NCBI GenBank assembly: GCA_963555825.3
Contig: CAUVXB020000002.1
Coordinates: forward strand, 448,001 to 512,000
DNA from: Alphaproteobacteria bacterium
Lineage (GTDB): Bacteria > Pseudomonadota > Alphaproteobacteria > JAAXGF01
Reading direction: 5' to 3'
DNA: 64,000 bases
Of the stretch, positions 1 to 64,000 are shown piece by piece. Below the pieces are notes generated by a model. The model had not been told where the DNA came from. It did no database searches and was given only the letters and a program-made list of their open reading frames with translations. The first letter of the stretch is position 1; each line of letters opens with the position of its first letter. The translations under genes were made by a program, and so were the position numbers.

Positions 1-2
1 GC

Positions 3-263
3 GCCTTCGACCCGTTCGGCTACGCGCCCGATCGGCGCACCGAGCGCCGCCTGATCGTCGAGTATGAGGCGGTCGTCGAGGCGCTGATCGCCGGCCTCGA
101 CCACGACAACCACGCGCTCGCCGTCGAGATCGCGACGATCCCCGAGCACATCCGCGGTTACGGCCACGTCAAGGCGGCGCATCTCGCCACCGCCAAGGCG
201 CGCGAGGCCGACCTGCTGGCCGCCTTCCGCAAGCCCAGCCCCCACGCCGACGCGGCCGAGTAG
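3..263 (+). CDS. C-terminal end of an indolepyruvate ferredoxin oxidoreductase-family protein (partial, starts before the window)
   Basis: Frame 3 reads FDPFGY..RRTERRLI..YE..EIATIPEHIRGYGHVK, the typical C-terminus of this family; TAG at 261-263. Confidence 0.8.
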   Translation, partial: AFDPFGYAPDRRTERRLIVEYEAVVEALIAGLDHDNHALAVEIATIPEHIRGYGHVKAAHLATAKAREADLLAAFRKPSPHADAAE

Positions 264-274
264 CATCGCCCGAT

Positions 275-1006
275 TTGCCCAAGCTCGTCATCTTCGACGT
301 CGACGGCACACTGTTGCACAGCAACGCGGCCGACGAGACGTGCTTCGTCCGCGCCTTCGCCGAGGCGCTCGACATCGCCGCGATCGACACCAACTGGCTG
401 GCCTACAAACACACCACCGATTCAGGCATCACCGAGCAGGTCTTCCGCGAGCGGCTCGGGCGCGGCCCGAGGGCCGATGAGATCGCGCGGCTCCAGGACC
501 GCTTCGGCGCGCTGCTCGGCGCCGAGCTGGCGCGCCGGCCGGATGGCGCCGCGCCGGTCGCCGGCGCCGCCGCGATGCTCGCCGCCCTGCCCGACGGCTG
601 GGCGCCGGCGATCGCGACCGGCGGCTGGCGCGCCACGGCACGGCTCAAGCTGGCGACCGCCGGGCTCGACGTCGCCAATATTCCATCGGCCTTCGCCGAG
701 GACGGGCCTTCGCGCGCGCGCATCGGTTCGACCGCTTGGCGGCGCGCGCGCGAGTACTACGGCGTCGCCGCTTTCGATCGCGTGGTCTGCATCGGCGACG
801 GCGCCTGGGACGCCCACGCGGCCGCCGAACTCGGCCTGCCGCTGGTCGGTGTCGCCAGCGGGTCGGGCGCCAGCACGCTGTACAGCGAGGGCGTCAGCCA
901 TGTGATCGTCGATTTCACCGACGTCGGGGGCTTCGCCGAGGCGCTCGAGCAGGCTACGGTGCCGGTCGCGGGCCGGCGCACCAAGCGGCTGGCTGCAACG
1001 GACTGA
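275..1006 (+). CDS. HAD-family hydrolase
   Basis: N-terminal FDVDGTL motif I and IGDGAWD motif IV. Confidence 0.85.
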   Translation: MPKLVIFDVDGTLLHSNAADETCFVRAFAEALDIAAIDTNWLAYKHTTDSGITEQVFRERLGRGPRADEIARLQDRFGALLGAELARRPDGAAPVAGAAAMLAALPDGWAPAIATGGWRATARLKLATAGLDVANIPSAFAEDGPSRARIGSTAWRRAREYYGVAAFDRVVCIGDGAWDAHAAAELGLPLVGVASGSGASTLYSEGVSHVIVDFTDVGGFAEALEQATVPVAGRRTKRLAATD

Positions 1007-1011
1007 ACCGC

Positions 1012-1743
1012 ATGCAGGACTACGACGACCTCGCCCATGACTACGCCGCGCACCGGCGCGCCGAGCCGATCGTCGTCGCGGCGCTGATCGCGGGCGGCGC
1101 GGTCGGCCGGGCGACGCGGGTGCTCGAGGTCGGCTGCGGCACCGGCAACTACATCGGCGCGATCGCGGCGGAATCCGGATGTTCGATCGCCGGTGTCGAC
1201 GTCTCGACCGAGATGCTGGCCTTCGCGCGCCATCGCTGCATCGGCGTCACGCTGACCGAGTGCCCCGCCGAACGGCTCGCATTACCCGACGGCGCGCATG
1301 ATTTCGTCTATACGGTCGACGCGATCCACCACTTCGCCTCGACCAGCGCGTACTTCCGCGAGGCGGCGCGCGTGCTCGCGCCGGGCGGCCGGATCGCGTC
1401 GGTGACGCACTCGGCCGAGTTGTTGCGGGCGGGCGCCGTGTTGTCGCGCTACTTCCCCGAAACGATCGAAGCCAACATCGCGCGCTATCCGCCGCTCAGC
1501 CAACTCAAGGACGAGATGGCGTGTGCCGGTTTCGCCGAGATCGACGACCAGGTGGTCACGTTCGAGGCCGAGATCACCGACGCCGAGATGTACGCCAGCA
1601 AGGCGAACTCGACGCTGCATCTGATCTCGAAAGAGGCCTTCGAGCGCGGCATGGCGCGGATGAAGCACGATCTCACCAGAGGCCCGATCGCGGGAACGCG
1701 CGCCTATCTCGTCCTCTGGGGCGCCAAGGCACCGGGCCCGTGA
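1012..1743 (+). CDS. Class I SAM-dependent methyltransferase
   Basis: VLEVGCGTG motif and RVLAPGG; ATG at 1012 follows the HAD stop. Confidence 0.85.
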   Translation: MQDYDDLAHDYAAHRRAEPIVVAALIAGGAVGRATRVLEVGCGTGNYIGAIAAESGCSIAGVDVSTEMLAFARHRCIGVTLTECPAERLALPDGAHDFVYTVDAIHHFASTSAYFREAARVLAPGGRIASVTHSAELLRAGAVLSRYFPETIEANIARYPPLSQLKDEMACAGFAEIDDQVVTFEAEITDAEMYASKANSTLHLISKEAFERGMARMKHDLTRGPIAGTRAYLVLWGAKAPGP

Positions 1744-2138
1744 AGCGCTGCGCCTGCGGCGTCCTGGTCCGCGACGGCCGGGTCCTGTTGGGCAAACGCG
1801 CCGCCGGCCGGGCGCTCTATCCCGGCGTCTGGGACGTCTTCGGCGGCCACCAGAAGGCCGGCGAGACAATCGCCGAGACGCTGGTGCGCGAGCTCGCCGA
1901 AGAGCTCGACGTGACGCCGCTCGACTATGTCGAGCTCGCCGTGCTCGACGAGCCGCAGCCGGACGTCTACGGCGCGCGCGCCTATCATTTCTTCGTCGTG
2001 ACCGCGTGGCGCGGCCCGGGCCCGACCATGCTCGGCGACGAGCATACCGAAATCGGCTGGTTCACGGTCGATCAGGCGCTCGCCCTGGACCTCGCGCTCC
2101 CCGCTTACAGGGACCTGCTACAATCGATCGAAAGGTAG
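1740..2138 (+). CDS. NUDIX hydrolase
   Basis: Nudix box GGHQKAGETIAETLVRELAEEL; GTG start overlaps the upstream stop (GTGA). Confidence 0.85.
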   Translation: MKRCACGVLVRDGRVLLGKRAAGRALYPGVWDVFGGHQKAGETIAETLVRELAEELDVTPLDYVELAVLDEPQPDVYGARAYHFFVVTAWRGPGPTMLGDEHTEIGWFTVDQALALDLALPAYRDLLQSIER

Positions 2139-2153
2139 GCTGCTTGTCGCCCC

Positions 2154-4310
2154 GTGAACGGCATGAAGATGCGCGCTGGCCTCATTCGTCTCGTCGTTGC
2201 CGCCGTCCTTGCGGTCGCGTCGCCCTGCGCGCTTGCCGCGCAGGCCGGCGATGGACCCCGGGCGTGGGCGGTCGACCCGGCGACGCCGGGCGACGACCGG
2301 CCGCCGGTCGGCCGGTCCCTGTTCGATGCGCTGGTCACCGAGGTGGTCGACGGGGCGCCCGCCTACCGGGTGCCGTACCCGTTCGCCGCGCTAACCGACG
2401 CGATCGCACGCCACGCGCCGGTCAGGCAGCTCCTCGTCCCGATGGGGCGCGCGTTGCAGCGCCACGCCGCGGCGCCCGATTTCTTCCGTCACCCGCGCAT
2501 CGTCCTCGCCGTCGACAGCGAGGGCGGGAGCACCGGCATGCGGTTCAAGGACCGCCTCTACCTCGGCTATCAGGAGAAGACCGAAAGCATCGAGGTGATC
2601 AGCTACAACGCAGCCGCCGGCCGCTTCGAGTTCCAGATCGTCGAGGACTACGCGGCCGGCAAGACGCCCCGCGTGGTCTACGCCAACCGGACGCTGTGCA
2701 TCGGCTGCCACCAGAACCAGGGGCCGATCTTCTCCGAGCCCTTGTGGGACGAGACCAACGCGAACCCGGGCGTCGCCGAACGCCTCGCCGAGGTGCGAGC
2801 CGACTTCCACGGCGTGCCGGTCGCGCCCGGACCGCGGGCGATGGAGACCGCGCTCGCCGTCAACCGCGCCACCGACCGCGCCAACCTGTTCGCCGCCTAT
2901 CAGCTGCTGTGGCGGGAGAGCTGCGGCGACGGGCCGCCTGGCATTCGCTGCCGCGCCGCGCTCTTCGCCTTCGCGCTGCAATACCGCATGAGCGGCGCGC
3001 GGCACTACGACGCCGGGTCGCCGCGCTTCGCCGACGAGCTCGCGCCGTGGCTGCTGGCGCAGTGGCGGACGCGCTGGCCGGCGGGGCTCGCCATCCCCGA
3101 CCCCGGCATCCCGAACCGCGATCCGATCGCGTTCGGCGACCGCGTCCCCGCCGAGCTCGATCCGCTGACGCCCAGGCCGCCGCTCGAGGTTTGGCCGCTT
3201 TCGGAGACCAGCGACATCGGCCGGCTGATCGCGGGCCTCGCGGAATTCCTCGCCCCCGCCGACGTCGCGCGGCTCGATGAATTCCTGTTCGAGCAAGGGC
3301 GGAATATGAACGGCCCGCGACGGAACTTAAGCGCATCCTGCGCGATGACCGGCTACGACCTCGCCGGCTGGGCGTATCGCGTGCGCTTCCAATGCGGCGG
3401 ATCGGAGCCCGACGAATTTTCCGTGGACGGGCAATTCTACATCAAGGAGGGCGAGCCGCTCCGGGGCAAGGTCAACCGCCTGTGGATCGAAGGCGCCGAG
3501 ACGTTCGACGAGATCGACCTCGCGGGCGGCGGGATCGCGCAACATGACGGCCAATTCACCGCCGCGTTGCGGCTCAGGCAAAGTTTCGGCGGCCGCCACC
3601 CCCGACGAGCGGACGGCGCCGCCCTCGAGAGCCTGACGCTCAGCTGGCGCGCGCTCGGCGAGGAGCTCACCGACCCCTCGGCTGAGACGTCGCGCCAGGC
3701 CGATACCGGCGACGCATCGCTCGCGGTGATCGACGATTTCGCGCCGGTCCACGACGCGATCGCCGCGATGGCGAACGACAGCGCGGCAGGCCGGCTCGAC
3801 GTCTTCGCCGCCAAGCCGTTCCGCCGCGCGGACCTGATGCGCGCGCTGTTCGCCGAATTGGCAATCGCGCCGTTCGCGTCGTGCTGCGAGGCTGACGGTG
3901 GCCTGCCGCCGATCGCTTTGCCGCGAGACCGGGCGACCACCGAATCCGGCTCGGGGGTGCTGTCGACGTTCTTCCGTTATTGTGCACGCTGCCACGGCTC
4001 GGCCGACCGCTTCCCGCCGAACTTCCTGCACGGCGATGCCCAGCGGGTTTCGGCCAATCTGACCCATTGCGCGCCGCGGCTCTACTACCGCCTGCGCATG
4101 TGGCGGGCGCAACCCGGGAACCGGGCCAAGACGCCGATGCCGCCCGTCGGCTTCCTACAGGAGCTGAATATCTCCGCCATGCGCTGGCGCGACGGCCCCG
4201 AGCTCGCGAGCCTCGATCGAAATGTCGAAGCCATGCTGGGGATCGAGGCCGAGAGCGTTGTGAGCGGCGACTACGAAGACCTGCGCGGGTGCCTACCCGA
4301 CGCCGAGTGA
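2154..4310 (+). CDS. Secreted hypothetical protein with two c-type heme motifs
   Basis: Signal-peptide-like N-terminus; CIGCH and CARCH motifs; 718 aa. Confidence 0.7.
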   Translation: MNGMKMRAGLIRLVVAAVLAVASPCALAAQAGDGPRAWAVDPATPGDDRPPVGRSLFDALVTEVVDGAPAYRVPYPFAALTDAIARHAPVRQLLVPMGRALQRHAAAPDFFRHPRIVLAVDSEGGSTGMRFKDRLYLGYQEKTESIEVISYNAAAGRFEFQIVEDYAAGKTPRVVYANRTLCIGCHQNQGPIFSEPLWDETNANPGVAERLAEVRADFHGVPVAPGPRAMETALAVNRATDRANLFAAYQLLWRESCGDGPPGIRCRAALFAFALQYRMSGARHYDAGSPRFADELAPWLLAQWRTRWPAGLAIPDPGIPNRDPIAFGDRVPAELDPLTPRPPLEVWPLSETSDIGRLIAGLAEFLAPADVARLDEFLFEQGRNMNGPRRNLSASCAMTGYDLAGWAYRVRFQCGGSEPDEFSVDGQFYIKEGEPLRGKVNRLWIEGAETFDEIDLAGGGIAQHDGQFTAALRLRQSFGGRHPRRADGAALESLTLSWRALGEELTDPSAETSRQADTGDASLAVIDDFAPVHDAIAAMANDSAAGRLDVFAAKPFRRADLMRALFAELAIAPFASCCEADGGLPPIALPRDRATTESGSGVLSTFFRYCARCHGSADRFPPNFLHGDAQRVSANLTHCAPRLYYRLRMWRAQPGNRAKTPMPPVGFLQELNISAMRWRDGPELASLDRNVEAMLGIEAESVVSGDYEDLRGCLPDAE

Positions 4311-4340
4311 GGCCGCCGGCTCAGCCAGCACAACCCGCCA

Positions 4341-4406
4341 TAAACGTAAGCAGTATACATATATACGAGTAGCGAGCCGCCGTTAAATGTATACTGCTTA
4401 CGTTTA
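4341..4406. repeat. AT-rich perfect 20-bp inverted repeat with a 26-bp spacer
   Basis: TAAACGTAAGCAGTATACAT (4341-4360) and ATGTATACTGCTTACGTTTA (4387-4406), between convergent genes. Confidence 0.9.
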
Positions 4407-4424
4407 ATGAGGGGCGCCGCCAAC

Positions 4425-6041
4425 TCAGCCGGCGCGGATCATGTCGGCGGCCTTCTCGCCGATCATCATGGCCGGTGCGTTGGTATTGCCCGAGACCAGC
4501 CGCGGCATGATCGAGCAGTCGACCACGCGCAGCCCCTCGACGCCGTGGACGCGCAGCTCGGCGTCGACAACGGCGGCCGGGTCGCCGCCCATCTTGCAGG
4601 TGCCGACCGGATGGAAGATGGTCGAGCCGGTCTCGCGCACATAGGCCAGCAAATCGTCGTCGCCGACCACATCCGGGCCGGGCTTCAGCTCCTCGGCGAT
4701 ATGCGGTCTTAGCGCCGGTTGGCGGGCGATCTCGCGCGCCAGCTTCATGCCCGCCACCATGGTATCGCAGTCGAGCTGGGCCGACAGATAATTGGGCTGG
4801 ATCGCCGGCGGCGCCGTCGGGTCGGGCGAGGCGATCGTCACCGTGCCCCGGCTCTCGGGGCGGAGCTGGCACACCGATGCGGTGATGCCGGGAAAATTGT
4901 GCATCCCCGGATCGCCCGACTGCATGCCCGAGACCGGCCGGTCCGAGCTGAACGGCAGCAGGTGGAACTGGACGTCGGGGGTCTCGAGTTCGGGCCGGGT
5001 GCGCGCGAAGACGCCGACCTGGCCGGCGCAGATCGTCATCGGCCCGGTGCGGAACAGCGCATAGCGAAGCGCGATGCGCAGCTTGCCCCAGACCGACCCG
5101 AGCTCGTCGTTGATCGTGCACGGCTTGAGGCAGCGGTAAACGTTCTTGGCCTGCAGGTGGTCCTGCAGGTTGGCGCCGACGCCGTCGAGCGCGTGCACCA
5201 CATCGATGCCGTGTTCGCCGAGCAGCGCGCCCGGTCCGATGCCCGAGAGCTGCAGGAGCTGCGGCGAGTTGATCGAGCCGCCCGAGAGGATCACCTCGCG
5301 CCGGGCATGCGCGGAACGCGGCGCGCCGTCTTGGCTGTATTCGACGCCGACCGCGCGCCGGCCCTCGAAACGCACCCGGCTGGCCAGCGCATGGATGTCG
5401 ATGCGCAGGTTGGGCCGCTTGCGCGCCGGCTTGAGATAGCCGACCGCGGCGCTGCAGCGTCGGCCATTGCGGCTGGTCAGCTGGTACGGGCCGGCGCCTT
5501 CCTGGGTCGGTCCGTTGAAGTCGTCGTTGCGCGGCAGCCCGGCCTCGACGGCGGCCTCGATATAGGCGTCGCAGACCTCGCGGTCGTCGGTCAGGTTGGC
5601 GACGCCGAGCGGCCCGCCGACGCCGTGCAGCGAGTCGGCGCCGCGCTCCTGGTCCTCGGACTTCTTGAAGTAGGGCAGCACGTCGTCCCATGCCCAGCCG
5701 ACATTGCCGAGCTGGCGCCAATGGTCGTAGTCCCGGTGCTGGCCGCGGATGTAGATCAGGCCGTTGATCGATGACGAGCCGCCGAGCACCTTGCCGCGCG
5801 GCCAGATGTGGGTACGGCCGTTGACGCCGGGGTCGGGCTCAGTCGCGTAGTTCCAGCTCAGCTCGGGGTCGAACATGGTGCGGAAATAACCGACCGGAAT
5901 GTGGATCCACGGGTTGCGGTCCTTGCCGCCGGCCTCGAGCAGCAGCACCTTGTTGTTGGGATCCTCGGTGAGCCGGCTGGCGACAGCGCAGCCGGCCGAG
6001 CCGGCGCCGACGACGATGTAATCGAATTCCTGATCGCTCAT
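4425..6041 (-). CDS. GMC oxidoreductase (choline dehydrogenase-like)
   Basis: DYIVVGAGSAG, PRGKVLGGSSSING, FHPVGTCKMG and GNTNAP motifs. Confidence 0.9.
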   Translation of the reverse strand: MSDQEFDYIVVGAGSAGCAVASRLTEDPNNKVLLLEAGGKDRNPWIHIPVGYFRTMFDPELSWNYATEPDPGVNGRTHIWPRGKVLGGSSSINGLIYIRGQHRDYDHWRQLGNVGWAWDDVLPYFKKSEDQERGADSLHGVGGPLGVANLTDDREVCDAYIEAAVEAGLPRNDDFNGPTQEGAGPYQLTSRNGRRCSAAVGYLKPARKRPNLRIDIHALASRVRFEGRRAVGVEYSQDGAPRSAHARREVILSGGSINSPQLLQLSGIGPGALLGEHGIDVVHALDGVGANLQDHLQAKNVYRCLKPCTINDELGSVWGKLRIALRYALFRTGPMTICAGQVGVFARTRPELETPDVQFHLLPFSSDRPVSGMQSGDPGMHNFPGITASVCQLRPESRGTVTIASPDPTAPPAIQPNYLSAQLDCDTMVAGMKLAREIARQPALRPHIAEELKPGPDVVGDDDLLAYVRETGSTIFHPVGTCKMGGDPAAVVDAELRVHGVEGLRVVDCSIMPRLVSGNTNAPAMMIGEKAADMIRAG

Positions 6042-6348
6042 GATGCGATGATGCGGCGAAGTGCCGGCCGTGGCTACCCGAATCCGCGTCTCAGGCGATG
6101 CCGCCGACGTCCGTCATGGCCCCATCCACGCCGCCTGCCCCGGAAAACCGATGCCCGGCCATGGCGGGGCCAGGCGCGCGCCTTGCACAGCGGCGGCGCC
6201 GGTGGGACGCAAGCGGGGCCGTCGCCTGGCGACGTTCCGGTTTGAGATGTGATGCACCGAACGCGCAACGCGGACTCGAATGTCGACTTTCGGAGTACCA
6301 ACGGACGCTCAGGCCTACCCCTTGGAATGTCCGGGTATAGCTGCCGCC

Positions 6349-7536
6349 TCAACCGGTCGATGCAACACAAGCGTTGAATCTCTCTGCCGGTGTTTCAAAC
6401 CCCAAGGTTTTGCGTGGCCGTTCGTTGAGCTGACGCGCCACTTTGTTCAGATGAGCCTGCGAGTATACCGACACGTCGGTGCCTTTGGGGAAGTACTGTC
6501 TGAGCAGGCCATTAGTGTTCTCATTGGAACCCCGTTGCCACGGGCTTTGCGGATCACAGAAGTAGACATCGATGTCGGTCGCCAAGCTGAACCGGCGATG
6601 GTCCGCGAGTTCCTTGCCCCGGTCCCAGGTCAGGGACTTGTAGAGCTCGGTCGGCAGCTTCCTCGCCTGCCTGATGAGCGCGGATACCACTGTCAGGGTT
6701 TCCTTGTTGGCAACCTTTACCAACATCACGTAACGCGTTTGACGTTCGACCAGGGTCGCGATGTAGCTGTTCTTCGATCCCGACAACAGATCACCTTCCC
6801 AGTGACCCGGCACCGCCCGATCTTCGACCGAGGCCGGGCGCTCACGGATCGACACCATGTCCGTGATTTGACCCCGGCCAACGGCTTTCCGGCGCGCCTC
6901 TTTCGAGCGTCGGATCGTGCGCTTCGATCGAAGATGCTGAAGCAGCTCCTTCTTAAGCACACCGCGGGCTTGAACAAACAAACTGCGATAGATCGTCTCG
7001 TGAGACACCTGATAAGACCCAGCTCCTGGATGCGCTCGCTTGAGCCATCCGGCGATCTGCTCCGGTGACCAGTTCAACCCGAGCTTCATCGCCACCACCC
7101 GCCGCATCCCCGAACTCAGTGCCAGCTTACATCGCTTCGGGCGTCGCGCTCGAGCCCAGGCCATGTCATCGGCAAGCGCGGCACGATACTGATCATAACC
7201 GCCATTGCGGCGAACTTCCCGGCTCACCGTCGAGGGCGACCGGCTCAGCAACAACGCCATCGATCGGATCGAGTGCCGGGCCACGATCCCCCGTGAGATC
7301 TCCTCGCGTTCCCATAGGCTCAACGCCAGCCGCGAGCGCCGTCGTGGCGAAGGCCGGATCCCGCCGTGCGGCGATAGTTGGAAATAAATCGACGACGACG
7401 GCTTACCAAACACCCGACCAATCGCCTTCAACGACTCCCCGCGTTGCCAGCGGTCCCAAAGCTCCGTCTTCTCTGCCGAACTGAACCCTCGACCATTTCT
7501 TCGCGTCATCTGCATACACTCCATCTCTTCGTTCAA
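6349..7536 (-). CDS. IS30-family transposase
   Basis: WSPEQIAG, SHETIY, GHWEGD and SPWQRGSNENTNGLLRQYFPKG motifs. Confidence 0.95.
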   Translation of the reverse strand: MNEEMECMQMTRRNGRGFSSAEKTELWDRWQRGESLKAIGRVFGKPSSSIYFQLSPHGGIRPSPRRRSRLALSLWEREEISRGIVARHSIRSMALLLSRSPSTVSREVRRNGGYDQYRAALADDMAWARARRPKRCKLALSSGMRRVVAMKLGLNWSPEQIAGWLKRAHPGAGSYQVSHETIYRSLFVQARGVLKKELLQHLRSKRTIRRSKEARRKAVGRGQITDMVSIRERPASVEDRAVPGHWEGDLLSGSKNSYIATLVERQTRYVMLVKVANKETLTVVSALIRQARKLPTELYKSLTWDRGKELADHRRFSLATDIDVYFCDPQSPWQRGSNENTNGLLRQYFPKGTDVSVYSQAHLNKVARQLNERPRKTLGFETPAERFNACVASTG

Positions 7537-7761
7537 GATAAAGTGTTGCGTCGACCCATTGATACCAGTGAGCCTATGAAATCACCTTCATGATCCATGG
7601 ATAGGCGCAGAGGGTTCGCATACGATCCGGTTCTGCGATGAGGTCGATCCATGCTTGGCAACAGGCGTCGATGATGGCCTCGGTGTCGTCGAGGACGCGG
7701 AGCGATAGGAAGCGTTCGCGTAGGTAGAGCCAAACCCGCTCGACGGGGTTGAGTTCGGGAC

Positions 7762-9136
7762 GAGCTATAACCGAATCTTGTGTACGGCGTTGAAATGAAG
7801 GCGGCGTATCCTGGTGATTGTTGATGTCACCACTTGAGCTAAGCCAAGGAAGGATACGCCATGAAAGAGAATACCGTTGTTGCTTTTCAAAACCCATCTG
7901 ATTTTCAGAAAGATCCGTTGACGGAAGTCCTACAAGCTGGAGCTCGCGAGTTGTTGGCCCAAGCCGTTGAGGCCGAGGTCTCCGTGTTTTTGGGTAGCCA
8001 TGCGGCGCTTGTTGACGCCGCCGGCCGCCGCCGGGTTGTCCGCAATGGATATCTGCCGGAACGCTTCATCCAGACCGGGATCGGCCCGGTGAGCGTGCGC
8101 CAACCCCGTGTGCGGGACCGGGGGGACGGCGCCATCCGCTTCACGTCGGCGATCCTGCCGCGCTATCTGCGCCGCGCCAAGAGCCTGGAAGACCTTTTGC
8201 CATGGCTGTATCTGAAGGGCATTTCCACCGGCGACTTCGGGGAAGCCTTGGCGGCGCTCCTGGGGAGCTCCGCGCCGGGGCTTTCGGCCTCCACGATCAC
8301 CCGGCTGAAAGAGGTCTGGGGGGTTGAGGCGGAGCGCTGGCAACGGCGCGACCTCACGGCCAAGCGCTACGTCTATTTCTGGGTGGACGGCATCTATTTC
8401 AGCGCCCGCATGGAGGAAGAGAAGCAGTGCATCCTGGTGATCGTCGGGGCCACGGACAAGGGACAGAAGGAACTGATCGCCATCGCCGACGGCTATCGCG
8501 AAAGTGAGCAGTCCTGGCTCGAAGTTCTGCTCGATCTCAAGCGGCGCGGCCTTGAAATGGGTCCGCAACTGGCGCTCGGCGACGGCGCGCTCGGCTTCTG
8601 GAAGGCGCTCCGCCAAGTCTACCCAGGCGCCCGCGAGCAACGCTGCTGGGTTCACAAGACGGGCAACGTCTTGAACAAGCTGCCCAAGGGTCTGCAAAAG
8701 AAAGCCAAGGGGCGCCTGCAAGACATCTGGATGGCCGAAACCAGGAAGGATGCCGAGAGCGCCTTCGACTTCTTCCTGGAAGCCTACGGGCCGAAGTACG
8801 ACAAGGCCGCGGCCTGCCTGGCCAAGGACCGCGACGTCCTGCTGACGTTCTACGACTTCCCCGCCGAGCACTGGAAGCATGTACGCACGACCAACCCCAT
8901 CGAGAGCACGTTCGCCACGGTTCGTCTGCGCACCTACCGGACCAAGGGCTGCCTGTCGCGCAAGACGGCGATGGCCATGGTCTTCAAACTATGCCAGTGC
9001 GCTCAGAGAAAATGGAGAAAACTCGATGGATCGAACCATCTCGCCGAGATCATTCGCGGCGTCAAATTCGTAGATGGAGAACGCCAGGATCGCGCCGCCG
9101 CATGATCAGCCCATACACAACTTTTGACAATAGCTC
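7762..9136 (+). mobile_element. IS256-family element
   Basis: IRs GAGCTATAACCGAATCTTGTGTA / TACACAACTTTTGACAATAGCTC; 8-bp target duplication TTCGGGAC at 7754-7761 and 9137-9144. Confidence 0.95.
7861..9105 (+). CDS. IS256-family transposase
   Basis: RNGY, YLKGISTGDF, WVDGI, GDGALGFW, QRCWVHK and RTTNPIES motifs. Confidence 0.95.
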   Translation: MKENTVVAFQNPSDFQKDPLTEVLQAGARELLAQAVEAEVSVFLGSHAALVDAAGRRRVVRNGYLPERFIQTGIGPVSVRQPRVRDRGDGAIRFTSAILPRYLRRAKSLEDLLPWLYLKGISTGDFGEALAALLGSSAPGLSASTITRLKEVWGVEAERWQRRDLTAKRYVYFWVDGIYFSARMEEEKQCILVIVGATDKGQKELIAIADGYRESEQSWLEVLLDLKRRGLEMGPQLALGDGALGFWKALRQVYPGAREQRCWVHKTGNVLNKLPKGLQKKAKGRLQDIWMAETRKDAESAFDFFLEAYGPKYDKAAACLAKDRDVLLTFYDFPAEHWKHVRTTNPIESTFATVRLRTYRTKGCLSRKTAMAMVFKLCQCAQRKWRKLDGSNHLAEIIRGVKFVDGERQDRAAA

Positions 9137-10248
9137 TTCGGGACTGTAAGGCGGCAACAGCGCCAAGGTGACGTTGTCGGGGACGGTGAGGGCGCGCTCG
9201 TCGTGCCAACCGGCGCCGTCGCACATCATGACGGCGTGCGCATCCTGGTCCAGGGTATCGGCGAAGTGTGCGAGAAACAGGTCCATGACCTTGGCGTTGA
9301 CGCTCGGCATCACCAGGGTGACGTCGTCGCCGGTGTCCGGGCGCACGGCGGAGAAGATGTAGGCCCACTGGTAGCCGATTTGACGCGTCCCGGGGGCACG
9401 CTCGCCCCTGCGCCACCACCGGTGACACACCCGGCCCTTGTTGCCGACGCGCGCTTCATCCTGAAACCACAGCTGTAGGCGCTTGTCGGGATGCGCCGCG
9501 GCGGTCGCCTTCAGGATGTCGCGAAGCCCCCTTTTTTGAAGCGCTCCTGCGCTTCGGCGTCCCTTCGCGGGTGGCTCGGGCGCGCCTTCTGGCGGGAAAA
9601 TCCCATCCGCCGTAGAACCCGGGTCATGCTCGAGGGGTGGTAGGTCTTGGCGAAGCGCTCCTCCAGCCAGCGGCACAGATCGGCCCGGGTCCAGGCGCAA
9701 ACCCCGTCGCGCTCAGGCTCCGGCCCGGCGATGATGACCGCCGCCAGCGCCGCTTCCTCGTCTGCCGTCAGCCGCCGCGGCGAGTAGCCCTTTGGACGGT
9801 CGTGAAGCCCCTCCAATCCCTTTGCATTGTAACGAACAACCGCGTCGCGAAGCGTTTGGCGATCCATCCCCGCAAGCCGCGCGGCATCAGCCCGGGGCAT
9901 CTCCTCCAAAGCATTCGCGATCCCATAGGCCCGCGCCGCCGCTCGACCGTACGATTCCACGCGAGCCCAGCGCCGAAGCTCCAAAGGCGTCAAATCATCC
10001 CGTATCTTGAGTGCTGATCCCATGACATCCCCCACATCTGGTGGGAGACCATAGAATCACAATCCGCCATCATCCGCCATCAATGAATATCCCGAGAGTC
10101 AATTCAGGCGCTCACTGGTATGAGACCGCCGCCGAGAACGGACATCCGGACGCGAATCGCGGCGTGTCCTCGGACAGCGCTAATGGACTCGCCCTCTGAG
10201 TTTCCATCGACTGTCTTCACCAATTCATTCGAGTCGGGGGGCGCTCCC

Positions 10249-10494
10249 GTGTCAGGTGAGGACATTGAACGCAGGCTTGCCGCCATCTTGTCTGCCGATG
10301 TGGTCGGCTGCAGCCGGCTCATGGGTAAGGACGAAGCCGGCACGCTCGCCGCGCCCATCGCGTTGCGTAAGGAGTTGTTCGCCACCACGGTTGCTGAGCG
10401 TCGCGGCCGCATCGTCAAGCTGATGGGCGATGGGACGGTCTTCGAACAACCCCTACCCCGATCCTTAACGATCCAATTCCGCCAGGGAGGCTAG
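10249..10494 (+). pseudogene. Truncated class III adenylate/guanylate cyclase N-terminal fragment
   Basis: ERRLAAILSADVVGCSRLMGKDEAGT..GRIVKLMGDG, after which similarity is lost. Confidence 0.75.
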
Positions 10495-11675
10495 TGTCCT
10501 GATCGATAAATTGATATGATTATGTCTCTATTTGTTTTTAGGAGGCGCGATTGATGGCGAGAGTGGCGGTGACGATCTCTTTGAGCGATGACGAGCGCGC
10601 CGAATTGGAGGCGCTGTCTCGTCGTCGCAAGACGTCGCAGGGGCTTGCGCGGCGGGCTCGGATCGTCTTGGCGGCGGCGGAAGGGTTGGAGAACAAGGAG
10701 ATCGCCGTTCGTCTCGAGGCGAGCGCGGACACCGTGGGCAAGTGGCGTCGCCGCTATGCGGCGGAGGGCCTCGACGGTCTGTACGACGAACCCCGCCCCG
10801 GCGCGCCGCGTCAAATCGGCGATGACGCCATCGCGGAAGCGGTCCGGCTGACGCTGGAAGAGACGCCGCCGGACGCGACCCATTGGAGCCTTCGCTCGAT
10901 GGCGCGGGCGAGCGGCCACGCGCCCTCGACCATTCATCGCATCTGGCGGGCCTTCGGCTTGCAGCCGCATCGCTCGGAGACCTTCAAGCTGTCGAGCGAT
11001 CCCTTCTTCGTGGAGAAGGTCCGCGACATCGTCGGTCTGTATTTGGCGCCGCCGGATCGTGCCCTGGTTCTCTGTGTCGACGAAAAGAGCCAGATCCAGG
11101 CCCTGGACCGTTCCCAGCCCCTCTTGCCGATGCGCCCCGGGCAGGCGGAGCGGCGCAGCCACGACTACAAGCGCCACGGCACGACCTCTCTCTTCGCGGC
11201 CCTCGACATCGCCACGGGAGAGATCATCGGCAAATGTTTCCCGCGCCATCGGGCCCGAGAGTTCCGCAAATTCCTCGACCTCGTCGAGGCGAACGTCCCT
11301 GCTGATCTCGACATCCACATCGTCATGGACAACTACGGGACCCACAAGACCAAGGCGATCCGCGACTGGTTCGCCAAACGGCCGCGCTGGCAGGCCCATT
11401 TCACACCCACCAGCGCCTCCTGGCTGAACCAGGTCGAGCGCTGGTTCGGGCTGCTGACCGACAAGCAGATCAGGCGCGGCGTCCATCGCTCCACCAAGGA
11501 GTTGGAGCGCACCATCCTCGACTACATCGACACGACAAACCAGAACCCCAAACCCTTCAAATGGACCAAATCCGCCGATGACATCCTCGGCGCCATCCAG
11601 CGCTTCTGCCTCCGAACAATCGAAATCGCTGAACAGCAGGCGAAAATCATGCGAACTTCGGAATCGGGACACTAG
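10491..11675 (+). mobile_element. IS630-family element (single ORF)
   Basis: Ends CTAGTGTCCTGAT.. / ..ATCGGGACACTAG, with CTAG at both ends. Confidence 0.9.
10551..11675 (+). CDS. IS630-family transposase
   Basis: [30 protein letters not shown] and [10 protein letters not shown] motifs. Confidence 0.95.
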
Positions 11676-12642
11676 ATATGACGAAGCTAAAGGACCTCGA
11701 GACGCTCTACAGGAAACGAGCGATCACCCGCCGCGACTTCATGGAAGGCGCCCTCGCCCTCGGTGTTTCGGTCACGACGGCGACCCAGCTGATGTCCAAA
11801 GCCGAGGCGGCGACGCCGAAGAAGGGCGGCACCTTCCGCCTTGGTCTCGTCGACCCGGCGACGTCGGACACGCTGGATCCCGCCACCTACATCTCGAACC
11901 ACACGCAGATCGGCATGAACTTCGGCGTCTTGAACAACCTGACCGAAGTCGCGACAAACGGCGAACTGATCCCCGAACTCGCGGAGAGTTTCGACGCCTC
12001 GGATGACGCCGCGACCTGGGTGTTCAAACTGCGCAAGGGCGTCGAATTCCACAACGGCAAATCGTTCGAGGCCGAGGACGTCATCGCTTCGGTCAATCAC
12101 CACCGCGGCGAAGACTCCAAGTCCGCCGCCAAGCCGCTGCTCTCGGAACTGGTCAACGTGCGCGCCGACGACAAGCACACGGTCGTCTTCGAACTGGCGG
12201 GCGGCAACGCCGACTTTCCGTTCATCATGAATGACTATCACATTCCGATCATGCCGGCGAAGGACGGCAAGCTCGATTGGCAGGACGGTACCGGGACCGG
12301 CGGCTACATCCTGACCGGCTTCGATCCCGGGGTCAGGATGACGATGAAGCGCAACCCCAACTACTGGAACGAGGGCCGCGCGCACTTCGACGAATGCGTT
12401 CTATTGGCGGTTGCCGACGTGGCGGCCAGACAGAACGCACTCATAACCGGCGACATCGACGCGATGAACCGTGTCGATCGCAAGACCGCGAAACTGCTGG
12501 CCAAGCGCCCCGGGATCACCGTCGAGGAAGTCACCGGAACGCAGCACTACACGATCCCGATGAACACCACGGTGGCGCCGTTCGACAACAACGACGTGCG
12601 ACTGGCTCTGAAGCTGGCGATCGATCGCGAAGCGTTGGTTAG

Positions 12643-14112
12643 CAGCCCGTTGACGAAGTCTTCCCTGGACGAAGTCGGCATGGTCTGATTCTCTGGTGTC
12701 CTGGCCTGAAGGGGGGTTCGCTGATGGCGATGGGACAGCAGAAGGATCGTCAGGGGGACTTGATGGTGAGCTGGTCGGAGATGCCGCGCTCGCCAGGTCA
12801 TGTATTTTACGACCGCCTGCAGTTGGTACTGATCGAGGGCGGCTTCGACGGCTTCGCCGAGGCGGTCTGCCAGCCCTATTACGCGGCCAGGATGGGGGCG
12901 CCTTCGGTGCCACCCGGGCGCTACTTCCGTATGCACCTGGTGGGCTACTTCGAGGGTATCGACTCTGAGCGTGGGCTGGAGTGGCGGTGCTCGGATTCCC
13001 TGTCGCTACGGGAGTTCCTGCTGTTGGAGAGGCGGGAACGGGTGCCGGACCATTCCTGGCTGTCACGGACCCGCGCGCGCCTGCCCCATGAAGTCCACAC
13101 GGCGGTGTTTGACTGGGTCCTGGCGCTGATCGCCGAGGCGGGTCTGGTGAAGGGCGAGCGCATCGGGGTGGATGCCTCGACCATGGAGGCCAACGCGGCG
13201 CTGCGCAACATCGTGCGGAGGGACACGGGCGAGGGTTACCGGGGGATGCTGGAGCGCTTGGCCCAGGAGAGCGGTATCGAGACACCCACGGCTGAGGACC
13301 TGGCGCGTCTGGACCGCAAGCGCAAGGGCAAGAAGCTCTCGAACCAGGACTGGGTTTCCAGGAGCGACCCCGAGGCCAAGATCGCCAAGATGAAGGACGG
13401 CACCACGCACCTGGCCTACAAGCCCGAGCACGCGGTGGATCTGGACACCGGCGCGGTGGTGGCGGCGGAGCTGCACCCGGCCGACGAGGGCGATACGACA
13501 ACGCTTCCCAAGACCCTGGCGGCGGCCGAGGCAAACCTCGAGGCGGTGGATGTGGCGCCGACGGCCGAAGATCCGGCCGAATGTGTGACCGATAAGGGCT
13601 ACCACTCACGGTTGGTCTTGAAGGCGCTCGACGACGGCCCCTGGAAGAGCCGGATCTCCGAGCCCAAGCAGAAGGGTTTTGCGCGCTGGCACGGAGATGA
13701 TGCGGCTCGCCGGGCGGTCACCAACAACCGGACCCGGCTGTTATCGGGGGTGGCCAGGGAAGCCTTCAAGCTGCGCGCCGAGATCGTCGAGCGCTCCTTT
13801 GCCCACAACCTCGATCGCGGCGGTATGCGCCGGACCTGGCTTCGGGGCCGCGAGAACGTGCACAAGCGATACCTGCTTCACGTCGCCGGCCACAACCTAT
13901 CGTTGCTGATGCGCCAACTCATCGGCGCCGGCACCCCGAAGGAGGCCGTGGCGGGCGGAATTGGCGCCTTGTTCGTGCTTGTTACGCCCGCTGGAGCCGT
14001 CCTGGTCGTTCAGATCGTCCTCATCGTCTCGGAGGATGGCGAAACCGCCTTCGCCGCGATATGCTTCGCCGTGGCGTGAAACCCGGTCAATGACGCCTTT
14101 TTCAACGGGCTG
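12643..14112 (+). mobile_element. IS1182/IS5-like element
   Basis: IRs CAGCCCGTTGA / TCAACGGGCTG; 4-bp target duplication TTAG (12639-12642, 14113-14116). Confidence 0.9.
12724..14079 (+). CDS. DDE transposase (IS1182/IS5-like)
   Basis: PDHSWLSR, GVDASTMEANA, DKGYHS and VERSFAH motifs. Confidence 0.9.
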   Translation: MAMGQQKDRQGDLMVSWSEMPRSPGHVFYDRLQLVLIEGGFDGFAEAVCQPYYAARMGAPSVPPGRYFRMHLVGYFEGIDSERGLEWRCSDSLSLREFLLLERRERVPDHSWLSRTRARLPHEVHTAVFDWVLALIAEAGLVKGERIGVDASTMEANAALRNIVRRDTGEGYRGMLERLAQESGIETPTAEDLARLDRKRKGKKLSNQDWVSRSDPEAKIAKMKDGTTHLAYKPEHAVDLDTGAVVAAELHPADEGDTTTLPKTLAAAEANLEAVDVAPTAEDPAECVTDKGYHSRLVLKALDDGPWKSRISEPKQKGFARWHGDDAARRAVTNNRTRLLSGVAREAFKLRAEIVERSFAHNLDRGGMRRTWLRGRENVHKRYLLHVAGHNLSLLMRQLIGAGTPKEAVAGGIGALFVLVTPAGAVLVVQIVLIVSEDGETAFAAICFAVA

Positions 14113-14829
14113 TTAGGACCATACTTCGCGGCCACGGTCTGGTCGCCAACGACCATCCAATCGCACCGCCGAACCGGTACTACGCGGGCGATCTCGAGCA
14201 ACGTGCCTACGATCCGGACAAGGCCAAGTGGCATCTGAAAGAGTCCGGCATGGATTCACTCAAGGTGAAGCTATCGGCCGCCAATACGGCCTTCGAAGGC
14301 GCCATCGACACCGCCGTCCTCTACAAAGAACACGCCGCCAAGGCGGGCATCGATATCGAAGTCGTGCGCGAGCCCAACGATGGCTACTGGAGCAGTGTCT
14401 GGATGAAGAAGCCGTGGTCGATGAGCTATTGGGGCGGGCGCCCCACCGAGGACTGGATGTTCTCGATCGGCTACGCGGCGGGCGGCCCATGGAACGAGTC
14501 CTTCTGGGGCAACGACCGCTTCATGGAGCTGCTGCTCGCCGCCCGCGCCGAACTCAACGACGACAAGCGGCGGGCCATGTACTACGAGATGCAGTAGCTC
14601 GTTCGCGATGACGGCGGGTCGGTCATTCCGATGTACGCCAACTACATCGACGCCCGCTCCGACAAGGTTGCGCACGCGCCCGAGGTGGCGTCGAATTGGG
14701 AACTCGACGGCTGGAAGCTTCTCGAGCGTTGGTGGTTTGCCTGATCCGGTCGTCCCGCTCGTGAAGGGGGCGGACCCGTTGGTCACCGCATTGCGGTCGC
14801 CCGGGGCGCGCATGTAGGCGGGCCGGAAC

Positions 14830-15632
14830 ATGACGGAAGCGTCGGAACATCGGCCGGCGCCGCGCGACGGCGGCGGCCGTCGCGCGGCGGTCGTCGAGTT
14901 GCCGGATTGCGCGCTCGCCTACCTGCAGGAGGGCGCGGGGCCGGATATTGTCTGGATTCCCGGGGCGTCGGGCGAACCGTATCGAAGGTCGTGCCACCGT
15001 GGCCGATCTCCGTTCATGCCGCGGACTGTGCCGCGCTAATCCGCCAAGTCTGTGATCCGCCGGTCATCTTGACGGGCCTCTCCATGGGCTCGTTGATCGT
15101 CCAGGAGATGGCCGTCACCTATCCCGAGTTGGTGAGAATCGCCATCCCCATGGGGACCAGCGGGCGCAAGAGCGGCTTCTTCCGCGAATGGGAGGAGGCC
15201 GAGATCGCCTTCGCCGCGGCCGGCCATAGCTTGCCCGCGGATTTTTCTGTCGCACACTATGCGGCGCTTACCTATCCATCAGAGGTGCTCGGTGACGATG
15301 CCCTGTGGCGGCGGTGCAAGCCCTACGTATCCGGCGCCTATGAGTCGAGGGACCCGAAAATGCTCGCCGCACAATGGCAAGCCTGCGTCGAATACGATGC
15401 CCTCGATCGCTTGCCACACTGCGAGGTCCCGATCCACGTCGTGGCATTCTCGCAGGACCTGCAAACGCCGCCATCGCGCGGCCGGGTCGTGGCCGAGGCC
15501 GCCAAGCACGGCAATTTCCATCTGCTCGAAGGCCTCGGTCACTTCTCTCTCTTCGGTCACAAGCCGGATGTGGTCAATGCCTGCATACGTGGGATCATCG
15601 ACAGCTACGATCGTGGCTCTTCGGGAAACTGA
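14830..15632 (+). pseudogene. Alpha/beta hydrolase with frameshift/deletion near 14965-14995
   Basis: N-terminus ..AYLQEGAGPDIVWIPG in one frame; GLSMG nucleophile and catalytic His (GLGH) in another. Confidence 0.65.
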
Positions 15633-15776
15633 ATCTGACTTCCGCTTCGGATCAGACTCGGACGTTCGGGACGGCTGCCTGTTGCGTTTGCTCCTGGGGG
15701 TAAAGCAAACGAATTGCGGCGAAAGGCGGACGTTCGGGGCGCCGGTCGCGGCCGCTTGCGGACCGGGACGCTACGC

Positions 15777-16109
15777 CTAAACCGCCTTCTCGAACCAGCG
15801 TTCGCCGGCTTCGCCGTGCTCGTCGATCGAGTGCTTGTAGCGTTCGACCTGGTCGGGCGTCGATGGCGTCTGGTGCGCCGCCTTCCAGTCGCCGTAGGGC
15901 ATGCCGTAGACGATCTCGCGCGCCGCGTCGTAGCCGAGCCTGACGCCGCGTTCGGCGGCCGCCGCGTCGTACCATTTCGCCAGGCAGTTGCGGCAGAAGC
16001 CGGCGAGCGTCATGAGGTCGATGTTCTGCACGTCGGAGCGTTCGCGGAAATGGTGCACCAAGCGGCGGAACGCCGCGGCCTCGACCTCTGTGCGCGTCTT
16101 TTCGTCCAT
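15777..16109 (-). CDS. DUF1244-family protein
   Basis: EAAAFRRLV..RSDVQNIDLM.LAGFCRNCL..YGMPY. Confidence 0.9.
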   Translation of the reverse strand: MDEKTRTEVEAAAFRRLVHHFRERSDVQNIDLMTLAGFCRNCLAKWYDAAAAERGVRLGYDAAREIVYGMPYGDWKAAHQTPSTPDQVERYKHSIDEHGEAGERWFEKAV

Positions 16110-16147
16110 GGCAATTCCTCGATTGCGGTGTCGGGCGTCAGTTTACC

Positions 16148-17293
16148 TCAGCCGGTGTCGAGGCCGTTAACGGTATCGACGATCAAGTGGTCGACCACCG
16201 CGCGCAGCGCCTCTTGCGCGTCGGCGCCGGCATCGCGCGCGGCGCGAAAGACGTCGAGCTGGCGGTCGGCGCTGGTGCCGCGCGCGGCGATCTCGCGGGC
16301 GTGCTCGAGCTCGGCGACGCAGTCGAGCCGCTCGGCGTCCTCGCGCACCAGGTCGATCAACTCGTCGACCAGGCCGGCGAAATCGACCAGTTCGCCCTTG
16401 CCGAAATCGACCAGCGAGCCCTCGACGCCGTAGCGCTGGGCGCGCCAACGGTTCTCGTCGACCAGAATTCGCGGATAGATGCGCCAGCGCTGGTTGTTGC
16501 AGCGCAGGCGGTAGAGCATGCTGAGTATGCATTGCGTCATCGCCGCAACGGTGACCGCGTCGTCGAGACGCGTGCAGACGTCGGCGATGCGCATCTCGAG
16601 CGTCGGATAGCGCGCGCTCGGGCGCATGTCCCACCACAGCTTGGTGGCGTCCTCGATCAGCCCGGCGGCGACCATCTGGCCGACCATCCGCTCGTACTCG
16701 GCGTAGCTCTCGTAACGGTCGGGCAGGCCGGTCCGCGGCAGGGCGTCGAACACGGTCAAGCGGTACGACTTCAGCCCGGTGTCCTCACCGCCCCAGAACG
16801 GCGACGAGGTCGAGAGCGTCAGGAGATGCGGCAGAAAATAGACCATCTGGTTCAGCAAGTCGATGCGCAGGTCGTCGTCGGCGATACCGACGTGGACGTG
16901 CATGCCGCAGATGAGCAGGCGCCGCGCGACGCCCTGCAGGTCACGCGCAATGACCTCGTAGCGCTCCTTCGCGACGTGCTGCTGGTCCTGCCAGCGGGCG
17001 AACGGGTGCGTCGAGGCGGCGATCGGCGCCAGACCGTGATGCGCCGCGGCCTGGGCGACCATGGCGCGCAAGTGAGCGAGATCCGCGCGCGCTTCGCGCA
17101 CGGTCTCGAACGGTCGCGTGCCGACTTCGACCTGGGCGCGCATCAGCTCGGGGCTGACCTGACCCTCGAGCAGCGTCTCGCATTCGGCCATCAGCGAGGC
17201 TGGCGGATCGGACGCCAAGTCGCCGGTCTCGCGGTCGACGAGCAGATACTCCTCCTCGATGCCAACGGTGAAGGCCGGCGCCTCGATCGCCAT
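16148..17293 (-). CDS. Carboxylate-amine ligase (GCS2/YbdK family)
   Basis: [31 protein letters not shown] and [10 protein letters not shown]. Confidence 0.9.
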
Positions 17294-17294
17294 G

Positions 17295-18125
17295 TCACCC
17301 CTCGGCGGCGCGGTAGATGGCGGGGTCGGCGAGTGGCACGGCGAACGCCGCCGCCATGATGTTGGCCCAGGCCTCGGCGCCGTGATGCGTGTCGATCAGG
17401 TCCTGGCGGATATCAATGGTGACATGCGGCCGATCGGCCGGCAGCGCGTGCGCGGGGATCGAATAGGGCATCGGCGCGCGGCCCGAGTAGGGCTCGTTGT
17501 CGCCGACCGAGATCGACGGGTCGGCGGCCAGCGCCGCGATGACCGGCAGCGGCATGCGGCCGTCGGCGATCCACAGAACACCGACATGCCAGGGCCGCTC
17601 GTAGCCGTCCATCACCGGGGTGAAGCTGTGCATCGAGATCACCGCGGCGGGGCCGCCGTGGTGCGCCTCGACGCGCGCGATCGTCTCGTCGACGGCCTCG
17701 TGGTAGGGCGTGAAGCAGGCCGCCTGGCGCGCCGCCCTTTCGGCCTCGCCGAGCGCCTGATTGCCCGGCACCGCGACGCCGTCGCTGACGCGCGGAATCG
17801 AGCCGGCCTCATCGAGCAGCCGGTTGCAGTCGATCACCAGCCGCGAATAGCCGGCCAGCACGGCGGGCGCGTCGAGCAGCGCGGCCAGCCGCCGTGTGAC
17901 GTCGGCGGCGCCGATGTCCCAGCCGATGTGCCGCCTGATGACGGCGCCATCGAGGCCGAGGCCATCGAGCGCCGCCGGCACTTGGCAGCTCGCGTGATCG
18001 CAGAACAGGACGACGCGCGCCCGGCCGTCCGCGTTGACGATCTCGAAGGGCGGCGGATCGTCGGCGCCGAGCAGCGGCGCGCGCGGCGTTTCGAGCTGGA
18101 CGACGTCGGCGGTCATGGCCGCCAC
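17295..18125 (-). CDS. N-formylglutamate amidohydrolase-family protein
   Basis: [27 protein letters not shown] and GDNEPY. Confidence 0.9.
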
Positions 18126-18215
18126 TATAGCGCAAACGGCGGTCAGCGCGAGGCGTTCGAAGCGCCGATCGGCACGGCTTGTACGCCGCCCGCGCCGCCC
18201 CTACAATCCGCCCGC

Positions 18216-19481
18216 ATGTCCAGCCCGACGACCACCCCCCGCGCGCTTCTGCGCGCCTTGTTCGACACCGCCGTCGCGGCCGTCGACCCGGCGCATTGCG
18301 TGCCGCCCGGCCTGCCCGAGCCGCCCGCCGGGCGCACCGTCGTGGTCGGCGCCGGCAAGGCGGCGGCGGCGATGGCGCGCGCGGTCGAGGATCATTGGTC
18401 CGGGCCGCTCTCCGGCCTCGTCGTCACGCGCTACGGCCACGCCGTCGCGACCGAAGCGATCGAGGTGGTCGAGGCCGCCCACCCGGTGCCTGACGCCGCC
18501 AGCCGCGCCGCCGCCGGGCGCATCCTGGACGCGGTGCGGGACCTTGGCGCCGACGACCTCGCGCTGTGTCTGATCTCGGGCGGCGGCTCGGCGCTGCTGG
18601 CGCTGCCGGCCGAGGGCGTCGCGCTCGCCGACAAGCAGGCGCTCAACCGCGCGCTTTTGCGCGCCGGCGTGACGATCGGCGAGATCAACTGCGTGCGCAA
18701 GCACCTTTCCGGCATCAAGGGCGGCCGGCTGGCCGCCGCCGCGGCGCCGGCGCGCGTCGTCGCATTGCTGATCTCGGACGTGCCGGGCGACGACCCGTCG
18801 GTCATCGCCTCGGGCCCGACGGTGGCCGATCCGTCATGCTTCGCCGACGCCCTCGCGGTGCTCGACCGATACGCCATCGAGACGCCGCTGCGCGGCTTTC
18901 TCGAGGCGGCCGATGACGAGACGCCCAAACCGGGCGACCCCCGTTTGGCGCGCGCCGAGACCCGGCTGATCGCGCGCCCCTCCGACGCGCTCGACGCCGC
19001 CGTGGCCGCCGCGCGGGCCGCCGGTTACACGCCGCACGTCCTGGGCGACAGCCTCGAGGGCGAAGCGCGCGAGGCCGCCACCAAGCACGCCGAACTCGCC
19101 CGCCAGGCAGTCGCCCGCGGCCGAACGGCCGCGATCATCTCGGGCGGCGAATTTACCGTGACCATCAAGGGCGCCGGGCGCGGCGGGCCGAACGCCGAAT
19201 ACGCGCTGGCGCTGGCGCTCGCGCTCGATGGTCTGGCGGGCGTCCACGCCATCGCCTGCGACACCGACGGCATCGACGGCAGCGAGGACAATGCCGGCGC
19301 CGTGATCGGCCCCGAGACGCTGACGCGCGCCGCCGCGCTCGGCGTCGACGCCGCGGCGCGGCTCGCCGACAACGACTCCTACGGTTTCTTCGCCGCGCTC
19401 GGCGACCTGGTCGTCTCGGGCCCGACGCTGACCAACGTCAACGACTTCCGCTGCATCCTGATATCCCCTGGCACGGCCTAG
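18216..19481 (+). CDS. Glycerate kinase (MOFRL/TtuD type)
   Basis: GAGKAA, LISGGGSAL, RKHLSGIKGG, DTDGIDG and GPTLTNVND. Confidence 0.92.
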   Translation: MSSPTTTPRALLRALFDTAVAAVDPAHCVPPGLPEPPAGRTVVVGAGKAAAAMARAVEDHWSGPLSGLVVTRYGHAVATEAIEVVEAAHPVPDAASRAAAGRILDAVRDLGADDLALCLISGGGSALLALPAEGVALADKQALNRALLRAGVTIGEINCVRKHLSGIKGGRLAAAAAPARVVALLISDVPGDDPSVIASGPTVADPSCFADALAVLDRYAIETPLRGFLEAADDETPKPGDPRLARAETRLIARPSDALDAAVAAARAAGYTPHVLGDSLEGEAREAATKHAELARQAVARGRTAAIISGGEFTVTIKGAGRGGPNAEYALALALALDGLAGVHAIACDTDGIDGSEDNAGAVIGPETLTRAAALGVDAAARLADNDSYGFFAALGDLVVSGPTLTNVNDFRCILISPGTA

Positions 19482-19516
19482 GCCGGCGCGCTAAGCTGGC
19501 GCGGGGATAGGAAAAA

Positions 19517-20947
<1,431 letters not shown>

Positions 20948-21057
20948 CGGACGACGCGAGGATCGTCCGCGCCGATGCTCCGCCTGGCACCCGGTGTCGC
21001 CATCGCGCACAGCATTCACGAACTAAAGCGCGGCTGAGCTGCATAGAAGATTGAAAA

Positions 21058-21115
21058 GGTGTCAGACACCATTATAGTTACGTACAATTGATATGTTAAA
21101 AAGGAGTCTGACCCC
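21058..21115. repeat. Inverted pair of GGTGTCAGACACC-type palindromes with AT-rich spacer (REP/REPIN-like)
   Basis: GGTGTCAGACACC at 21058-21070 and GGAGTCTGACCCC at 21103-21115. Confidence 0.7.
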
Positions 21116-21159
21116 TTAATAAATATATTGCTGAGGGCCATCATCGGCCGAAAAAAGAG

Positions 21160-21714
21160 CTAAATCGCCTCGCCCTTGAGCTTTTCGCGCAGCAGCTCGA
21201 TGCGTCTCTCGATCATCGGCATGTTGGGATTGACCTCGAACGCGCGTTCGAACCATTGCAGCGCGCGCGCGTCGTCCTCGAGCGCGGTGTAGATCAGCCC
21301 CATGCCCAACAGCGCGCCGAAATGGCGCGGTTCGAGGCGCAGCGTCGCCTCGACGTCGCGCACCGACGCCGGATACTCCTCGATCAGGTAATAGAGCGTG
21401 GCGCGCTTGTTCCAGCCCTCGGCGAAGTCGGGCGCCGCCTCGATGATCGCGTCGAAGCTTTCGAGCGCGGTGTCGAACTGGCCGTTGCCCATGGCGGCGA
21501 TGCCGAGCGTCATCAGCTCATCGATCGTCGCGCTGCCCGATTCGGTCCAGATGCGCCAGATCGTGCCCTCGATGCGGCGCGACGCCGCGAGGTCGTCGGC
21601 GGCGAGCAGCTGCTCGAACAGGGCGTCGAGGCGGGGGTCGTCCTGGCGCGCCTCGGCCGGCGCACCGACGACAAACGCCCAAAGGACAACGATGACGAGA
21701 ATCCGGCGCATCAT
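21160..21714 (-). CDS. Tetratricopeptide-repeat protein, probably exported
   Basis: Signal peptide; PDFAEGWNKRAT..LEPRHFGAL.G.G. Confidence 0.85.
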   Translation of the reverse strand: MMRRILVIVVLWAFVVGAPAEARQDDPRLDALFEQLLAADDLAASRRIEGTIWRIWTESGSATIDELMTLGIAAMGNGQFDTALESFDAIIEAAPDFAEGWNKRATLYYLIEEYPASVRDVEATLRLEPRHFGALLGMGLIYTALEDDARALQWFERAFEVNPNMPMIERRIELLREKLKGEAI

Positions 21715-21755
21715 GACGAAGGAATATAGCGCCCGATCCCGCCCCGGACCAGACC

Positions 21756-23063
21756 CTAGGGTATCAATTCTTCGGGACCCAGCGCTCGGGGCCGCGGACC
21801 GCCGGTCGCCCAGTCGACCAACTCGACCGGGTGGACGACCGGCATCCGCGCCGCGCCGGCGAGCTGGGTGATGCAGCCGATATTGCCGGCGGCGACGACC
21901 GAGGCGCCGGTCGCCTGGAGGTTGGCGACCTTGCGCTCGCGCAGGCCCTGGGCGAGCGCCGGCTGCATCAGGTTGTAGGTGCCCGCCGAGCCGCAGCAGA
22001 GATGGCCCTCGGCGACCTCGCGCAGATCGAAGCCGGCGGCCCGGAGCACCTGCCTGGGCTCGGCGGTGACGCGCTGGCCGTGCCGCAGCGAGCAGGCGTC
22101 GTGGTAGGCGACGACCGGCCGGGGCGCATCACTCGCCCGGGTTGCGATGTCGAGGCCGGCGAGTACCTCGCTGACGTCCTTGGCGAGCGCCGAGACAGCC
22201 GCGGCACGCTCGGCCCACGCCGCGTCGCCGCGCAGCATATGGCCATAGTCCTTGACCGTGGTGCCGCAGCCCGAGGCGTTGATGACGATGGCGTCGAGCC
22301 CGGCGCCGTCGATCTCGGCGCACCAGGCGGCGATGTTGGCCTTGGCGGCGTCGTGCGCTGCTTCGGTGCGGCCCATGTGGTGGACCAGCGCGCCGCAGCA
22401 GCCGATGCCTCGCGCCACCACCACCTCGCAGCCCAGGCGGGTCAGTACGCGCACCGTCGCCTCGTTGATCTCGGGCGCCAGCACCTGCTGGGCGCAGCCC
22501 GAGAGCAGCGCGACGCGTTTCCGCCGCGCGCCGGCCGCCGGGAAGACCTGCGGCGTATCGACGGGCGAGGCGCCCGGAATGCGCCCCGGCGCGAGCCCCG
22601 CCATGGCGCCGAGCCGGCCCGGCAGCAACCGTGCGAAGGGCTTGAGCACCAGCGCGCCGATCAGTGCGAAGCGGAACAGGCGAGGGCTCGGCAGCACCCG
22701 GGCGAACACGTCGCGCAGGCGCCGGTCGAGCCACGGCCGCCGGTAGGTCTTCTCGATATAGCCGCGCGCGTGATCGACGAGGTGCATGTAGTCGACGCCC
22801 GACGGGCAGGTCGTCACGCAGGCCAGGCAGGAGAGGCAGCGGTCGATATGTGTCACCACCTTCTTCGACGCCGGCCGGCCGTCCTCGAGCATGTCCTTGA
22901 TGAGATAAATACGCCCGCGCGGGCTGTCGAGCTCGTCGCCGAGCAGCACATAGGTCGGACAGGTCGCCGTGCAGAACCCGCAATGCACGCATTTGCGCAG
23001 GATTCCGTCGGCCTCCGCGATGTCCGGATCGGCGAGCTGGGCGAGCGAGAAGTTGGTCTGCAT
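21756..23063 (-). CDS. glcF: Glycolate oxidase iron-sulfur subunit
   Basis: MQTNF, CVHCGFCTATCP, CLSCLACVTTCP, CCG domains. Confidence 0.95.
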   Translation of the reverse strand: MQTNFSLAQLADPDIAEADGILRKCVHCGFCTATCPTYVLLGDELDSPRGRIYLIKDMLEDGRPASKKVVTHIDRCLSCLACVTTCPSGVDYMHLVDHARGYIEKTYRRPWLDRRLRDVFARVLPSPRLFRFALIGALVLKPFARLLPGRLGAMAGLAPGRIPGASPVDTPQVFPAAGARRKRVALLSGCAQQVLAPEINEATVRVLTRLGCEVVVARGIGCCGALVHHMGRTEAAHDAAKANIAAWCAEIDGAGLDAIVINASGCGTTVKDYGHMLRGDAAWAERAAAVSALAKDVSEVLAGLDIATRASDAPRPVVAYHDACSLRHGQRVTAEPRQVLRAAGFDLREVAEGHLCCGSAGTYNLMQPALAQGLRERKVANLQATGASVVAAGNIGCITQLAGAARMPVVHPVELVDWATGGPRPRALGPEELIP

Positions 23064-23081
23064 GGCTATTCAAGCCGATCG

Positions 23082-23801
23082 TCAGGCATCATCTGATATC
23101 GCTGCATCAGAGCCCTTCCTGTCAGCGGTTTCATCCACGACATCACGAAGTAGCCAACTCAGTTTCCCAATTGCCGAGTTATTGAAGTGCTCGAGAAGAT
23201 GACCATTGGGGTCGCATTCCTGCGCCTCATCCAATAGCCGTTGAAATTTGCTACAAAATCTTCCGAGAATTTCCGGCCAATCCATAAATCCTTTCAATGT
23301 TTGAATTGTCGTCACATGACTTCCCCGTACGAAATAATGTATCAGAAGTTTAAAAAACGCGTCCTTTTCTCCGCTCTTCAGTTTATCGAATGTGGATTCC
23401 ATTGCTGTTGAATTGGCTAGTCGACGACACAAATCGATAGCCATTGAATTTAACTCATCTATTGTAAGTTCCGCGACACGTAGAAATGTATCCCGCCTCG
23501 CATGCAGTTCGTTGGCCGAAATTGCTTGTGCCTGTCGTTCCGCTTGTTCCACAGAGCGCCTCAATTCCTCTGCTTGCTGCCTTAATACTCTGTTGTTTAG
23601 TCTCAATTCTTTGTTTTGTTGAAAATATCCGACTATGAGCCAGATAAAAAACAAGGGCGCGAACAGTCCCGCGAAAAAATCTCCAATCTCGTTCGGGAGC
23701 AATGAAAGAAAATTATCGAGACCAATGAAAGAGAAAAAATACCAGGCAGACAGGCATACCCAAATCGTGCTGAATCCGAATCCAAAAATGGCAAGGTTCA
23801 T
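23082..23801 (-). CDS. AT-rich hypothetical membrane protein inside the glc operon
   Basis: Two N-terminal hydrophobic segments, PNEIGDFFAG.FAPL motif, coiled coil; GC far below the flanks. Confidence 0.75.
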   Translation of the reverse strand: MNLAIFGFGFSTIWVCLSAWYFFSFIGLDNFLSLLPNEIGDFFAGLFAPLFFIWLIVGYFQQNKELRLNNRVLRQQAEELRRSVEQAERQAQAISANELHARRDTFLRVAELTIDELNSMAIDLCRRLANSTAMESTFDKLKSGEKDAFFKLLIHYFVRGSHVTTIQTLKGFMDWPEILGRFCSKFQRLLDEAQECDPNGHLLEHFNNSAIGKLSWLLRDVVDETADRKGSDAAISDDA

Positions 23802-23818
23802 CGTTTACCTCCAACCAA

Positions 23819-25054
23819 TCATACGCCCGCGTACATGCGGCCGGGGTTGAGGATGCGGCGCGGATCGAAGCCGCCTTTAACGCGCCGCGTAAGGTCGGCG
23901 AGCGCGGCTTCCTGGGGCTGGAATACGGGGATTGCACCGCGCAGGCCGGCGTCGGCGCGCACCAGCGTCGCGTGGCCGCCGCAATCGGCGATGGCATCGC
24001 GCACCGCCGCCGCGCCGGCGTCGTCAGACGCCGGCAGGCTCAACCACACCAAGCCGCCGCCCCAGTCGTAATAGGCGGTCGCGTCGGTTGCCGCGGCGAT
24101 GCGCGCAACGACCGCGGCGCCTTCGCTCGGCGGCACCGAGAGCCGCCAGACGACGCGATCGTCATCGCCGGTAAGCGGCGCGGCGTCGCGCAGCTCGCGC
24201 CACAGCACGCCCGAGTTCATGCCGTGCAGCTCCTCGACGGCAGCGCCGTCGGCGCCCAGCAACTCGCGCAGCGCCTGGCAGCGGTGTTCGGTCGAGGCCG
24301 CCGGGCCCTCGACGCGCACCGCGGTAACCGCGGCGCCGGCGTCGGCGACGTAACCGACCGCCGATTTCGCCGCGAGCCGCGTGGGCAGATGCGCAGCCGA
24401 CGCCACCTCGTGCGGGCTGGCGAGCGCCGCACGCATCGCGTCGCCCGCCGCGGCGTCGTCGAGGCCGAAGACCAACACGGTGCGCGTCTTCTCGGGCGCC
24501 GGCAGCACCTTGAAGGTCAGCTCGGTCATCACCGCGAGCGTGCCCCAGGAGCCGGCGAACAGCTTGCACAGGTCGTAGCCGGTGACGTTCTTGACGACCC
24601 GGCCGCCGGCCTTGATCGCCTCGCCGCGCCCGGTCACCGCCTCGACGCCGAGGAAATGGTCGCGCGCGGCGCCGGCCTTGACGCGCCGCGGGCCCGAGAG
24701 GTTGCAGGCGAAGACGCCGCCGATCGTGCCGCGGCCCGCGTCGCCGCCCATCAGCGGGCCGAGGTCGGGCGGCTCGAAGGCGAGCTGCTGGTCGTGCTCG
24801 GCGAGCAGCGCCTCGATCTCGGCCAGCGGCGTGCCGGTCCGGGCGCTCATGACCAGTTCGGCGGGTTCGTAGAGCGTCACCCCGGCGAGACCCGAGACGT
24901 CGAGCAGATGGGCCGCCTGGACCGGCCGGCCGAGCCCGCGCTTGGAGCCCGCGCCGACGATCTCGAGCGGCGTTTCTTCTGCCACCGCCCATTCGACCGC
25001 CTCGCGCGCCTGATCGGCATCGGCCGGCGTGAGCACGTCGGCCATGCCGGTCAC
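23819..25054 (-). CDS. glcE: Glycolate oxidase FAD-binding subunit
   Basis: YEPAELV, GPRR, GGRVVKNVTGYD, DWGGGL and FDP..ILNPGR. Confidence 0.95.
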   Translation of the reverse strand: MTGMADVLTPADADQAREAVEWAVAEETPLEIVGAGSKRGLGRPVQAAHLLDVSGLAGVTLYEPAELVMSARTGTPLAEIEALLAEHDQQLAFEPPDLGPLMGGDAGRGTIGGVFACNLSGPRRVKAGAARDHFLGVEAVTGRGEAIKAGGRVVKNVTGYDLCKLFAGSWGTLAVMTELTFKVLPAPEKTRTVLVFGLDDAAAGDAMRAALASPHEVASAAHLPTRLAAKSAVGYVADAGAAVTAVRVEGPAASTEHRCQALRELLGADGAAVEELHGMNSGVLWRELRDAAPLTGDDDRVVWRLSVPPSEGAAVVARIAAATDATAYYDWGGGLVWLSLPASDDAGAAAVRDAIADCGGHATLVRADAGLRGAIPVFQPQEAALADLTRRVKGGFDPRRILNPGRMYAGV

Positions 25055-25060
25055 CGGGAC

Positions 25061-25089
25061 GTAGGGGCGGGTTTGAAACCCGCCCCTAC
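25061..25089. repeat. GTAG-type REP palindrome
   Basis: GTAGGGGCGGGTTTGAAACCCGCCCCTAC between glcD and glcE. Confidence 0.8.
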
Positions 25090-25126
25090 AGTGTCGCGCA
25101 CGTAGAAAATTGACGACGCCATCGCC

Positions 25127-26614
25127 TCAAAACCGGGGCAGGTCGGCGAACGCCACCTTGCCCTTGTGCACGTGCATGCGGCCAAGTTCGGCGCAGCGGT
25201 GCAGCGTCGGGAACACCTTGCCGGGGTTGAGGTAGCCGTCCGGGTCGAAGGCGCATTTGAGGCGCTGCTGCTGATCGAGGTCGGCCTTGGAGAACATCGT
25301 CCCCATCAGGTCGCGCTTCTCGACGCCGACGCCGTGCTCGCCGGTCAACACGCCGCCGACGGCGACGCAGAGCTTGAGGATATCGGCGCCGAATGCCTCG
25401 GTCTTCTCGAGCTCGCCCGGGTTGTTGGCGTCGTAGAGGATCAGCGGGTGCAGGTTGCCGTCGCCGGCGTGGAATACGTTGGCCACCGCGAGGCCGTATG
25501 TCTCGCTGAGCTCACTGATGCGTTTGAGCACCTCGGGCAGGCGGCCGCGCGGAATCGTGCCGTCCATGCAGTAGTAATCGGGCGAGATGCGCCCGATCGC
25601 CGGGAACGCCGCCTTGCGTCCGGCCCAGAAGCTCTCGCGTTCGGCCTCGGATTGGCTGACGCGCAGCGTCGTCGCGCCGCAATCCTCGGCGATGCCCCGG
25701 ACCCGGCCGATCAGCTCGTCGACCTCGACTTGCGGTCCGTCGAGTTCGACGATCAACAGCGCCTCGACGTCGAGCGGGTAGCCGGCGTGGCAGAACGCCT
25801 CGGCCGCCTCGACCGCCGCGCGGTCCATGATCTCCATACCGCCCGGGATGATGCCGCCGGCGATCACCCGGCCGACGCAGTCGCCCGCCGCCTCGATCGA
25901 CGGGAAGCCGATGAGCAGCGCGCGCGCCGTCGCGGGCTTCTTGAGGATGCGCACAGTGATCTCGGTGATGACGCCCAGCAGCCCCTCCGAGCCCGCCGTG
26001 ACGCCCAACAGATCATAGCCTTCCGCATCGAGATGCTTGCCGCCGAGACGCACGACCTCGCCGCTCATCAGCACCATCTCGACGCCCAGCACGTTGTTGG
26101 TGGTGACGCCGTACTTCAGGCAATGCACGCCGCCCGAGTTCTCGGCGACGTTGCCGCCGATGGTGCAGGCGATCTGGCTCGACGGGTCGGGCGCGTAGTA
26201 GAATCCGGCGTGCGCCACCGCCTCGCTGATCGCCTGGTTGGTGACGCCCGCCTGGGCGACGACGCAGCGGTTCTCGTAGTCGATGTCGAGGATGCGCTTG
26301 AACTTGCCGAGGCCCAGGGTGACGCCGTCGGCGAGCGGCAGCGCGCCGCCCGAGAGCCCGGTGCCGGCGCCGCGCGGCACGACCTTGACGGCGCGCTCGT
26401 GGCACATCCGAAGAATTTGCGCCACCTGCTCGGTAGTCTCGGGCAGCACGACGATCATCGGCAGCTGGCGGTAGGCGGTCAGCCCGTCGCATTCGTAGAC
26501 GCGCAGGGCGTCGGCGTCGGCGATCACCGACTCGGCGGGCAGCAAGCCGCGCAACGCCTCGACGAGCTCGCCGCGCCGCGCCAGCACCTCGCTGTCCGGT
26601 TTGGGCATCTGCAT
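25127..26614 (-). CDS. glcD: Glycolate oxidase subunit GlcD
   Basis: YECDGL, PRGAGTGLSGG, APDPSSQIAC, FHAGDGNLHP and GEHGVG. Confidence 0.95.
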   Translation of the reverse strand: MQMPKPDSEVLARRGELVEALRGLLPAESVIADADALRVYECDGLTAYRQLPMIVVLPETTEQVAQILRMCHERAVKVVPRGAGTGLSGGALPLADGVTLGLGKFKRILDIDYENRCVVAQAGVTNQAISEAVAHAGFYYAPDPSSQIACTIGGNVAENSGGVHCLKYGVTTNNVLGVEMVLMSGEVVRLGGKHLDAEGYDLLGVTAGSEGLLGVITEITVRILKKPATARALLIGFPSIEAAGDCVGRVIAGGIIPGGMEIMDRAAVEAAEAFCHAGYPLDVEALLIVELDGPQVEVDELIGRVRGIAEDCGATTLRVSQSEAERESFWAGRKAAFPAIGRISPDYYCMDGTIPRGRLPEVLKRISELSETYGLAVANVFHAGDGNLHPLILYDANNPGELEKTEAFGADILKLCVAVGGVLTGEHGVGVEKRDLMGTMFSKADLDQQQRLKCAFDPDGYLNPGKVFPTLHRCAELGRMHVHKGKVAFADLPRF

Positions 26615-26662
26615 CAGCGGGCCCCTTTCAGCGCCGCATAGTGCGGCACGCCCCAAGCCGCG

Positions 26663-27097
26663 TCAACGCGGCGGCGTCGGCACAATATCGGGACGATCGA
26701 CGCGCGCGCGCGGCAGGACGTCGCGCAGGTCGCACCAGGGCATCTTACTCTCGGCGCAGAGATGCCATCGGGGCGCCAGGTCCTCGGGCCGATCGAGGCT
26801 GCCGAAGTAGACCCAGAGCGTCGCCTCGCCGTCGTAGCGGCCGAACAGCGAACAGCCGCAGCCGTCGCAGAAGCCGCGCTCCATGACGTTGGACGAGCGG
26901 TACCATTTGGGTTCACCGCGGCGCAGCACCAGCGCCGCGCGCGGCCATTCGCCCGAGACGCTGAAGATCGAGCCTTGCGACTTCTGGCACATGCGGCAGT
27001 GGCAATAGCCGACGTCGCGCGGCGGCTCGGTCAGCTGGTAGACGATGGCGCCGCATTGGCAGGCGCCGGTGATCGGTAGGTCCTGATCGCCCATCAC
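26663..27097 (-). CDS. GFA-family zinc protein
   Basis: GACQCG, CHCRMCQK and RGFCDGCG. Confidence 0.88.
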   Translation of the reverse strand: MMGDQDLPITGACQCGAIVYQLTEPPRDVGYCHCRMCQKSQGSIFSVSGEWPRAALVLRRGEPKWYRSSNVMERGFCDGCGCSLFGRYDGEATLWVYFGSLDRPEDLAPRWHLCAESKMPWCDLRDVLPRARVDRPDIVPTPPR

Positions 27098-27111
27098 ATT
27101 CCCCTCGTCAA

Positions 27112-27250
27112 TTTTCCGGTCACCTTCGGTGACCTGCGCTCAATCGCCGCGCATGCCAACCTTATGGGATAAAGACCGGCCGAACGGTCGGCGGCCCCCT
27201 CTCTTGTCCCAATAAGACTGGCGCGGGCTGACAAAATCCTGTCGATCGCC
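27112..27250 (-). repeat. Structured intergenic repeat, copy R1
   Basis: Core GCCGACCGTTCGGCC..GCGGCGATTGAGCGCAGGTCAC on the minus strand; downstream of rpmJ. Confidence 0.9.
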
Positions 27251-27359
27251 AACGGTCGCGCATGCTCGCGCAAATGCGGCGACGACGCAATTCGCGGCGT
27301 GGCAGTGCGATGTCGATGATCGGGGGGTCGCCGCCGGGCGGACGCGGCGACGCGCGGTG

Positions 27360-27485
27360 TCAGCCCTGGCGCGCCTTGAAGCGGGGGTTGCGCTTGTTGA
27401 TCAGGTAGACGCGGCCCTTGCGGCGCACGATGCGGCAATCGCGATGGCGCTTCTTGGCCGACTTGAATGAGTTCAGAACCTTCAT
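27360..27485 (-). CDS. rpmJ: 50S ribosomal protein L36 (type B, zinc-free)
   Basis: [41 protein letters not shown]. Confidence 0.97.
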
Positions 27486-27591
27486 GGCCCGATCGATCCG
27501 AATTGGCTGTCTGCTGGAGGCGCGCACCCTACGCACGGCGGGCTGCCCTGTCAACGGCGGAAATGGCGGATTTTGGGGTATGGTGGGGTTG

Positions 27592-27775
27592 TTTTTTTGT
27601 GCGGTCACCTTTTTGTGCGGTCACCTGAAGGTGACCTGCGCTCAATCGCCGCGCATGCCAATCTTATGGGATCAAGACCGGCCGAACGGTCGGCGGCCTG
27701 CCTCTCTCTTGTTCCAATAGGATTGGCGCAGGCTGGAAGATACTCATCGACCCAGTCGATCCAATTGTGCCCTAG
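27592..27775 (-). repeat. Structured intergenic repeat, copy R2 (duplicated 3' GACCGCACAAAAA tail)
   Basis: Starts at the CTAG that contains the stop codon of the dehalogenase gene. Confidence 0.9.
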
Positions 27776-28659
27776 CCGAAGAAGTCGAGCATTTCGGCGA
27801 GCGTCGCTTCGGGCGCCTCCTCGGCAAGGTAGTGGCCGCAGGCGAGCGCGCGGCCCGAGACCGGGCCGTCGGCGACCTCGCGCCAGGTCGCGAGCACGTC
27901 GTAGGTGCGGTGCACCAGCCCGGCGTCGCCCCACAGCGCCAAGAGCGGGCAGGCGATGCGGCGCCCGGCCTCGCGGTCGGCGCGGTCGTCGACCAGATCG
28001 ACGGTCGCGGCGGCGCGGTAGTCCTCGCAGGTCGCGTGGATCACCGCCGGGTCGGTGAAACAGCGTTCGTACTCGGCGAGGCACGCGGGGTCGGCGACCG
28101 CCTCGATACCGTGCGGGCCGGCCGCCGCGCCCCGGCCGCGCAGGTAAAACGACGGGTCGGCGCCGATCAGCGTCTCGGGAAACGGCTCGGGCTGGACCAG
28201 GAAGAACCAGTGGAAGTAACCGAGCGCGAAGGCCATGTCGGTGCGCTCGTACATGGTCAGCGTCGGCGCGATGTCGAGCACCGCGGCGCGCGTCACACGC
28301 GCGGCGTGATCGAGGCACATCCGATGCGTCACCCGCCCGCCCCGGTCGTGCCCGGCGACGGCGAAACACTCGAACCCCAGCCCGGCCATCAGCGCCACCT
28401 GGTCGCCCGCCATGGCCCGGAAGCTGTACGCCTCGTGCCGGGCGTCGCTCGCCGGTTTCGCGCTGTCGCCATAGCCGCGAAGATCGCTCATCACCACGGT
28501 AAACCGCTCGGCGAGCGCCGGCGCGATCTTGGCCCACATGACATGGGTCTGTGGGTAGCCGTGCAGCAGCAACAACGGCGACCCCGCCCCGCCAATGCGA
28601 TAGGCGATCTCGACCCCGGTCGCGACCGTCTGCTTGCGGAACTCGAAGCCGTCGAGCAT
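27772..28659 (-). CDS. Haloacetate dehalogenase-like alpha/beta hydrolase
   Basis: HGYPQTH, DLRGYG, GHDRGGR, YFHWFF, CEDYRA and GHYLAEE. Confidence 0.88.
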   Translation of the reverse strand: MLDGFEFRKQTVATGVEIAYRIGGAGSPLLLLHGYPQTHVMWAKIAPALAERFTVVMSDLRGYGDSAKPASDARHEAYSFRAMAGDQVALMAGLGFECFAVAGHDRGGRVTHRMCLDHAARVTRAAVLDIAPTLTMYERTDMAFALGYFHWFFLVQPEPFPETLIGADPSFYLRGRGAAAGPHGIEAVADPACLAEYERCFTDPAVIHATCEDYRAAATVDLVDDRADREAGRRIACPLLALWGDAGLVHRTYDVLATWREVADGPVSGRALACGHYLAEEAPEATLAEMLDFFG

Positions 28660-28690
28660 GGCGCGTCTCCCCCCTCGGCTGTGCGTCCGG

Positions 28691-29750
28691 CTACGTGCCC
28701 TCGTCCGGTTCGTAGTCTCCGAACTTGATCTCCGCATCGGGCAGGGCCTCACGCAATGCGTCGACGTCCTCGCGACGCACCGGACAACCTGTAACGATCA
28801 CCCGCTTCAAATTCGTCAGCCCGTGCAGGGGCGCCAGATCATTGACCTGGGCGCCTTCGAGGTAGAGCCATTGCAGGCTTGTCAGCGCGGCCAGGGGTGC
28901 CAGGTCTTGGACCTGGGTGCCTTCGAGGTAGAGCATTTCCAGGCTTGTCAGCGCAGTCAGGGGCGCCAGGTCTTGGACCTGCGTGCCTGCGAGGGAGACC
29001 GTTTCCAGGTTTGTCAGCGCGGCCAGGGGCGCCGAGTCTTGGACCTGTGTGGCGTAGAGGTTGAGCTCTTTCAGTCTTGTCAGCCCGGCCAGAGGAGTCA
29101 GGTCTTGGACGAGTGTGGAGTGGAGGTTGAGCTCTTTCAGTCTTGTCAGCCCGGCCAGGGGCGTCAGGTCTTCGAGCTGTGTGCCGTGGAGGTAAAGCCC
29201 TTCCAGGCTTGTCAGCGCGGCCAAAGGCGCCAAGTCTCGCACCGGTGTTTTATTGAGGTCGAGCGACTTTAGGTTTTTCAGGTCGGCCAGGAGCGCCACG
29301 CCTTCGATGTCGCTGTCGGCGAGATCGATTTTCTCGACCTGCGGATAGTCTTCCCGCGTCACGTCTTCGACATCTATGTTCAGAGCCCGGGCGATCGCTT
29401 CCCGGATGATCTTCGCTTCGTCGGGAGCGCCGAGGTCCGCAATGACAACCGCCTCCTCTGGATACGGAATATGCATTAGCGCACCCAGGTTTCGATCCGC
29501 GAGCAGGTGGAGATATCGATGAAAGCTGGCCGTTTCGACGACTTCGCGGAATCGTTCCGGAACCCGGTCTAGGACCGCCTCGCGCTCCTGCTCCGCAGTC
29601 TCGTCGCGCTTGCCCACCGCCGCCTCGGCGTGCGCCTCGTCGCCACCGCGCGCTCTGCCTAGGGCGTCGATCTCGGATTGCGAAAGGCGAAGGAAGGGCT
29701 CTTCATCGGGGTCTCGCGCCACCGCCGCGGACCAGGCGCGGAAAAAGCCG
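28691..29750 (-). CDS. Leucine-rich-repeat region (eight 22-aa internalin-like repeats), probably the C-terminus of the KAP NTPase
   Basis: Repeats of type LTxLxxLxLxxTQVQDLAPLAx; frame stays open upstream to the frameshift point. Confidence 0.85.
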
Positions 29751-30936
29751 TTCCCGTCTTCGAACCGATCAACGTCTCCATGCGGTAGGGTGGTGGGCCG
29801 AGGATACGGCGCAGCAGGAAATCCTGGACGCCTTGTTCCGGGGTCAGCGGCTCGACACCCGTCGCCGCGATAAGCTTGGAGCGGCGCACGCCCGTGGCGT
29901 AAATCAACACGGAGTTGACCAGTCGCTTGACCTCGCGCGGCGAGCGCTTCGCTAGGTCGATGATGACGGGCTCCAGCGCGTCTTCCCGGTGCTCCAGGCT
30001 TTTCCAGGTCTCGTTCCTGGCGACGATCCCGGCGAAGAACGTTTCGACCTCCCCCTCCGTGGGCGCGAGCGTAATTTCGACCTGGAACATCTTGGCCAGG
30101 TAGTCGCGCGCCTTTTCTTCGTCTACGCCCATCTCGCCGTACCGTTTGACGACGAGCTGATCGACGACGGTCTTATCGACGCCGACCACGAACATCAAAC
30201 GCTCGATGTTGAGGTAGAGCTTCAACGCCTCGAGCACTTGGAGCGCGACATCCGGCATGCAGCGGTCGAGGTCGTCGATGAAGACGACCAGGCGCTCCTT
30301 TTCCGCAAGCGAGCTCTCCACCCACGCGCCCATCACCTTTTCGAATTCGTTGAGATAGGCGGCCGCCGGGGACACCGTCTCTTCCAGGTCTTGCGCGATG
30401 TCCTTGAGCGCCGCCAAGTCTGCCTCGACGACGCCAACTGAAACCTTCGTGCTGGTAAGAACCTTGATGACGCTGCGGCCCAGGAAGCGGCCGAGGTCCT
30501 TGGCGTCGCGGGTAAACGACTCGAGGGTGTAATCCTCGTCCGACAGGCAGGCCAGGATTACCTCGGCGACCAGCCCGCGCCACACCTCCTCGCGCTCGTG
30601 GTATTTCCACGGATAGAACCAGGCGGTGCGCACGATGCGGACGTCTTCGTCGTTCTTCAGCTCCGTCTTGGCCCACTGGTTCCACTGGTCGAGCCGGCCC
30701 TCCAGCCAGCGCATCGCGGATGTTTTGCCGGTGCCCCAGTCGCCGTAGATGGCGGCCGCGAAGGGTGTCTCGGTCCCCGGATGACGCAGGATCTCGAAGA
30801 GCGGCCCGACCTGGCGCGCCAAGTCGAAGGTGTCGGCGTCCGGGTCGTCGGACGCGAGCGCCGAGTCAGGGACGATCGTGAGTGTAGGCGGTTGCGTGAC
30901 CCAATCGGGGATTTCGGGTTTGTCGTCGTTGGCCAT
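29659..30936 (-). CDS. KAP-family P-loop NTPase
   Basis: Walker A GDWGTGKT, FYPWKY, Walker B VVFIDDLDRC, YLAKMFQV and SPREVKRLVN. Confidence 0.88.
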   Translation of the reverse strand: MANDDKPEIPDWVTQPPTLTIVPDSALASDDPDADTFDLARQVGPLFEILRHPGTETPFAAAIYGDWGTGKTSAMRWLEGRLDQWNQWAKTELKNDEDVRIVRTAWFYPWKYHEREEVWRGLVAEVILACLSDEDYTLESFTRDAKDLGRFLGRSVIKVLTSTKVSVGVVEADLAALKDIAQDLEETVSPAAAYLNEFEKVMGAWVESSLAEKERLVVFIDDLDRCMPDVALQVLEALKLYLNIERLMFVVGVDKTVVDQLVVKRYGEMGVDEEKARDYLAKMFQVEITLAPTEGEVETFFAGIVARNETWKSLEHREDALEPVIIDLAKRSPREVKRLVNSVLIYATGVRRSKLIAATGVEPLTPEQGVQDFLLRRILGPPPYRMETLIGSKTGTAFSAPGPRRWRETPMKSPSFAFRNPRSTP

Positions 30937-31125
30937 GGCTTCGGCTCCCGCGTGGCGCGTCCAACCCATAATGCCATGGCCCGCGCCTAAGTTAAGCGAT
31001 TACTCGAAACTTCAACCACGTGGCCGTCCCGATTGGCGACGTCGCGGTCTCCGCCGGTTTGCCGAGCGAACACTGCCCGCCAGGATCACCCGGCGATCGA
31101 ATGAAAGATCATGCAAATTTAATAG

Positions 31126-31148
31126 TTGCGAATGATTGTCAATCGCAA
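31126..31148. promoter_or_regulatory. Putative iron-responsive operator (Fur-family-like)
   Basis: TTGCGAATGATTGTCAATCGCAA palindrome in an AT-rich patch upstream of an Fe(III)-binding protein. Confidence 0.6.
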
Positions 31149-31335
31149 TACAGAGGAAGCAACGCCTGTCGAACCGCGTCGCGATCCACGCGGTTTGATC
31201 CATGTCTTGGCGCGGCGCAGCGCGCGGGTCAGATATGCCGTCTTGGCGGTTGACCGGCGGGCGCGACCGGGGCGACTGTCGTGGCGCGGCGCGGCCAAGG
31301 GGGCCGTGTCGCCGTGTTTAGGGAGTGAAGCGTCG

Positions 31336-32361
31336 ATGAAATCAGTGTCTTCGGCCTTGGGGCTCGCCGCCCTCGCCTGTCTGTTGGCCGCCGCGCCGGC
31401 CGTCCGGGCCGCCGAGGTCAACGTCTATTCGGCGCGCCAGGAGGTGCTGATCAAGCCGCTCTTGGAGGCCTTCGAGGCGGCCACCGGGATCACCGTCAAC
31501 GTGGTCTCGGGCAAGGCCGACGCGCTGCTCACGCGGCTCGAGCGCGAGGGCGTCAACAGCCCGGCCGACCTGCTGCTCACGACCGACGCCGGCCGGCTGG
31601 TGCGCGCCCGCCAGGCGGGGCTTTTGCAGCCGGTGACCTCGGCGCTGCTCGAGGCCAACATCCCGCCGCAATACCGCGAGACCGAGGGCCACTGGTTCGG
31701 CCTCTCGGTGCGCGCGCGGACGATTATCTATGCCCGCGACCGGGTCACGGCCGACCAGCTATCGACCTACGAGGCGCTCGCCGGGACCGAGTGGCGGGGC
31801 CGCGTTTGCGTGCGCTCGTCGAACAGCGTCTACAACCAATCGATGCTGGCGGCGATGATCGCGCATTCCGGCATCGCGGCGACCGAGACCTGGGCCGCCG
31901 GGCTGGTCGCCAACTTCGCGCGCAAGCCCCAAGGCGGCGACCGCGACCAGATCCGCGCCGTCGCCGCCGGCGCCTGCGACGTCGCCATCGCCAACACCTA
32001 CTATCTCGCCGGGCTCGCCAAGTCGGACGACGACGCCGACCGCCAGGTCGCCGGCAAGGTCGCGGTATTCTGGCCCAACCAGGGCGGCCGCGGCGTTCAC
32101 GTCAACATCTCGGGCGCCGGCGTCACGCGCCACGCCGCCAATGTCGCCGAGGCGGTCGCGCTGATCGAGTTCCTGTCGGGCGACGCGGCGCAGCGCCTCT
32201 ACGCCGAGGTGGTCAACGAGCGGCCGGTCAAACCGGGCGTGCCGGTCTCGGCCGCGGTCGCGGCCTGGGGCGCCTTCGAGGCCGATTCGCTCAACCTCAC
32301 CTTGCTCGGCGAATTCAACGCCGAAGCCGTACGCCTCGCCGACCGCGTCGGCTGGCGGTAA
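31336..32361 (+). CDS. Fe(III) ABC transporter substrate-binding protein (FutA/FbpA-like)
   Basis: VNVYSAR, SPAD, RSS..YNQS, GGDRDQI, ANTYY and HVNISG. Confidence 0.9.
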   Translation: MKSVSSALGLAALACLLAAAPAVRAAEVNVYSARQEVLIKPLLEAFEAATGITVNVVSGKADALLTRLEREGVNSPADLLLTTDAGRLVRARQAGLLQPVTSALLEANIPPQYRETEGHWFGLSVRARTIIYARDRVTADQLSTYEALAGTEWRGRVCVRSSNSVYNQSMLAAMIAHSGIAATETWAAGLVANFARKPQGGDRDQIRAVAAGACDVAIANTYYLAGLAKSDDDADRQVAGKVAVFWPNQGGRGVHVNISGAGVTRHAANVAEAVALIEFLSGDAAQRLYAEVVNERPVKPGVPVSAAVAAWGAFEADSLNLTLLGEFNAEAVRLADRVGWR

Positions 32362-32414
32362 CAGCCCCGGCTGGGCTACAATCGTCGCGAAATTCGAACA
32401 CGTCGTTCGGATGA

Positions 32415-32505
32415 CTTCAGCCTGCGACCGCAGGCCGCCGACCGTTCGGCGGAAGCCTGCGCGGCGACTGAGCGCAGGTCATCTTTGCGCGGCAAAGGTG
32501 ACCGG
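32415..32505 (+). repeat. Structured intergenic repeat, short variant R3
   Basis: CAGCCTGCG..GCAGGCCGCCGACCGTTCGGCGGAAGCCTGCGCGGCGACTGAGCGCAGGTCATC..GGTGACC. Confidence 0.8.
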
Positions 32506-32527
32506 ATACCAATAACGAGACGTTAGC

Positions 32528-33595
32528 ATGACCGAGATCTTCGACGGCTTGATCGACCATCCGGCGGCGTGGCGGGGCTGCGACGTCGGCGGCAAGGACG
32601 CCGTCGCCTTCGATCTCGCGCCGCGCCACATCGTGGCCTTCGAGGCGGCGATCGCGGTCGCGCGCGAACGCGGCCTCGAGCCCGAGCACTTCGAGCGCGC
32701 CGACTTCGACCTCTCGGCCATCGCGGGCGACATCGCGGCGATCCGGGATGCGCTGATGAACGGGCGCGGCGTGGTCGTCCTGCGCGGCTTCCCGGTCGAA
32801 CGTTGGGGCGTGGCCGCGACGACGCTCTTGTACTGGGGCCTCGGCGCGCATTTCGGCACCGCGGTGTCGCAGAGCCGCATGGGCGACCGGCTCGGCCATG
32901 TCGTCGACGTCTCGGGCGACAATCCGCGCGAGCGCGGCTACCGCTCGTCCAAGGAGCTCGAGTTCCACACCGATTCCGACGACATCGTCGGCATGATGTG
33001 CCTGGCGGGCGCCGCAACGGGCGGCGTCAGCCGGCTGGTCAGCGCGCTCGCCATCCACAACGAGATGCGCGCCAGCCACGCCGAGCATCTGGCGGCGCTC
33101 TATGCCGGCTTCCACTACCACTGGCGCGGCGAGGAGCCGCCCGGCGAGCCGCCGATCACCGACTACCGCGTGCCGGTGTTCTCGACCCGGGACGGCGTCG
33201 TCAGCTGCTGCTATCTGCGCCACTTCATCACCATGGCGGCGGCCGAGCTGGACGCGCCGCTGGCCGCGCACGAGGCCGCCGCGCTCGACTGTTTCGACGC
33301 GATCGCCAACCGCGAGGACATGGTGCTCGCCATGACGTTGGAGCCCGGCGAGCTGATGCTGTTCAACAACTACGTGCTGCTGCATTCACGCACCGCCTTC
33401 GTCGACCACGCCGAGCCCGGGCGGCGGCGCCACATGCTCAGGCTCTGGCTCAAGGCCGACGACGGCCGGCCGGTCGCGCCGCCGCTGCGACGCTACTACG
33501 GCGCCAACGGCATCGCGGGTCAGGGCGACGGCGACACCATCTACCGCGGCGAGACGGTCATCGCCAAGCAAGCCCGCGCGCATAGCTCGGGCTAG
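32528..33595 (+). CDS. TauD/TfdA-family Fe(II)/2-oxoglutarate dioxygenase
   Basis: FHTD facial-triad motif, NN..LHSR..F and RHMLRLW. Confidence 0.88.
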   Translation: MTEIFDGLIDHPAAWRGCDVGGKDAVAFDLAPRHIVAFEAAIAVARERGLEPEHFERADFDLSAIAGDIAAIRDALMNGRGVVVLRGFPVERWGVAATTLLYWGLGAHFGTAVSQSRMGDRLGHVVDVSGDNPRERGYRSSKELEFHTDSDDIVGMMCLAGAATGGVSRLVSALAIHNEMRASHAEHLAALYAGFHYHWRGEEPPGEPPITDYRVPVFSTRDGVVSCCYLRHFITMAAAELDAPLAAHEAAALDCFDAIANREDMVLAMTLEPGELMLFNNYVLLHSRTAFVDHAEPGRRRHMLRLWLKADDGRPVAPPLRRYYGANGIAGQGDGDTIYRGETVIAKQARAHSSG

Positions 33596-33603
33596 CCCGC
33601 GCC

Positions 33604-34281
33604 ATGTGCGGCCGCTTCACCCTGCGCACGCCGGCCCATCGCCTCGCCGAGGCGTTCGGCGTCGACGCCCTGCCCAACCTCGCGCCGCGCTACAACATCG
33701 CGCCGACCCAGGACGTCGTCGCCATCCGGCAGGGCGGCGCGGGCCGCGAGCTCACGATGCTGCGCTGGGGCCTGATCCCGGGCTGGGCCAAGGACCCGGC
33801 GATCGGCGCCCGCATGATCAACGCGCGCGCCGAGACGGTGGCCGAGAAGCCGTCGTTCCGCGCCGCCTTCCGCCAGCGCCGCTGCCTGGTCGCCGCCGAC
33901 GGCTTCTACGAATGGCGCAAGACGGCCGAGGCGCCCAAGGCGCCCAAGCAGCCCTACTACATCCGGCTCGAGAGCGGAGAGCCGTTCGCCATCGCCGGGC
34001 TGTGGGAGCGCTGGCGCGACCCGGCGGGCGAGACGGTCGAGAGCTGCACGCTGATCACCACCGAGGCCAACCCGGCGCTGGCGCCGATCCACCACCGAAT
34101 GCCTGTCATCCTGGCGTCCGCCGATTACGACGCCTGGCTAGACGCCCGGCCCGCCTCGCCCGCCGCGCTGCACGATCTGCTGCGCCCCTACCCCGGCGCC
34201 GAGATGACTGCGTTCCCGATCAACCGCCACGTCAACAACGTGCGCAACGACGACCCGGGCTGCATCGAGGCGCTCGCCTAG
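33604..34281 (+). CDS. SOS response-associated peptidase (SRAP/YedK family)
   Basis: MCGRF, YNIAPTQ, WGLIP, INARAE, GFYEW and IHHRMP. Confidence 0.95.
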   Translation: MCGRFTLRTPAHRLAEAFGVDALPNLAPRYNIAPTQDVVAIRQGGAGRELTMLRWGLIPGWAKDPAIGARMINARAETVAEKPSFRAAFRQRRCLVAADGFYEWRKTAEAPKAPKQPYYIRLESGEPFAIAGLWERWRDPAGETVESCTLITTEANPALAPIHHRMPVILASADYDAWLDARPASPAALHDLLRPYPGAEMTAFPINRHVNNVRNDDPGCIEALA

Positions 34282-34323
34282 CAACCAATTCGATCGAACT
34301 CTTCCAGCCTGCGCCAATCTTAT
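34278..34323 (+). repeat. 5' fragment of the structured repeat (R4)
   Basis: CTAG(stop)..CTTCCAGCCTGCGCCAATCTTAT matches the 5' arm of R2. Confidence 0.65.
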
Positions 34324-34526
34324 CCGCGTCGCCGTCGCGCGCGACCCGGGGGTGGTGGCCGGTCCGCGGATGGAGAAATATCGACCTAACTTCAAATGGT
34401 TATCAATTCTTCCCTAAACATACATGCATAAACAAACTAACTATTGACATCATAAATGAGTGTATATTTATATGCATCTTTGGGTAGGCTGCCAACGAGG
34501 ATTTCCGACACCGGGAGATCACGGCC

Positions 34527-35072
34527 ATGCCGCTGCAACGATCCATAGCGCTGATCTCCGCGCTCTTGTTATGGGGCTGCCAGCACCTCGTGTACGGTGT
34601 GCCACTCGAGCTTTGGCACGGGATGACAGAAGCCGAACGCCTCGCGGCGATGGATGCGTACACGGCAAGACAACAAGCGTCCTACGCCGTTGCCGAAGCA
34701 AATCGGCTGGAGGAGGAGCGGAAGCACGCCGAGGCGTACGCCAACTACGGTCCCATCGACTATCTGCTTTTGGGCCTCTTCCACATCGATACGAAGTACC
34801 GTCACGATTACCGTTACGTCTACGATTACGGCTACGGCCATGATTACGGCTACGGCTATGATTACGGCTACCATGGCGGCGCCGGACAGGCCTCGCGGCC
34901 CCAGGCGGCGAACCGGAGCGCCGGGTCGTCGCAGCTTGCGGCGCCGCAACGCGCGGGCCGCGAGGAGAGCCTGTCGCGCAAAGACAGGGGGCGCGAGGCG
35001 AGCCTCTCGCACAAAGAAAGAGGGCGCGAGCGCGTCGAGGCGAACGACGAAAACCGCGGCCATGAAAACTAA
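34527..35072 (+). CDS. Hypothetical lipoprotein with a Tyr/Gly/Asp low-complexity repeat
   Basis: Lipobox-like LLWGC; YDYGYGHDYGYGYDYGY; duplicated RE.SLS.K.RG. Confidence 0.6.
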   Translation: MPLQRSIALISALLLWGCQHLVYGVPLELWHGMTEAERLAAMDAYTARQQASYAVAEANRLEEERKHAEAYANYGPIDYLLLGLFHIDTKYRHDYRYVYDYGYGHDYGYGYDYGYHGGAGQASRPQAANRSAGSSQLAAPQRAGREESLSRKDRGREASLSHKERGRERVEANDENRGHEN

Positions 35073-35318
35073 AGAATCGTCCGATCGAATGGAATCGATC
35101 GGATGATGCCGACCCGCGTCACCTTGTCGGATACAGGGTGGCCGCCGCTCCCGCGGTAAGCGGCTAGGCATCGCGCCGCATGACGTACTAAAGGTGGGCT
35201 TCGCAGCGGTCATTTCCTGTCCTTGGTCCTGGGGCTCAACGATCGATTCTGACGGACTCGATCGGGGAACCCCTGCGGCGGACCTATAGCAACGCGCTAT
35301 CCTCATCGGCCTAAGGAG

Positions 35319-36059
35319 ATGGCGGAGAAACATCGAACAACGAGACCGATCTTGGTGTTGGCGGCTATCTTGGCGCTAAACGGGACGGCTTGCGTCGGGT
35401 TGGATGACGCTAAGAAATGCGCCGAAGGTACAGGCGACGCGGCGCTCGACATCGACTACTGCACGCGTGCGATCGATTCGGGCGTCCTGTCCAAGAAGGA
35501 CTTGGTTGCCACCTTCAATAACCGCGGCAACGCGTATGCCGACAACGGCGAGCATGACCAGGCAATCGCCAATTTCGACCGGGCGATCGACCTCAACCCC
35601 GACTATGCCCTGGCCTTCTACAACCGAGGCCGCGCATACAATTTCAAGAGCGAATACGACCGCGCGATCACCGACTACAGTCAGGCGATACAGCTCAAGT
35701 CCAACTTTGCCGAGGCCTTCACCAATCGGGGTTTCGCGCGCGCTCGTAAGGGGGAATACGACCGCGCGATCGCCGACTACAACCAGGCGATCCGACTCAA
35801 GCCCGACTATGCCCTGGCCTTCTACAACCGGGGCAACGCATACAAAAGCAAGCAAGAATGCGACCGCGCGATCCGCGACTACGACCAGGCAACTCAGCTC
35901 GATCCCGACAATGCCCAAGCGTACGGCAAAATGGGAATGGCCTGCGTACTACAAACCGTGATCTATGATGCGCTATTCAACCGCAAGAAGGATCATGATC
36001 CCGGCAGCCGCCCCCGGAGGCTTCTCGACAAACTCGAGGAACTCAGCGTGACGCCGTGA
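35319..36059 (+). CDS. TPR-repeat protein
   Basis: Four 34-aa AFYNRG..YDRAI.DY.QAI.L.P repeats; AAGGAG RBS. Confidence 0.85.
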   Translation: MAEKHRTTRPILVLAAILALNGTACVGLDDAKKCAEGTGDAALDIDYCTRAIDSGVLSKKDLVATFNNRGNAYADNGEHDQAIANFDRAIDLNPDYALAFYNRGRAYNFKSEYDRAITDYSQAIQLKSNFAEAFTNRGFARARKGEYDRAIADYNQAIRLKPDYALAFYNRGNAYKSKQECDRAIRDYDQATQLDPDNAQAYGKMGMACVLQTVIYDALFNRKKDHDPGSRPRRLLDKLEELSVTP

Positions 36060-36183
36060 GTAAGCGCGGCGCCCCGCGCGTTCGCCTCGATGAATTCGAT
36101 CCCTATTGGCACAATTGGCGGGCGCTGTGGGGCGAAGGGCCGAACAAGGCCTTCGCCTCGGTGCCCAACCCCGACTGGGAGGC

Positions 36184-37482
36184 CTAGCCGGCGCCGGCTT
36201 CGGTGCGCAGCGCCGCGGCGACGCGCGCCATGACGCCGGCCCAGTCGCCCGGCGTCTGCTGGCGGAACAGGCGCATGGTCGGGTACCACGGGCTGTCGTC
36301 GCGCCCGGTCAGCCAGCGCCAGTCGGGCGCGAACGGCAGCAGCGTCCAGACCGGCTTGGCCAACGCGCCCGCCAGATGCGCGACCGCGGTATCGACGGTG
36401 ACGACCAGATCGAGCCGATCGATGACCGCGGCAGTGTGTCCGAAACTATCGAGCGGAGGCCCAAGGGCCTCGACCGCCAGCCCGGGCGGCGGCGTCTCGG
36501 CCGTGGCCTCGCCGACCTGCAGCCCGAACAGGCGCACCCCGGGCACGCCGCCAAGCGGCGCGAAGTCGCGCAAGCGCGCGGTCCGCTGGCGGTCGTCGGG
36601 ATGGCGCGGGCTGCCGGCCCAGACCAGGCCGACCTTAAAACCGGGGCCGGCGAGCGCGTCCTCGAACGGCGCGCAGAGCGCCGGATCCGCCGCCAGGTAC
36701 GGCACGTCGCCCGGGATGGTCTCGAGCGTCGTGCCGAAACAGCCGGGCAGGCTGAGCAGCGCAGCATAGACATCGAACGGCACGTCGGGCGGCGCGCGGC
36801 CGGTCAAGGGAACCAGATCGGCGGCCGGGACGAGCGGCGCCAGCAGTGCGGCGAGGTCGCCCGGGCATTCGAAGACCACGCGGCCGCCCGCGCCGCGCAG
36901 CATCGGCAGGTAGCGGGCCGCTTGAATGACGTCGCCGTAACCCTGTTCGCAGATGACCAGCAGGGTGCGGCCGGCGAGCGGCGCGCCGTCCCAGCGCGGC
37001 GCGTTGAAATGTCGGTGCCCGAAATCGGGGATGTTGAGCCGCCACTCGTATTCCGGCCAGCCTGCCTCGAGGAGGCCGGCGAGCAACAGCGCCATGCCGC
37101 GGTGGTAATGAGCGACCGGCCCGCGCGGCTTGATCGCGATTGCGGCGTCGAAGGCGGCGATGGCGGCGTCGAGCGCGAGTCGGTCGTACTGTGCCTTGCC
37201 CAATCCGTTGTAAGCCTCGACGCCGGCGTGGCCCGCACCGATGGTGGTCTCGAACGCCTCGATGGCGTCGTCGGCACGGCCCAACGTTGTCAGCGCGAGC
37301 CCGAGCGTGACCCGCGCGCCGAGGTCATCGGGTCGCGCCTCGAGCACGCGTCTCGCCGCCGCCGCGGCCTCGGCGGGCCGGTCGGCCTCCAGATGCGCAC
37401 CGGCGGCGGCCATGTGATCGTCGACATTGGTCATCGGCGCGCCAGCATAGCCCGAATCGCGCGGCAGCGATGAACCCGTCAT
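36184..37482 (-). CDS. TPR plus glycosyltransferase family 9-like protein
   Basis: GWPEYEWR, EQGYGD.IQ, VTVDTAVAHLAGAL and DWRW..SPWYP; start may be ~37434. Confidence 0.88.
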   Translation of the reverse strand: MTGSSLPRDSGYAGAPMTNVDDHMAAAGAHLEADRPAEAAAAARRVLEARPDDLGARVTLGLALTTLGRADDAIEAFETTIGAGHAGVEAYNGLGKAQYDRLALDAAIAAFDAAIAIKPRGPVAHYHRGMALLLAGLLEAGWPEYEWRLNIPDFGHRHFNAPRWDGAPLAGRTLLVICEQGYGDVIQAARYLPMLRGAGGRVVFECPGDLAALLAPLVPAADLVPLTGRAPPDVPFDVYAALLSLPGCFGTTLETIPGDVPYLAADPALCAPFEDALAGPGFKVGLVWAGSPRHPDDRQRTARLRDFAPLGGVPGVRLFGLQVGEATAETPPPGLAVEALGPPLDSFGHTAAVIDRLDLVVTVDTAVAHLAGALAKPVWTLLPFAPDWRWLTGRDDSPWYPTMRLFRQQTPGDWAGVMARVAAALRTEAGAG

Positions 37483-37551
37483 GAATGCGGCGCTCAGCGT
37501 GAATTCACATGGGCGGGGCTAATATTGCCGCGCTGCGCTACCATAACGACC

Positions 37552-38331
37552 ATGCGGGGTGGAATGATCGGCATTTCAAGCATCGTGCGCGCGCTTGGCC
37601 TTTTGCTGTTGGCCTTGGGGCTGGCTCTGCCGGCGCGCGCCGGTTCGCCGCCCCGGCTCGACCTCGAGTACCACGTCTACGGTCTCGGCATTCACGCCCT
37701 GACCCTACGGCTCTATTACACACGGCGCGACGATGGTTACCGCTCGCTGGTCAACGCCCGGACCGAGGGCGTCGTCGAGATGTTCTACGATTACGAACTG
37801 CACATCGACGCATCGGGACCGAGGGACGGCGTCGCGCTGCGCCCGAGCCACTACATCACGATCAGCCGGGGATCGGAGGGTGGCAAGCGCCTTAAGCTGA
37901 AGTACGCCGACGACGGCGAAATCACGATCGAAACCGACGAGAAGCTGGCGACCGACGAGCTGGCCGCGCGCGTCGCGCGCGGCCACGGCACGATCGACCC
38001 GCTGAGCGCGCTGTTGACGCTGGTCGAGACCCTCGCGGAAACCGGCTCGTGCGATGCCAAGGTCGCGGTCTTCGACGGTAAGCGGCGTTACGACATGACG
38101 GCGGCCGACGGCGACGCGACAGACGGCGTCGAGTGCCGCGTTGCGCTCGAGCAGATCGACGGGTTCCGGGCGCGCGAGAAGGATTCGCCGCGCTATCCGA
38201 AGACCATGACGATCCGGTTCGGCCCGGTCGCCGAGGGCTTTCCACCGATGCCGGTCGAGGTCACCGCCAGCAACTTCTTCGGATTGCTCACCCTGCGCTT
38301 GATCGACGCCAAGTTGGCGCCGCAGCCGTGA
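37552..38331 (+). CDS. DUF3108-family exported protein
   Basis: Signal peptide; IDPLSA and VFDGKRRYD motifs; start uncertain. Confidence 0.75.
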   Translation: MRGGMIGISSIVRALGLLLLALGLALPARAGSPPRLDLEYHVYGLGIHALTLRLYYTRRDDGYRSLVNARTEGVVEMFYDYELHIDASGPRDGVALRPSHYITISRGSEGGKRLKLKYADDGEITIETDEKLATDELAARVARGHGTIDPLSALLTLVETLAETGSCDAKVAVFDGKRRYDMTAADGDATDGVECRVALEQIDGFRAREKDSPRYPKTMTIRFGPVAEGFPPMPVEVTASNFFGLLTLRLIDAKLAPQP

Positions 38332-38349
38332 CCGGCGACCGGCGGCCGG

Positions 38350-38514
38350 TCACCCCGCCTTCTTCACCACCAGCCACAGGGCATGGACCATGCCGGGCAG
38401 GAATCCGAGCAGCGTCAGGAGGATGTTGAGCCAGAAATGAAGCCCGAGGCCGACCGTAAGGAATGCCGCCAGGGGCGGCAGAAAAATGGCCAGGACAATG
38501 CGGATGATGTTCAT
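38350..38514 (-). CDS. YqaE/Pmp3-family membrane protein
   Basis: AIFLPPLAAFL..FWLNILLTLLGFLPGMVHALW. Confidence 0.9.
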   Translation of the reverse strand: MNIIRIVLAIFLPPLAAFLTVGLGLHFWLNILLTLLGFLPGMVHALWLVVKKAG

Positions 38515-38661
38515 GACCAGACAGGCCCCCGACGTTGCGATGCTGTCCGGCGGTATCCTAGCCCGACATTCGATCTGGACGGAACCGCCACGACGGGGGC
38601 AATTTGATACCCGGCGTCGGAGCGTACGCGCCGTGCGCCGCGCAATGAAGGGAGCAGCAGT

Positions 38662-39579
38662 ATGACGGAAGACAGTGCGACCACCGCAGCTTCGGGCGAA
38701 GATCTCCCCTGGCAGTGGCCCGAGGCGAAATGGCGCGGCATCGTCGGCAAGGTGCGCGCCGGCCGCTCGCTGAAGCCGGCGCGCTGGAAGGACGGTGCGC
38801 GCTGCGCGGTTGCGCTGTCGTTCGATTCGGACCACGAGACGGGCACGCTGCGCGCCGGGCGGACCTCGCCGGGCGAGCTCAGCCGGGGCGAGTATGGCGC
38901 CCGCGCCGCCCTGCCGCGCATCCGCGCGCTGCTCGAACGCTCAGGCATCAAGGCGAGCTTCTTCGTGCCCGCCGTGGTCGCCAAGCTTTACCCCGACGAA
39001 CAGCGCGCCAACGTCGCCGAGGGCCACGAGGTCGGCATCCACGGCTGGATCCACGAGCGCAACAGCGAGCTGCCGCGCGACGCCGAGCGCGAGCTGCAGA
39101 TGCGCTCGGCCGACACCCTGGAGACGATCACTGGTGTCCGCCCGGTCGGCATCCGCACGCCGTCATGGGACTTCAGTCCGCATACGCTGGCGATCAGCCG
39201 CGAGATGGGGTTGCTCTACGATTCCTCGCTGATGGCCGACGACGACCCCTACGAAATCCTCGAGGACGGCGAGCCGACCGGCTTGGTCGAGCTGCCGGTC
39301 GAATGGATCCGCGACGACTATCCCTACTTCGGCATGGACCGCTTCTCGCCGATCCGACCCCATGTGGCGCCGTCGGCCGTGCTCGAAATCTTCAAGGCCG
39401 AATTCGACGGCGCCTACGCCGAGGGCGGCCTGTTCCTGCTGACCATGCACCCCGACATCTCGGGCCACCGATCGCGCATTCAGGTGCTCGCGGCATTGAT
39501 CGATCACATGCAGGCGCAAGAGGGCGTCTGGTTCGCGACCCACGCCGAGATCGCGCAGTACTGCCTGGACAACGCCTGA
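38662..39579 (+). CDS. Polysaccharide deacetylase-family protein
   Basis: LSFDSD, GHEVGIHGWIHE, RTPSW, YDSSLM and TMHP. Confidence 0.88.
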   Translation: MTEDSATTAASGEDLPWQWPEAKWRGIVGKVRAGRSLKPARWKDGARCAVALSFDSDHETGTLRAGRTSPGELSRGEYGARAALPRIRALLERSGIKASFFVPAVVAKLYPDEQRANVAEGHEVGIHGWIHERNSELPRDAERELQMRSADTLETITGVRPVGIRTPSWDFSPHTLAISREMGLLYDSSLMADDDPYEILEDGEPTGLVELPVEWIRDDYPYFGMDRFSPIRPHVAPSAVLEIFKAEFDGAYAEGGLFLLTMHPDISGHRSRIQVLAALIDHMQAQEGVWFATHAEIAQYCLDNA

Positions 39580-39740
39580 CCTCGATCGTTCAGAAACAGT
39601 CGAAGTCTACCAGGCCGCGACTGCGGCCCGCCGACCGTTCGGCCGGTCTTGATCCCATAAGATTGGCATGCGCGGCGATTGAGCGCAGGTCACCGCACGT
39701 GACCGCACAAAAATTCACCGCACAAAAGAAGACCGCAAAA
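39580..39740 (+). repeat. Structured intergenic repeat, copy R5 (triplicated ACCGCA(C)AAAA tail)
   Basis: CCGCCGACCGTTCGGCCGGTCTTGATCCCATAAGATTGGCATGCGCGGCGATTGAGCGCAGGTCAC. Confidence 0.9.
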
Positions 39741-39748
39741 ATCAATTC

Positions 39749-40471
39749 TCAACCAGGCGTCACCTTGGCGGTGAAGACGTAGCCGACGCCGCGCACGGTT
39801 TTGATCAGCTGGGGTTTATTGGGCTCGGCCTCGATCTTGTGGCGCAGCCGGCTGATCGAATTGTCGATCGAGCGGTCGTAGGGCGACCATTCACGATTGT
39901 GCGTCATGTCGAGCAGCTGGTCACGGTTCAGCACCCGGTTGGCGTTGTCGATGAGGCTGGCGAGCAGATCGAACTCGACGGTGGTCAGGGTAACTTCCGC
40001 GCCGTCGGGTGCGAACAGGCGGCGCGCCGCGCGCATCAGGCGCCAGCCGTCGAAAATGACGACGTCGCCACCCGCCGACGCCGCACCGGCGCCGCTCGCC
40101 GCCTTGGTCCGCCTCAGAACGCTGCGCACGCGGGCGAGCAGTTGGCGCAAATCGGTCGGCTTTGAGACGTAATCGTCGGCGCCCAGCTCGAGCCCGACGA
40201 CTTGGTCGACCTCGCTCTTCGAGGCCGTCATGATGATGATGCCAACGTCGGATTGCTTGCGCAACTCGGTGACCAGGCTGAAGCCGTGCTCGCCGGGCAT
40301 CGAGAGGTCGAGAATGATCAGGTCGGCCGGGTCCGCCGCCAGCACGTCACGCATCGCCGTGCCGCCGTCCGCCTTGCTCACCCGGTAGCCCTCCGCGGCG
40401 AGATAGCTCTCGACCAGATCGCGAATCAGGGGGTCGTCGTCGACCACGACGATATGGGCGGGTTCGCTCAT
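39749..40471 (-). CDS. OmpR-family response regulator
   Basis: VVDDD, ILDLSMPG, GADDYVSKP and KTVRGVGY. Confidence 0.93.
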   Translation of the reverse strand: MSEPAHIVVVDDDPLIRDLVESYLAAEGYRVSKADGGTAMRDVLAADPADLIILDLSMPGEHGFSLVTELRKQSDVGIIIMTASKSEVDQVVGLELGADDYVSKPTDLRQLLARVRSVLRRTKAASGAGAASAGGDVVIFDGWRLMRAARRLFAPDGAEVTLTTVEFDLLASLIDNANRVLNRDQLLDMTHNREWSPYDRSIDNSISRLRHKIEAEPNKPQLIKTVRGVGYVFTAKVTPG

Positions 40472-40517
40472 CGCCCCGACCGTCGCGGTGTGCGCACGAC
40501 CGCTGCTTCGCCGCGCC

Positions 40518-41153
40518 TCATGTCGGCCGCCAGACGGTTATGCGGATCGGCGACGGCGCGCCGTCGGCGCAGGGATTGTTGACCTGCGGGCAATTCGAGA
40601 TCGCCGTCAACGCGTCCATCTCGGCGCGCAATTCGACGAAATCGCCGGGCTTCGACGGGCCGACATCGAACACCGCTTCGCTCAACGAGCCGCCCGTCCC
40701 GACCGGCACCGCGCAGAAGAAATTGATGTTGGGCACGATGTCGCGCCAGCCGAGGCCGTGGTCGGCGAGCACCGCGAGGAAGTTCTCGCGGCAGCCCGGA
40801 CAGTCGGCGACGCCGTAGAGCAACTGGTTGCTCGGCGCGCTGCAACAGCCGGCGATCGTGTCGTGGCCGCCGCAACTGTCCTCGACGACGGTGAAAATCG
40901 GGCGGGCGCGGTCGGAATAGAGCACGTGCCCCTTGCCGAGACCGAGCGTGTGCGCCGCCTTGATCGTGTTTGGCGCGTGATAGCGTTCATCCGGGTCGGC
41001 CGCGTTGTAGCACAGAAAGTCGACGCCCTGGCGGCCCTCGAGGTCGGTGATGCGCAGCCGCTGGCCACACGCGATGATGCCGGCCCAGGCCGCGCCCGCC
41101 GCCAGGATGCGGTCGTCGACGACGGTGCCCGGAAGATCGATGTCCACAGCCAT
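40518..41153 (-). CDS. DUF1989 (urea carboxylase-associated) protein
   Basis: DLEGRQGVD, HDTIAGCCS and ISNCPQVNNPC. Confidence 0.88.
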   Translation of the reverse strand: MAVDIDLPGTVVDDRILAAGAAWAGIIACGQRLRITDLEGRQGVDFLCYNAADPDERYHAPNTIKAAHTLGLGKGHVLYSDRARPIFTVVEDSCGGHDTIAGCCSAPSNQLLYGVADCPGCRENFLAVLADHGLGWRDIVPNINFFCAVPVGTGGSLSEAVFDVGPSKPGDFVELRAEMDALTAISNCPQVNNPCADGAPSPIRITVWRPT

Positions 41154-41166
41154 GCTGGCCTCCTTC

Positions 41167-41329
41167 TATGTGCGGTCAGCGTTGCTGACCTGCGCTCAAT
41201 CGCCGCGCATGCCAATCTTTATCCCACAAAGACTGGCCGAACGGTCGGCGGCCCGCCCCCACTTGTCCCATCTAGACTGGCGCGGGCTGGAAGACTTCGT
41301 GCGAATCCAGTCGACCGGACAATATTCTA
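41167..41329 (-). repeat. Structured intergenic repeat, copy R6
   Basis: Begins at the TAG of the FAD oxidoreductase gene and ends beside the AAGGAGG RBS of the DUF1989 gene. Confidence 0.9.
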
Positions 41330-42451
41330 CCGCAACCGGCCGGGCGAGAGATCGGCCTCGGTCAGGCCGTGCTCGGCGACGTCGGCGGGCAGCGCGCGCG
41401 CCGTGATCAGCCCGGCCGTCGCGCGCGACATCGCCGGCGAGGTCATGATGCCGTAACCGCCCTGGCCGGTGAGCCAGAAGAAACCCTCGGCCGCCGCGTC
41501 GAAACCGGCGACCAGCGTCTTGTCGGCGACGAAGCTGCGCAGGCCGGCCCAGCTATGCGCGACGCGGCGGACCTCGAAGCACGTCGCGCGCTCGATGCGA
41601 TCGACGGTAATCGCGATATCGAGCTCTTCGGGCTGCGCGTCGCAGGGCGCACTCGGCGTCTCGTCGGCCGGCGAGGCCATGATGCGGCCGGCGTCGGGCT
41701 TGAAGTAGAATTCCTCGTCGATGTCGACGACCTGCGGCCAGGCGTCGATCTCGACGCCCGCCGGCGGATCGAAGGTGATCGCCGTGCGCCGCTTGGGCAC
41801 CAGTCCGATCGGCGCCGCGCCGGCGAGCCCCGCGACCACGTCGCACCAGGCGCCCGCCGCGTTGACGACGACCGGCGCGGCAAACTCACCGGCCGGCGTT
41901 TCGGCGACCCAGCGGCCATCGCGGCGCGTCAGGCCGCGCACCTCGGCGTCGGTCGCCAGCGTCCCGCCGCGCGCGCGGAGGCCCTTGAGAAAGCCGTTCT
42001 GGATGCCGTGTACGTCCATGTCGCGGGCAACCGGATCGTAGACCCCGCCGGCGATATAATCGGCGCGCAACGCGGGCACCAGCTCGCGGCACGCCTGGCC
42101 GTCGAGCTCCTGCGCCGGACCGCCGACCGCCGCCGCCTCGTCCATCGCGCGGCGTACCGCGTCGCGCTGATCGTGGTTGGCGATCAGCAGCAGGCCGCGC
42201 GGGCTGAGCAGCGGATTGTCGGCGAAGCCGTCGGGCGGGTCTTCGAGGAACGCGCGCGACGCGATGGTCAGCTTGCGGATCACCGCGTTGCCGTAGTTCT
42301 CGGTGAACAGCGCGGCCGAGCGGCCGGTCGTGTGGTAGCCCGGCTGACTCTCGCGCTCGAGCACGATGACACGGCCCGACGCCGCCAGTTCATAGGCCGC
42401 CGACGCGCCCGCGATGCCCGCCCCGATGACCAGAAAATCGCCGCTCTCCAT
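41327..42451 (-). CDS. FAD-dependent D-amino acid dehydrogenase-like oxidoreductase
   Basis: IGAGIAG, GYHTTGRSAA, VNAAGAW, WAGLRSF and GQGGYGI. Confidence 0.88.
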   Translation of the reverse strand: MESGDFLVIGAGIAGASAAYELAASGRVIVLERESQPGYHTTGRSAALFTENYGNAVIRKLTIASRAFLEDPPDGFADNPLLSPRGLLLIANHDQRDAVRRAMDEAAAVGGPAQELDGQACRELVPALRADYIAGGVYDPVARDMDVHGIQNGFLKGLRARGGTLATDAEVRGLTRRDGRWVAETPAGEFAAPVVVNAAGAWCDVVAGLAGAAPIGLVPKRRTAITFDPPAGVEIDAWPQVVDIDEEFYFKPDAGRIMASPADETPSAPCDAQPEELDIAITVDRIERATCFEVRRVAHSWAGLRSFVADKTLVAGFDAAAEGFFWLTGQGGYGIMTSPAMSRATAGLITARALPADVAEHGLTEADLSPGRLR

Positions 42452-42566
42452 GCCCCTTGCCCTTCGCAATCTGCGACCGATCCGCGCGCGATGGTAATTC
42501 AGAAATTGCGCCACCGCCATTGACAAGCCGATGGCCCGCGCCCGACGCTCGGCGCGGAGAAGACGC

Positions 42567-44546
42567 ATGAACATCGTTGAGACCCTGCCGCACGCCGTCC
42601 GCGTCATCGACAACGCGTGGCTCCCGCTCGCCGACGGCACGCGGCTCGCGGCGCGGCTCTGGCGGCCCGACGACGCCGAGCGGAAACCGGTGCCGGCGAT
42701 CCTCGAATACATCCCCTACCGCAAGGCCGACCAGACGGTCTACCGCGACGCGATAAACCACGGCTATCTGGCGGGCCACGGCTATGCCTGCGTCCGCGTC
42801 GACATGCGCGACTCCGGCGATTCGGACGGCGTGCTGCCCGGCCGCCCGGCGGGCCAGCAGGAGGACGACGGCGAGCAGGTCTTGCGCTGGATCGCCGCGC
42901 AGCCCTGGTGCGACGGCCGGGTCGGCATGATGGGCCTGTCGTGGGGCGCCGCGGCAGCGCTCGCGCTCGCCGCGCGCCGCCCGGCCGAACTCGGCGCCGC
43001 GCTGGTCGTCTGCCCGCCCGGTGGCTCGACGCGCTATCACAAGAACGGCTGCCTCATTGCCGGCAATCTCGGCATCATGTCGGTGCTGGTCGCCTATCAC
43101 GCGCGGCCGCCCGACCCGGCGGTCGTCGGCGATGTCTGGCGCGAGACCTGGGCGGCCCGGCTCGACGCCGCCGAGCACGCCTTCGCCGACCCGGCGGCGC
43201 TGATGGCCGGCGGCTCGACCGTGGTCGGCGCGTTCGACGAATACCGGCGCATATCCTGCCCGCTCTACGCCATCGGCGGCTGGTGCGACACCCATCCGGA
43301 CCTCGTGCTCGACCTGCTCGGGGCGCTCGATGGACCACGGAAAGGACTGATCGGCCCCTGGGCACATGTCTACCCGCATCTCGGCGGACCCGGGCCGAAG
43401 CTCGGCTTCCTCCAAGAAGTCCGGCGCTGGTTCGACCACTGGCTCAAGGGCGTCGATGCCGGCGTCATGGACGAGCCCATGCTGCGCGTCTGGATGCCCG
43501 AGAGCGCGCCGCCCCGGCCCTACCACGAGGAACGCCCCGGCCGCTGGGTCGCCGAGACATCCTGGCCATCGCCCGATGTCGCGATCCGCGCGTTAGCGGT
43601 GACCGCCGCCGGGCTTGCCGATGCCGCTGGTGCCGACACCCATCTGACGCTGCGCTCGCCGCAAACCGTCGGCGCCGCGTCGGGGGTGTGGATGCCCTAC
43701 ATGGCTTACGGCCCGGCCGCCGAGCTGCCCGGCGACCAGCGCATCGACGACGCCGGTTCGCTGGTCTTCGACTCGGCGCCGCTCGCCGAGCCGATCGAGA
43801 TGCTGGGCATCGCCCAGGCCACGCTCGAGGTCGCCGCCGACCGGCCCCGCACACTGGTCGCCGTGCGCCTGTGCGACGTCGCGCCGGATGGTGCCTCGGC
43901 GCGTGTCGCCTGGGGCATGCAAGCGCTCGACAACGGACCAGGCCGGCGCCATCGGATCACCGTTTCGATGTCGGCGACGGCGCACGCCTTCCCGGCCGGC
44001 CACCGCATCCGCCTGGCCGTCTCGACGAGCTACTGGCCGCTCATCTGGCCGGCCCCCGAGGCGGCGACGCTCAGCCTCTACACCGGCACGAGCCGCCTCG
44101 CGCTGCCGGTCCGCGCGCCGCGCGACGACGACGCCGAGCTGCGCCCTTTCGGCCCCGCCGAGGGCGCCGCACCACCAGCCCTGAGCCAGCCGCGGCCGGC
44201 CCATCACGAGCGCAGGCTGACGCACGACATCGCGACCGGCGAACAGGTCTTGAGCGATATCGAGGAGGGCGGTGTCATCCGGCTCGACGACTCGGGCCTC
44301 GAGATCAGCGCGTACGCCTCGCAGACCCACCGCATCGCCGCCGACGACCCGGCCACGGCCTCGGTCGCGCTGGTCTGGCGCGCCGGGCTCAGGCGCGGCG
44401 ACTGGCGCACGCTGGTCGAGACCCGCACCGAGGTCCGCGCCTCGGCCGACACGCTGCGCATCGACCTCGCCTTCGAGGCCACGGAGGGCGGCCGCCCGGT
44501 GCGCCAGCGCCGTTGGGAGCACCTCGTCCCGCGCGACCCGACTTAG
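42567..44546 (+). CDS. CocE/NonD-family serine hydrolase
   Basis: EYIPYRK, GLSWG nucleophile, GGWCD and IGPWAH. Confidence 0.88.
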   Translation: MNIVETLPHAVRVIDNAWLPLADGTRLAARLWRPDDAERKPVPAILEYIPYRKADQTVYRDAINHGYLAGHGYACVRVDMRDSGDSDGVLPGRPAGQQEDDGEQVLRWIAAQPWCDGRVGMMGLSWGAAAALALAARRPAELGAALVVCPPGGSTRYHKNGCLIAGNLGIMSVLVAYHARPPDPAVVGDVWRETWAARLDAAEHAFADPAALMAGGSTVVGAFDEYRRISCPLYAIGGWCDTHPDLVLDLLGALDGPRKGLIGPWAHVYPHLGGPGPKLGFLQEVRRWFDHWLKGVDAGVMDEPMLRVWMPESAPPRPYHEERPGRWVAETSWPSPDVAIRALAVTAAGLADAAGADTHLTLRSPQTVGAASGVWMPYMAYGPAAELPGDQRIDDAGSLVFDSAPLAEPIEMLGIAQATLEVAADRPRTLVAVRLCDVAPDGASARVAWGMQALDNGPGRRHRITVSMSATAHAFPAGHRIRLAVSTSYWPLIWPAPEAATLSLYTGTSRLALPVRAPRDDDAELRPFGPAEGAAPPALSQPRPAHHERRLTHDIATGEQVLSDIEEGGVIRLDDSGLEISAYASQTHRIAADDPATASVALVWRAGLRRGDWRTLVETRTEVRASADTLRIDLAFEATEGGRPVRQRRWEHLVPRDPT

Positions 44547-44599
44547 TCCCGCGCGACCCGACCTAGTCCCGCGCGACCCGACTTGGTCCCGCGCGACCC
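44526..44599. repeat. Tandem 20-bp repeat (~3.7 copies) overlapping the CocE stop codon
   Basis: GTCCCGCGCGACCCGACTTA / ..CCTA / ..CTTG / partial. Confidence 0.9.
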
Positions 44600-44684
44600 T
44601 ATGTAGGCCAACGGCGTCGAGACGTAGGCAATCGGCGTCGAGCGCCAGCGCCAGCCTCGAACCGACCAGCACTCAATCCATAAT

Positions 44685-44751
44685 GGGGTCAGACACCATT
44701 ATGGTCGCTTTATATCATTTAGAAACAACACCATAAATGGTGTCTGACACC
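44685..44751. repeat. Inverted pair of GGTGTCAGACACC-type palindromes with AT-rich spacer
   Basis: GGGGTCAGACACC at 44685-44697 and GGTGTCTGACACC at 44739-44751. Confidence 0.75.
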
Positions 44752-44879
44752 GCAGAACTCGACCGCACCGCAGCGCCCGACCACAGTGCGCCACCGTCGC
44801 ACCGACCCTAACACCAGCCGTATCACCGCAACATCCACCGTACTTTCACACCGCGCGTTCTGGGTGAACACTCCTTACA

Positions 44880-44909
44880 ATATTTTTAGTAAATTTTTAC
44901 TAAAAATAT
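44880..44909. repeat. AT-rich palindrome with 14-bp arms
   Basis: ATATTTTTAGTAAA-TT-TTTACTAAAAATAT. Confidence 0.85.
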
Positions 44910-44942
44910 AGTTCATTTTGACACCGGGATTGGATCGGGGGT

Positions 44943-45082
44943 GGCGGCGATCGGCGATCGGCGATCGGCGACGGCGGGCGGCGGGCGGCGGGCGGCGGGC
45001 GCCTGGTCGGCGACGGCGGGCGCCTAGGCGGCGACGGCGGGCGGCGGACGGCGGGCGTCCAGTCGGCGACGGCGGGCGGCGC
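44943..45082. repeat. Degenerate heptamer tandem repeats (GGCGATC/GGCGGGC)
   Basis: Directly downstream of the MFS stop codon. Confidence 0.75.
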
Positions 45083-45086
45083 GCGT

Positions 45087-46304
45087 CTATTCGGCGGGCG
45101 TCGGGACCGCCGCGCCGCGCAGGCCCAGCACCACCTCGTTGCCCGGCTCGGGGCGGGCCGGCACGTTGAACGAGAGCGCCAGCGACACCGCGGCGAGCGC
45201 CGCGCCGGCAAGAAAGACGGCGGCTGGCGAGACCAGCCACAGCAGGCCGAACGACGCCGGCACGATGACCGCGGCGGTGTGGTCGATCGAGAACGAGACG
45301 CCCGCGGTCGAGGCGATGTCGGCGCGATCGGCGATCTTCTGGAAATAGGTCGTCAGCGCGATGGCAAGCGCGAAGAACAGATGGTCGACGACGTAGAGCG
45401 CCGCCGCCAGCCCGGCGTGCTCGACGAAGGCGTAGCCGGTGAACACGAACACCAATCCGCCGTACTCGAAGATCAAGGCGCGGCGCTCGCCCCAGCGCGC
45501 GATCAACCGCCCGACGCGTGGCGCGAGCCACATGTTGATCGTCGCGTTGAGCAGGAACAAGAGCGAGATCTCGCCCACGCTGTAGCCGAACTTCTCGACC
45601 ATCAGGAATCCGGCGAAGACGACGAAGATCTGCCGCCGGGCGCCCGACAGGAAGGTCAGCAGGTAATAGAGCCAGTAGCGCTTGCGCAGCACCATGCGGC
45701 GGCGCTGCTCGACCGCCGCCGGGAAGCGCGGGAAGACCAGCCAGCCGACCGCGACGACGGCCACCGTCACGCCGCCACCGATCATGTAGACCCAGCGAAA
45801 ATCCAGCCGGGCGGTGTCGAAGGCGAGCCAGATCAGCCCGAAGGCGACGATCGAGGTCGCCGAGCCGACCGCGATCAGGCGGCCGAGCATGACGGCCGTG
45901 CGGTCCGTCTCGGTCCACTGCAGCGCGAGCGACATCTCGACCGTGGCGTAGTAGTGGTAGCCGAGCGACATCACGATGGTCGTGAACCACAGCCCGAGCA
46001 CGGACGGGAACCAGCCGGTCAGCGCCGTGCCGATGCCGAGCAAGAGCAATGCAACCAAGGCCAAGGTCTGCTCGCGCAGCACGATCAGCAGGAACACCAC
46101 GGCGAAGGCGAGGAAGCCGGGCACCTCGCGCAGGCTCTGCAGCACGCCCATGTCGGCGCCCGAGAACGCCGCCCGCTCGATCGCGAAGTTGTTGAGCAAC
46201 GCCTGCCAGGTGGCGAAGCTCATCGGCACCGCGCCGGCCATCAGGAACAGCAACACCTCGGGCCGCCGCCAGCCGCCGTCGATGAATGCGCGGATTTCGG
46301 ACAT
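45087..46304 (-). CDS. MFS transporter
   Basis: About 12 hydrophobic segments; SLREVPGFLAF and SGARRQIF. Confidence 0.88.
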   Translation of the reverse strand: MSEIRAFIDGGWRRPEVLLFLMAGAVPMSFATWQALLNNFAIERAAFSGADMGVLQSLREVPGFLAFAVVFLLIVLREQTLALVALLLLGIGTALTGWFPSVLGLWFTTIVMSLGYHYYATVEMSLALQWTETDRTAVMLGRLIAVGSATSIVAFGLIWLAFDTARLDFRWVYMIGGGVTVAVVAVGWLVFPRFPAAVEQRRRMVLRKRYWLYYLLTFLSGARRQIFVVFAGFLMVEKFGYSVGEISLLFLLNATINMWLAPRVGRLIARWGERRALIFEYGGLVFVFTGYAFVEHAGLAAALYVVDHLFFALAIALTTYFQKIADRADIASTAGVSFSIDHTAAVIVPASFGLLWLVSPAAVFLAGAALAAVSLALSFNVPARPEPGNEVVLGLRGAAVPTPAE

Positions 46305-46945
46305 GGGGGAGTGTTTAGCGGGCTATGCGTCGGAAGGCGAGCGAGTCGTTACGCACGAAGGCATTGTTCGCCTTCGCCAGCAGTGCCTCGGGAAAGTTCG
46401 GATCGATCGCGGGGCCAGTAAGATCGATAACGTCGGGTCCGGATTCTGAAATTCTCAATCGATCACTTCATCAGCCTGAGCTTGGCAAGTGGATTGCCAA
46501 CCGCCAGTGCGCGTTCATACCAACGTTGCGCCTCGTCTTTATCGACGTCCACGCCACGTCCGTTCTCATAGGCTTCACCGAAAACACGCTATATATCCGG
46601 AGATGGAAGGAGGCAATTCTTCAAACTCGCCCATCTCGATGAGTTTCCTGAAATATCCCAACGCTTCTTCGTCGTTCTGCTCACCCAACACGCCTGTCCA
46701 CAACACGGTCCCTGCCACATGCAGACCACGTACATTGTTTTGCGCAGCCGATTTTCTGAACCAGAGCAATGCAGCCTGCGGGTCTTTCTCTCCGAACCAG
46801 CCATTCTTGAATGCGCTGCCAAGAAGGAACTGTGCATCTGAGTCTTCTGCTTCCACCGCCCTATTCAGCCAATACTGCGCCAGTTTGAAATTCTGCGCAG
46901 TGAGTCGGACCCGATTTCCTTGGACACAGAATTGGCTTAATCGAA

Positions 46946-47377
46946 GTGTCCAAGGAGGACCGGAACATGACCGACAATTTTGAGAACAAAGTTGCTGTTG
47001 ATGGGCCTGTGGTAAACGAGGGCGAGCTTGGCTCGTCCACGTTTTCCCCGGGCCAGGTTTCGCCGGCAGGCCCGCTGGGACTTGGCCAGCGGTGGACGGT
47101 GACGCGCAAGCGTGAGGTTGCCCTGCGGCTTTTGCGTGGCGAGCCGGTGGAACTTTTGTCGCGGCAGTTGGGCGTGGAGATTTTCCGGCTCGAGCAGTGG
47201 CGTGAGAAGGCGATCGCCGGGATCGATGCCTCGCTCAAGGAACGCAAGGGCGATCCGGTGAAGGCGGAACTGGACATCGCCATGAAGCGGATCGGGGAGT
47301 TGATCATGCAGGTGGAACTGCTGGAGGCCAAGACGGAGACGTCCGGCCCTTTGGGGCGGCGGAGGTCGCGGCGATGA
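46946..47377 (+). CDS. IS OrfA (HTH)
   Basis: RKREVALRLLRGE..LSRQLGV; ATGA overlap with OrfB; start may be 46967. Confidence 0.8.
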   Translation: MSKEDRNMTDNFENKVAVDGPVVNEGELGSSTFSPGQVSPAGPLGLGQRWTVTRKREVALRLLRGEPVELLSRQLGVEIFRLEQWREKAIAGIDASLKERKGDPVKAELDIAMKRIGELIMQVELLEAKTETSGPLGRRRSRR

Positions 47378-48285
47378 GTGCCGCCACCTCTCCCGGCACG
47401 GGTTTGGCCTACGGCCTCCAGCGGGTCTGTGCGGCCTGGGGTTTTGCCCGTTCCTCGTTCTACGCCATGAAATCCCGGCAGCAGGCCACCGCTGAGCGCC
47501 CACCAGCAAAGCGCCGGGGACCGAAGCCCTCGATCTCGGACGAGGCTCTGCTGGTGGCCATCGAGGCCGACCTGGAGGCATCCCCCTGGGAGGGCGAGGG
47601 ACACCGCAAGGTCTGGGCTCGGCTTCGGGTCTGTCGTGGCATCCGTGTTTCCCGCAAGCGGGGGCTCCGGGTGATGCGCGAGAACAACCTGCTCTCGCCC
47701 CATCGCTGCCGCCGCCGTGGCGGAAATCCCCATGTCGGTGAGATCATCACCCATGCCCCCAACCTCATGTGGGGCACGGACGGCGTTCGGGTGTTCACGG
47801 TGGACGACGGCTGGGGCTGGATATTCACCGCCATCGAGCATTGGAACGCCGAGTGCGTCGGCTGGCATGTGTGCAAGCGAGGCGACCGCTTCGCCGCCCT
47901 TCAGCCGATCTCCATGGGGCTTGCGAGGCTGTATGCCTCGACCTCCGCCGGTGCGGCGCGGGGGCTGGCCTTGCGGATGGATCACGGCTCCCAGTATCTG
48001 TCGGACCACTTCACCAACCAGATCAAGTTCTGGGGCATCCAGCCGTCCTACGCCTTCGTCGAACAGCCCCAGACCAACGGCGTCGCCGAGAGGTTCAATC
48101 GCACGCTCAAGGAACAGATCATCCATGGCCGCATCTACCGCAACATCGCGGAGCTGCGGAACGCCGTCCGCGGGTTCGTCGAACAGTACAATGCCCAGTG
48201 GATCGTGGAGAAGAACGGCTACCTGAGCCCCGCTCAAGCTCGTCAGGCGTGGCACACCGCGATGTCACTCAGGCCCGCCGCATGA
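47374..48285 (+). CDS. IS OrfB, integrase-core (rve) DDE transposase
   Basis: WGTD, RMDHGSQY and NGVAERFNRTLKE. Confidence 0.92.
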   Translation: MSAATSPGTGLAYGLQRVCAAWGFARSSFYAMKSRQQATAERPPAKRRGPKPSISDEALLVAIEADLEASPWEGEGHRKVWARLRVCRGIRVSRKRGLRVMRENNLLSPHRCRRRGGNPHVGEIITHAPNLMWGTDGVRVFTVDDGWGWIFTAIEHWNAECVGWHVCKRGDRFAALQPISMGLARLYASTSAGAARGLALRMDHGSQYLSDHFTNQIKFWGIQPSYAFVEQPQTNGVAERFNRTLKEQIIHGRIYRNIAELRNAVRGFVEQYNAQWIVEKNGYLSPAQARQAWHTAMSLRPAA

Positions 48286-49008
48286 GACAAACTTGTGTCC
48301 AAGGAACCGGGTGCGATACATGATTATTTTCTGCTGCAGATAAGTATAATTTTCCCAGTGACAATTCGGGTCTACTGGCCTGCCCCTTTTCCAGCATTTC
48401 CGCGAGTTCGAACTCAGCTGCCGGGTAACCGTCTTGCACCGCTCTCTCAAGGAGATCTGCGGCTTGTTCGAACGAGCCTTGCGCGCGATAGATTCGGCCT
48501 AGCTGGAAAATGACCCGTGGATTCGTCACTTCGTCTTCGAGCGCCTCCTCACAAACAACTTGTGCCTGCGCTACGTCTAGCCTCGAGGTGGCCACCCCCT
48601 CGGCAGTTCTGTACGGATCGTCCGGGTGCGCCGCGAGTTTGTCGCATTTCGCAATGCCGTCAGTTCGGCAGCGAAAACGGGCTGCCCGGGGACCAAAATG
48701 AACAAGCCAATAACCAATAGGCTGAGAGATTGTAACTGTTTCATCCGACTGAACATCCGAATCGCGATAACCATTTGACTCACCCAGTAGGAGCCGGTCG
48801 CGGCGTTTCTATCCACCCGGCGCCGGCGAAAGTCGTGGTCGAAGACGCGGCCCGGCACAGGAAGTTGCGAAAGGCGTGCACGGCACGAAAGATCACCGCC
48901 AACGAAGCCAAGCACGACCGAACCGGCCCGCGCGCAGAACCGGCCCGTGGGACCACAGAGAAGAGCGCGTTCGCAGTGTTCTAAACTCGCGGTTCATCGC
49001 CGGTGCAT

Positions 49009-49311
49009 CTATTTCTTCGTGATATCCCGTCGTTGACTTCCACATGTCGGCAAACTCGAACGTCGGCCGCCACCGGTCTCTGGCAGACTCGATTTTTGCC
49101 GTGCCCGCCCTTTCTTTCTGCGATGCAAGAAAACGAACACGACGACAACGATAACCAGAACAATATAAAAAATTGCCGATGCCTCTTTCCAATATATATA
49201 ATCAGAAAAAAGATAATTAAAAATAAACAAAGGAATAAGCATCACACCTACGGCGACAACAACTAGAATCGGATAAACTGTTATCTTTACAAGCGCGATG
49301 AAAAGACTGAC
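49009..49311 (-). pseudogene. AT-rich membrane-protein fragment truncated by IS copy 2
   Basis: Two hydrophobic segments; the reading frame runs into the IS end. Confidence 0.45.
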
Positions 49312-49356
49312 TGAGTCGGACCCGATTTCCTTGGACACAGAATTGGCTTAATCGAA

Positions 49357-49788
49357 GTGTCCAAGGAGGACCGGAACATGACCGACAATTTTGAGAACAA
49401 AGTTGCTGTTGATGGGCCTGTGGTAAACGAGGGCGAGCTTGGCTCGTCCACGTTTTCCCCGGGCCAGGTTTCGCCGGCAGGCCCGCTGGGACTTGGCCAG
49501 CGGTGGACGGTGACGCGCAAGCGTGAGGTTGCCCTGCGGCTTTTGCGTGGCGAGCCGGTGGAACTTTTGTCGCGGCAGTTGGGCGTGGAGATTTTCCGGC
49601 TCGAGCAGTGGCGTGAGAAGGCGATCGCCGGGATCGATGCCTCGCTCAAGGAACGCAAGGGCGATCCGGTGAAGGCGGAACTGGACATCGCCATGAAGCG
49701 GATCGGGGAGTTGATCATGCAGGTGGAACTGCTGGAGGCCAAGACGGAGACGTCCGGCCCTTTGGGGCGGCGGAGGTCGCGGCGATGA
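49357..49788 (+). CDS. IS OrfA (HTH)
   Basis: Identical to 46946-47377. Confidence 0.8.
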   Translation: MSKEDRNMTDNFENKVAVDGPVVNEGELGSSTFSPGQVSPAGPLGLGQRWTVTRKREVALRLLRGEPVELLSRQLGVEIFRLEQWREKAIAGIDASLKERKGDPVKAELDIAMKRIGELIMQVELLEAKTETSGPLGRRRSRR

Positions 49789-50696
49789 GTGCCGCCACCT
49801 CTCCCGGCACGGGTTTGGCCTACGGCCTCCAGCGGGTCTGTGCGGCCTGGGGTTTTGCCCGTTCCTCGTTCTACGCCATGAAATCCCGGCAGCAGGCCAC
49901 CGCTGAGCGCCCACCAGCAAAGCGCCGGGGACCGAAGCCCTCGATCTCGGACGAGGCTCTGCTGGTGGCCATCGAGGCCGACCTGGAGGCATCCCCCTGG
50001 GAGGGCGAGGGACACCGCAAGGTCTGGGCTCGGCTTCGGGTCTGTCGTGGCATCCGTGTTTCCCGCAAGCGGGGGCTCCGGGTGATGCGCGAGAACAACC
50101 TGCTCTCGCCCCATCGCTGCCGCCGCCGTGGCGGAAATCCCCATGTCGGTGAGATCATCACCCATGCCCCCAACCTCATGTGGGGCACGGACGGCGTTCG
50201 GGTGTTCACGGTGGACGACGGCTGGGGCTGGATATTCACCGCCATCGAGCATTGGAACGCCGAGTGCGTCGGCTGGCATGTGTGCAAGCGAGGCGACCGC
50301 TTCGCCGCCCTTCAGCCGATCTCCATGGGGCTTGCGAGGCTGTATGCCTCGACCTCCGCCGGTGCGGCGCGGGGGCTGGCCTTGCGGATGGATCACGGCT
50401 CCCAGTATCTGTCGGACCACTTCACCAACCAGATCAAGTTCTGGGGCATCCAGCCGTCCTACGCCTTCGTCGAACAGCCCCAGACCAACGGCGTCGCCGA
50501 GAGGTTCAATCGCACGCTCAAGGAACAGATCATCCATGGCCGCATCTACCGCAACATCGCGGAGCTGCGGAACGCCGTCCGCGGGTTCGTCGAACAGTAC
50601 AATGCCCAGTGGATCGTGGAGAAGAACGGCTACCTGAGCCCCGCTCAAGCTCGTCAGGCGTGGCACACCGCGATGTCACTCAGGCCCGCCGCATGA
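49785..50696 (+). CDS. IS OrfB DDE transposase
   Basis: Identical to 47374-48285. Confidence 0.92.
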   Translation: MSAATSPGTGLAYGLQRVCAAWGFARSSFYAMKSRQQATAERPPAKRRGPKPSISDEALLVAIEADLEASPWEGEGHRKVWARLRVCRGIRVSRKRGLRVMRENNLLSPHRCRRRGGNPHVGEIITHAPNLMWGTDGVRVFTVDDGWGWIFTAIEHWNAECVGWHVCKRGDRFAALQPISMGLARLYASTSAGAARGLALRMDHGSQYLSDHFTNQIKFWGIQPSYAFVEQPQTNGVAERFNRTLKEQIIHGRIYRNIAELRNAVRGFVEQYNAQWIVEKNGYLSPAQARQAWHTAMSLRPAA

Positions 50697-51090
50697 GACA
50701 AACTTGTGTCCAAGGAACCGGGTGCGATACATCGGGTACGCCGGTCGAGGGTGTCTATGTCGGGATTTGGTATATATTTTTTGTCGGCCTCCCGATCTAT
50801 GGAATTCTTTATGTCGGGCTGAAGCTGCGCGAGTATCTGCGAGAGATCGAAGCCATACTTTTGAAACAGCAGACGTGATCTCGCTGGTCCCTGCCGAATT
50901 CCAGCATCATGAATGGTGAGGTGCATACGGGTCCGCTTCGTGCTTTCAAGCCACGTCAAATTGCAAACTGGGACCCTGCCGGATCGTGGCCCGTCTTGCG
51001 TTCCGCGAGCCGATTGAGCAGGATTGGCGGCAAGACGCCATCCGCCGTGACACGTCGGCGGTCGGCATAACCGACCATGGGAGGAACGAC

Positions 51091-52238
51091 ATGGAAACCA
51101 AACGTGACGTCGAACGCTTCATCGACGACTTCAAGATGCGCCGGCTCGACCGCCGCGACTTCACAGCAAGGGACTGGCCTCTGTCGGCCTGGTGACGATC
51201 GGCTCGTCGGTCCTGCCGCACCGCGCCACCGCGTCGCCCGACGAACAGCCGGTGTGCTTCACCTGGGGCGGCTACGAGGTGCCCGAGATGCACGGCGAGT
51301 ACATCACGAAATATGGCGAATCGCCGCGCTTCGCCCTGTGGGGCGACGAGGAGGAAGCCGAGGCCAAGATGGTCGCCGGCTTCCAGCCCGACGTCGCCAT
51401 GCCGTGCTCGTACAAGGTCCAGAAGTGGAACGACTACGGCTTCCTCGACGAGATCGACACCTCGCGGCTGAGCCACTGGCCCGACATCATCGAGCCCTTG
51501 AAGGGCGTTCCCGACATGGCGATCGACGGCAAGCGCCTGATGGTCTGCGCCTGGTGGGGGCTGACCTCGGTCACCTTCCGCACCGATCTGGCGCCCGAGT
51601 ACGTCGACCCGTCGACCCACACCTGGGGCATCCTGTGGGATCCCAAGTACGAGGGCCGGCTGTCGATGATCGACAGCCTGATCGACGGCGTCATGGTGGC
51701 GGCGATCTATTCCGGCGCCAAGGACCCGTTCAACATGACCCCCGACGAGGTCGCCAGAACCAAGGAGCTGATGGCCGAGCAGCGGCCGTTGCTGCGCTTC
51801 TACACCAACAGCGTCACCGAGTGGGAGCAGGCGCTCGCCTCGGGCGAGCTGGTCGCCGCGGCGTCGTGGAACAACACCATCACGACGCTCTCGAAGGACG
51901 GCCTGCCGGTCGCCTTCATGTTCCCCAAGGAGGGTCCAATGACCTGGACCTGCGGCATCGTCTTGATGAAGAACCGCGATGCCAACATGACCGACCGCGC
52001 CTACGACCTGATCAACGCGTTCATGAGCCCCGACACGGGCGAGTACTGGGTCATGGAGAACGGCATGGGCCATGCCAACAAGAAGACCTACGAGCGCATC
52101 TCGGACGACGACCTGATCATGCGCGGCCTGACGCCGGGCAACATCGAGGAATACATCGCCTCGGGCATCTTCCAGGCGACGATCCAGAACGAGCCCGAGC
52201 TGCAGGCCATGTACGAAGAGGTCAAGGCCGGCTTCTAG
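51091..52238 (+). CDS. PotD/PotF-family ABC substrate-binding protein, apparent frameshift near 51165
   Basis: GGGAGG RBS, ATG at 51091, Tat-like DRRDF; body (FTWGGY, PKEG) in another frame. Confidence 0.8.
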
Positions 52239-52241
52239 GGC

Positions 52242-52431
52242 CTAGAGCATAGTCCGATCGATTGGAATCGGTCGGACTATGCCAGCCCGCGCCAGTCTTA
52301 ATGGGACAAGCGGGGGCCGCCGATCGTTCGGCCAGTCTTGATCCCATAAGAGTGGCAAGCGCGGCGATTGAGCGCAGGTCATCTTCACGAAGTGAAGGTG
52401 ACCGCACAATGCTTAAGACGACACGCTCTAG
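52242..52431 (+). repeat. Structured intergenic repeat, complete copy R7 with CTAGAGC..GCTCTAG ends
   Basis: Terminal inverted heptamers plus all internal hairpins. Confidence 0.92.
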
Positions 52432-52492
52432 CTCGACACCCACGCGGCCCACGCCGCGGGGGTTTTTCTTTGGGCGCGGGGCGGGCGCGCCC

Positions 52493-53398
52493 TCAGCTCC
52501 CGGTCAGCCGCACTCCCTCGCCGAGCACGCGGGCGACGGTGGCGCCCATCTCCGACGGGCTCGGCGCGATGGTGACGCCGGCGTCCTCGAGGATGCGCAG
52601 CTTCTCGTCGGCGCTCTCGCCGAACGCCGAGATGATCGCGCCGGCGTGGCCCATGGTGCGGCCCTTGGGCGCCGAGAGGCCAGCGACGTAGGCGACCACC
52701 GGCTTGGACATGTGATCGCGGATGAACGCGGCGGCCTCGGCCTCCTGGGGGCCGCCGATCTCGCCGATCATCATGACGACTTGCGTTTCGCCGTCGGCCT
52801 CGAACAGCGCGAGCACGTCCTTGAACGACGAGCCGTTGATCGGGTCGCCGCCGATGCCGACGCTGGTCGAAACACCGATGCCGAGCGCCTTCATCTGCGC
52901 GGCGGCCTCATAGCCGAGCGTGCCCGAGCGGCCGACGATGCCGACCGGGCCGCGCGCATAGATATGCCCCGGCATGATGCCGGCGAGCGCCTGGCGCGGA
53001 CTGATCACGCCGGCGCAGTTTGGCCCGAGCAAGCACATGCGCCGTTCCGCCCGGTAGCGCCGCATATAGCGCTTGACCTGGATCATGTCCTGCGCCCGGA
53101 TGCCGTCGGTGATCGCGATGCACAGCCGAATGCCGGCGTCGGCCGCCTCCATGATCGCGTCGGCCGCGAAGGGCGGCGGCACGAAGACGACGCTGGCCAC
53201 AGCACCCGTCTCGGCGACCGCCGCCTTGACCGTGTCGAACACCGGCACGCCGGCCGCCGTGGCGCCGCCCTTGCCGGGCGTCACGCCGCCGACGACGCGC
53301 GTGCCATAGTCGGCCATCTCCCGGGCGTGGAAGGCGCCGATGCGCCCGGTGATGCCCTGGACGATGACGGCGGTGTCGCGGTCGAGAAGGATGCTCAT
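52493..53398 (-). CDS. mtkB: Malate-CoA ligase alpha subunit (SucD-like)
   Basis: [33 protein letters not shown]; [17 protein letters not shown] resembles Mtk. Confidence 0.82.
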
Positions 53399-54594
53399 GA
53401 CGCGGGCCCTCCGGCGGTTGGGGTTGCACGGGCCGCCCGCCACGCCGCGACCGAGCATTCGGCCGCCTCGGCGAGTGTCGCGGCAGGCACGATGTCGAGC
53501 CCCGAGTCGGCCAGGATGCGGCGGCCCTGCTCGACGTTGGTGCCGGCCAGGCGGACCACCAGGGGCACCTCGACCGGCGATGTCTCGAGCGCCTGGACGA
53601 TGCCCTCGGCGACCCAGTCGCAGCGGTTGATGCCGGCGAAGATGTTGACCAGGATCGCCTCGACGCCTTCGTCGGCGGCGACCAGACGGACCGCCTTGGC
53701 GACGCGTTCGGGCGTCGCGCCGCCGCCGATGTCGAGGAAGTTGGCGGGCTTTCCGCCGGCCTTCTCGATCATATCCATGGTCGCCATCGCGAGGCCCGCG
53801 CCGTTGACCACGCAGCCGATCCGGCCGTCGAGCCCGACGTAGGCGAGGCCGCGGTCCGAGGCGCGGGTCTCGCGCGGGTCCTCCTGCGACTTGTCGCGCA
53901 GCTCGGAGATCTCGGGCCGGCGGTAGAGCGCGTTGTCGTCGAAGGTCATCTTGGCGTCGAGCGCGACCAGCGCGCCATCGGCGGTCAGCGTCAGCGGGTT
54001 GATCTCGACCATCGTCGCGTCGAGCTCGCGGAACGCCCGGTAGCAGCCCAGGAAGGTCTCGACCGCTTGGGGAATGACCGCCGGATCGAAGCCGAGCGCG
54101 AAGGCGATCTCGCGCGCCTGGAAGGCGGGCATGCCGACGGCGGGCTCGACCGAGGTGCGGATGATCGTCTCGGGCGCTTGCGCGGCGATCCCCTCGATCT
54201 CCATGCCACCGGCCGACGAGGCGACGACCATGACGCGCTCGGTCTTGCGGTCGAGCACGAAGGCGACGTAGACCTCGCGCACGAACGGCACGGCGGCCTC
54301 GACCGAGAGCCGGTAGACGACGCGCCCGCGCGCGCCGGTCTGCTCGTTGACCAGCCGCTTGCCGAGCAGTTCGTCGGCCGCGTCCCACACCGCGTGCTCT
54401 GACTCGCACTTGATGATGCCGCCCGCCTTGCCGCGGCCGCCGGCGTGCACCTGGGCCTTGACGACCCAGCGGTTGCCGCCGATCTCGCGCGCCCGGTAGG
54501 CGGCCTGCTCGGGGCTGTAGGCGAGGCCGCGGCGCGGCACGGCGACGCCGAAGCCGGCCAGCAAGTCCTTGGCTTGGTACTCGTGAATATCCAT
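53395..54594 (-). CDS. mtkA: Malate-CoA ligase beta subunit (SucC-like)
   Basis: [18 protein letters not shown] and [15 protein letters not shown]; next to sga. Confidence 0.85.
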
Positions 54595-54643
54595 GATTCC
54601 CCTCCTGGTCCCGCGGCCGCTTGGCCGCGGTGCGGACTCTTGG

Positions 54644-54798
54644 TTGCGCTCAATCGCCACGCAGGCCGATCTTATGGAATCAAGCCAATCTCATTGGATC
54701 AAGGTTGGCCGAACGGTCGGCGGCGCCCCTCTTGTCCCAATAAGACTGGCGCGCGCTGGTAGATTCCGATCGAGTGCGGTCGATCGAACTCCGCGCTA
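54644..54798 (-). repeat. Structured intergenic repeat, copy R8 (internal duplication, lacks the 3' hairpin)
   Basis: Starts at the TAG of sga; core GCCGACCGTTCGGCC and GGCGATTGAGCGCA. Confidence 0.88.
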
Positions 54799-56001
54799 CA
54801 CCGCGGCGGCTCGGGGCGAGACGAGTTCCACCGGGTGGGCGGTCGCGCGGTAGTACTCCTGGGCCGCGGCGACACCGCTGCCGGCCGCGACCTCGATGCC
54901 GAGATCGCGCATCGCCATCTCGGCGCCGGCCAGACCGCTCAAGACCATCAGCTCGTTGAGGTCGCCGAGGTGACCGATTCGGAACAGCTTGCCGGCGACC
55001 TTCGAGAGGCCGAGGCCGAGCGACAGGCCGTAGCGCAGGTAGGCGAGCCTGGCGACCGCGTTGCCGTCGAAGCCCTCGGGCACGCAGATCGCGCTGACCG
55101 TGTCGGAGTACCACTTGGGGTCCTTGGCGCAGAGCGCGAGACCCCAGGCGTCGACCGCGCGGCGCACGCCCTCGGCGAGCCGATGGTGGCGCGCGAAGAC
55201 GTTGTCGAGCCCCTCGCCGAGCAACAGATCGACCGAGGCGCGCAGACCGCGGATCAACGACATCGGCGGCGTGTAGGGGAAGAAGCCGTCGCGGTTGGTG
55301 CGGATCATGTCCTCGAAGTCGAAGTAGCAGCGCGGGCAGGTGGCCTCCTTGCGCGCCTCGAGCGCCTTGTCGCTGACGCACAGGATGGCCAGCCCGGCGG
55401 GCAGCATGAAGCCCTTCTGCGAGCCGGAGACCGCGACGTCGACGCCCCACTCGTCCATGCGGAAGTCGATCGAGGCGATCGAGCTGACGCCGTCGACGAA
55501 CAGCATCGCCGGGTGAACGGTGGCGTCGAGCGCGGCCCGCACGCCGGCGACGTCGCTGGTCACGCCGGTCGCGGTCTCGTTGTGGCAGACCAGCACGGCC
55601 TTGATCGCATGGTCGGTGTCGGCGGCCAGGCGCTCGGCGAAGATGTCGACCGGCACGCCCTCGCCCCATTCGACCTCGACCGCGTCGACCTCGATGCCGT
55701 GGCGCTGGCATAGGTCGACCCAGAGGTACGAGAACTGGCCGAAGACGGCGGCCAGCACCTTGTCGCCGGGCGACAGCGTGTTGGTGATCGCCGCCTCCCA
55801 GCCGCCGGTGCCCGACGACGGGAACAGGAACACCTGGCCCCGGTCGGTCTTGAAGATGCGCTTCAAATCGGCGAACAGCGGCAGGGTGAAGTCGGGCAGA
55901 TCGGGCGCGCGCTGGTCTTCCATCGCGACGTCGATGGCCTGGCGAATGGCGTGCGGCACGTTGGTCGGGCCGGGAATGAACAGGGCCGTGGTTCCGGGCA
56001 T
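54796..56001 (-). CDS. Serine-glyoxylate aminotransferase-like class V aminotransferase
   Basis: FIPGPTN, HNETATGV, VDGVSS, SGSQKG (PLP lysine) and FRIGHLG. Confidence 0.9.
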   Translation of the reverse strand: MPGTTALFIPGPTNVPHAIRQAIDVAMEDQRAPDLPDFTLPLFADLKRIFKTDRGQVFLFPSSGTGGWEAAITNTLSPGDKVLAAVFGQFSYLWVDLCQRHGIEVDAVEVEWGEGVPVDIFAERLAADTDHAIKAVLVCHNETATGVTSDVAGVRAALDATVHPAMLFVDGVSSIASIDFRMDEWGVDVAVSGSQKGFMLPAGLAILCVSDKALEARKEATCPRCYFDFEDMIRTNRDGFFPYTPPMSLIRGLRASVDLLLGEGLDNVFARHHRLAEGVRRAVDAWGLALCAKDPKWYSDTVSAICVPEGFDGNAVARLAYLRYGLSLGLGLSKVAGKLFRIGHLGDLNELMVLSGLAGAEMAMRDLGIEVAAGSGVAAAQEYYRATAHPVELVSPRAAAV

Positions 56002-56051
56002 GGTCGTTGCTCCCCCCAAGAGATAGCGTTGCGTGTGGTCGGACGGGCGCC

Positions 56052-56228
56052 TCAGGCGATGCCGTAGACCTCCTCCTCGACGCGGCGCATGGCCGAGACG
56101 AAGTCGTGGGCGCGGCGCGCCGGCGCGCCTGTGTCGGAGATGCGCAGCGTTCGGCTGCCCGCCGTGCCGGCCGGGCCGAGCTCGAGCTGGACGACGACGC
56201 GGGTGTCGGAATCGATCAGGATGGCCAT
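56052..56228 (-). CDS. Small hypothetical protein with a SucD/MtkB-like N-terminus
   Basis: MAILIDSDTRVVVQ.. (58 aa), first ORF after the LysR-divergent promoter. Confidence 0.5.
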   Translation of the reverse strand: MAILIDSDTRVVVQLELGPAGTAGSRTLRISDTGAPARRAHDFVSAMRRVEEEVYGIA

Positions 56229-56453
56229 AACTGAATTCCCCACATGTTCGACGCGGTTGATCCGGGCGCCGAAGCGTCGGGGCGTCGATCGCGCCGCTTC
56301 GGAAATGCTCCAGAGCCCGCCGAGCGTCGCCGGCCGCCACGCGGCCCGAAAGGGCTCGGCAAATACGCGGGTCTCTATAACTTTTTCATAAGACAACACC
56401 CTTCGTCTTCCCGTAAACTGCACAAATTCTCATTAATGCCATAACAAAAGGTC

Positions 56454-57368
56454 ATGGTAAGCCTGCGCGCCAAACTGCCCCCGCCGAACGCCCTGGTGAC
56501 CTTCGAGGCGGCCGCCCGGCACCGCAACTTCACCCGCGCGGCGGCCGAACTCGGCGTCACCCAGGCGGCGGTGAGCCGCCAGATCCGCACGCTCGAGGAA
56601 CACCTCGGCGTGCCCGTCTTCCGCCGCGCGCCGAAGGGCCTGCAGCTGACGCGCGACGGCCAGCGCCTCTTCCAGGCGGTCACCATGGGGCTCGAGCACA
56701 TCGCGACGACGGCGGCCGATATCCGGCGCGTGCGTAGCGACGCCGAGGTCACGGTCTCGACCAGCGTGACCTTCGCGTCCTATTGGCTGATGTCGCGCGT
56801 CGCCAAGTTCCGCGCCGCCTACCCCGACGTCGAGCTGCGCCTGGTCGCCTCGGCGCCGGTCGCCAATCTGGCGGTCGCCGGCATCGACCTGGCGGTGCGC
56901 TACGGCGACGGCCGCTGGCCCGGCGTCGAGGCGACCCATCTGTTGGACAACGAAGTCTTCCCGGTCTGCGCGCCGGGCTACCTCGAGGGCCGTCCGCCGC
57001 TCGCCGGGCCCGCCGACCTGTTGGGCGAGACGCTCTTGAACCTGGTCGAATACGACCGCAACTGGGTGACCTGGGAGGCGTGGCTGCGCGAATTCGGCGT
57101 CGTCGACAGGCCGGCGCGGCGCGGGCCCCAGTTCGACAACTACCTGATCCTGATCCAGGCGGCGCTCGGCGGCCAGGGCATCGCATTGGGCGGCGGGCGC
57201 CTCGCCGACGACTTCCTGGCGGCGGGCGCCCTGGTGCGCCCGATCGCCGCGACGCTGCGCTCGGATAGCGGCTTCTACGTCCTGGTGCCACGCGAGGTAC
57301 CGCTCAGCGAACCCGCCGCCCTGTTCCGCGACTGGGTGCTCGCCGAGGCCAAGGGCGACGCGGGCTGA
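56454..57368 (+). CDS. LysR-family regulator (GcvA-like)
   Basis: LPP.NAL..FEAAAR..NFTRAA.EL.VTQAAVSRQI. Confidence 0.93.
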   Translation: MVSLRAKLPPPNALVTFEAAARHRNFTRAAAELGVTQAAVSRQIRTLEEHLGVPVFRRAPKGLQLTRDGQRLFQAVTMGLEHIATTAADIRRVRSDAEVTVSTSVTFASYWLMSRVAKFRAAYPDVELRLVASAPVANLAVAGIDLAVRYGDGRWPGVEATHLLDNEVFPVCAPGYLEGRPPLAGPADLLGETLLNLVEYDRNWVTWEAWLREFGVVDRPARRGPQFDNYLILIQAALGGQGIALGGGRLADDFLAAGALVRPIAATLRSDSGFYVLVPREVPLSEPAALFRDWVLAEAKGDAG

Positions 57369-57463
57369 TCACGGCGCGGCGGCGGCGCCGGCGTCGTAGA
57401 GCGCTTTGGCCTCGGTCGCGGCGACCGGCGCATGGTCGTCGCGTTCGGGCTGTCACAGGCAAA

Positions 57464-57538
57464 TGGTGGGCGCGGCTGGGATTGAACCAGCGACCCCTAC
57501 GATGTCACCGTAGTGCTCTACCGCTGAGCTACGCGCCC
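57464..57538 (-). tRNA. tRNA-Val(GAC)
   Basis: GGGCGCGTAGCTCAGCGGTAGAGCACTACGGT-GAC-ATCGTAGGGGTCGCTGGTTCAATCCCAGCCGCGCCCACCA. Confidence 0.97.
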
Positions 57539-57718
57539 TCGGTGGCGCCGCGTCTGTCAGCGGCGCCCAGAACCCCGCTTGTAATGCCAAACCCGGCGGC
57601 TTTGCAAGCCCCGCTGGACCGGGTCGGCCACGCGCGCGTGACGCGCCGGCCGCACACGCGTGACAGGATAGTCGTTATGGTCTAAGCCTGAGGGATCGAG
57701 CGCGAGGATCGGCGAGAC

Positions 57719-58624
57719 ATGAGCGGCACCCCGCAGACCCCGGCCGACCCAATGGCCCAAGCGGACGGCACGGCTTTCGAGGTCCTGCGGCCGGCCGCGC
57801 AGACCGCGCCCCTGGTGCTCGCCTCGCCGCATAGCGGGCGCGACTATTCGGCCGAATTCACCGCCATCGCCCGGCTCAAGGGCGCCGCGCTGCGCCGCTC
57901 GGAGGACAGCTTCGTCGACGAGCTGTTCGCGGCCGGGCCCGGGTGCGGCGCGCCGCTCATCCGGGCGCTGTTTCCGCGCGCCTACCTCGACGTCAACCGC
58001 GAGCCCTACGAGCTCGACCCGGCGATGTTCGAAGACGCGCTGCCGCCTTACGTCAACGCGCACTCGCCCCGGGTGCGCGGCGGGCTTGGCACGATCGCCC
58101 GTGTCGTCGCCGTCGGCGCCGAGATCTACCGCGGCAAGCTGCGCTTCGCCGACGCCGCGGCGCGTATCGAGCGCTGTTACGAGCCCTATCACGCGGCGCT
58201 CGGCGCGCTGGTCCGCGCGACCGAGGCGGCGTTCGGCTTCGCCGTGCTGCTCGACTGCCATTCGATGCCCTCGATCGGCGGACCGATCGACCGCGATCCC
58301 GGGGCGGCGCGCGCCGACATCGTGCTGGGCGACCGTTTCGCGACGTCCTGCCACCCGTCGATCGCGGCGCTGGTCGAGCGTGTGCTAACGCAAGCGGGCT
58401 ATGCGGTGCGCCGCAACGAGCCCTATGCCGGCGGCTTCACCACCCAGTACTATGGCCGGCCCCATCTCGGCGTGCATGCGTTGCAGATCGAGGTCAAGCG
58501 GTCGCTCTACATGGACGAGACGCGTTTCGAGCACGGCCCGGGCTTCGCCGGCGTCGCCGCGACCATGACCCGGGTGATCGAGGCGTTGGCGGGCATGGCG
58601 CCGATGGCGCTCGCCGCCGAATAA
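57719..58624 (+). CDS. N-formylglutamate amidohydrolase
   Basis: SPHSGR, RAYLDVNR, DCHSMPS, PYAGGF and HALQIE. Confidence 0.9.
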   Translation: MSGTPQTPADPMAQADGTAFEVLRPAAQTAPLVLASPHSGRDYSAEFTAIARLKGAALRRSEDSFVDELFAAGPGCGAPLIRALFPRAYLDVNREPYELDPAMFEDALPPYVNAHSPRVRGGLGTIARVVAVGAEIYRGKLRFADAAARIERCYEPYHAALGALVRATEAAFGFAVLLDCHSMPSIGGPIDRDPGAARADIVLGDRFATSCHPSIAALVERVLTQAGYAVRRNEPYAGGFTTQYYGRPHLGVHALQIEVKRSLYMDETRFEHGPGFAGVAATMTRVIEALAGMAPMALAAE

Positions 58625-58627
58625 ACG

Positions 58628-59173
58628 ATGGCCGCGCAAGCCGCGACATCGGCTGCGCCGCGGGTTCGGCCGTCGGCGACCGGCGATCTGCCGGCGATCA
58701 CCGAGATATACGCCCATCACGTGCGCCACGGCCTCGCCTCGTTCGAGGAAACGCCGCCCGACGTCGCCGAGATGACGCGCCGCCGCGCCGCGGTGCTTGC
58801 CGCCGGCTATCGCTATCTGGTCGCCGAGCGCGACGGCCGGGTCGTCGGCTATGCCCACGCCGCGCCCTACCGGACACGCCCGGCCTACCGAAATTCGGTC
58901 GAGACCACGGTCTATGTCGCGCCCGACGGCATGCGCCGCGGGGTGGGGCGCGCGCTGCTCGCCGCGCTGATCGAGATTTGCACCGCCGAGGGCTATCGTC
59001 AGATGGTCGCGGTCGTCGGCGACACCGGCAACGACGCCTCGATCGGCCTGCACGAGGCGCTCGGCTTCGCGCGCGTCGGTCGGCTGCGGGCGATCGGCTT
59101 CAAGTTCGGCCGCTGGGTCGACAGCGTCATCTTGCAGCGCGCGCTGGGCGACGGCGACGAAACGCCGCCGTGA
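58628..59173 (+). CDS. GNAT N-acetyltransferase (phosphinothricin/MddA-like)
   Basis: ASFEETPP, RPAYR, ASIGLHEALGF and GFKFGRWVD. Confidence 0.9.
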   Translation: MAAQAATSAAPRVRPSATGDLPAITEIYAHHVRHGLASFEETPPDVAEMTRRRAAVLAAGYRYLVAERDGRVVGYAHAAPYRTRPAYRNSVETTVYVAPDGMRRGVGRALLAALIEICTAEGYRQMVAVVGDTGNDASIGLHEALGFARVGRLRAIGFKFGRWVDSVILQRALGDGDETPP

Positions 59174-59180
59174 GTGTGCG

Positions 59181-59357
59181 AGCGCATTGTCCGATCAATT
59201 GGAATCGATCGGATTATTTCAGCCCGCGCCAACCTTATTGGGACAAGAGGGGGGCCGCCGACCGTTCGGCCAGGCTTGGTCCCATAAGACTGGCATGCGC
59301 AGCGATTGAGCGCAGGTCAGCTTTACGCGAGTCAAAGATGACCGCACAGTGCTTTAG
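59181..59357 (+). repeat. Structured intergenic repeat, copy R9
   Basis: Near-complete copy closely matching R7. Confidence 0.9.
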
Positions 59358-59359
59358 GC

Positions 59360-59470
59360 AAAAAAAGAGCCGTGTCGCCGGGCGGCGACACGGCCCTAGT
59401 CAGGGAGGAATGCCCAGGACGGGCAATACGGTATTCGCGCCATCGGGAGGAAAGGCTCATACCGCAATGC
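59360..59470 (-). ncRNA. Probable alpha-r8 (suhB/MmgR-like) small RNA
   Basis: Two TTCCTCCC anti-SD motifs, a GC hairpin plus T7 terminator, and an N-formylglutamate amidohydrolase gene nearby; 5' end approximate. Confidence 0.6.
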
Positions 59471-59618
59471 AACAATAATTGCTGCGGCGCGGCTAACGCA
59501 AGGATAAACGGCGGCATACCTGACCTTGTTCTGTGACTCTGTGTCATTTTAATCACATATCGAACGACGGGACGAGCCAAATGACGCGACGCACCACAAC
59601 CCGCAGGGGCGCCCGGTC

Positions 59619-60620
59619 ATGACGCTGTTGATCACCGGCGGCGCCGGTTTCGTGATGAGCAACCTGGCGCGGCGCTGGCTGGCGCGGCGCTGGCTCGACG
59701 CCGGCCGGCCGAGCGATCTCGCCGGGCGTTTCTTCGCCGGTGTCGACGACCGGATCGAGGTGATCCGCGCCGACGTGCGTTACCCCGAGGGCTGGCACGG
59801 CTGTATCCGGGGCGGCGACATCCGCCACGTCGTGCACGGCGCGACGATCACCACGCTGCACGGCGCGGCCCGCGTGGCGCTCGCCGGCGGCGGCGAGCGC
59901 GCCGATCCGCAGGACATGCTCGACATCAACATCATGGGCACGGTGCGGCTCGTGGACTGGGCGAGCCGGCTGCCCGATCTCGAACGCTTCGTCTACGTCA
60001 GTTCCGGCTCGGTCTACGCCGACGAGGGGCCGGCGGGCGCGCCGCTGCCCGAAGACGGCACCGTCGCGCCCGACGGTTTCTATGCGATCGGCAAATATGC
60101 CTCGGAGCTGATCACGCGGCGCTTCGCCGACGAATTCGGTCTGCCCGCGCTCTCGGTGCGGCTGTCGGGCGTCTACGGGCCGATGGACCGGGTGACGGAA
60201 AGCCGTGACGTGCGTTGCGTGCCCAACCGCATCGCGCACTTGGCGCTGGCCGGCGAGACGATCCGCGTCAACGACACGGACGGTGTCGGCGACTGGATCC
60301 ACGCCGGCGACGTCGCCGAGGCGCTGCGCCTCCTGCTGAGGGCGCCGACGCCCGCGCACCCGGTCTACAACATCGCCTATGGCGAGGCCGTCACGATCGG
60401 CGCGCTGATCGAGATCGTCGCGCAGCATGTGCCGGACACGCGTTGGCGGGTGGTCGGCGACGACGACGCCAATGTCGTGCACGATGCGCAGCGCCGGCTC
60501 GGCCGCTGGGGCGCCTACGACATCGCGCGCCTTACCGACGGGCACGGTTGGCGGCCACGGCCGCTGGCCGAGGCGATGGCCGATTATATCGACTGGATCG
60601 CGGCGAACGAGAGCGCTTGA
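59619..60620 (+). CDS. NAD-dependent epimerase/dehydratase (extended SDR)
   Basis: ITGGAGFV, VSSGSVY and YAIGK. Confidence 0.85.
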   Translation: MTLLITGGAGFVMSNLARRWLARRWLDAGRPSDLAGRFFAGVDDRIEVIRADVRYPEGWHGCIRGGDIRHVVHGATITTLHGAARVALAGGGERADPQDMLDINIMGTVRLVDWASRLPDLERFVYVSSGSVYADEGPAGAPLPEDGTVAPDGFYAIGKYASELITRRFADEFGLPALSVRLSGVYGPMDRVTESRDVRCVPNRIAHLALAGETIRVNDTDGVGDWIHAGDVAEALRLLLRAPTPAHPVYNIAYGEAVTIGALIEIVAQHVPDTRWRVVGDDDANVVHDAQRRLGRWGAYDIARLTDGHGWRPRPLAEAMADYIDWIAANESA

Positions 60621-60678
60621 CGGCGCGCCGGTCACGCCCCAACTGTTCACTCACGCGCGACGACGAGGAAGATGTGAC

Positions 60679-60999
60679 GTGACGGTACAAAGCCAGATCG
60701 AGACCAAGATCATCGAGGCGCTCGCGCCGGCGCATCTCGAGGTGATCAACGAGAGCCACATGCATTCGGTGCCGCCGGGCTCGGAATCGCATTTCAAGCT
60801 GGTCATCGTCTCGGACAGCTTCGACGGCGTCGCGCGCGTCAAGCGCCACCAGACGGTCAACCGCATCCTCGCCGCCGAGCTCGCCGAAAGCCTGCACGCC
60901 TTGTCGCTCAAGACGGTAACGACCGAGGAATGGACACTGAGCGGCGGCGAAGTCCCGGCCTCGCCGCCCTGCCTCGGCGGCGGCAAGGCCGGGGGCTAG
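60679..60999 (+). CDS. bolA: BolA-family protein
   Basis: EVINESHMH.VP.GSESHFK..VS..F..RH..HAL..SPPC.GG. Confidence 0.9.
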   Translation: MTVQSQIETKIIEALAPAHLEVINESHMHSVPPGSESHFKLVIVSDSFDGVARVKRHQTVNRILAAELAESLHALSLKTVTTEEWTLSGGEVPASPPCLGGGKAGG

Positions 61000-61096
61000 G
61001 GCGCCGTTTCGCGCCACGCCCGGCGCGCTTCAATCGCCATTCAGGCGTCGCAAACTGTCATTTCCAGCCAAGATAGCGCCAATACGGTGCCGAAAC

Positions 61097-61130
61097 GGTG
61101 TCAGACACCTTGTCTATAGACGACACCATT
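61097..61130. repeat. GGTGTCAGACACC palindrome (third site) with a degenerate partner
   Basis: GGTGTCAGACACC at 61097-61109, between convergent genes. Confidence 0.65.
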
Positions 61131-61183
61131 TGTTGGACAGCATTCGTTACACCGCTCGTTGACGCGATGCGTGTCGGTTCGGC

Positions 61184-61991
61184 CTAGCCCTTGCTCCACT
61201 TGGTCGCCGGCTTCGCGACCGGCGCGCCGTCGACGGTTATCTCGTCGACGCGTTCGTTGAAGAAGCACAGATAGCCCTCGATCCGCGCGCTCTCGTGGAC
61301 CGGCGCGGGGTAGCTCCAGACGACGTCCTCGAAGGTCTCGCCGCCGGCCTCGGCCGACCAATAAACCGCCTCGCCTATAGGGGCAGCGCGTGCGCGTCTC
61401 GGTGCGCGTCAGTCGCTCCATGCGCGCATCGTCGGCCGGGATGTAGTAGCGCGTCGGCTGGCCGGTCTCGAACAGGAAGCGCGCGCGCTCGGTCTCGGCC
61501 ACCGTCTCGCCGCCGAGCACGACGCGCACCGGGCGGCGGCTGTCGAGGATGTCGATCCGCACAAGGGGGTCGCGGGCATGGACGAAGACCTCTTCGTCCT
61601 CCTCGTACCAGGCGTCGACCCGGTCCCAGTAAAACGCCATGGCGTCCTTGATCTGCGCGGTCTCGGCGAACGGGTTCTGGTAGCTCCAGACGGCATTCTC
61701 GGCGGTCTTGCCGCCGGCCTCGATCGACCAATAGGACGCGTCGCCCTTGAACGGACAGAAGCTCGAATGATCGGTGCGCGTCATCGCCTCGGTGCGCACG
61801 TCGTCGCGCGGGAAGTAGTAGACCGGGATATGCCGGGTCTCGCGCATCAGCATGACGCGCGTCGAGCAGGCGATCGTCTCACCGCCGAGCATGACGCGCA
61901 CGCGCTTGGCGCAGGGCGCGAAGTCGACGCGGTAGTCGGGGTGCTCGGCGAAGCCCGGCGCGGGCTGCCGAAGCGCTGTCATGTTGCTCAT
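61184..61991 (-). CDS. Tandem DUF427 protein with apparent frameshift near 61377
   Basis: CPFKG.ASYW..AVWSY in domain 1; domain 2 CPY|EAVYWS..VVWSYP continues in another frame to WSKG-TAG. Confidence 0.8.
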
Positions 61992-62142
61992 GGAATGGCG
62001 CCTCAAGGTTTCTCGTCAGCTCGATCAAAGCTTGGTGCTAAACGCGCCGAAAGCAAGTGCGAATCGACCCCGGCGGCTTGAGGACGGCGCGGCCGCTCCC
62101 TATGCTGCCCGACGACGAATTGGGCGAAGAGGGAGGCGACCG

Positions 62143-63219
62143 ATGGCGGCGCACCGCATCGCGGTAATTCCCGGCGATGGCATCGGCGGCGAGGTGACCG
62201 AGGCCGGCCTCGCCGTGCTCGAGGCGCTCGCGGCCGCGACGCCGGACCTCGAGCTCGAATTCGAGAGCTTTCCCTGGGGCTCGGACTTCTACCGCGCGAC
62301 CGGCGCCATGATGCCGGCCGACGCCCTCGCCAGGCTGGCCGGCTTCGACGCCATCTACTTCGGCGCGGTCGGCGACGTCGCGGTGCCCGACCACGTCACG
62401 CTGTGGGGACTGCGGCTCGCCATCTGCCAGGGTTTCGACCAATACGCCAACGTCCGCCCCGCGCGGCTTCTGCCCGGCATCGCGAGCCCGCTTCGGGACG
62501 TCGCGGCGGACGACCTCGACTGGGTCATCGTGCGCGAGAACTCGGAGGGCGAGTACACCGGTGCCGGTGGCCGCGCGCATGCCGGCTTCGCCGGCGAGGT
62601 CGGCGTCGAGACCGCGGTGTTCACCCGCGCCGGCATAGAACGCATCATGCGCTTCGCCTTCGTGCTGGCGCGCAAACGGCCGCGCCGCCGCCTCACCCTG
62701 GTCACCAAGTCGAACGCCCAGCGCCACGGCATGGTGCTGTGGGACGAAGTCTTCGCGGGGCTCGCGGCCGACTATGCCGACGTCGAGACCGACCGCGTGC
62801 TGGTCGACGCCGCGACGGTGCGCATGGTGCGCGACCCGGCCTCGATCGATGTCATGGTGGCGACCAACCTGCACGCCGACATCCTGAGCGATCTCGCCGC
62901 CGCGCTGGCCGGCGGGCTCGGGCTGGCGCCGAGCGCCAACCTCAATCCCGAGCGCGCCTACCCGTCGATGTTCGAGCCGGTCCACGGCTCCGCTGCCGAC
63001 ATCGCCGGCAAGGGCGTCGCCAACCCGATCGGCGCGCTTGCCAGCGCGGCGATGATGCTCGACCACCTGGGCGAAAGCGCCGCCGCCGCGCGGCTCACGG
63101 CGGCGATCGAGCGCGTCACCGGGGCCGGCGGCCCGCTGACCCCCGACCTCGGCGGCACGGCGACGACCGCGGCCCTGGCGGACGCGGTCTGCCGCGCCAT
63201 TTCCGAGGCCGACGGCTGA
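62143..63219 (+). CDS. Tartrate dehydrogenase/decarboxylase (IDH/IPMDH family)
   Basis: IPGDGIG, FDQYANVRP, RENSEGEY, TKSNAQ and FEPVHGSA.DI. Confidence 0.9.
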   Translation: MAAHRIAVIPGDGIGGEVTEAGLAVLEALAAATPDLELEFESFPWGSDFYRATGAMMPADALARLAGFDAIYFGAVGDVAVPDHVTLWGLRLAICQGFDQYANVRPARLLPGIASPLRDVAADDLDWVIVRENSEGEYTGAGGRAHAGFAGEVGVETAVFTRAGIERIMRFAFVLARKRPRRRLTLVTKSNAQRHGMVLWDEVFAGLAADYADVETDRVLVDAATVRMVRDPASIDVMVATNLHADILSDLAAALAGGLGLAPSANLNPERAYPSMFEPVHGSAADIAGKGVANPIGALASAAMMLDHLGESAAAARLTAAIERVTGAGGPLTPDLGGTATTAALADAVCRAISEADG

Positions 63220-63358
63220 CGCGGGCTTGACTCAGCCGTCGCGCTTGCGCCTAATTCCCGGCCGCAGGAAGACAATGACCCCGGCGCCGAAATTGGCGGT
63301 CGCAAGCGGGGCAATCTGCTATCATCGGGACGCGTCATCACTCAGGGAGGCTCAACAA

Positions 63359-64000
63359 ATGACATTCTGGCACAAAACGATGCCGAAACTCGTGATCGGC
63401 GCCGCGGCTATCGCGCTGGTCGCGGCGGCGCCGGCCAGCGCCAAGGTCGAGGGCGACACGATCACGCTGGGCGCCGCCTTGTCGTTCACCGGCAAGTACA
63501 AGACCAATGGCGAACACACCAAGCGCGGCTATGATCTCGCGGTCAAGCGGATCAACGAGATGGGCGGCATCACCGTCGGCGGTAAGGCCTATCAGCTCGC
63601 GATCACTTACTACGACGACGAATCGACGCCGGTGCGCGGCGCGCAGCTGGCCGAGAAGCTGATCAAGCAGGACGGCATCACGTTCATGCTTGGCCCGTAC
63701 AGCTCGGGCCTGACCAAGGCGATCGTGCCGGTCACCGAGAAGCACAAGATCCCGATGGTCGAGGGCAACGGCGCCTCGCGCTCGCTGTTCAACAAGGGCT
63801 ATCGCTATCTCTTCGCGGTGCTCTCGACGTCCGAGCAGTATCTCGCCGAAGCGATCAACCTGGCCGCCCAGCAGGCGCAGGCGGCGGGCAAGGACCCGGC
63901 CGACCTCAAGATCGCCATCGCGGTCGAGAACGACCCGTTCTCGCAGGATATCCGGGCCGGCATCATCAACGACGCTAGCCGCTGGGGCATGAACGTGGTG
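63359..64000 (+). CDS. Branched-chain amino acid-type ABC substrate-binding protein (partial, runs off the window)
   Basis: GGGAGG RBS, signal peptide, LS.TGKY, IN..GGI.VGG, YYDDES and LGPYSSGLT. Confidence 0.88.
   Translation, partial: MTFWHKTMPKLVIGAAAIALVAAAPASAKVEGDTITLGAALSFTGKYKTNGEHTKRGYDLAVKRINEMGGITVGGKAYQLAITYYDDESTPVRGAQLAEKLIKQDGITFMLGPYSSGLTKAIVPVTEKHKIPMVEGNGASRSLFNKGYRYLFAVLSTSEQYLAEAINLAAQQAQAAGKDPADLKIAIAVENDPFSQDIRAGIINDASRWGMNVV

What the first reader, a model, noticed from the sequence alone, without database searches (positions are those of the whole stretch)
28691..30936. KAP NTPase fused to leucine-rich repeats: NLR-like candidate defence sensor
Seen: a KAP-type NTPase ORF overlaps an LRR ORF. 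Adding one base at ACG-GGA-ACG (~29750, minus strand) gives ..KTGNGFFRAWSAAVARDPDEE.. and a single ~750-aa NTPase-linker-8xLRR protein. It is a lone gene among metabolic genes, with no evident N-terminal effector domain or membrane segments. Knowledge: KAP NTPases include the phage-exclusion protein PifA, and NTPase+LRR is the eukaryotic NLR layout, whereas described bacterial STAND sensors mostly use TPR-type repeats. Inference: a pattern-sensing protein, possibly anti-phage.
Basis: partly seen in the sequence, partly recalled or inferred. Interest (0 to 1): 0.72.

Follow-up and report, generated by a model that had tools for sequence, protein, structure and literature searches.

The report
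Frameshifted soluble KAP ATPase–LRR gene
This is one gene for a cytoplasmic ATPase joined to a leucine-rich-repeat binding domain, broken in this strain by the loss of a single base; it belongs to a large, unstudied bacterial family built somewhat like innate-immune receptors, whose role in defence is plausible but unproven.

Summary
On the minus strand, a KAP P-loop NTPase ORF (29659-30969) overlaps an LRR ORF (28691-29722) by 64 nt. A natural intact homologue, P0001 (748 aa), is identical over residues 1-398 and has 4 substitutions after that.

Assembled contigs of two public runs carry the same frameshift, and two others carry the intact allele. It is therefore a real allele, not two genes.

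The family is large: 216 clusters at 50% identity at E<=1e-30. It sits mostly in Planctomycetota, Verrucomicrobiota and Alphaproteobacteria MAGs. It is nearly always one ORF: KAP, helical linker, then 4-18 internalin-type LRRs, with no N-terminal effector and no membrane segment.

No neighbouring gene is conserved, no defence-island signal appeared in 20 loci, and no close relative lies on known plasmids or phages.

Best reading: a ligand-gated ATPase switch, possibly an anti-phage sensor by analogy with PifA and EF_KAP, and inactive here. A defence role is not shown.

The scan had already flagged KAP-LRR genes in two other genomes.

The parts
28691..30936 (-). Whole KAP-LRR gene as it would read if intact (ATG at 30936 to TAG at 28693-28691); broken by a 1-nt deletion in this assembly
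   Evidence: P0001 (748 aa) aligns end to end across two frames
29743..30936 (-). Residues 1-398: conserved N-terminal lead (1-45), KAP P-loop NTPase core and helical lid, in frame A
   Evidence: Pfam PF07693 at 105.9 bits. AF2 model m5ac1b2e99a6e has pLDDT 83 and pTM 0.82. Nearest solved folds are Orc1/Cdc6 and RdrA at Z 16.4
30721..30744 (-). Walker A, GDWGTGKT (residues 65-72)
   Evidence: G65, W67, G68, G70, K71 and T72 are invariant in 29 of 29 and 50 of 50 aligned sequences
30259..30288 (-). Walker B, VVFIDDLDRC (residues 217-226)
   Evidence: D221, D222, L223, D224, R225 and C226 are invariant
29742..29746 (-). Frameshift site: T5 run where the intact allele has T6
   Evidence: Sequence; junction located by tblastn. 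Contigs of X1 and X5 carry one extra base here; contigs of X15 and X19 do not
29659..29742 (-). Out-of-frame tail of ORF A (27 codons and the stop) created by the frameshift
29339..29743 (-). Residues 399-533 in frame B: helical linker with the conserved motifs FFxxWS, LGxLMxIxYP and IREAIA; no Pfam family
   Evidence: Mean pairwise identity is 0.31, against 0.53 for the KAP part
28745..29338 (-). Residues 534-731: eight 22-residue internalin-type LRRs plus a C-terminal cap
   Evidence: LRR_4 at E 1.7e-33; repeat register. Foldseek hits include the C. tepidum Roco LRR 6hlu_B (rmsd 1.3 over 205 columns, 37% identity) and internalins
28815..29248 (.). 66-bp tandem periodicity of the LRR-coding DNA (6.6 copies, 80% matches)
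   Evidence: the Logan contigs break inside it (table 8)

Best explanation
SHOWN.
- Positions 28691-30936 (minus strand) are a single gene for a soluble 748-residue protein.
- Its order is: a short conserved N-terminal lead, a KAP-family P-loop NTPase with intact Walker A and B motifs, a helical linker of about 135 residues, and eight 22-residue internalin-type leucine-rich repeats.
- In this strain one T of a T6 run is missing at 29742-29746.
- Translation therefore ends after 398 native residues plus 27 out-of-frame ones. The linker and LRR are cut off, so the copy is a pseudogene or, at best, a KAP-only remnant.
- The intact allele exists in closely related sponge-associated populations.

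INFERRED (mechanism of the intact protein).
- It works as a ligand-gated ATPase switch.
- The LRR, whose concave-face positions 2, 3, 5, 7 and 8 are the variable ones and whose repeat number ranges from 4 to 18 in the family, binds a protein ligand.
- Binding is passed through the conserved linker to the KAP domain.
- The KAP domain then changes its nucleotide and assembly state, as its nearest structural relatives do (Orc1/Cdc6 and RdrA of RADAR).
- No effector domain is fused, so the ATPase assembly itself, or a factor encoded elsewhere, must provide the output.

INFERRED (role). The most likely role is sensing of an invader such as a phage or mobile element. This is by analogy with the KAP proteins shown to act against phages (PifA, and EF_KAP with three relatives) and QatA of the Qat system.
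For: Gene structure.

Alleles (contigs only):
- Contigs of X15 (depth 48.6) and X19 (depth 82.9), from two studies, bridge the site without an indel.
- X1 (depth 8.15 of 8.15) and X5 (depth 12.9 of 30) have the extra base.

Family:
- 216 representatives at E<=1e-30 out of 1.84 billion.
- 79 genomic loci, of which 46 are Planctomycetota, 9 Verrucomicrobiota and 8 Alphaproteobacteria (my count).
- 71 of 76 loci hold a single ORF.

Catalytic motifs are invariant.

The sensor is modular:
- The C-terminus is an LRR in 74 of 120 and 112 of 120 listed hits.
- It is replaced by FGE-sulfatase/C-type-lectin domains in 6 and 5 of them, and by DnaB_C in 3.
- The KAP part is more conserved (0.53 mean pairwise identity) than the LRR (0.44) or the linker (0.31).
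- Repeats within one protein resemble each other more (0.55) than repeats of different proteins do (0.41).

Signs of an accessory gene:
- No close homologue in the 40 sampled relatives.
- No shared flanks with the nearest genomic relative, L010.
- GC is 63% against 68-74% in the flanking genes.

KAP precedent:
- PADLOC domain-level matches to PDC-S20, QatA and PifA.
- PLoS Biol 2026, PMC13552941 (section 9 read): four single-gene KAP NTPases with uncharacterised C-terminal regions protect E. faecalis from phages; for EF_KAP, both Walker B and the C-terminal region were shown to be required.
- PNAS 2024, PMC10907252 (passages): KAP NTPases with C-type-lectin domains are targets of diversity-generating retroelements.
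Against: No function was tested.

No effector domain is present in this protein or in any of the 240 listed homologues. In nearly all of the best 150 representatives the KAP domain begins within about 60 residues of the N-terminus.

No neighbouring family recurs in more than 8 of 80 loci. Those that recur are generic Ser/Thr kinases, sulfatases and ECF sigma factors.

Only 12 of 236 neighbouring ORFs (20 of the 30 prepared loci were sent) hit PADLOC at E<=1e-20. Most are partial generic-domain hits, and no control regions were run.

The window's own neighbours are metabolic genes.

No relative above 30% identity lies in 72,556 plasmid or 50,697 phage records.

Each of the 5 genomes examined has only 1-2 KAP-bearing copies.

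Four relatives carry an N-terminal XRE-type HTH, which points to gene regulation as an output.

The allele evidence comes from assembled contigs, not raw reads. One of X15 or X19 may be the window's own source.
Confidence: 0.42

Rival explanations
1. Same molecule and same switch mechanism, but the role is housekeeping signal transduction or gene regulation, like MalT-type ATPase regulators or Roco proteins. The LRR would bind a cellular protein or metabolite-bound partner, and the ATPase would gate a regulatory assembly.
For: Four relatives have an N-terminal XRE-type HTH in front of KAP-LRR (P0056, P0097, P0201, P0213). Chromosomal contexts show no defence islands or mobile-element genes. 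Genomes hold 1-2 copies. The KAP core is strongly conserved across phyla. The closest solved LRR is that of the C. tepidum Roco signalling protein. The family is concentrated in Planctomycetota, Verrucomicrobiota and Myxococcota. That these phyla have large signalling repertoires is my recollection, not a call result.
Against: The gene is missing from the 40 sampled relatives. It has lower GC than its flanks and shares no synteny with L010, which is unusual for a core regulator. It is dispensable in this strain, where it is frameshifted. Most members lack any DNA-binding or other output domain. The prokaryotic KAP NTPases with a phenotype named in the papers I read all act against phages.
Confidence: 0.33
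2. A eukaryote-like LRR protein used by the sponge symbiont to interact with its host.
For: The stretch is held almost only by sponge-associated runs (X1, X5, X15 and X19 were laid). The LRR resembles internalins. That sponge symbionts are rich in eukaryote-like repeat proteins is my recollection, not tested here.
Against: No hydrophobic N-terminus or membrane segment is present, and the N-terminal half is a cytoplasmic-type ATPase. By their record titles, the family comes mostly from diverse MAGs of Planctomycetota, Verrucomicrobiota and other phyla rather than from sponge symbionts. The gene is broken in this symbiont.
Confidence: 0.07
3. The gene is still expressed as a fused protein in this strain, through -1 ribosomal slippage of tRNA-Phe or transcriptional slippage on the U5 run. 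Alternatively, it functions as two separate polypeptides.
For: A -1 shift on GCU-UUU-U would recreate exactly the intact ...AFFRAWS... sequence (read). Natural KAP-only forms of about 365 aa exist (P0109, P0081).
Against: There is no canonical X-XXY-YYZ heptamer. The 91 nt from the run onward fold no better than shuffles (z +0.96; 167 of 200 shuffles fold at least as well). The run is short for transcriptional slippage. Close relatives simply have the in-frame allele. ORF B has no evident start of its own; its GTG is an internal valine codon of the intact protein.
Confidence: 0.05
4. The frameshift is an assembly or consensus error at a homopolymer, and the strain really has the intact gene.
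For: The lesion is a 1-nt length change in a homopolymer, a typical long-read error. Intact alleles exist in related samples. Other loci with many breaks look error-prone (L049 in 4 pieces, L085 in 3).
Against: Independently built Logan contigs of two runs from two studies, at depths 48.6 and 82.9, agree with the window. The other 23 of the 24 window ORFs scanned with Pfam show no sign of breaks.
Confidence: 0.08

Closest known systems
Single-gene KAP P-loop NTPase antiphage proteins (EF_KAP and three relatives; PLoS Biol 2026, PMC13552941, section 9 read)
   Same: One polypeptide with an N-terminal KAP NTPase and a C-terminal region that is required together with Walker B; no recognised effector domain.
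   Different: EF_KAP is modelled with two transmembrane helices and a C-terminal region of unknown fold, and it was found next to serine recombinases. This family is soluble, its C-terminus is a recognisable LRR, and it is not linked to recombinases or mobile elements in the loci examined.
PifA of the F plasmid (PADLOC PDLC02361)
   Same: A soluble KAP NTPase that lacks transmembrane helices (per the passage in PMC13001434) and senses phage T7.
   Different: The match covers only profile positions 12-322 of 720 (E 3.4e-16). PifA has no LRR and is plasmid-borne.
QatA of the QatABCD system (NCBIfam NF041923)
   Same: The KAP NTPase core is related.
   Different: The score is 94.5 bits against a cut-off of 600, covering only part of the model. 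No QatBCD genes lie nearby.
RdrA of the RADAR defence system and Orc1/Cdc6 AAA+ ATPases
   Same: Best structural matches of the KAP domain: 8fnt_B at Z 16.4 with 286 residues aligned; 2qby_B at Z 16.4 with 257 aligned.
   Different: Sequence identity is 10-14%. There was no sequence-level PDB hit (0 at E<=1). No RdrB-like deaminase partner is present.
NLR / Avs / bNACHT STAND receptors
   Same: An NTPase followed by a C-terminal repeat sensor. The NOD modules of ZAR1, Avs3 and CED-4 align at Z 11.4-12.9.
   Different: The NTPase belongs to the KAP family, not to NACHT or NB-ARC. There is no N-terminal effector or adaptor domain.
Roco proteins (LRR-Roc-COR), for example from Chlorobium tepidum
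   Same: The LRR is the closest solved match: 6hlu_B, rmsd 1.3 A over 205 columns, 37% identity.
   Different: In Roco the LRR is N-terminal to a Ras-like GTPase. Here it is C-terminal to a KAP ATPase, and there are no Roc or COR domains.

Membership tests
KAP family P-loop NTPase (Pfam PF07693) | Match to the family profile above the curated cut-off | tested here: met
   105.9 bits against a cut-off of 20, covering profile positions 8-290 of 293
KAP family P-loop NTPase (Pfam PF07693) | Walker A GxxxxGK[ST] and Walker B hhhhDD | tested here: met
   GDWGTGKT (65-72) and VVFIDDLDRC (217-226), invariant in the 29- and 50-sequence alignments
KAP family P-loop NTPase (Pfam PF07693) | Transmembrane helices in or next to the P-loop domain. 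These are typical of many KAPs and absent from PifA, according to the passages read in PMC13001434. | tested here: not met
   The highest 19-residue hydropathy mean is 1.24. A helical insert at residues 115-209 (low confidence at 162-193) lies between Walker A and Walker B. The protein therefore belongs to the soluble subset.
STAND / NLR (NACHT, NB-ARC) | NACHT or NB-ARC type NTPase domain | tested here: not met
   No NACHT or NB-ARC Pfam hit at E<=0.01. AAA_16 scores 24.2 bits, below its cut-off of 32.6. Structural similarity to NLR NODs (Z 11.4-12.9) is lower than to Orc/Cdc6 and RdrA (Z 16.4).
STAND / NLR (NACHT, NB-ARC) | C-terminal repeat sensor | tested here: met
   Eight LRRs
STAND / NLR (NACHT, NB-ARC) | N-terminal effector or adaptor domain | tested here: not met
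   Only about 45 conserved residues precede the KAP profile match, and they have no Pfam family
PifA (PADLOC PDLC02361) | Full-length match to the PifA profile | tested here: not met
   Profile positions 12-322 of 720 only, E 3.4e-16
QatA / Qat system | NCBIfam equivalog score of at least 600, with qatBCD neighbours | tested here: not met
   94.5 bits; the neighbours are metabolic genes
PDC-S20 (PADLOC candidate single-gene system) | Match over most of the profile | tested here: inconclusive
   E 2.1e-25, but only profile positions 26-280 of 464. PADLOC gives no cut-off here.
Class 1 internalins | NCBIfam exception-model score, with secretion and anchoring signals | tested here: not met
   120 bits against a cut-off of 1050; no hydrophobic N-terminus. 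Only the LRR type is shared.
Roco | Roc GTPase and COR domains next to the LRR | tested here: not met
   No such Pfam hits

The most novel reading that the evidence does not exclude
KAP-LRR proteins are a widespread class of bacterial cytoplasmic pattern receptors with no fused effector. A leucine-rich-repeat sensor gates a KAP ATPase whose own ATP-driven assembly, rather than a fused toxin, blocks the invader. This would be an LRR-based counterpart of NLR immunity, concentrated in Planctomycetota and Verrucomicrobiota. The T5/T6 polymorphism in this sponge symbiont would then be a natural loss-of-function allele.
Probability: 0.22. Interest if true: 0.75.

Novelty: new variant of a known kind. 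Interest (0 to 1): 0.42.

Why it matters
Bacterial relatives of NLR receptors described so far use STAND NTPases, mostly with TPR-like sensors and fused effectors. Experimental work on KAP NTPases as single-gene defences began only recently (PMC13552941).

A soluble KAP ATPase with a true LRR sensor and no effector is a distinct architecture. I found it described in no paper I could search. It nevertheless forms about 216 clusters at 50% identity, almost all in uncultured lineages.

If it senses invaders, two things would follow. NTPase-plus-LRR sensing would not be confined to eukaryotes. Defence candidates would also be added in phyla where, to my recollection (not tested here), few defence systems have been characterised.

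If it is a regulator, it would define a new type of signal-transducing ATPase.

For this window alone the finding is modest: a frameshifted accessory gene. The intact and broken alleles in related symbiont populations do offer a natural comparison.

Tried and rejected
- Homodimer test. Complex prediction on two copies of the KAP domain with ATP gave no verdict (score 0.01, mark 0.42). This is no evidence either way.
- ESM Atlas search with the linker (residues 395-535): no usable hit.
- phmmer of the KAP part against PDB sequences: 0 hits at E<=1.
- Conserved operon partner. All-against-all blastp of six-frame ORFs from 80 loci found none. The most recurrent neighbour family, Ser/Thr kinases, occurs in 8 loci at varying distance and orientation.
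- Synteny with the nearest genomic relative, L010: none outside the gene.
- Promoter and terminator scan of 28400-31300: 0 promoter-like sites and 2 terminator-like sites, against 2.7 expected. Uninformative for this high-GC organism.
- Frameshift-stimulating RNA structure: none.
- Plasmid and phage collections: only distant KAPs below 30% identity. These collections hold mostly cultured hosts, so this is weak evidence.
- Runs X6-X14 hold small shares (0.06-0.13) of the stretch.
- The founding KAP paper (Aravind et al. 2004) could not be fetched. What I say of it comes second-hand from passages in PMC13001434 and PMC13552941. [quoted passage not shown]
- Supplementary files of the papers are closed. 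The supplements of PMC13552941 and PMC10907252 may list KAP proteins with LRR C-termini that I could not see.
- Of the 359 neighbouring ORFs prepared from 30 loci, only 236 (20 loci, the last one in part) were scanned with PADLOC. No matched control regions were scanned.
Full report
OBSERVATION

On the minus strand, one search lists a 436-aa ORF (29659..30969) and a 343-aa ORF (28691..29722). They overlap by 64 nt and lie in different frames. Pfam assigns the first to KAP_NTPase (E 3e-30, 105.9 bits against a cut-off of 20). It assigns the second to LRR_4 (E 1.7e-33) and LRR_8. NCBIfam shows only sub-threshold likeness to QatA and to internalins.

A search of 5.8 billion proteins with the KAP ORF returned P0001, a 748-aa protein. 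It is 100% identical over 91% of the query and carries both KAP and LRR Pfam families. By tblastn, P0001 residues 1-398 are identical to frame A starting at the ATG at 30936. Residues 399-748 follow in frame B with four real substitutions. The two further mismatches at the start of that alignment lie upstream of the junction and are frame artefacts.

The junction reads ...KTGTAF|FRAWS.... The window has GCTTTTTCC, a T5 run at 29742-29746, where one more T restores the frame. Its proposed insertion point is 5-10 nt too far upstream, so its repaired peptide is wrong in two residues.

IS THE FRAMESHIFT REAL?

Only assembled Logan contigs were available.
- Contigs of X15 (depth 48.6; 29129-31050; no gaps) and X19 (depth 82.9; 29129-30882; no differences) bridge the site and agree with the window. 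They come from two studies.
- X1 (sponge metagenome; depth 8.15 of 8.15) and one contig of X5 (12.9 of 30) have one extra base at the run, which is the intact allele.

One of X15 and X19 may be the window's own source, so at most one of them is independent. I take the frameshift to be a real allele, with residual doubt of about 8%.

P0002 (418 aa, 93% identical) looks like a differently broken version from another assembly. I judged this by eye from its sequence and did not analyse its DNA.

Among 76 loci that hold the gene, 71 have a single ORF. Five are split: this window, L049, L085, L065 and L066.

The 91 nt from the run onward fold no better than shuffles (z +0.96). Nothing therefore suggests programmed frameshifting.

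ANATOMY

AlphaFold2 on P0001 with a 29-sequence alignment gave pLDDT 81.4 and pTM 0.68. The KAP part alone, with 50 sequences, gave pLDDT 83 and pTM 0.82.

The order of parts is:
- A conserved but short N-terminal lead (residues 1-45; D24, P45 and R51 invariant in the 29-sequence alignment, D24 and R51 also in the 50-sequence one).
- Walker A, GDWGTGKT (65-72).
- A helical insert between Walker A and Walker B (115-209, low confidence at 162-193).
- Walker B, VVFIDDLDRC (217-226).
- A helical lid with the invariant motif PRExKRxxN (333-341).
- A helical linker (399-533) with the motifs FFxxWS, LGxLMxIxYP and IREAIA and no Pfam family.
- Eight 22-residue repeats (534-709) and a capping unit.

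No segment is hydrophobic enough for a membrane helix; the highest 19-residue mean is 1.24.

The LRR matches internalins and, most closely, the LRR of the C. tepidum Roco protein (6hlu_B; rmsd 1.3 A over 205 columns; 37% identity).

The KAP domain has no sequence-level relative in the PDB. Structurally it is nearest to Orc1/Cdc6 and to RdrA of RADAR (Z 16.4). TnsC, BrxC, plant NLR NODs, Avs3 and CED-4 follow at Z 11-14.

THE FAMILY

phmmer with the KAP part against 1.84 billion representatives found 21,247 proteins at E<=1e-3, 6,405 at 1e-10 and 216 at 1e-30. The last group is this subfamily. In nearly all of the best 150 the KAP domain starts within about 60 residues of the N-terminus.

Domain content of the listed hits (my counts of the tables):
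- Near-length hits: 74 of 120 carry LRR families, 6 carry FGE-sulfatase and 40 carry neither. Many of those 40 are 355-378 aa or lie on short contigs.
- Longer hits: 112 of 120 carry LRR, 5 carry FGE-sulfatase and 3 carry DnaB_C.
- None carries a recognised effector such as TIR, a nuclease or a caspase.

Pfam on 16 variants shows four proteins with an N-terminal XRE-type HTH before KAP-LRR. It also shows KAP+DnaB_C, KAP+FGE, KAP-only (365 aa) and KAP with an unassigned C-terminus.

In genomes 86 stretches encode relatives. Of the 79 loci kept, 46 are Planctomycetota, 9 Verrucomicrobiota, 8 Alphaproteobacteria, 2 Haliangium and 2 Armatimonadota. The rest are single lineages, including three distant ones. 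78 of the 79 record titles say MAG.

Conservation and repeats:
- The KAP part is more conserved (mean pairwise identity 0.53) than the LRR (0.44) or the linker (0.31).
- Repeat number ranges from 4 to 18.
- Repeats within one protein are more alike (median 0.55; best pair 0.77) than repeats of different proteins (0.41).
- The variable positions are 2, 3, 5, 7 and 8 of the repeat, which form the concave face.
- At the DNA level the window's LRR is a 66-bp tandem array.

CONTEXT

In the window the gene lies between glcDEF-like oxidase genes, a GFA protein and an alpha/beta hydrolase on one side, and a solute-binding protein, TauD and SRAP on the other.

Its GC is 63%, against 68-74% in the flanks and a median of 68.5% for window ORFs.

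None of the 40 sampled relatives, including 12 of the same family, has a close homologue. The best match is 39% identity over residues 185-311. The nearest genomic relative, L010, shares no flanking genes with the window.

Across 80 loci no neighbouring family recurs in more than 8. Those that do recur are Ser/Thr kinases, sulfatases and ECF sigma factors.

PADLOC scans covered 236 neighbouring ORFs within +/-8 kb, from 20 of the 30 prepared loci. They gave 12 hits at E<=1e-20 (6 of 115; 6 of 121).
- Three are kinase domains.
- The others are partial AAA, helicase or mad2/mad3-type matches.
- The near-full-length ones are PDC-S28 in L011, a DinG-like helicase in L036, and mad3 in L018 and L035.
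- No recognisable multi-gene system was seen.
- No control regions were scanned, so this shows no evident enrichment rather than a measured absence.

Five genomes hold 1-2 KAP-bearing copies each. Plasmid and phage collections hold only distant KAPs below 30% identity.

INTERPRETATION

Shown: a single gene broken by a 1-nt deletion; a soluble KAP-linker-LRR architecture; a large family of mostly single-ORF members; a modular C-terminus; an accessory, patchy distribution.

Inferred: the intact protein is a ligand-gated ATPase switch. Its LRR binds a ligand, and its KAP domain changes nucleotide and assembly state.

For the biological role I give about 0.42 to invader sensing. All prokaryotic KAP NTPases with a phenotype in the papers I read act against phages:
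- PifA and the Qat system (passages in PMC13001434 and PMC8195603).
- EF_KAP and three others; for EF_KAP, Walker B and the C-terminal region were both shown to be needed (PMC13552941, section 9).
- KAP proteins with C-type-lectin domains are targets of diversity-generating retroelements (PMC10907252, passages).

I give about 0.33 to a regulatory or signalling role. The HTH-fused relatives, the ordinary chromosomal contexts, the low copy number and the Roco-like LRR favour it.

Minor rivals are a host-interaction protein of the sponge symbiont, residual expression by slippage, and an assembly error.

COMPARISON AND NOVELTY

The protein meets the defining features of the KAP family except the membrane helices, as PifA does. 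It fails the tests for STAND/NLR membership (NTPase type and effector domain), and for PifA, QatA, internalins and Roco. Its relation to PDC-S20 is inconclusive.

It works like an NLR only in layout.

Four full-text searches found no paper that describes a KAP-LRR protein. [quoted passage not shown] Supplements were closed.

Two earlier notes of this scan describe KAP-LRR genes in other genomes. One of them led me to PMC13552941.

I rate the finding a new variant of a known kind, of moderate interest. The copy in this window is itself inactive.

Noticed in passing
window 46946-48285 and 49357-50696 (+): Two ORF pairs of identical sizes (143 aa + 303 aa), 2.4 kb apart. The larger ORF of the first pair has rve integrase-core domains. 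This looks like two copies of one IS element.
   Followed up: partly
G000:C1:1927727-1928452 (L008:1381-2763, +): A second, distant KAP NTPase (460 aa, 32% identity) lies elsewhere in the same genome, without an LRR. Its PADLOC pattern is similarly domain-level only (PDC-S20 at E 8.4e-25).
   Followed up: partly
window 34200-36100: A lower-GC stretch (56-63%) holds an ORF with no Pfam hit and a TPR-repeat protein, just after the SRAP gene. It may be another acquired segment.
   Followed up: no
P0056, P0097, P0201, P0213; P0195, P0205, P0230: Some relatives of the same KAP subfamily carry an N-terminal XRE-type HTH in front of KAP-LRR. Others replace the LRR with a C-terminal DnaB_C (RecA-like) domain.
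   Followed up: partly
L018:16608-20567 and L035:6775-9657: In two Planctomycetota loci a large protein lies within a few kb of the KAP-LRR gene. Its C-terminal part matches the PADLOC mad3 profile almost end to end (339 and 331 bits).
   Followed up: no
window 27360-27485 (-): The C-terminal 41 residues of a listed small ORF read like ribosomal protein L36. This identification is from memory and was not tested.
   Followed up: no
window 29063-29158: Logan contigs of all three near-identical runs break inside the LRR array, where adjacent repeats share long identical stretches of DNA. Short-read assemblies of this gene are therefore often fragmented.
   Followed up: partly
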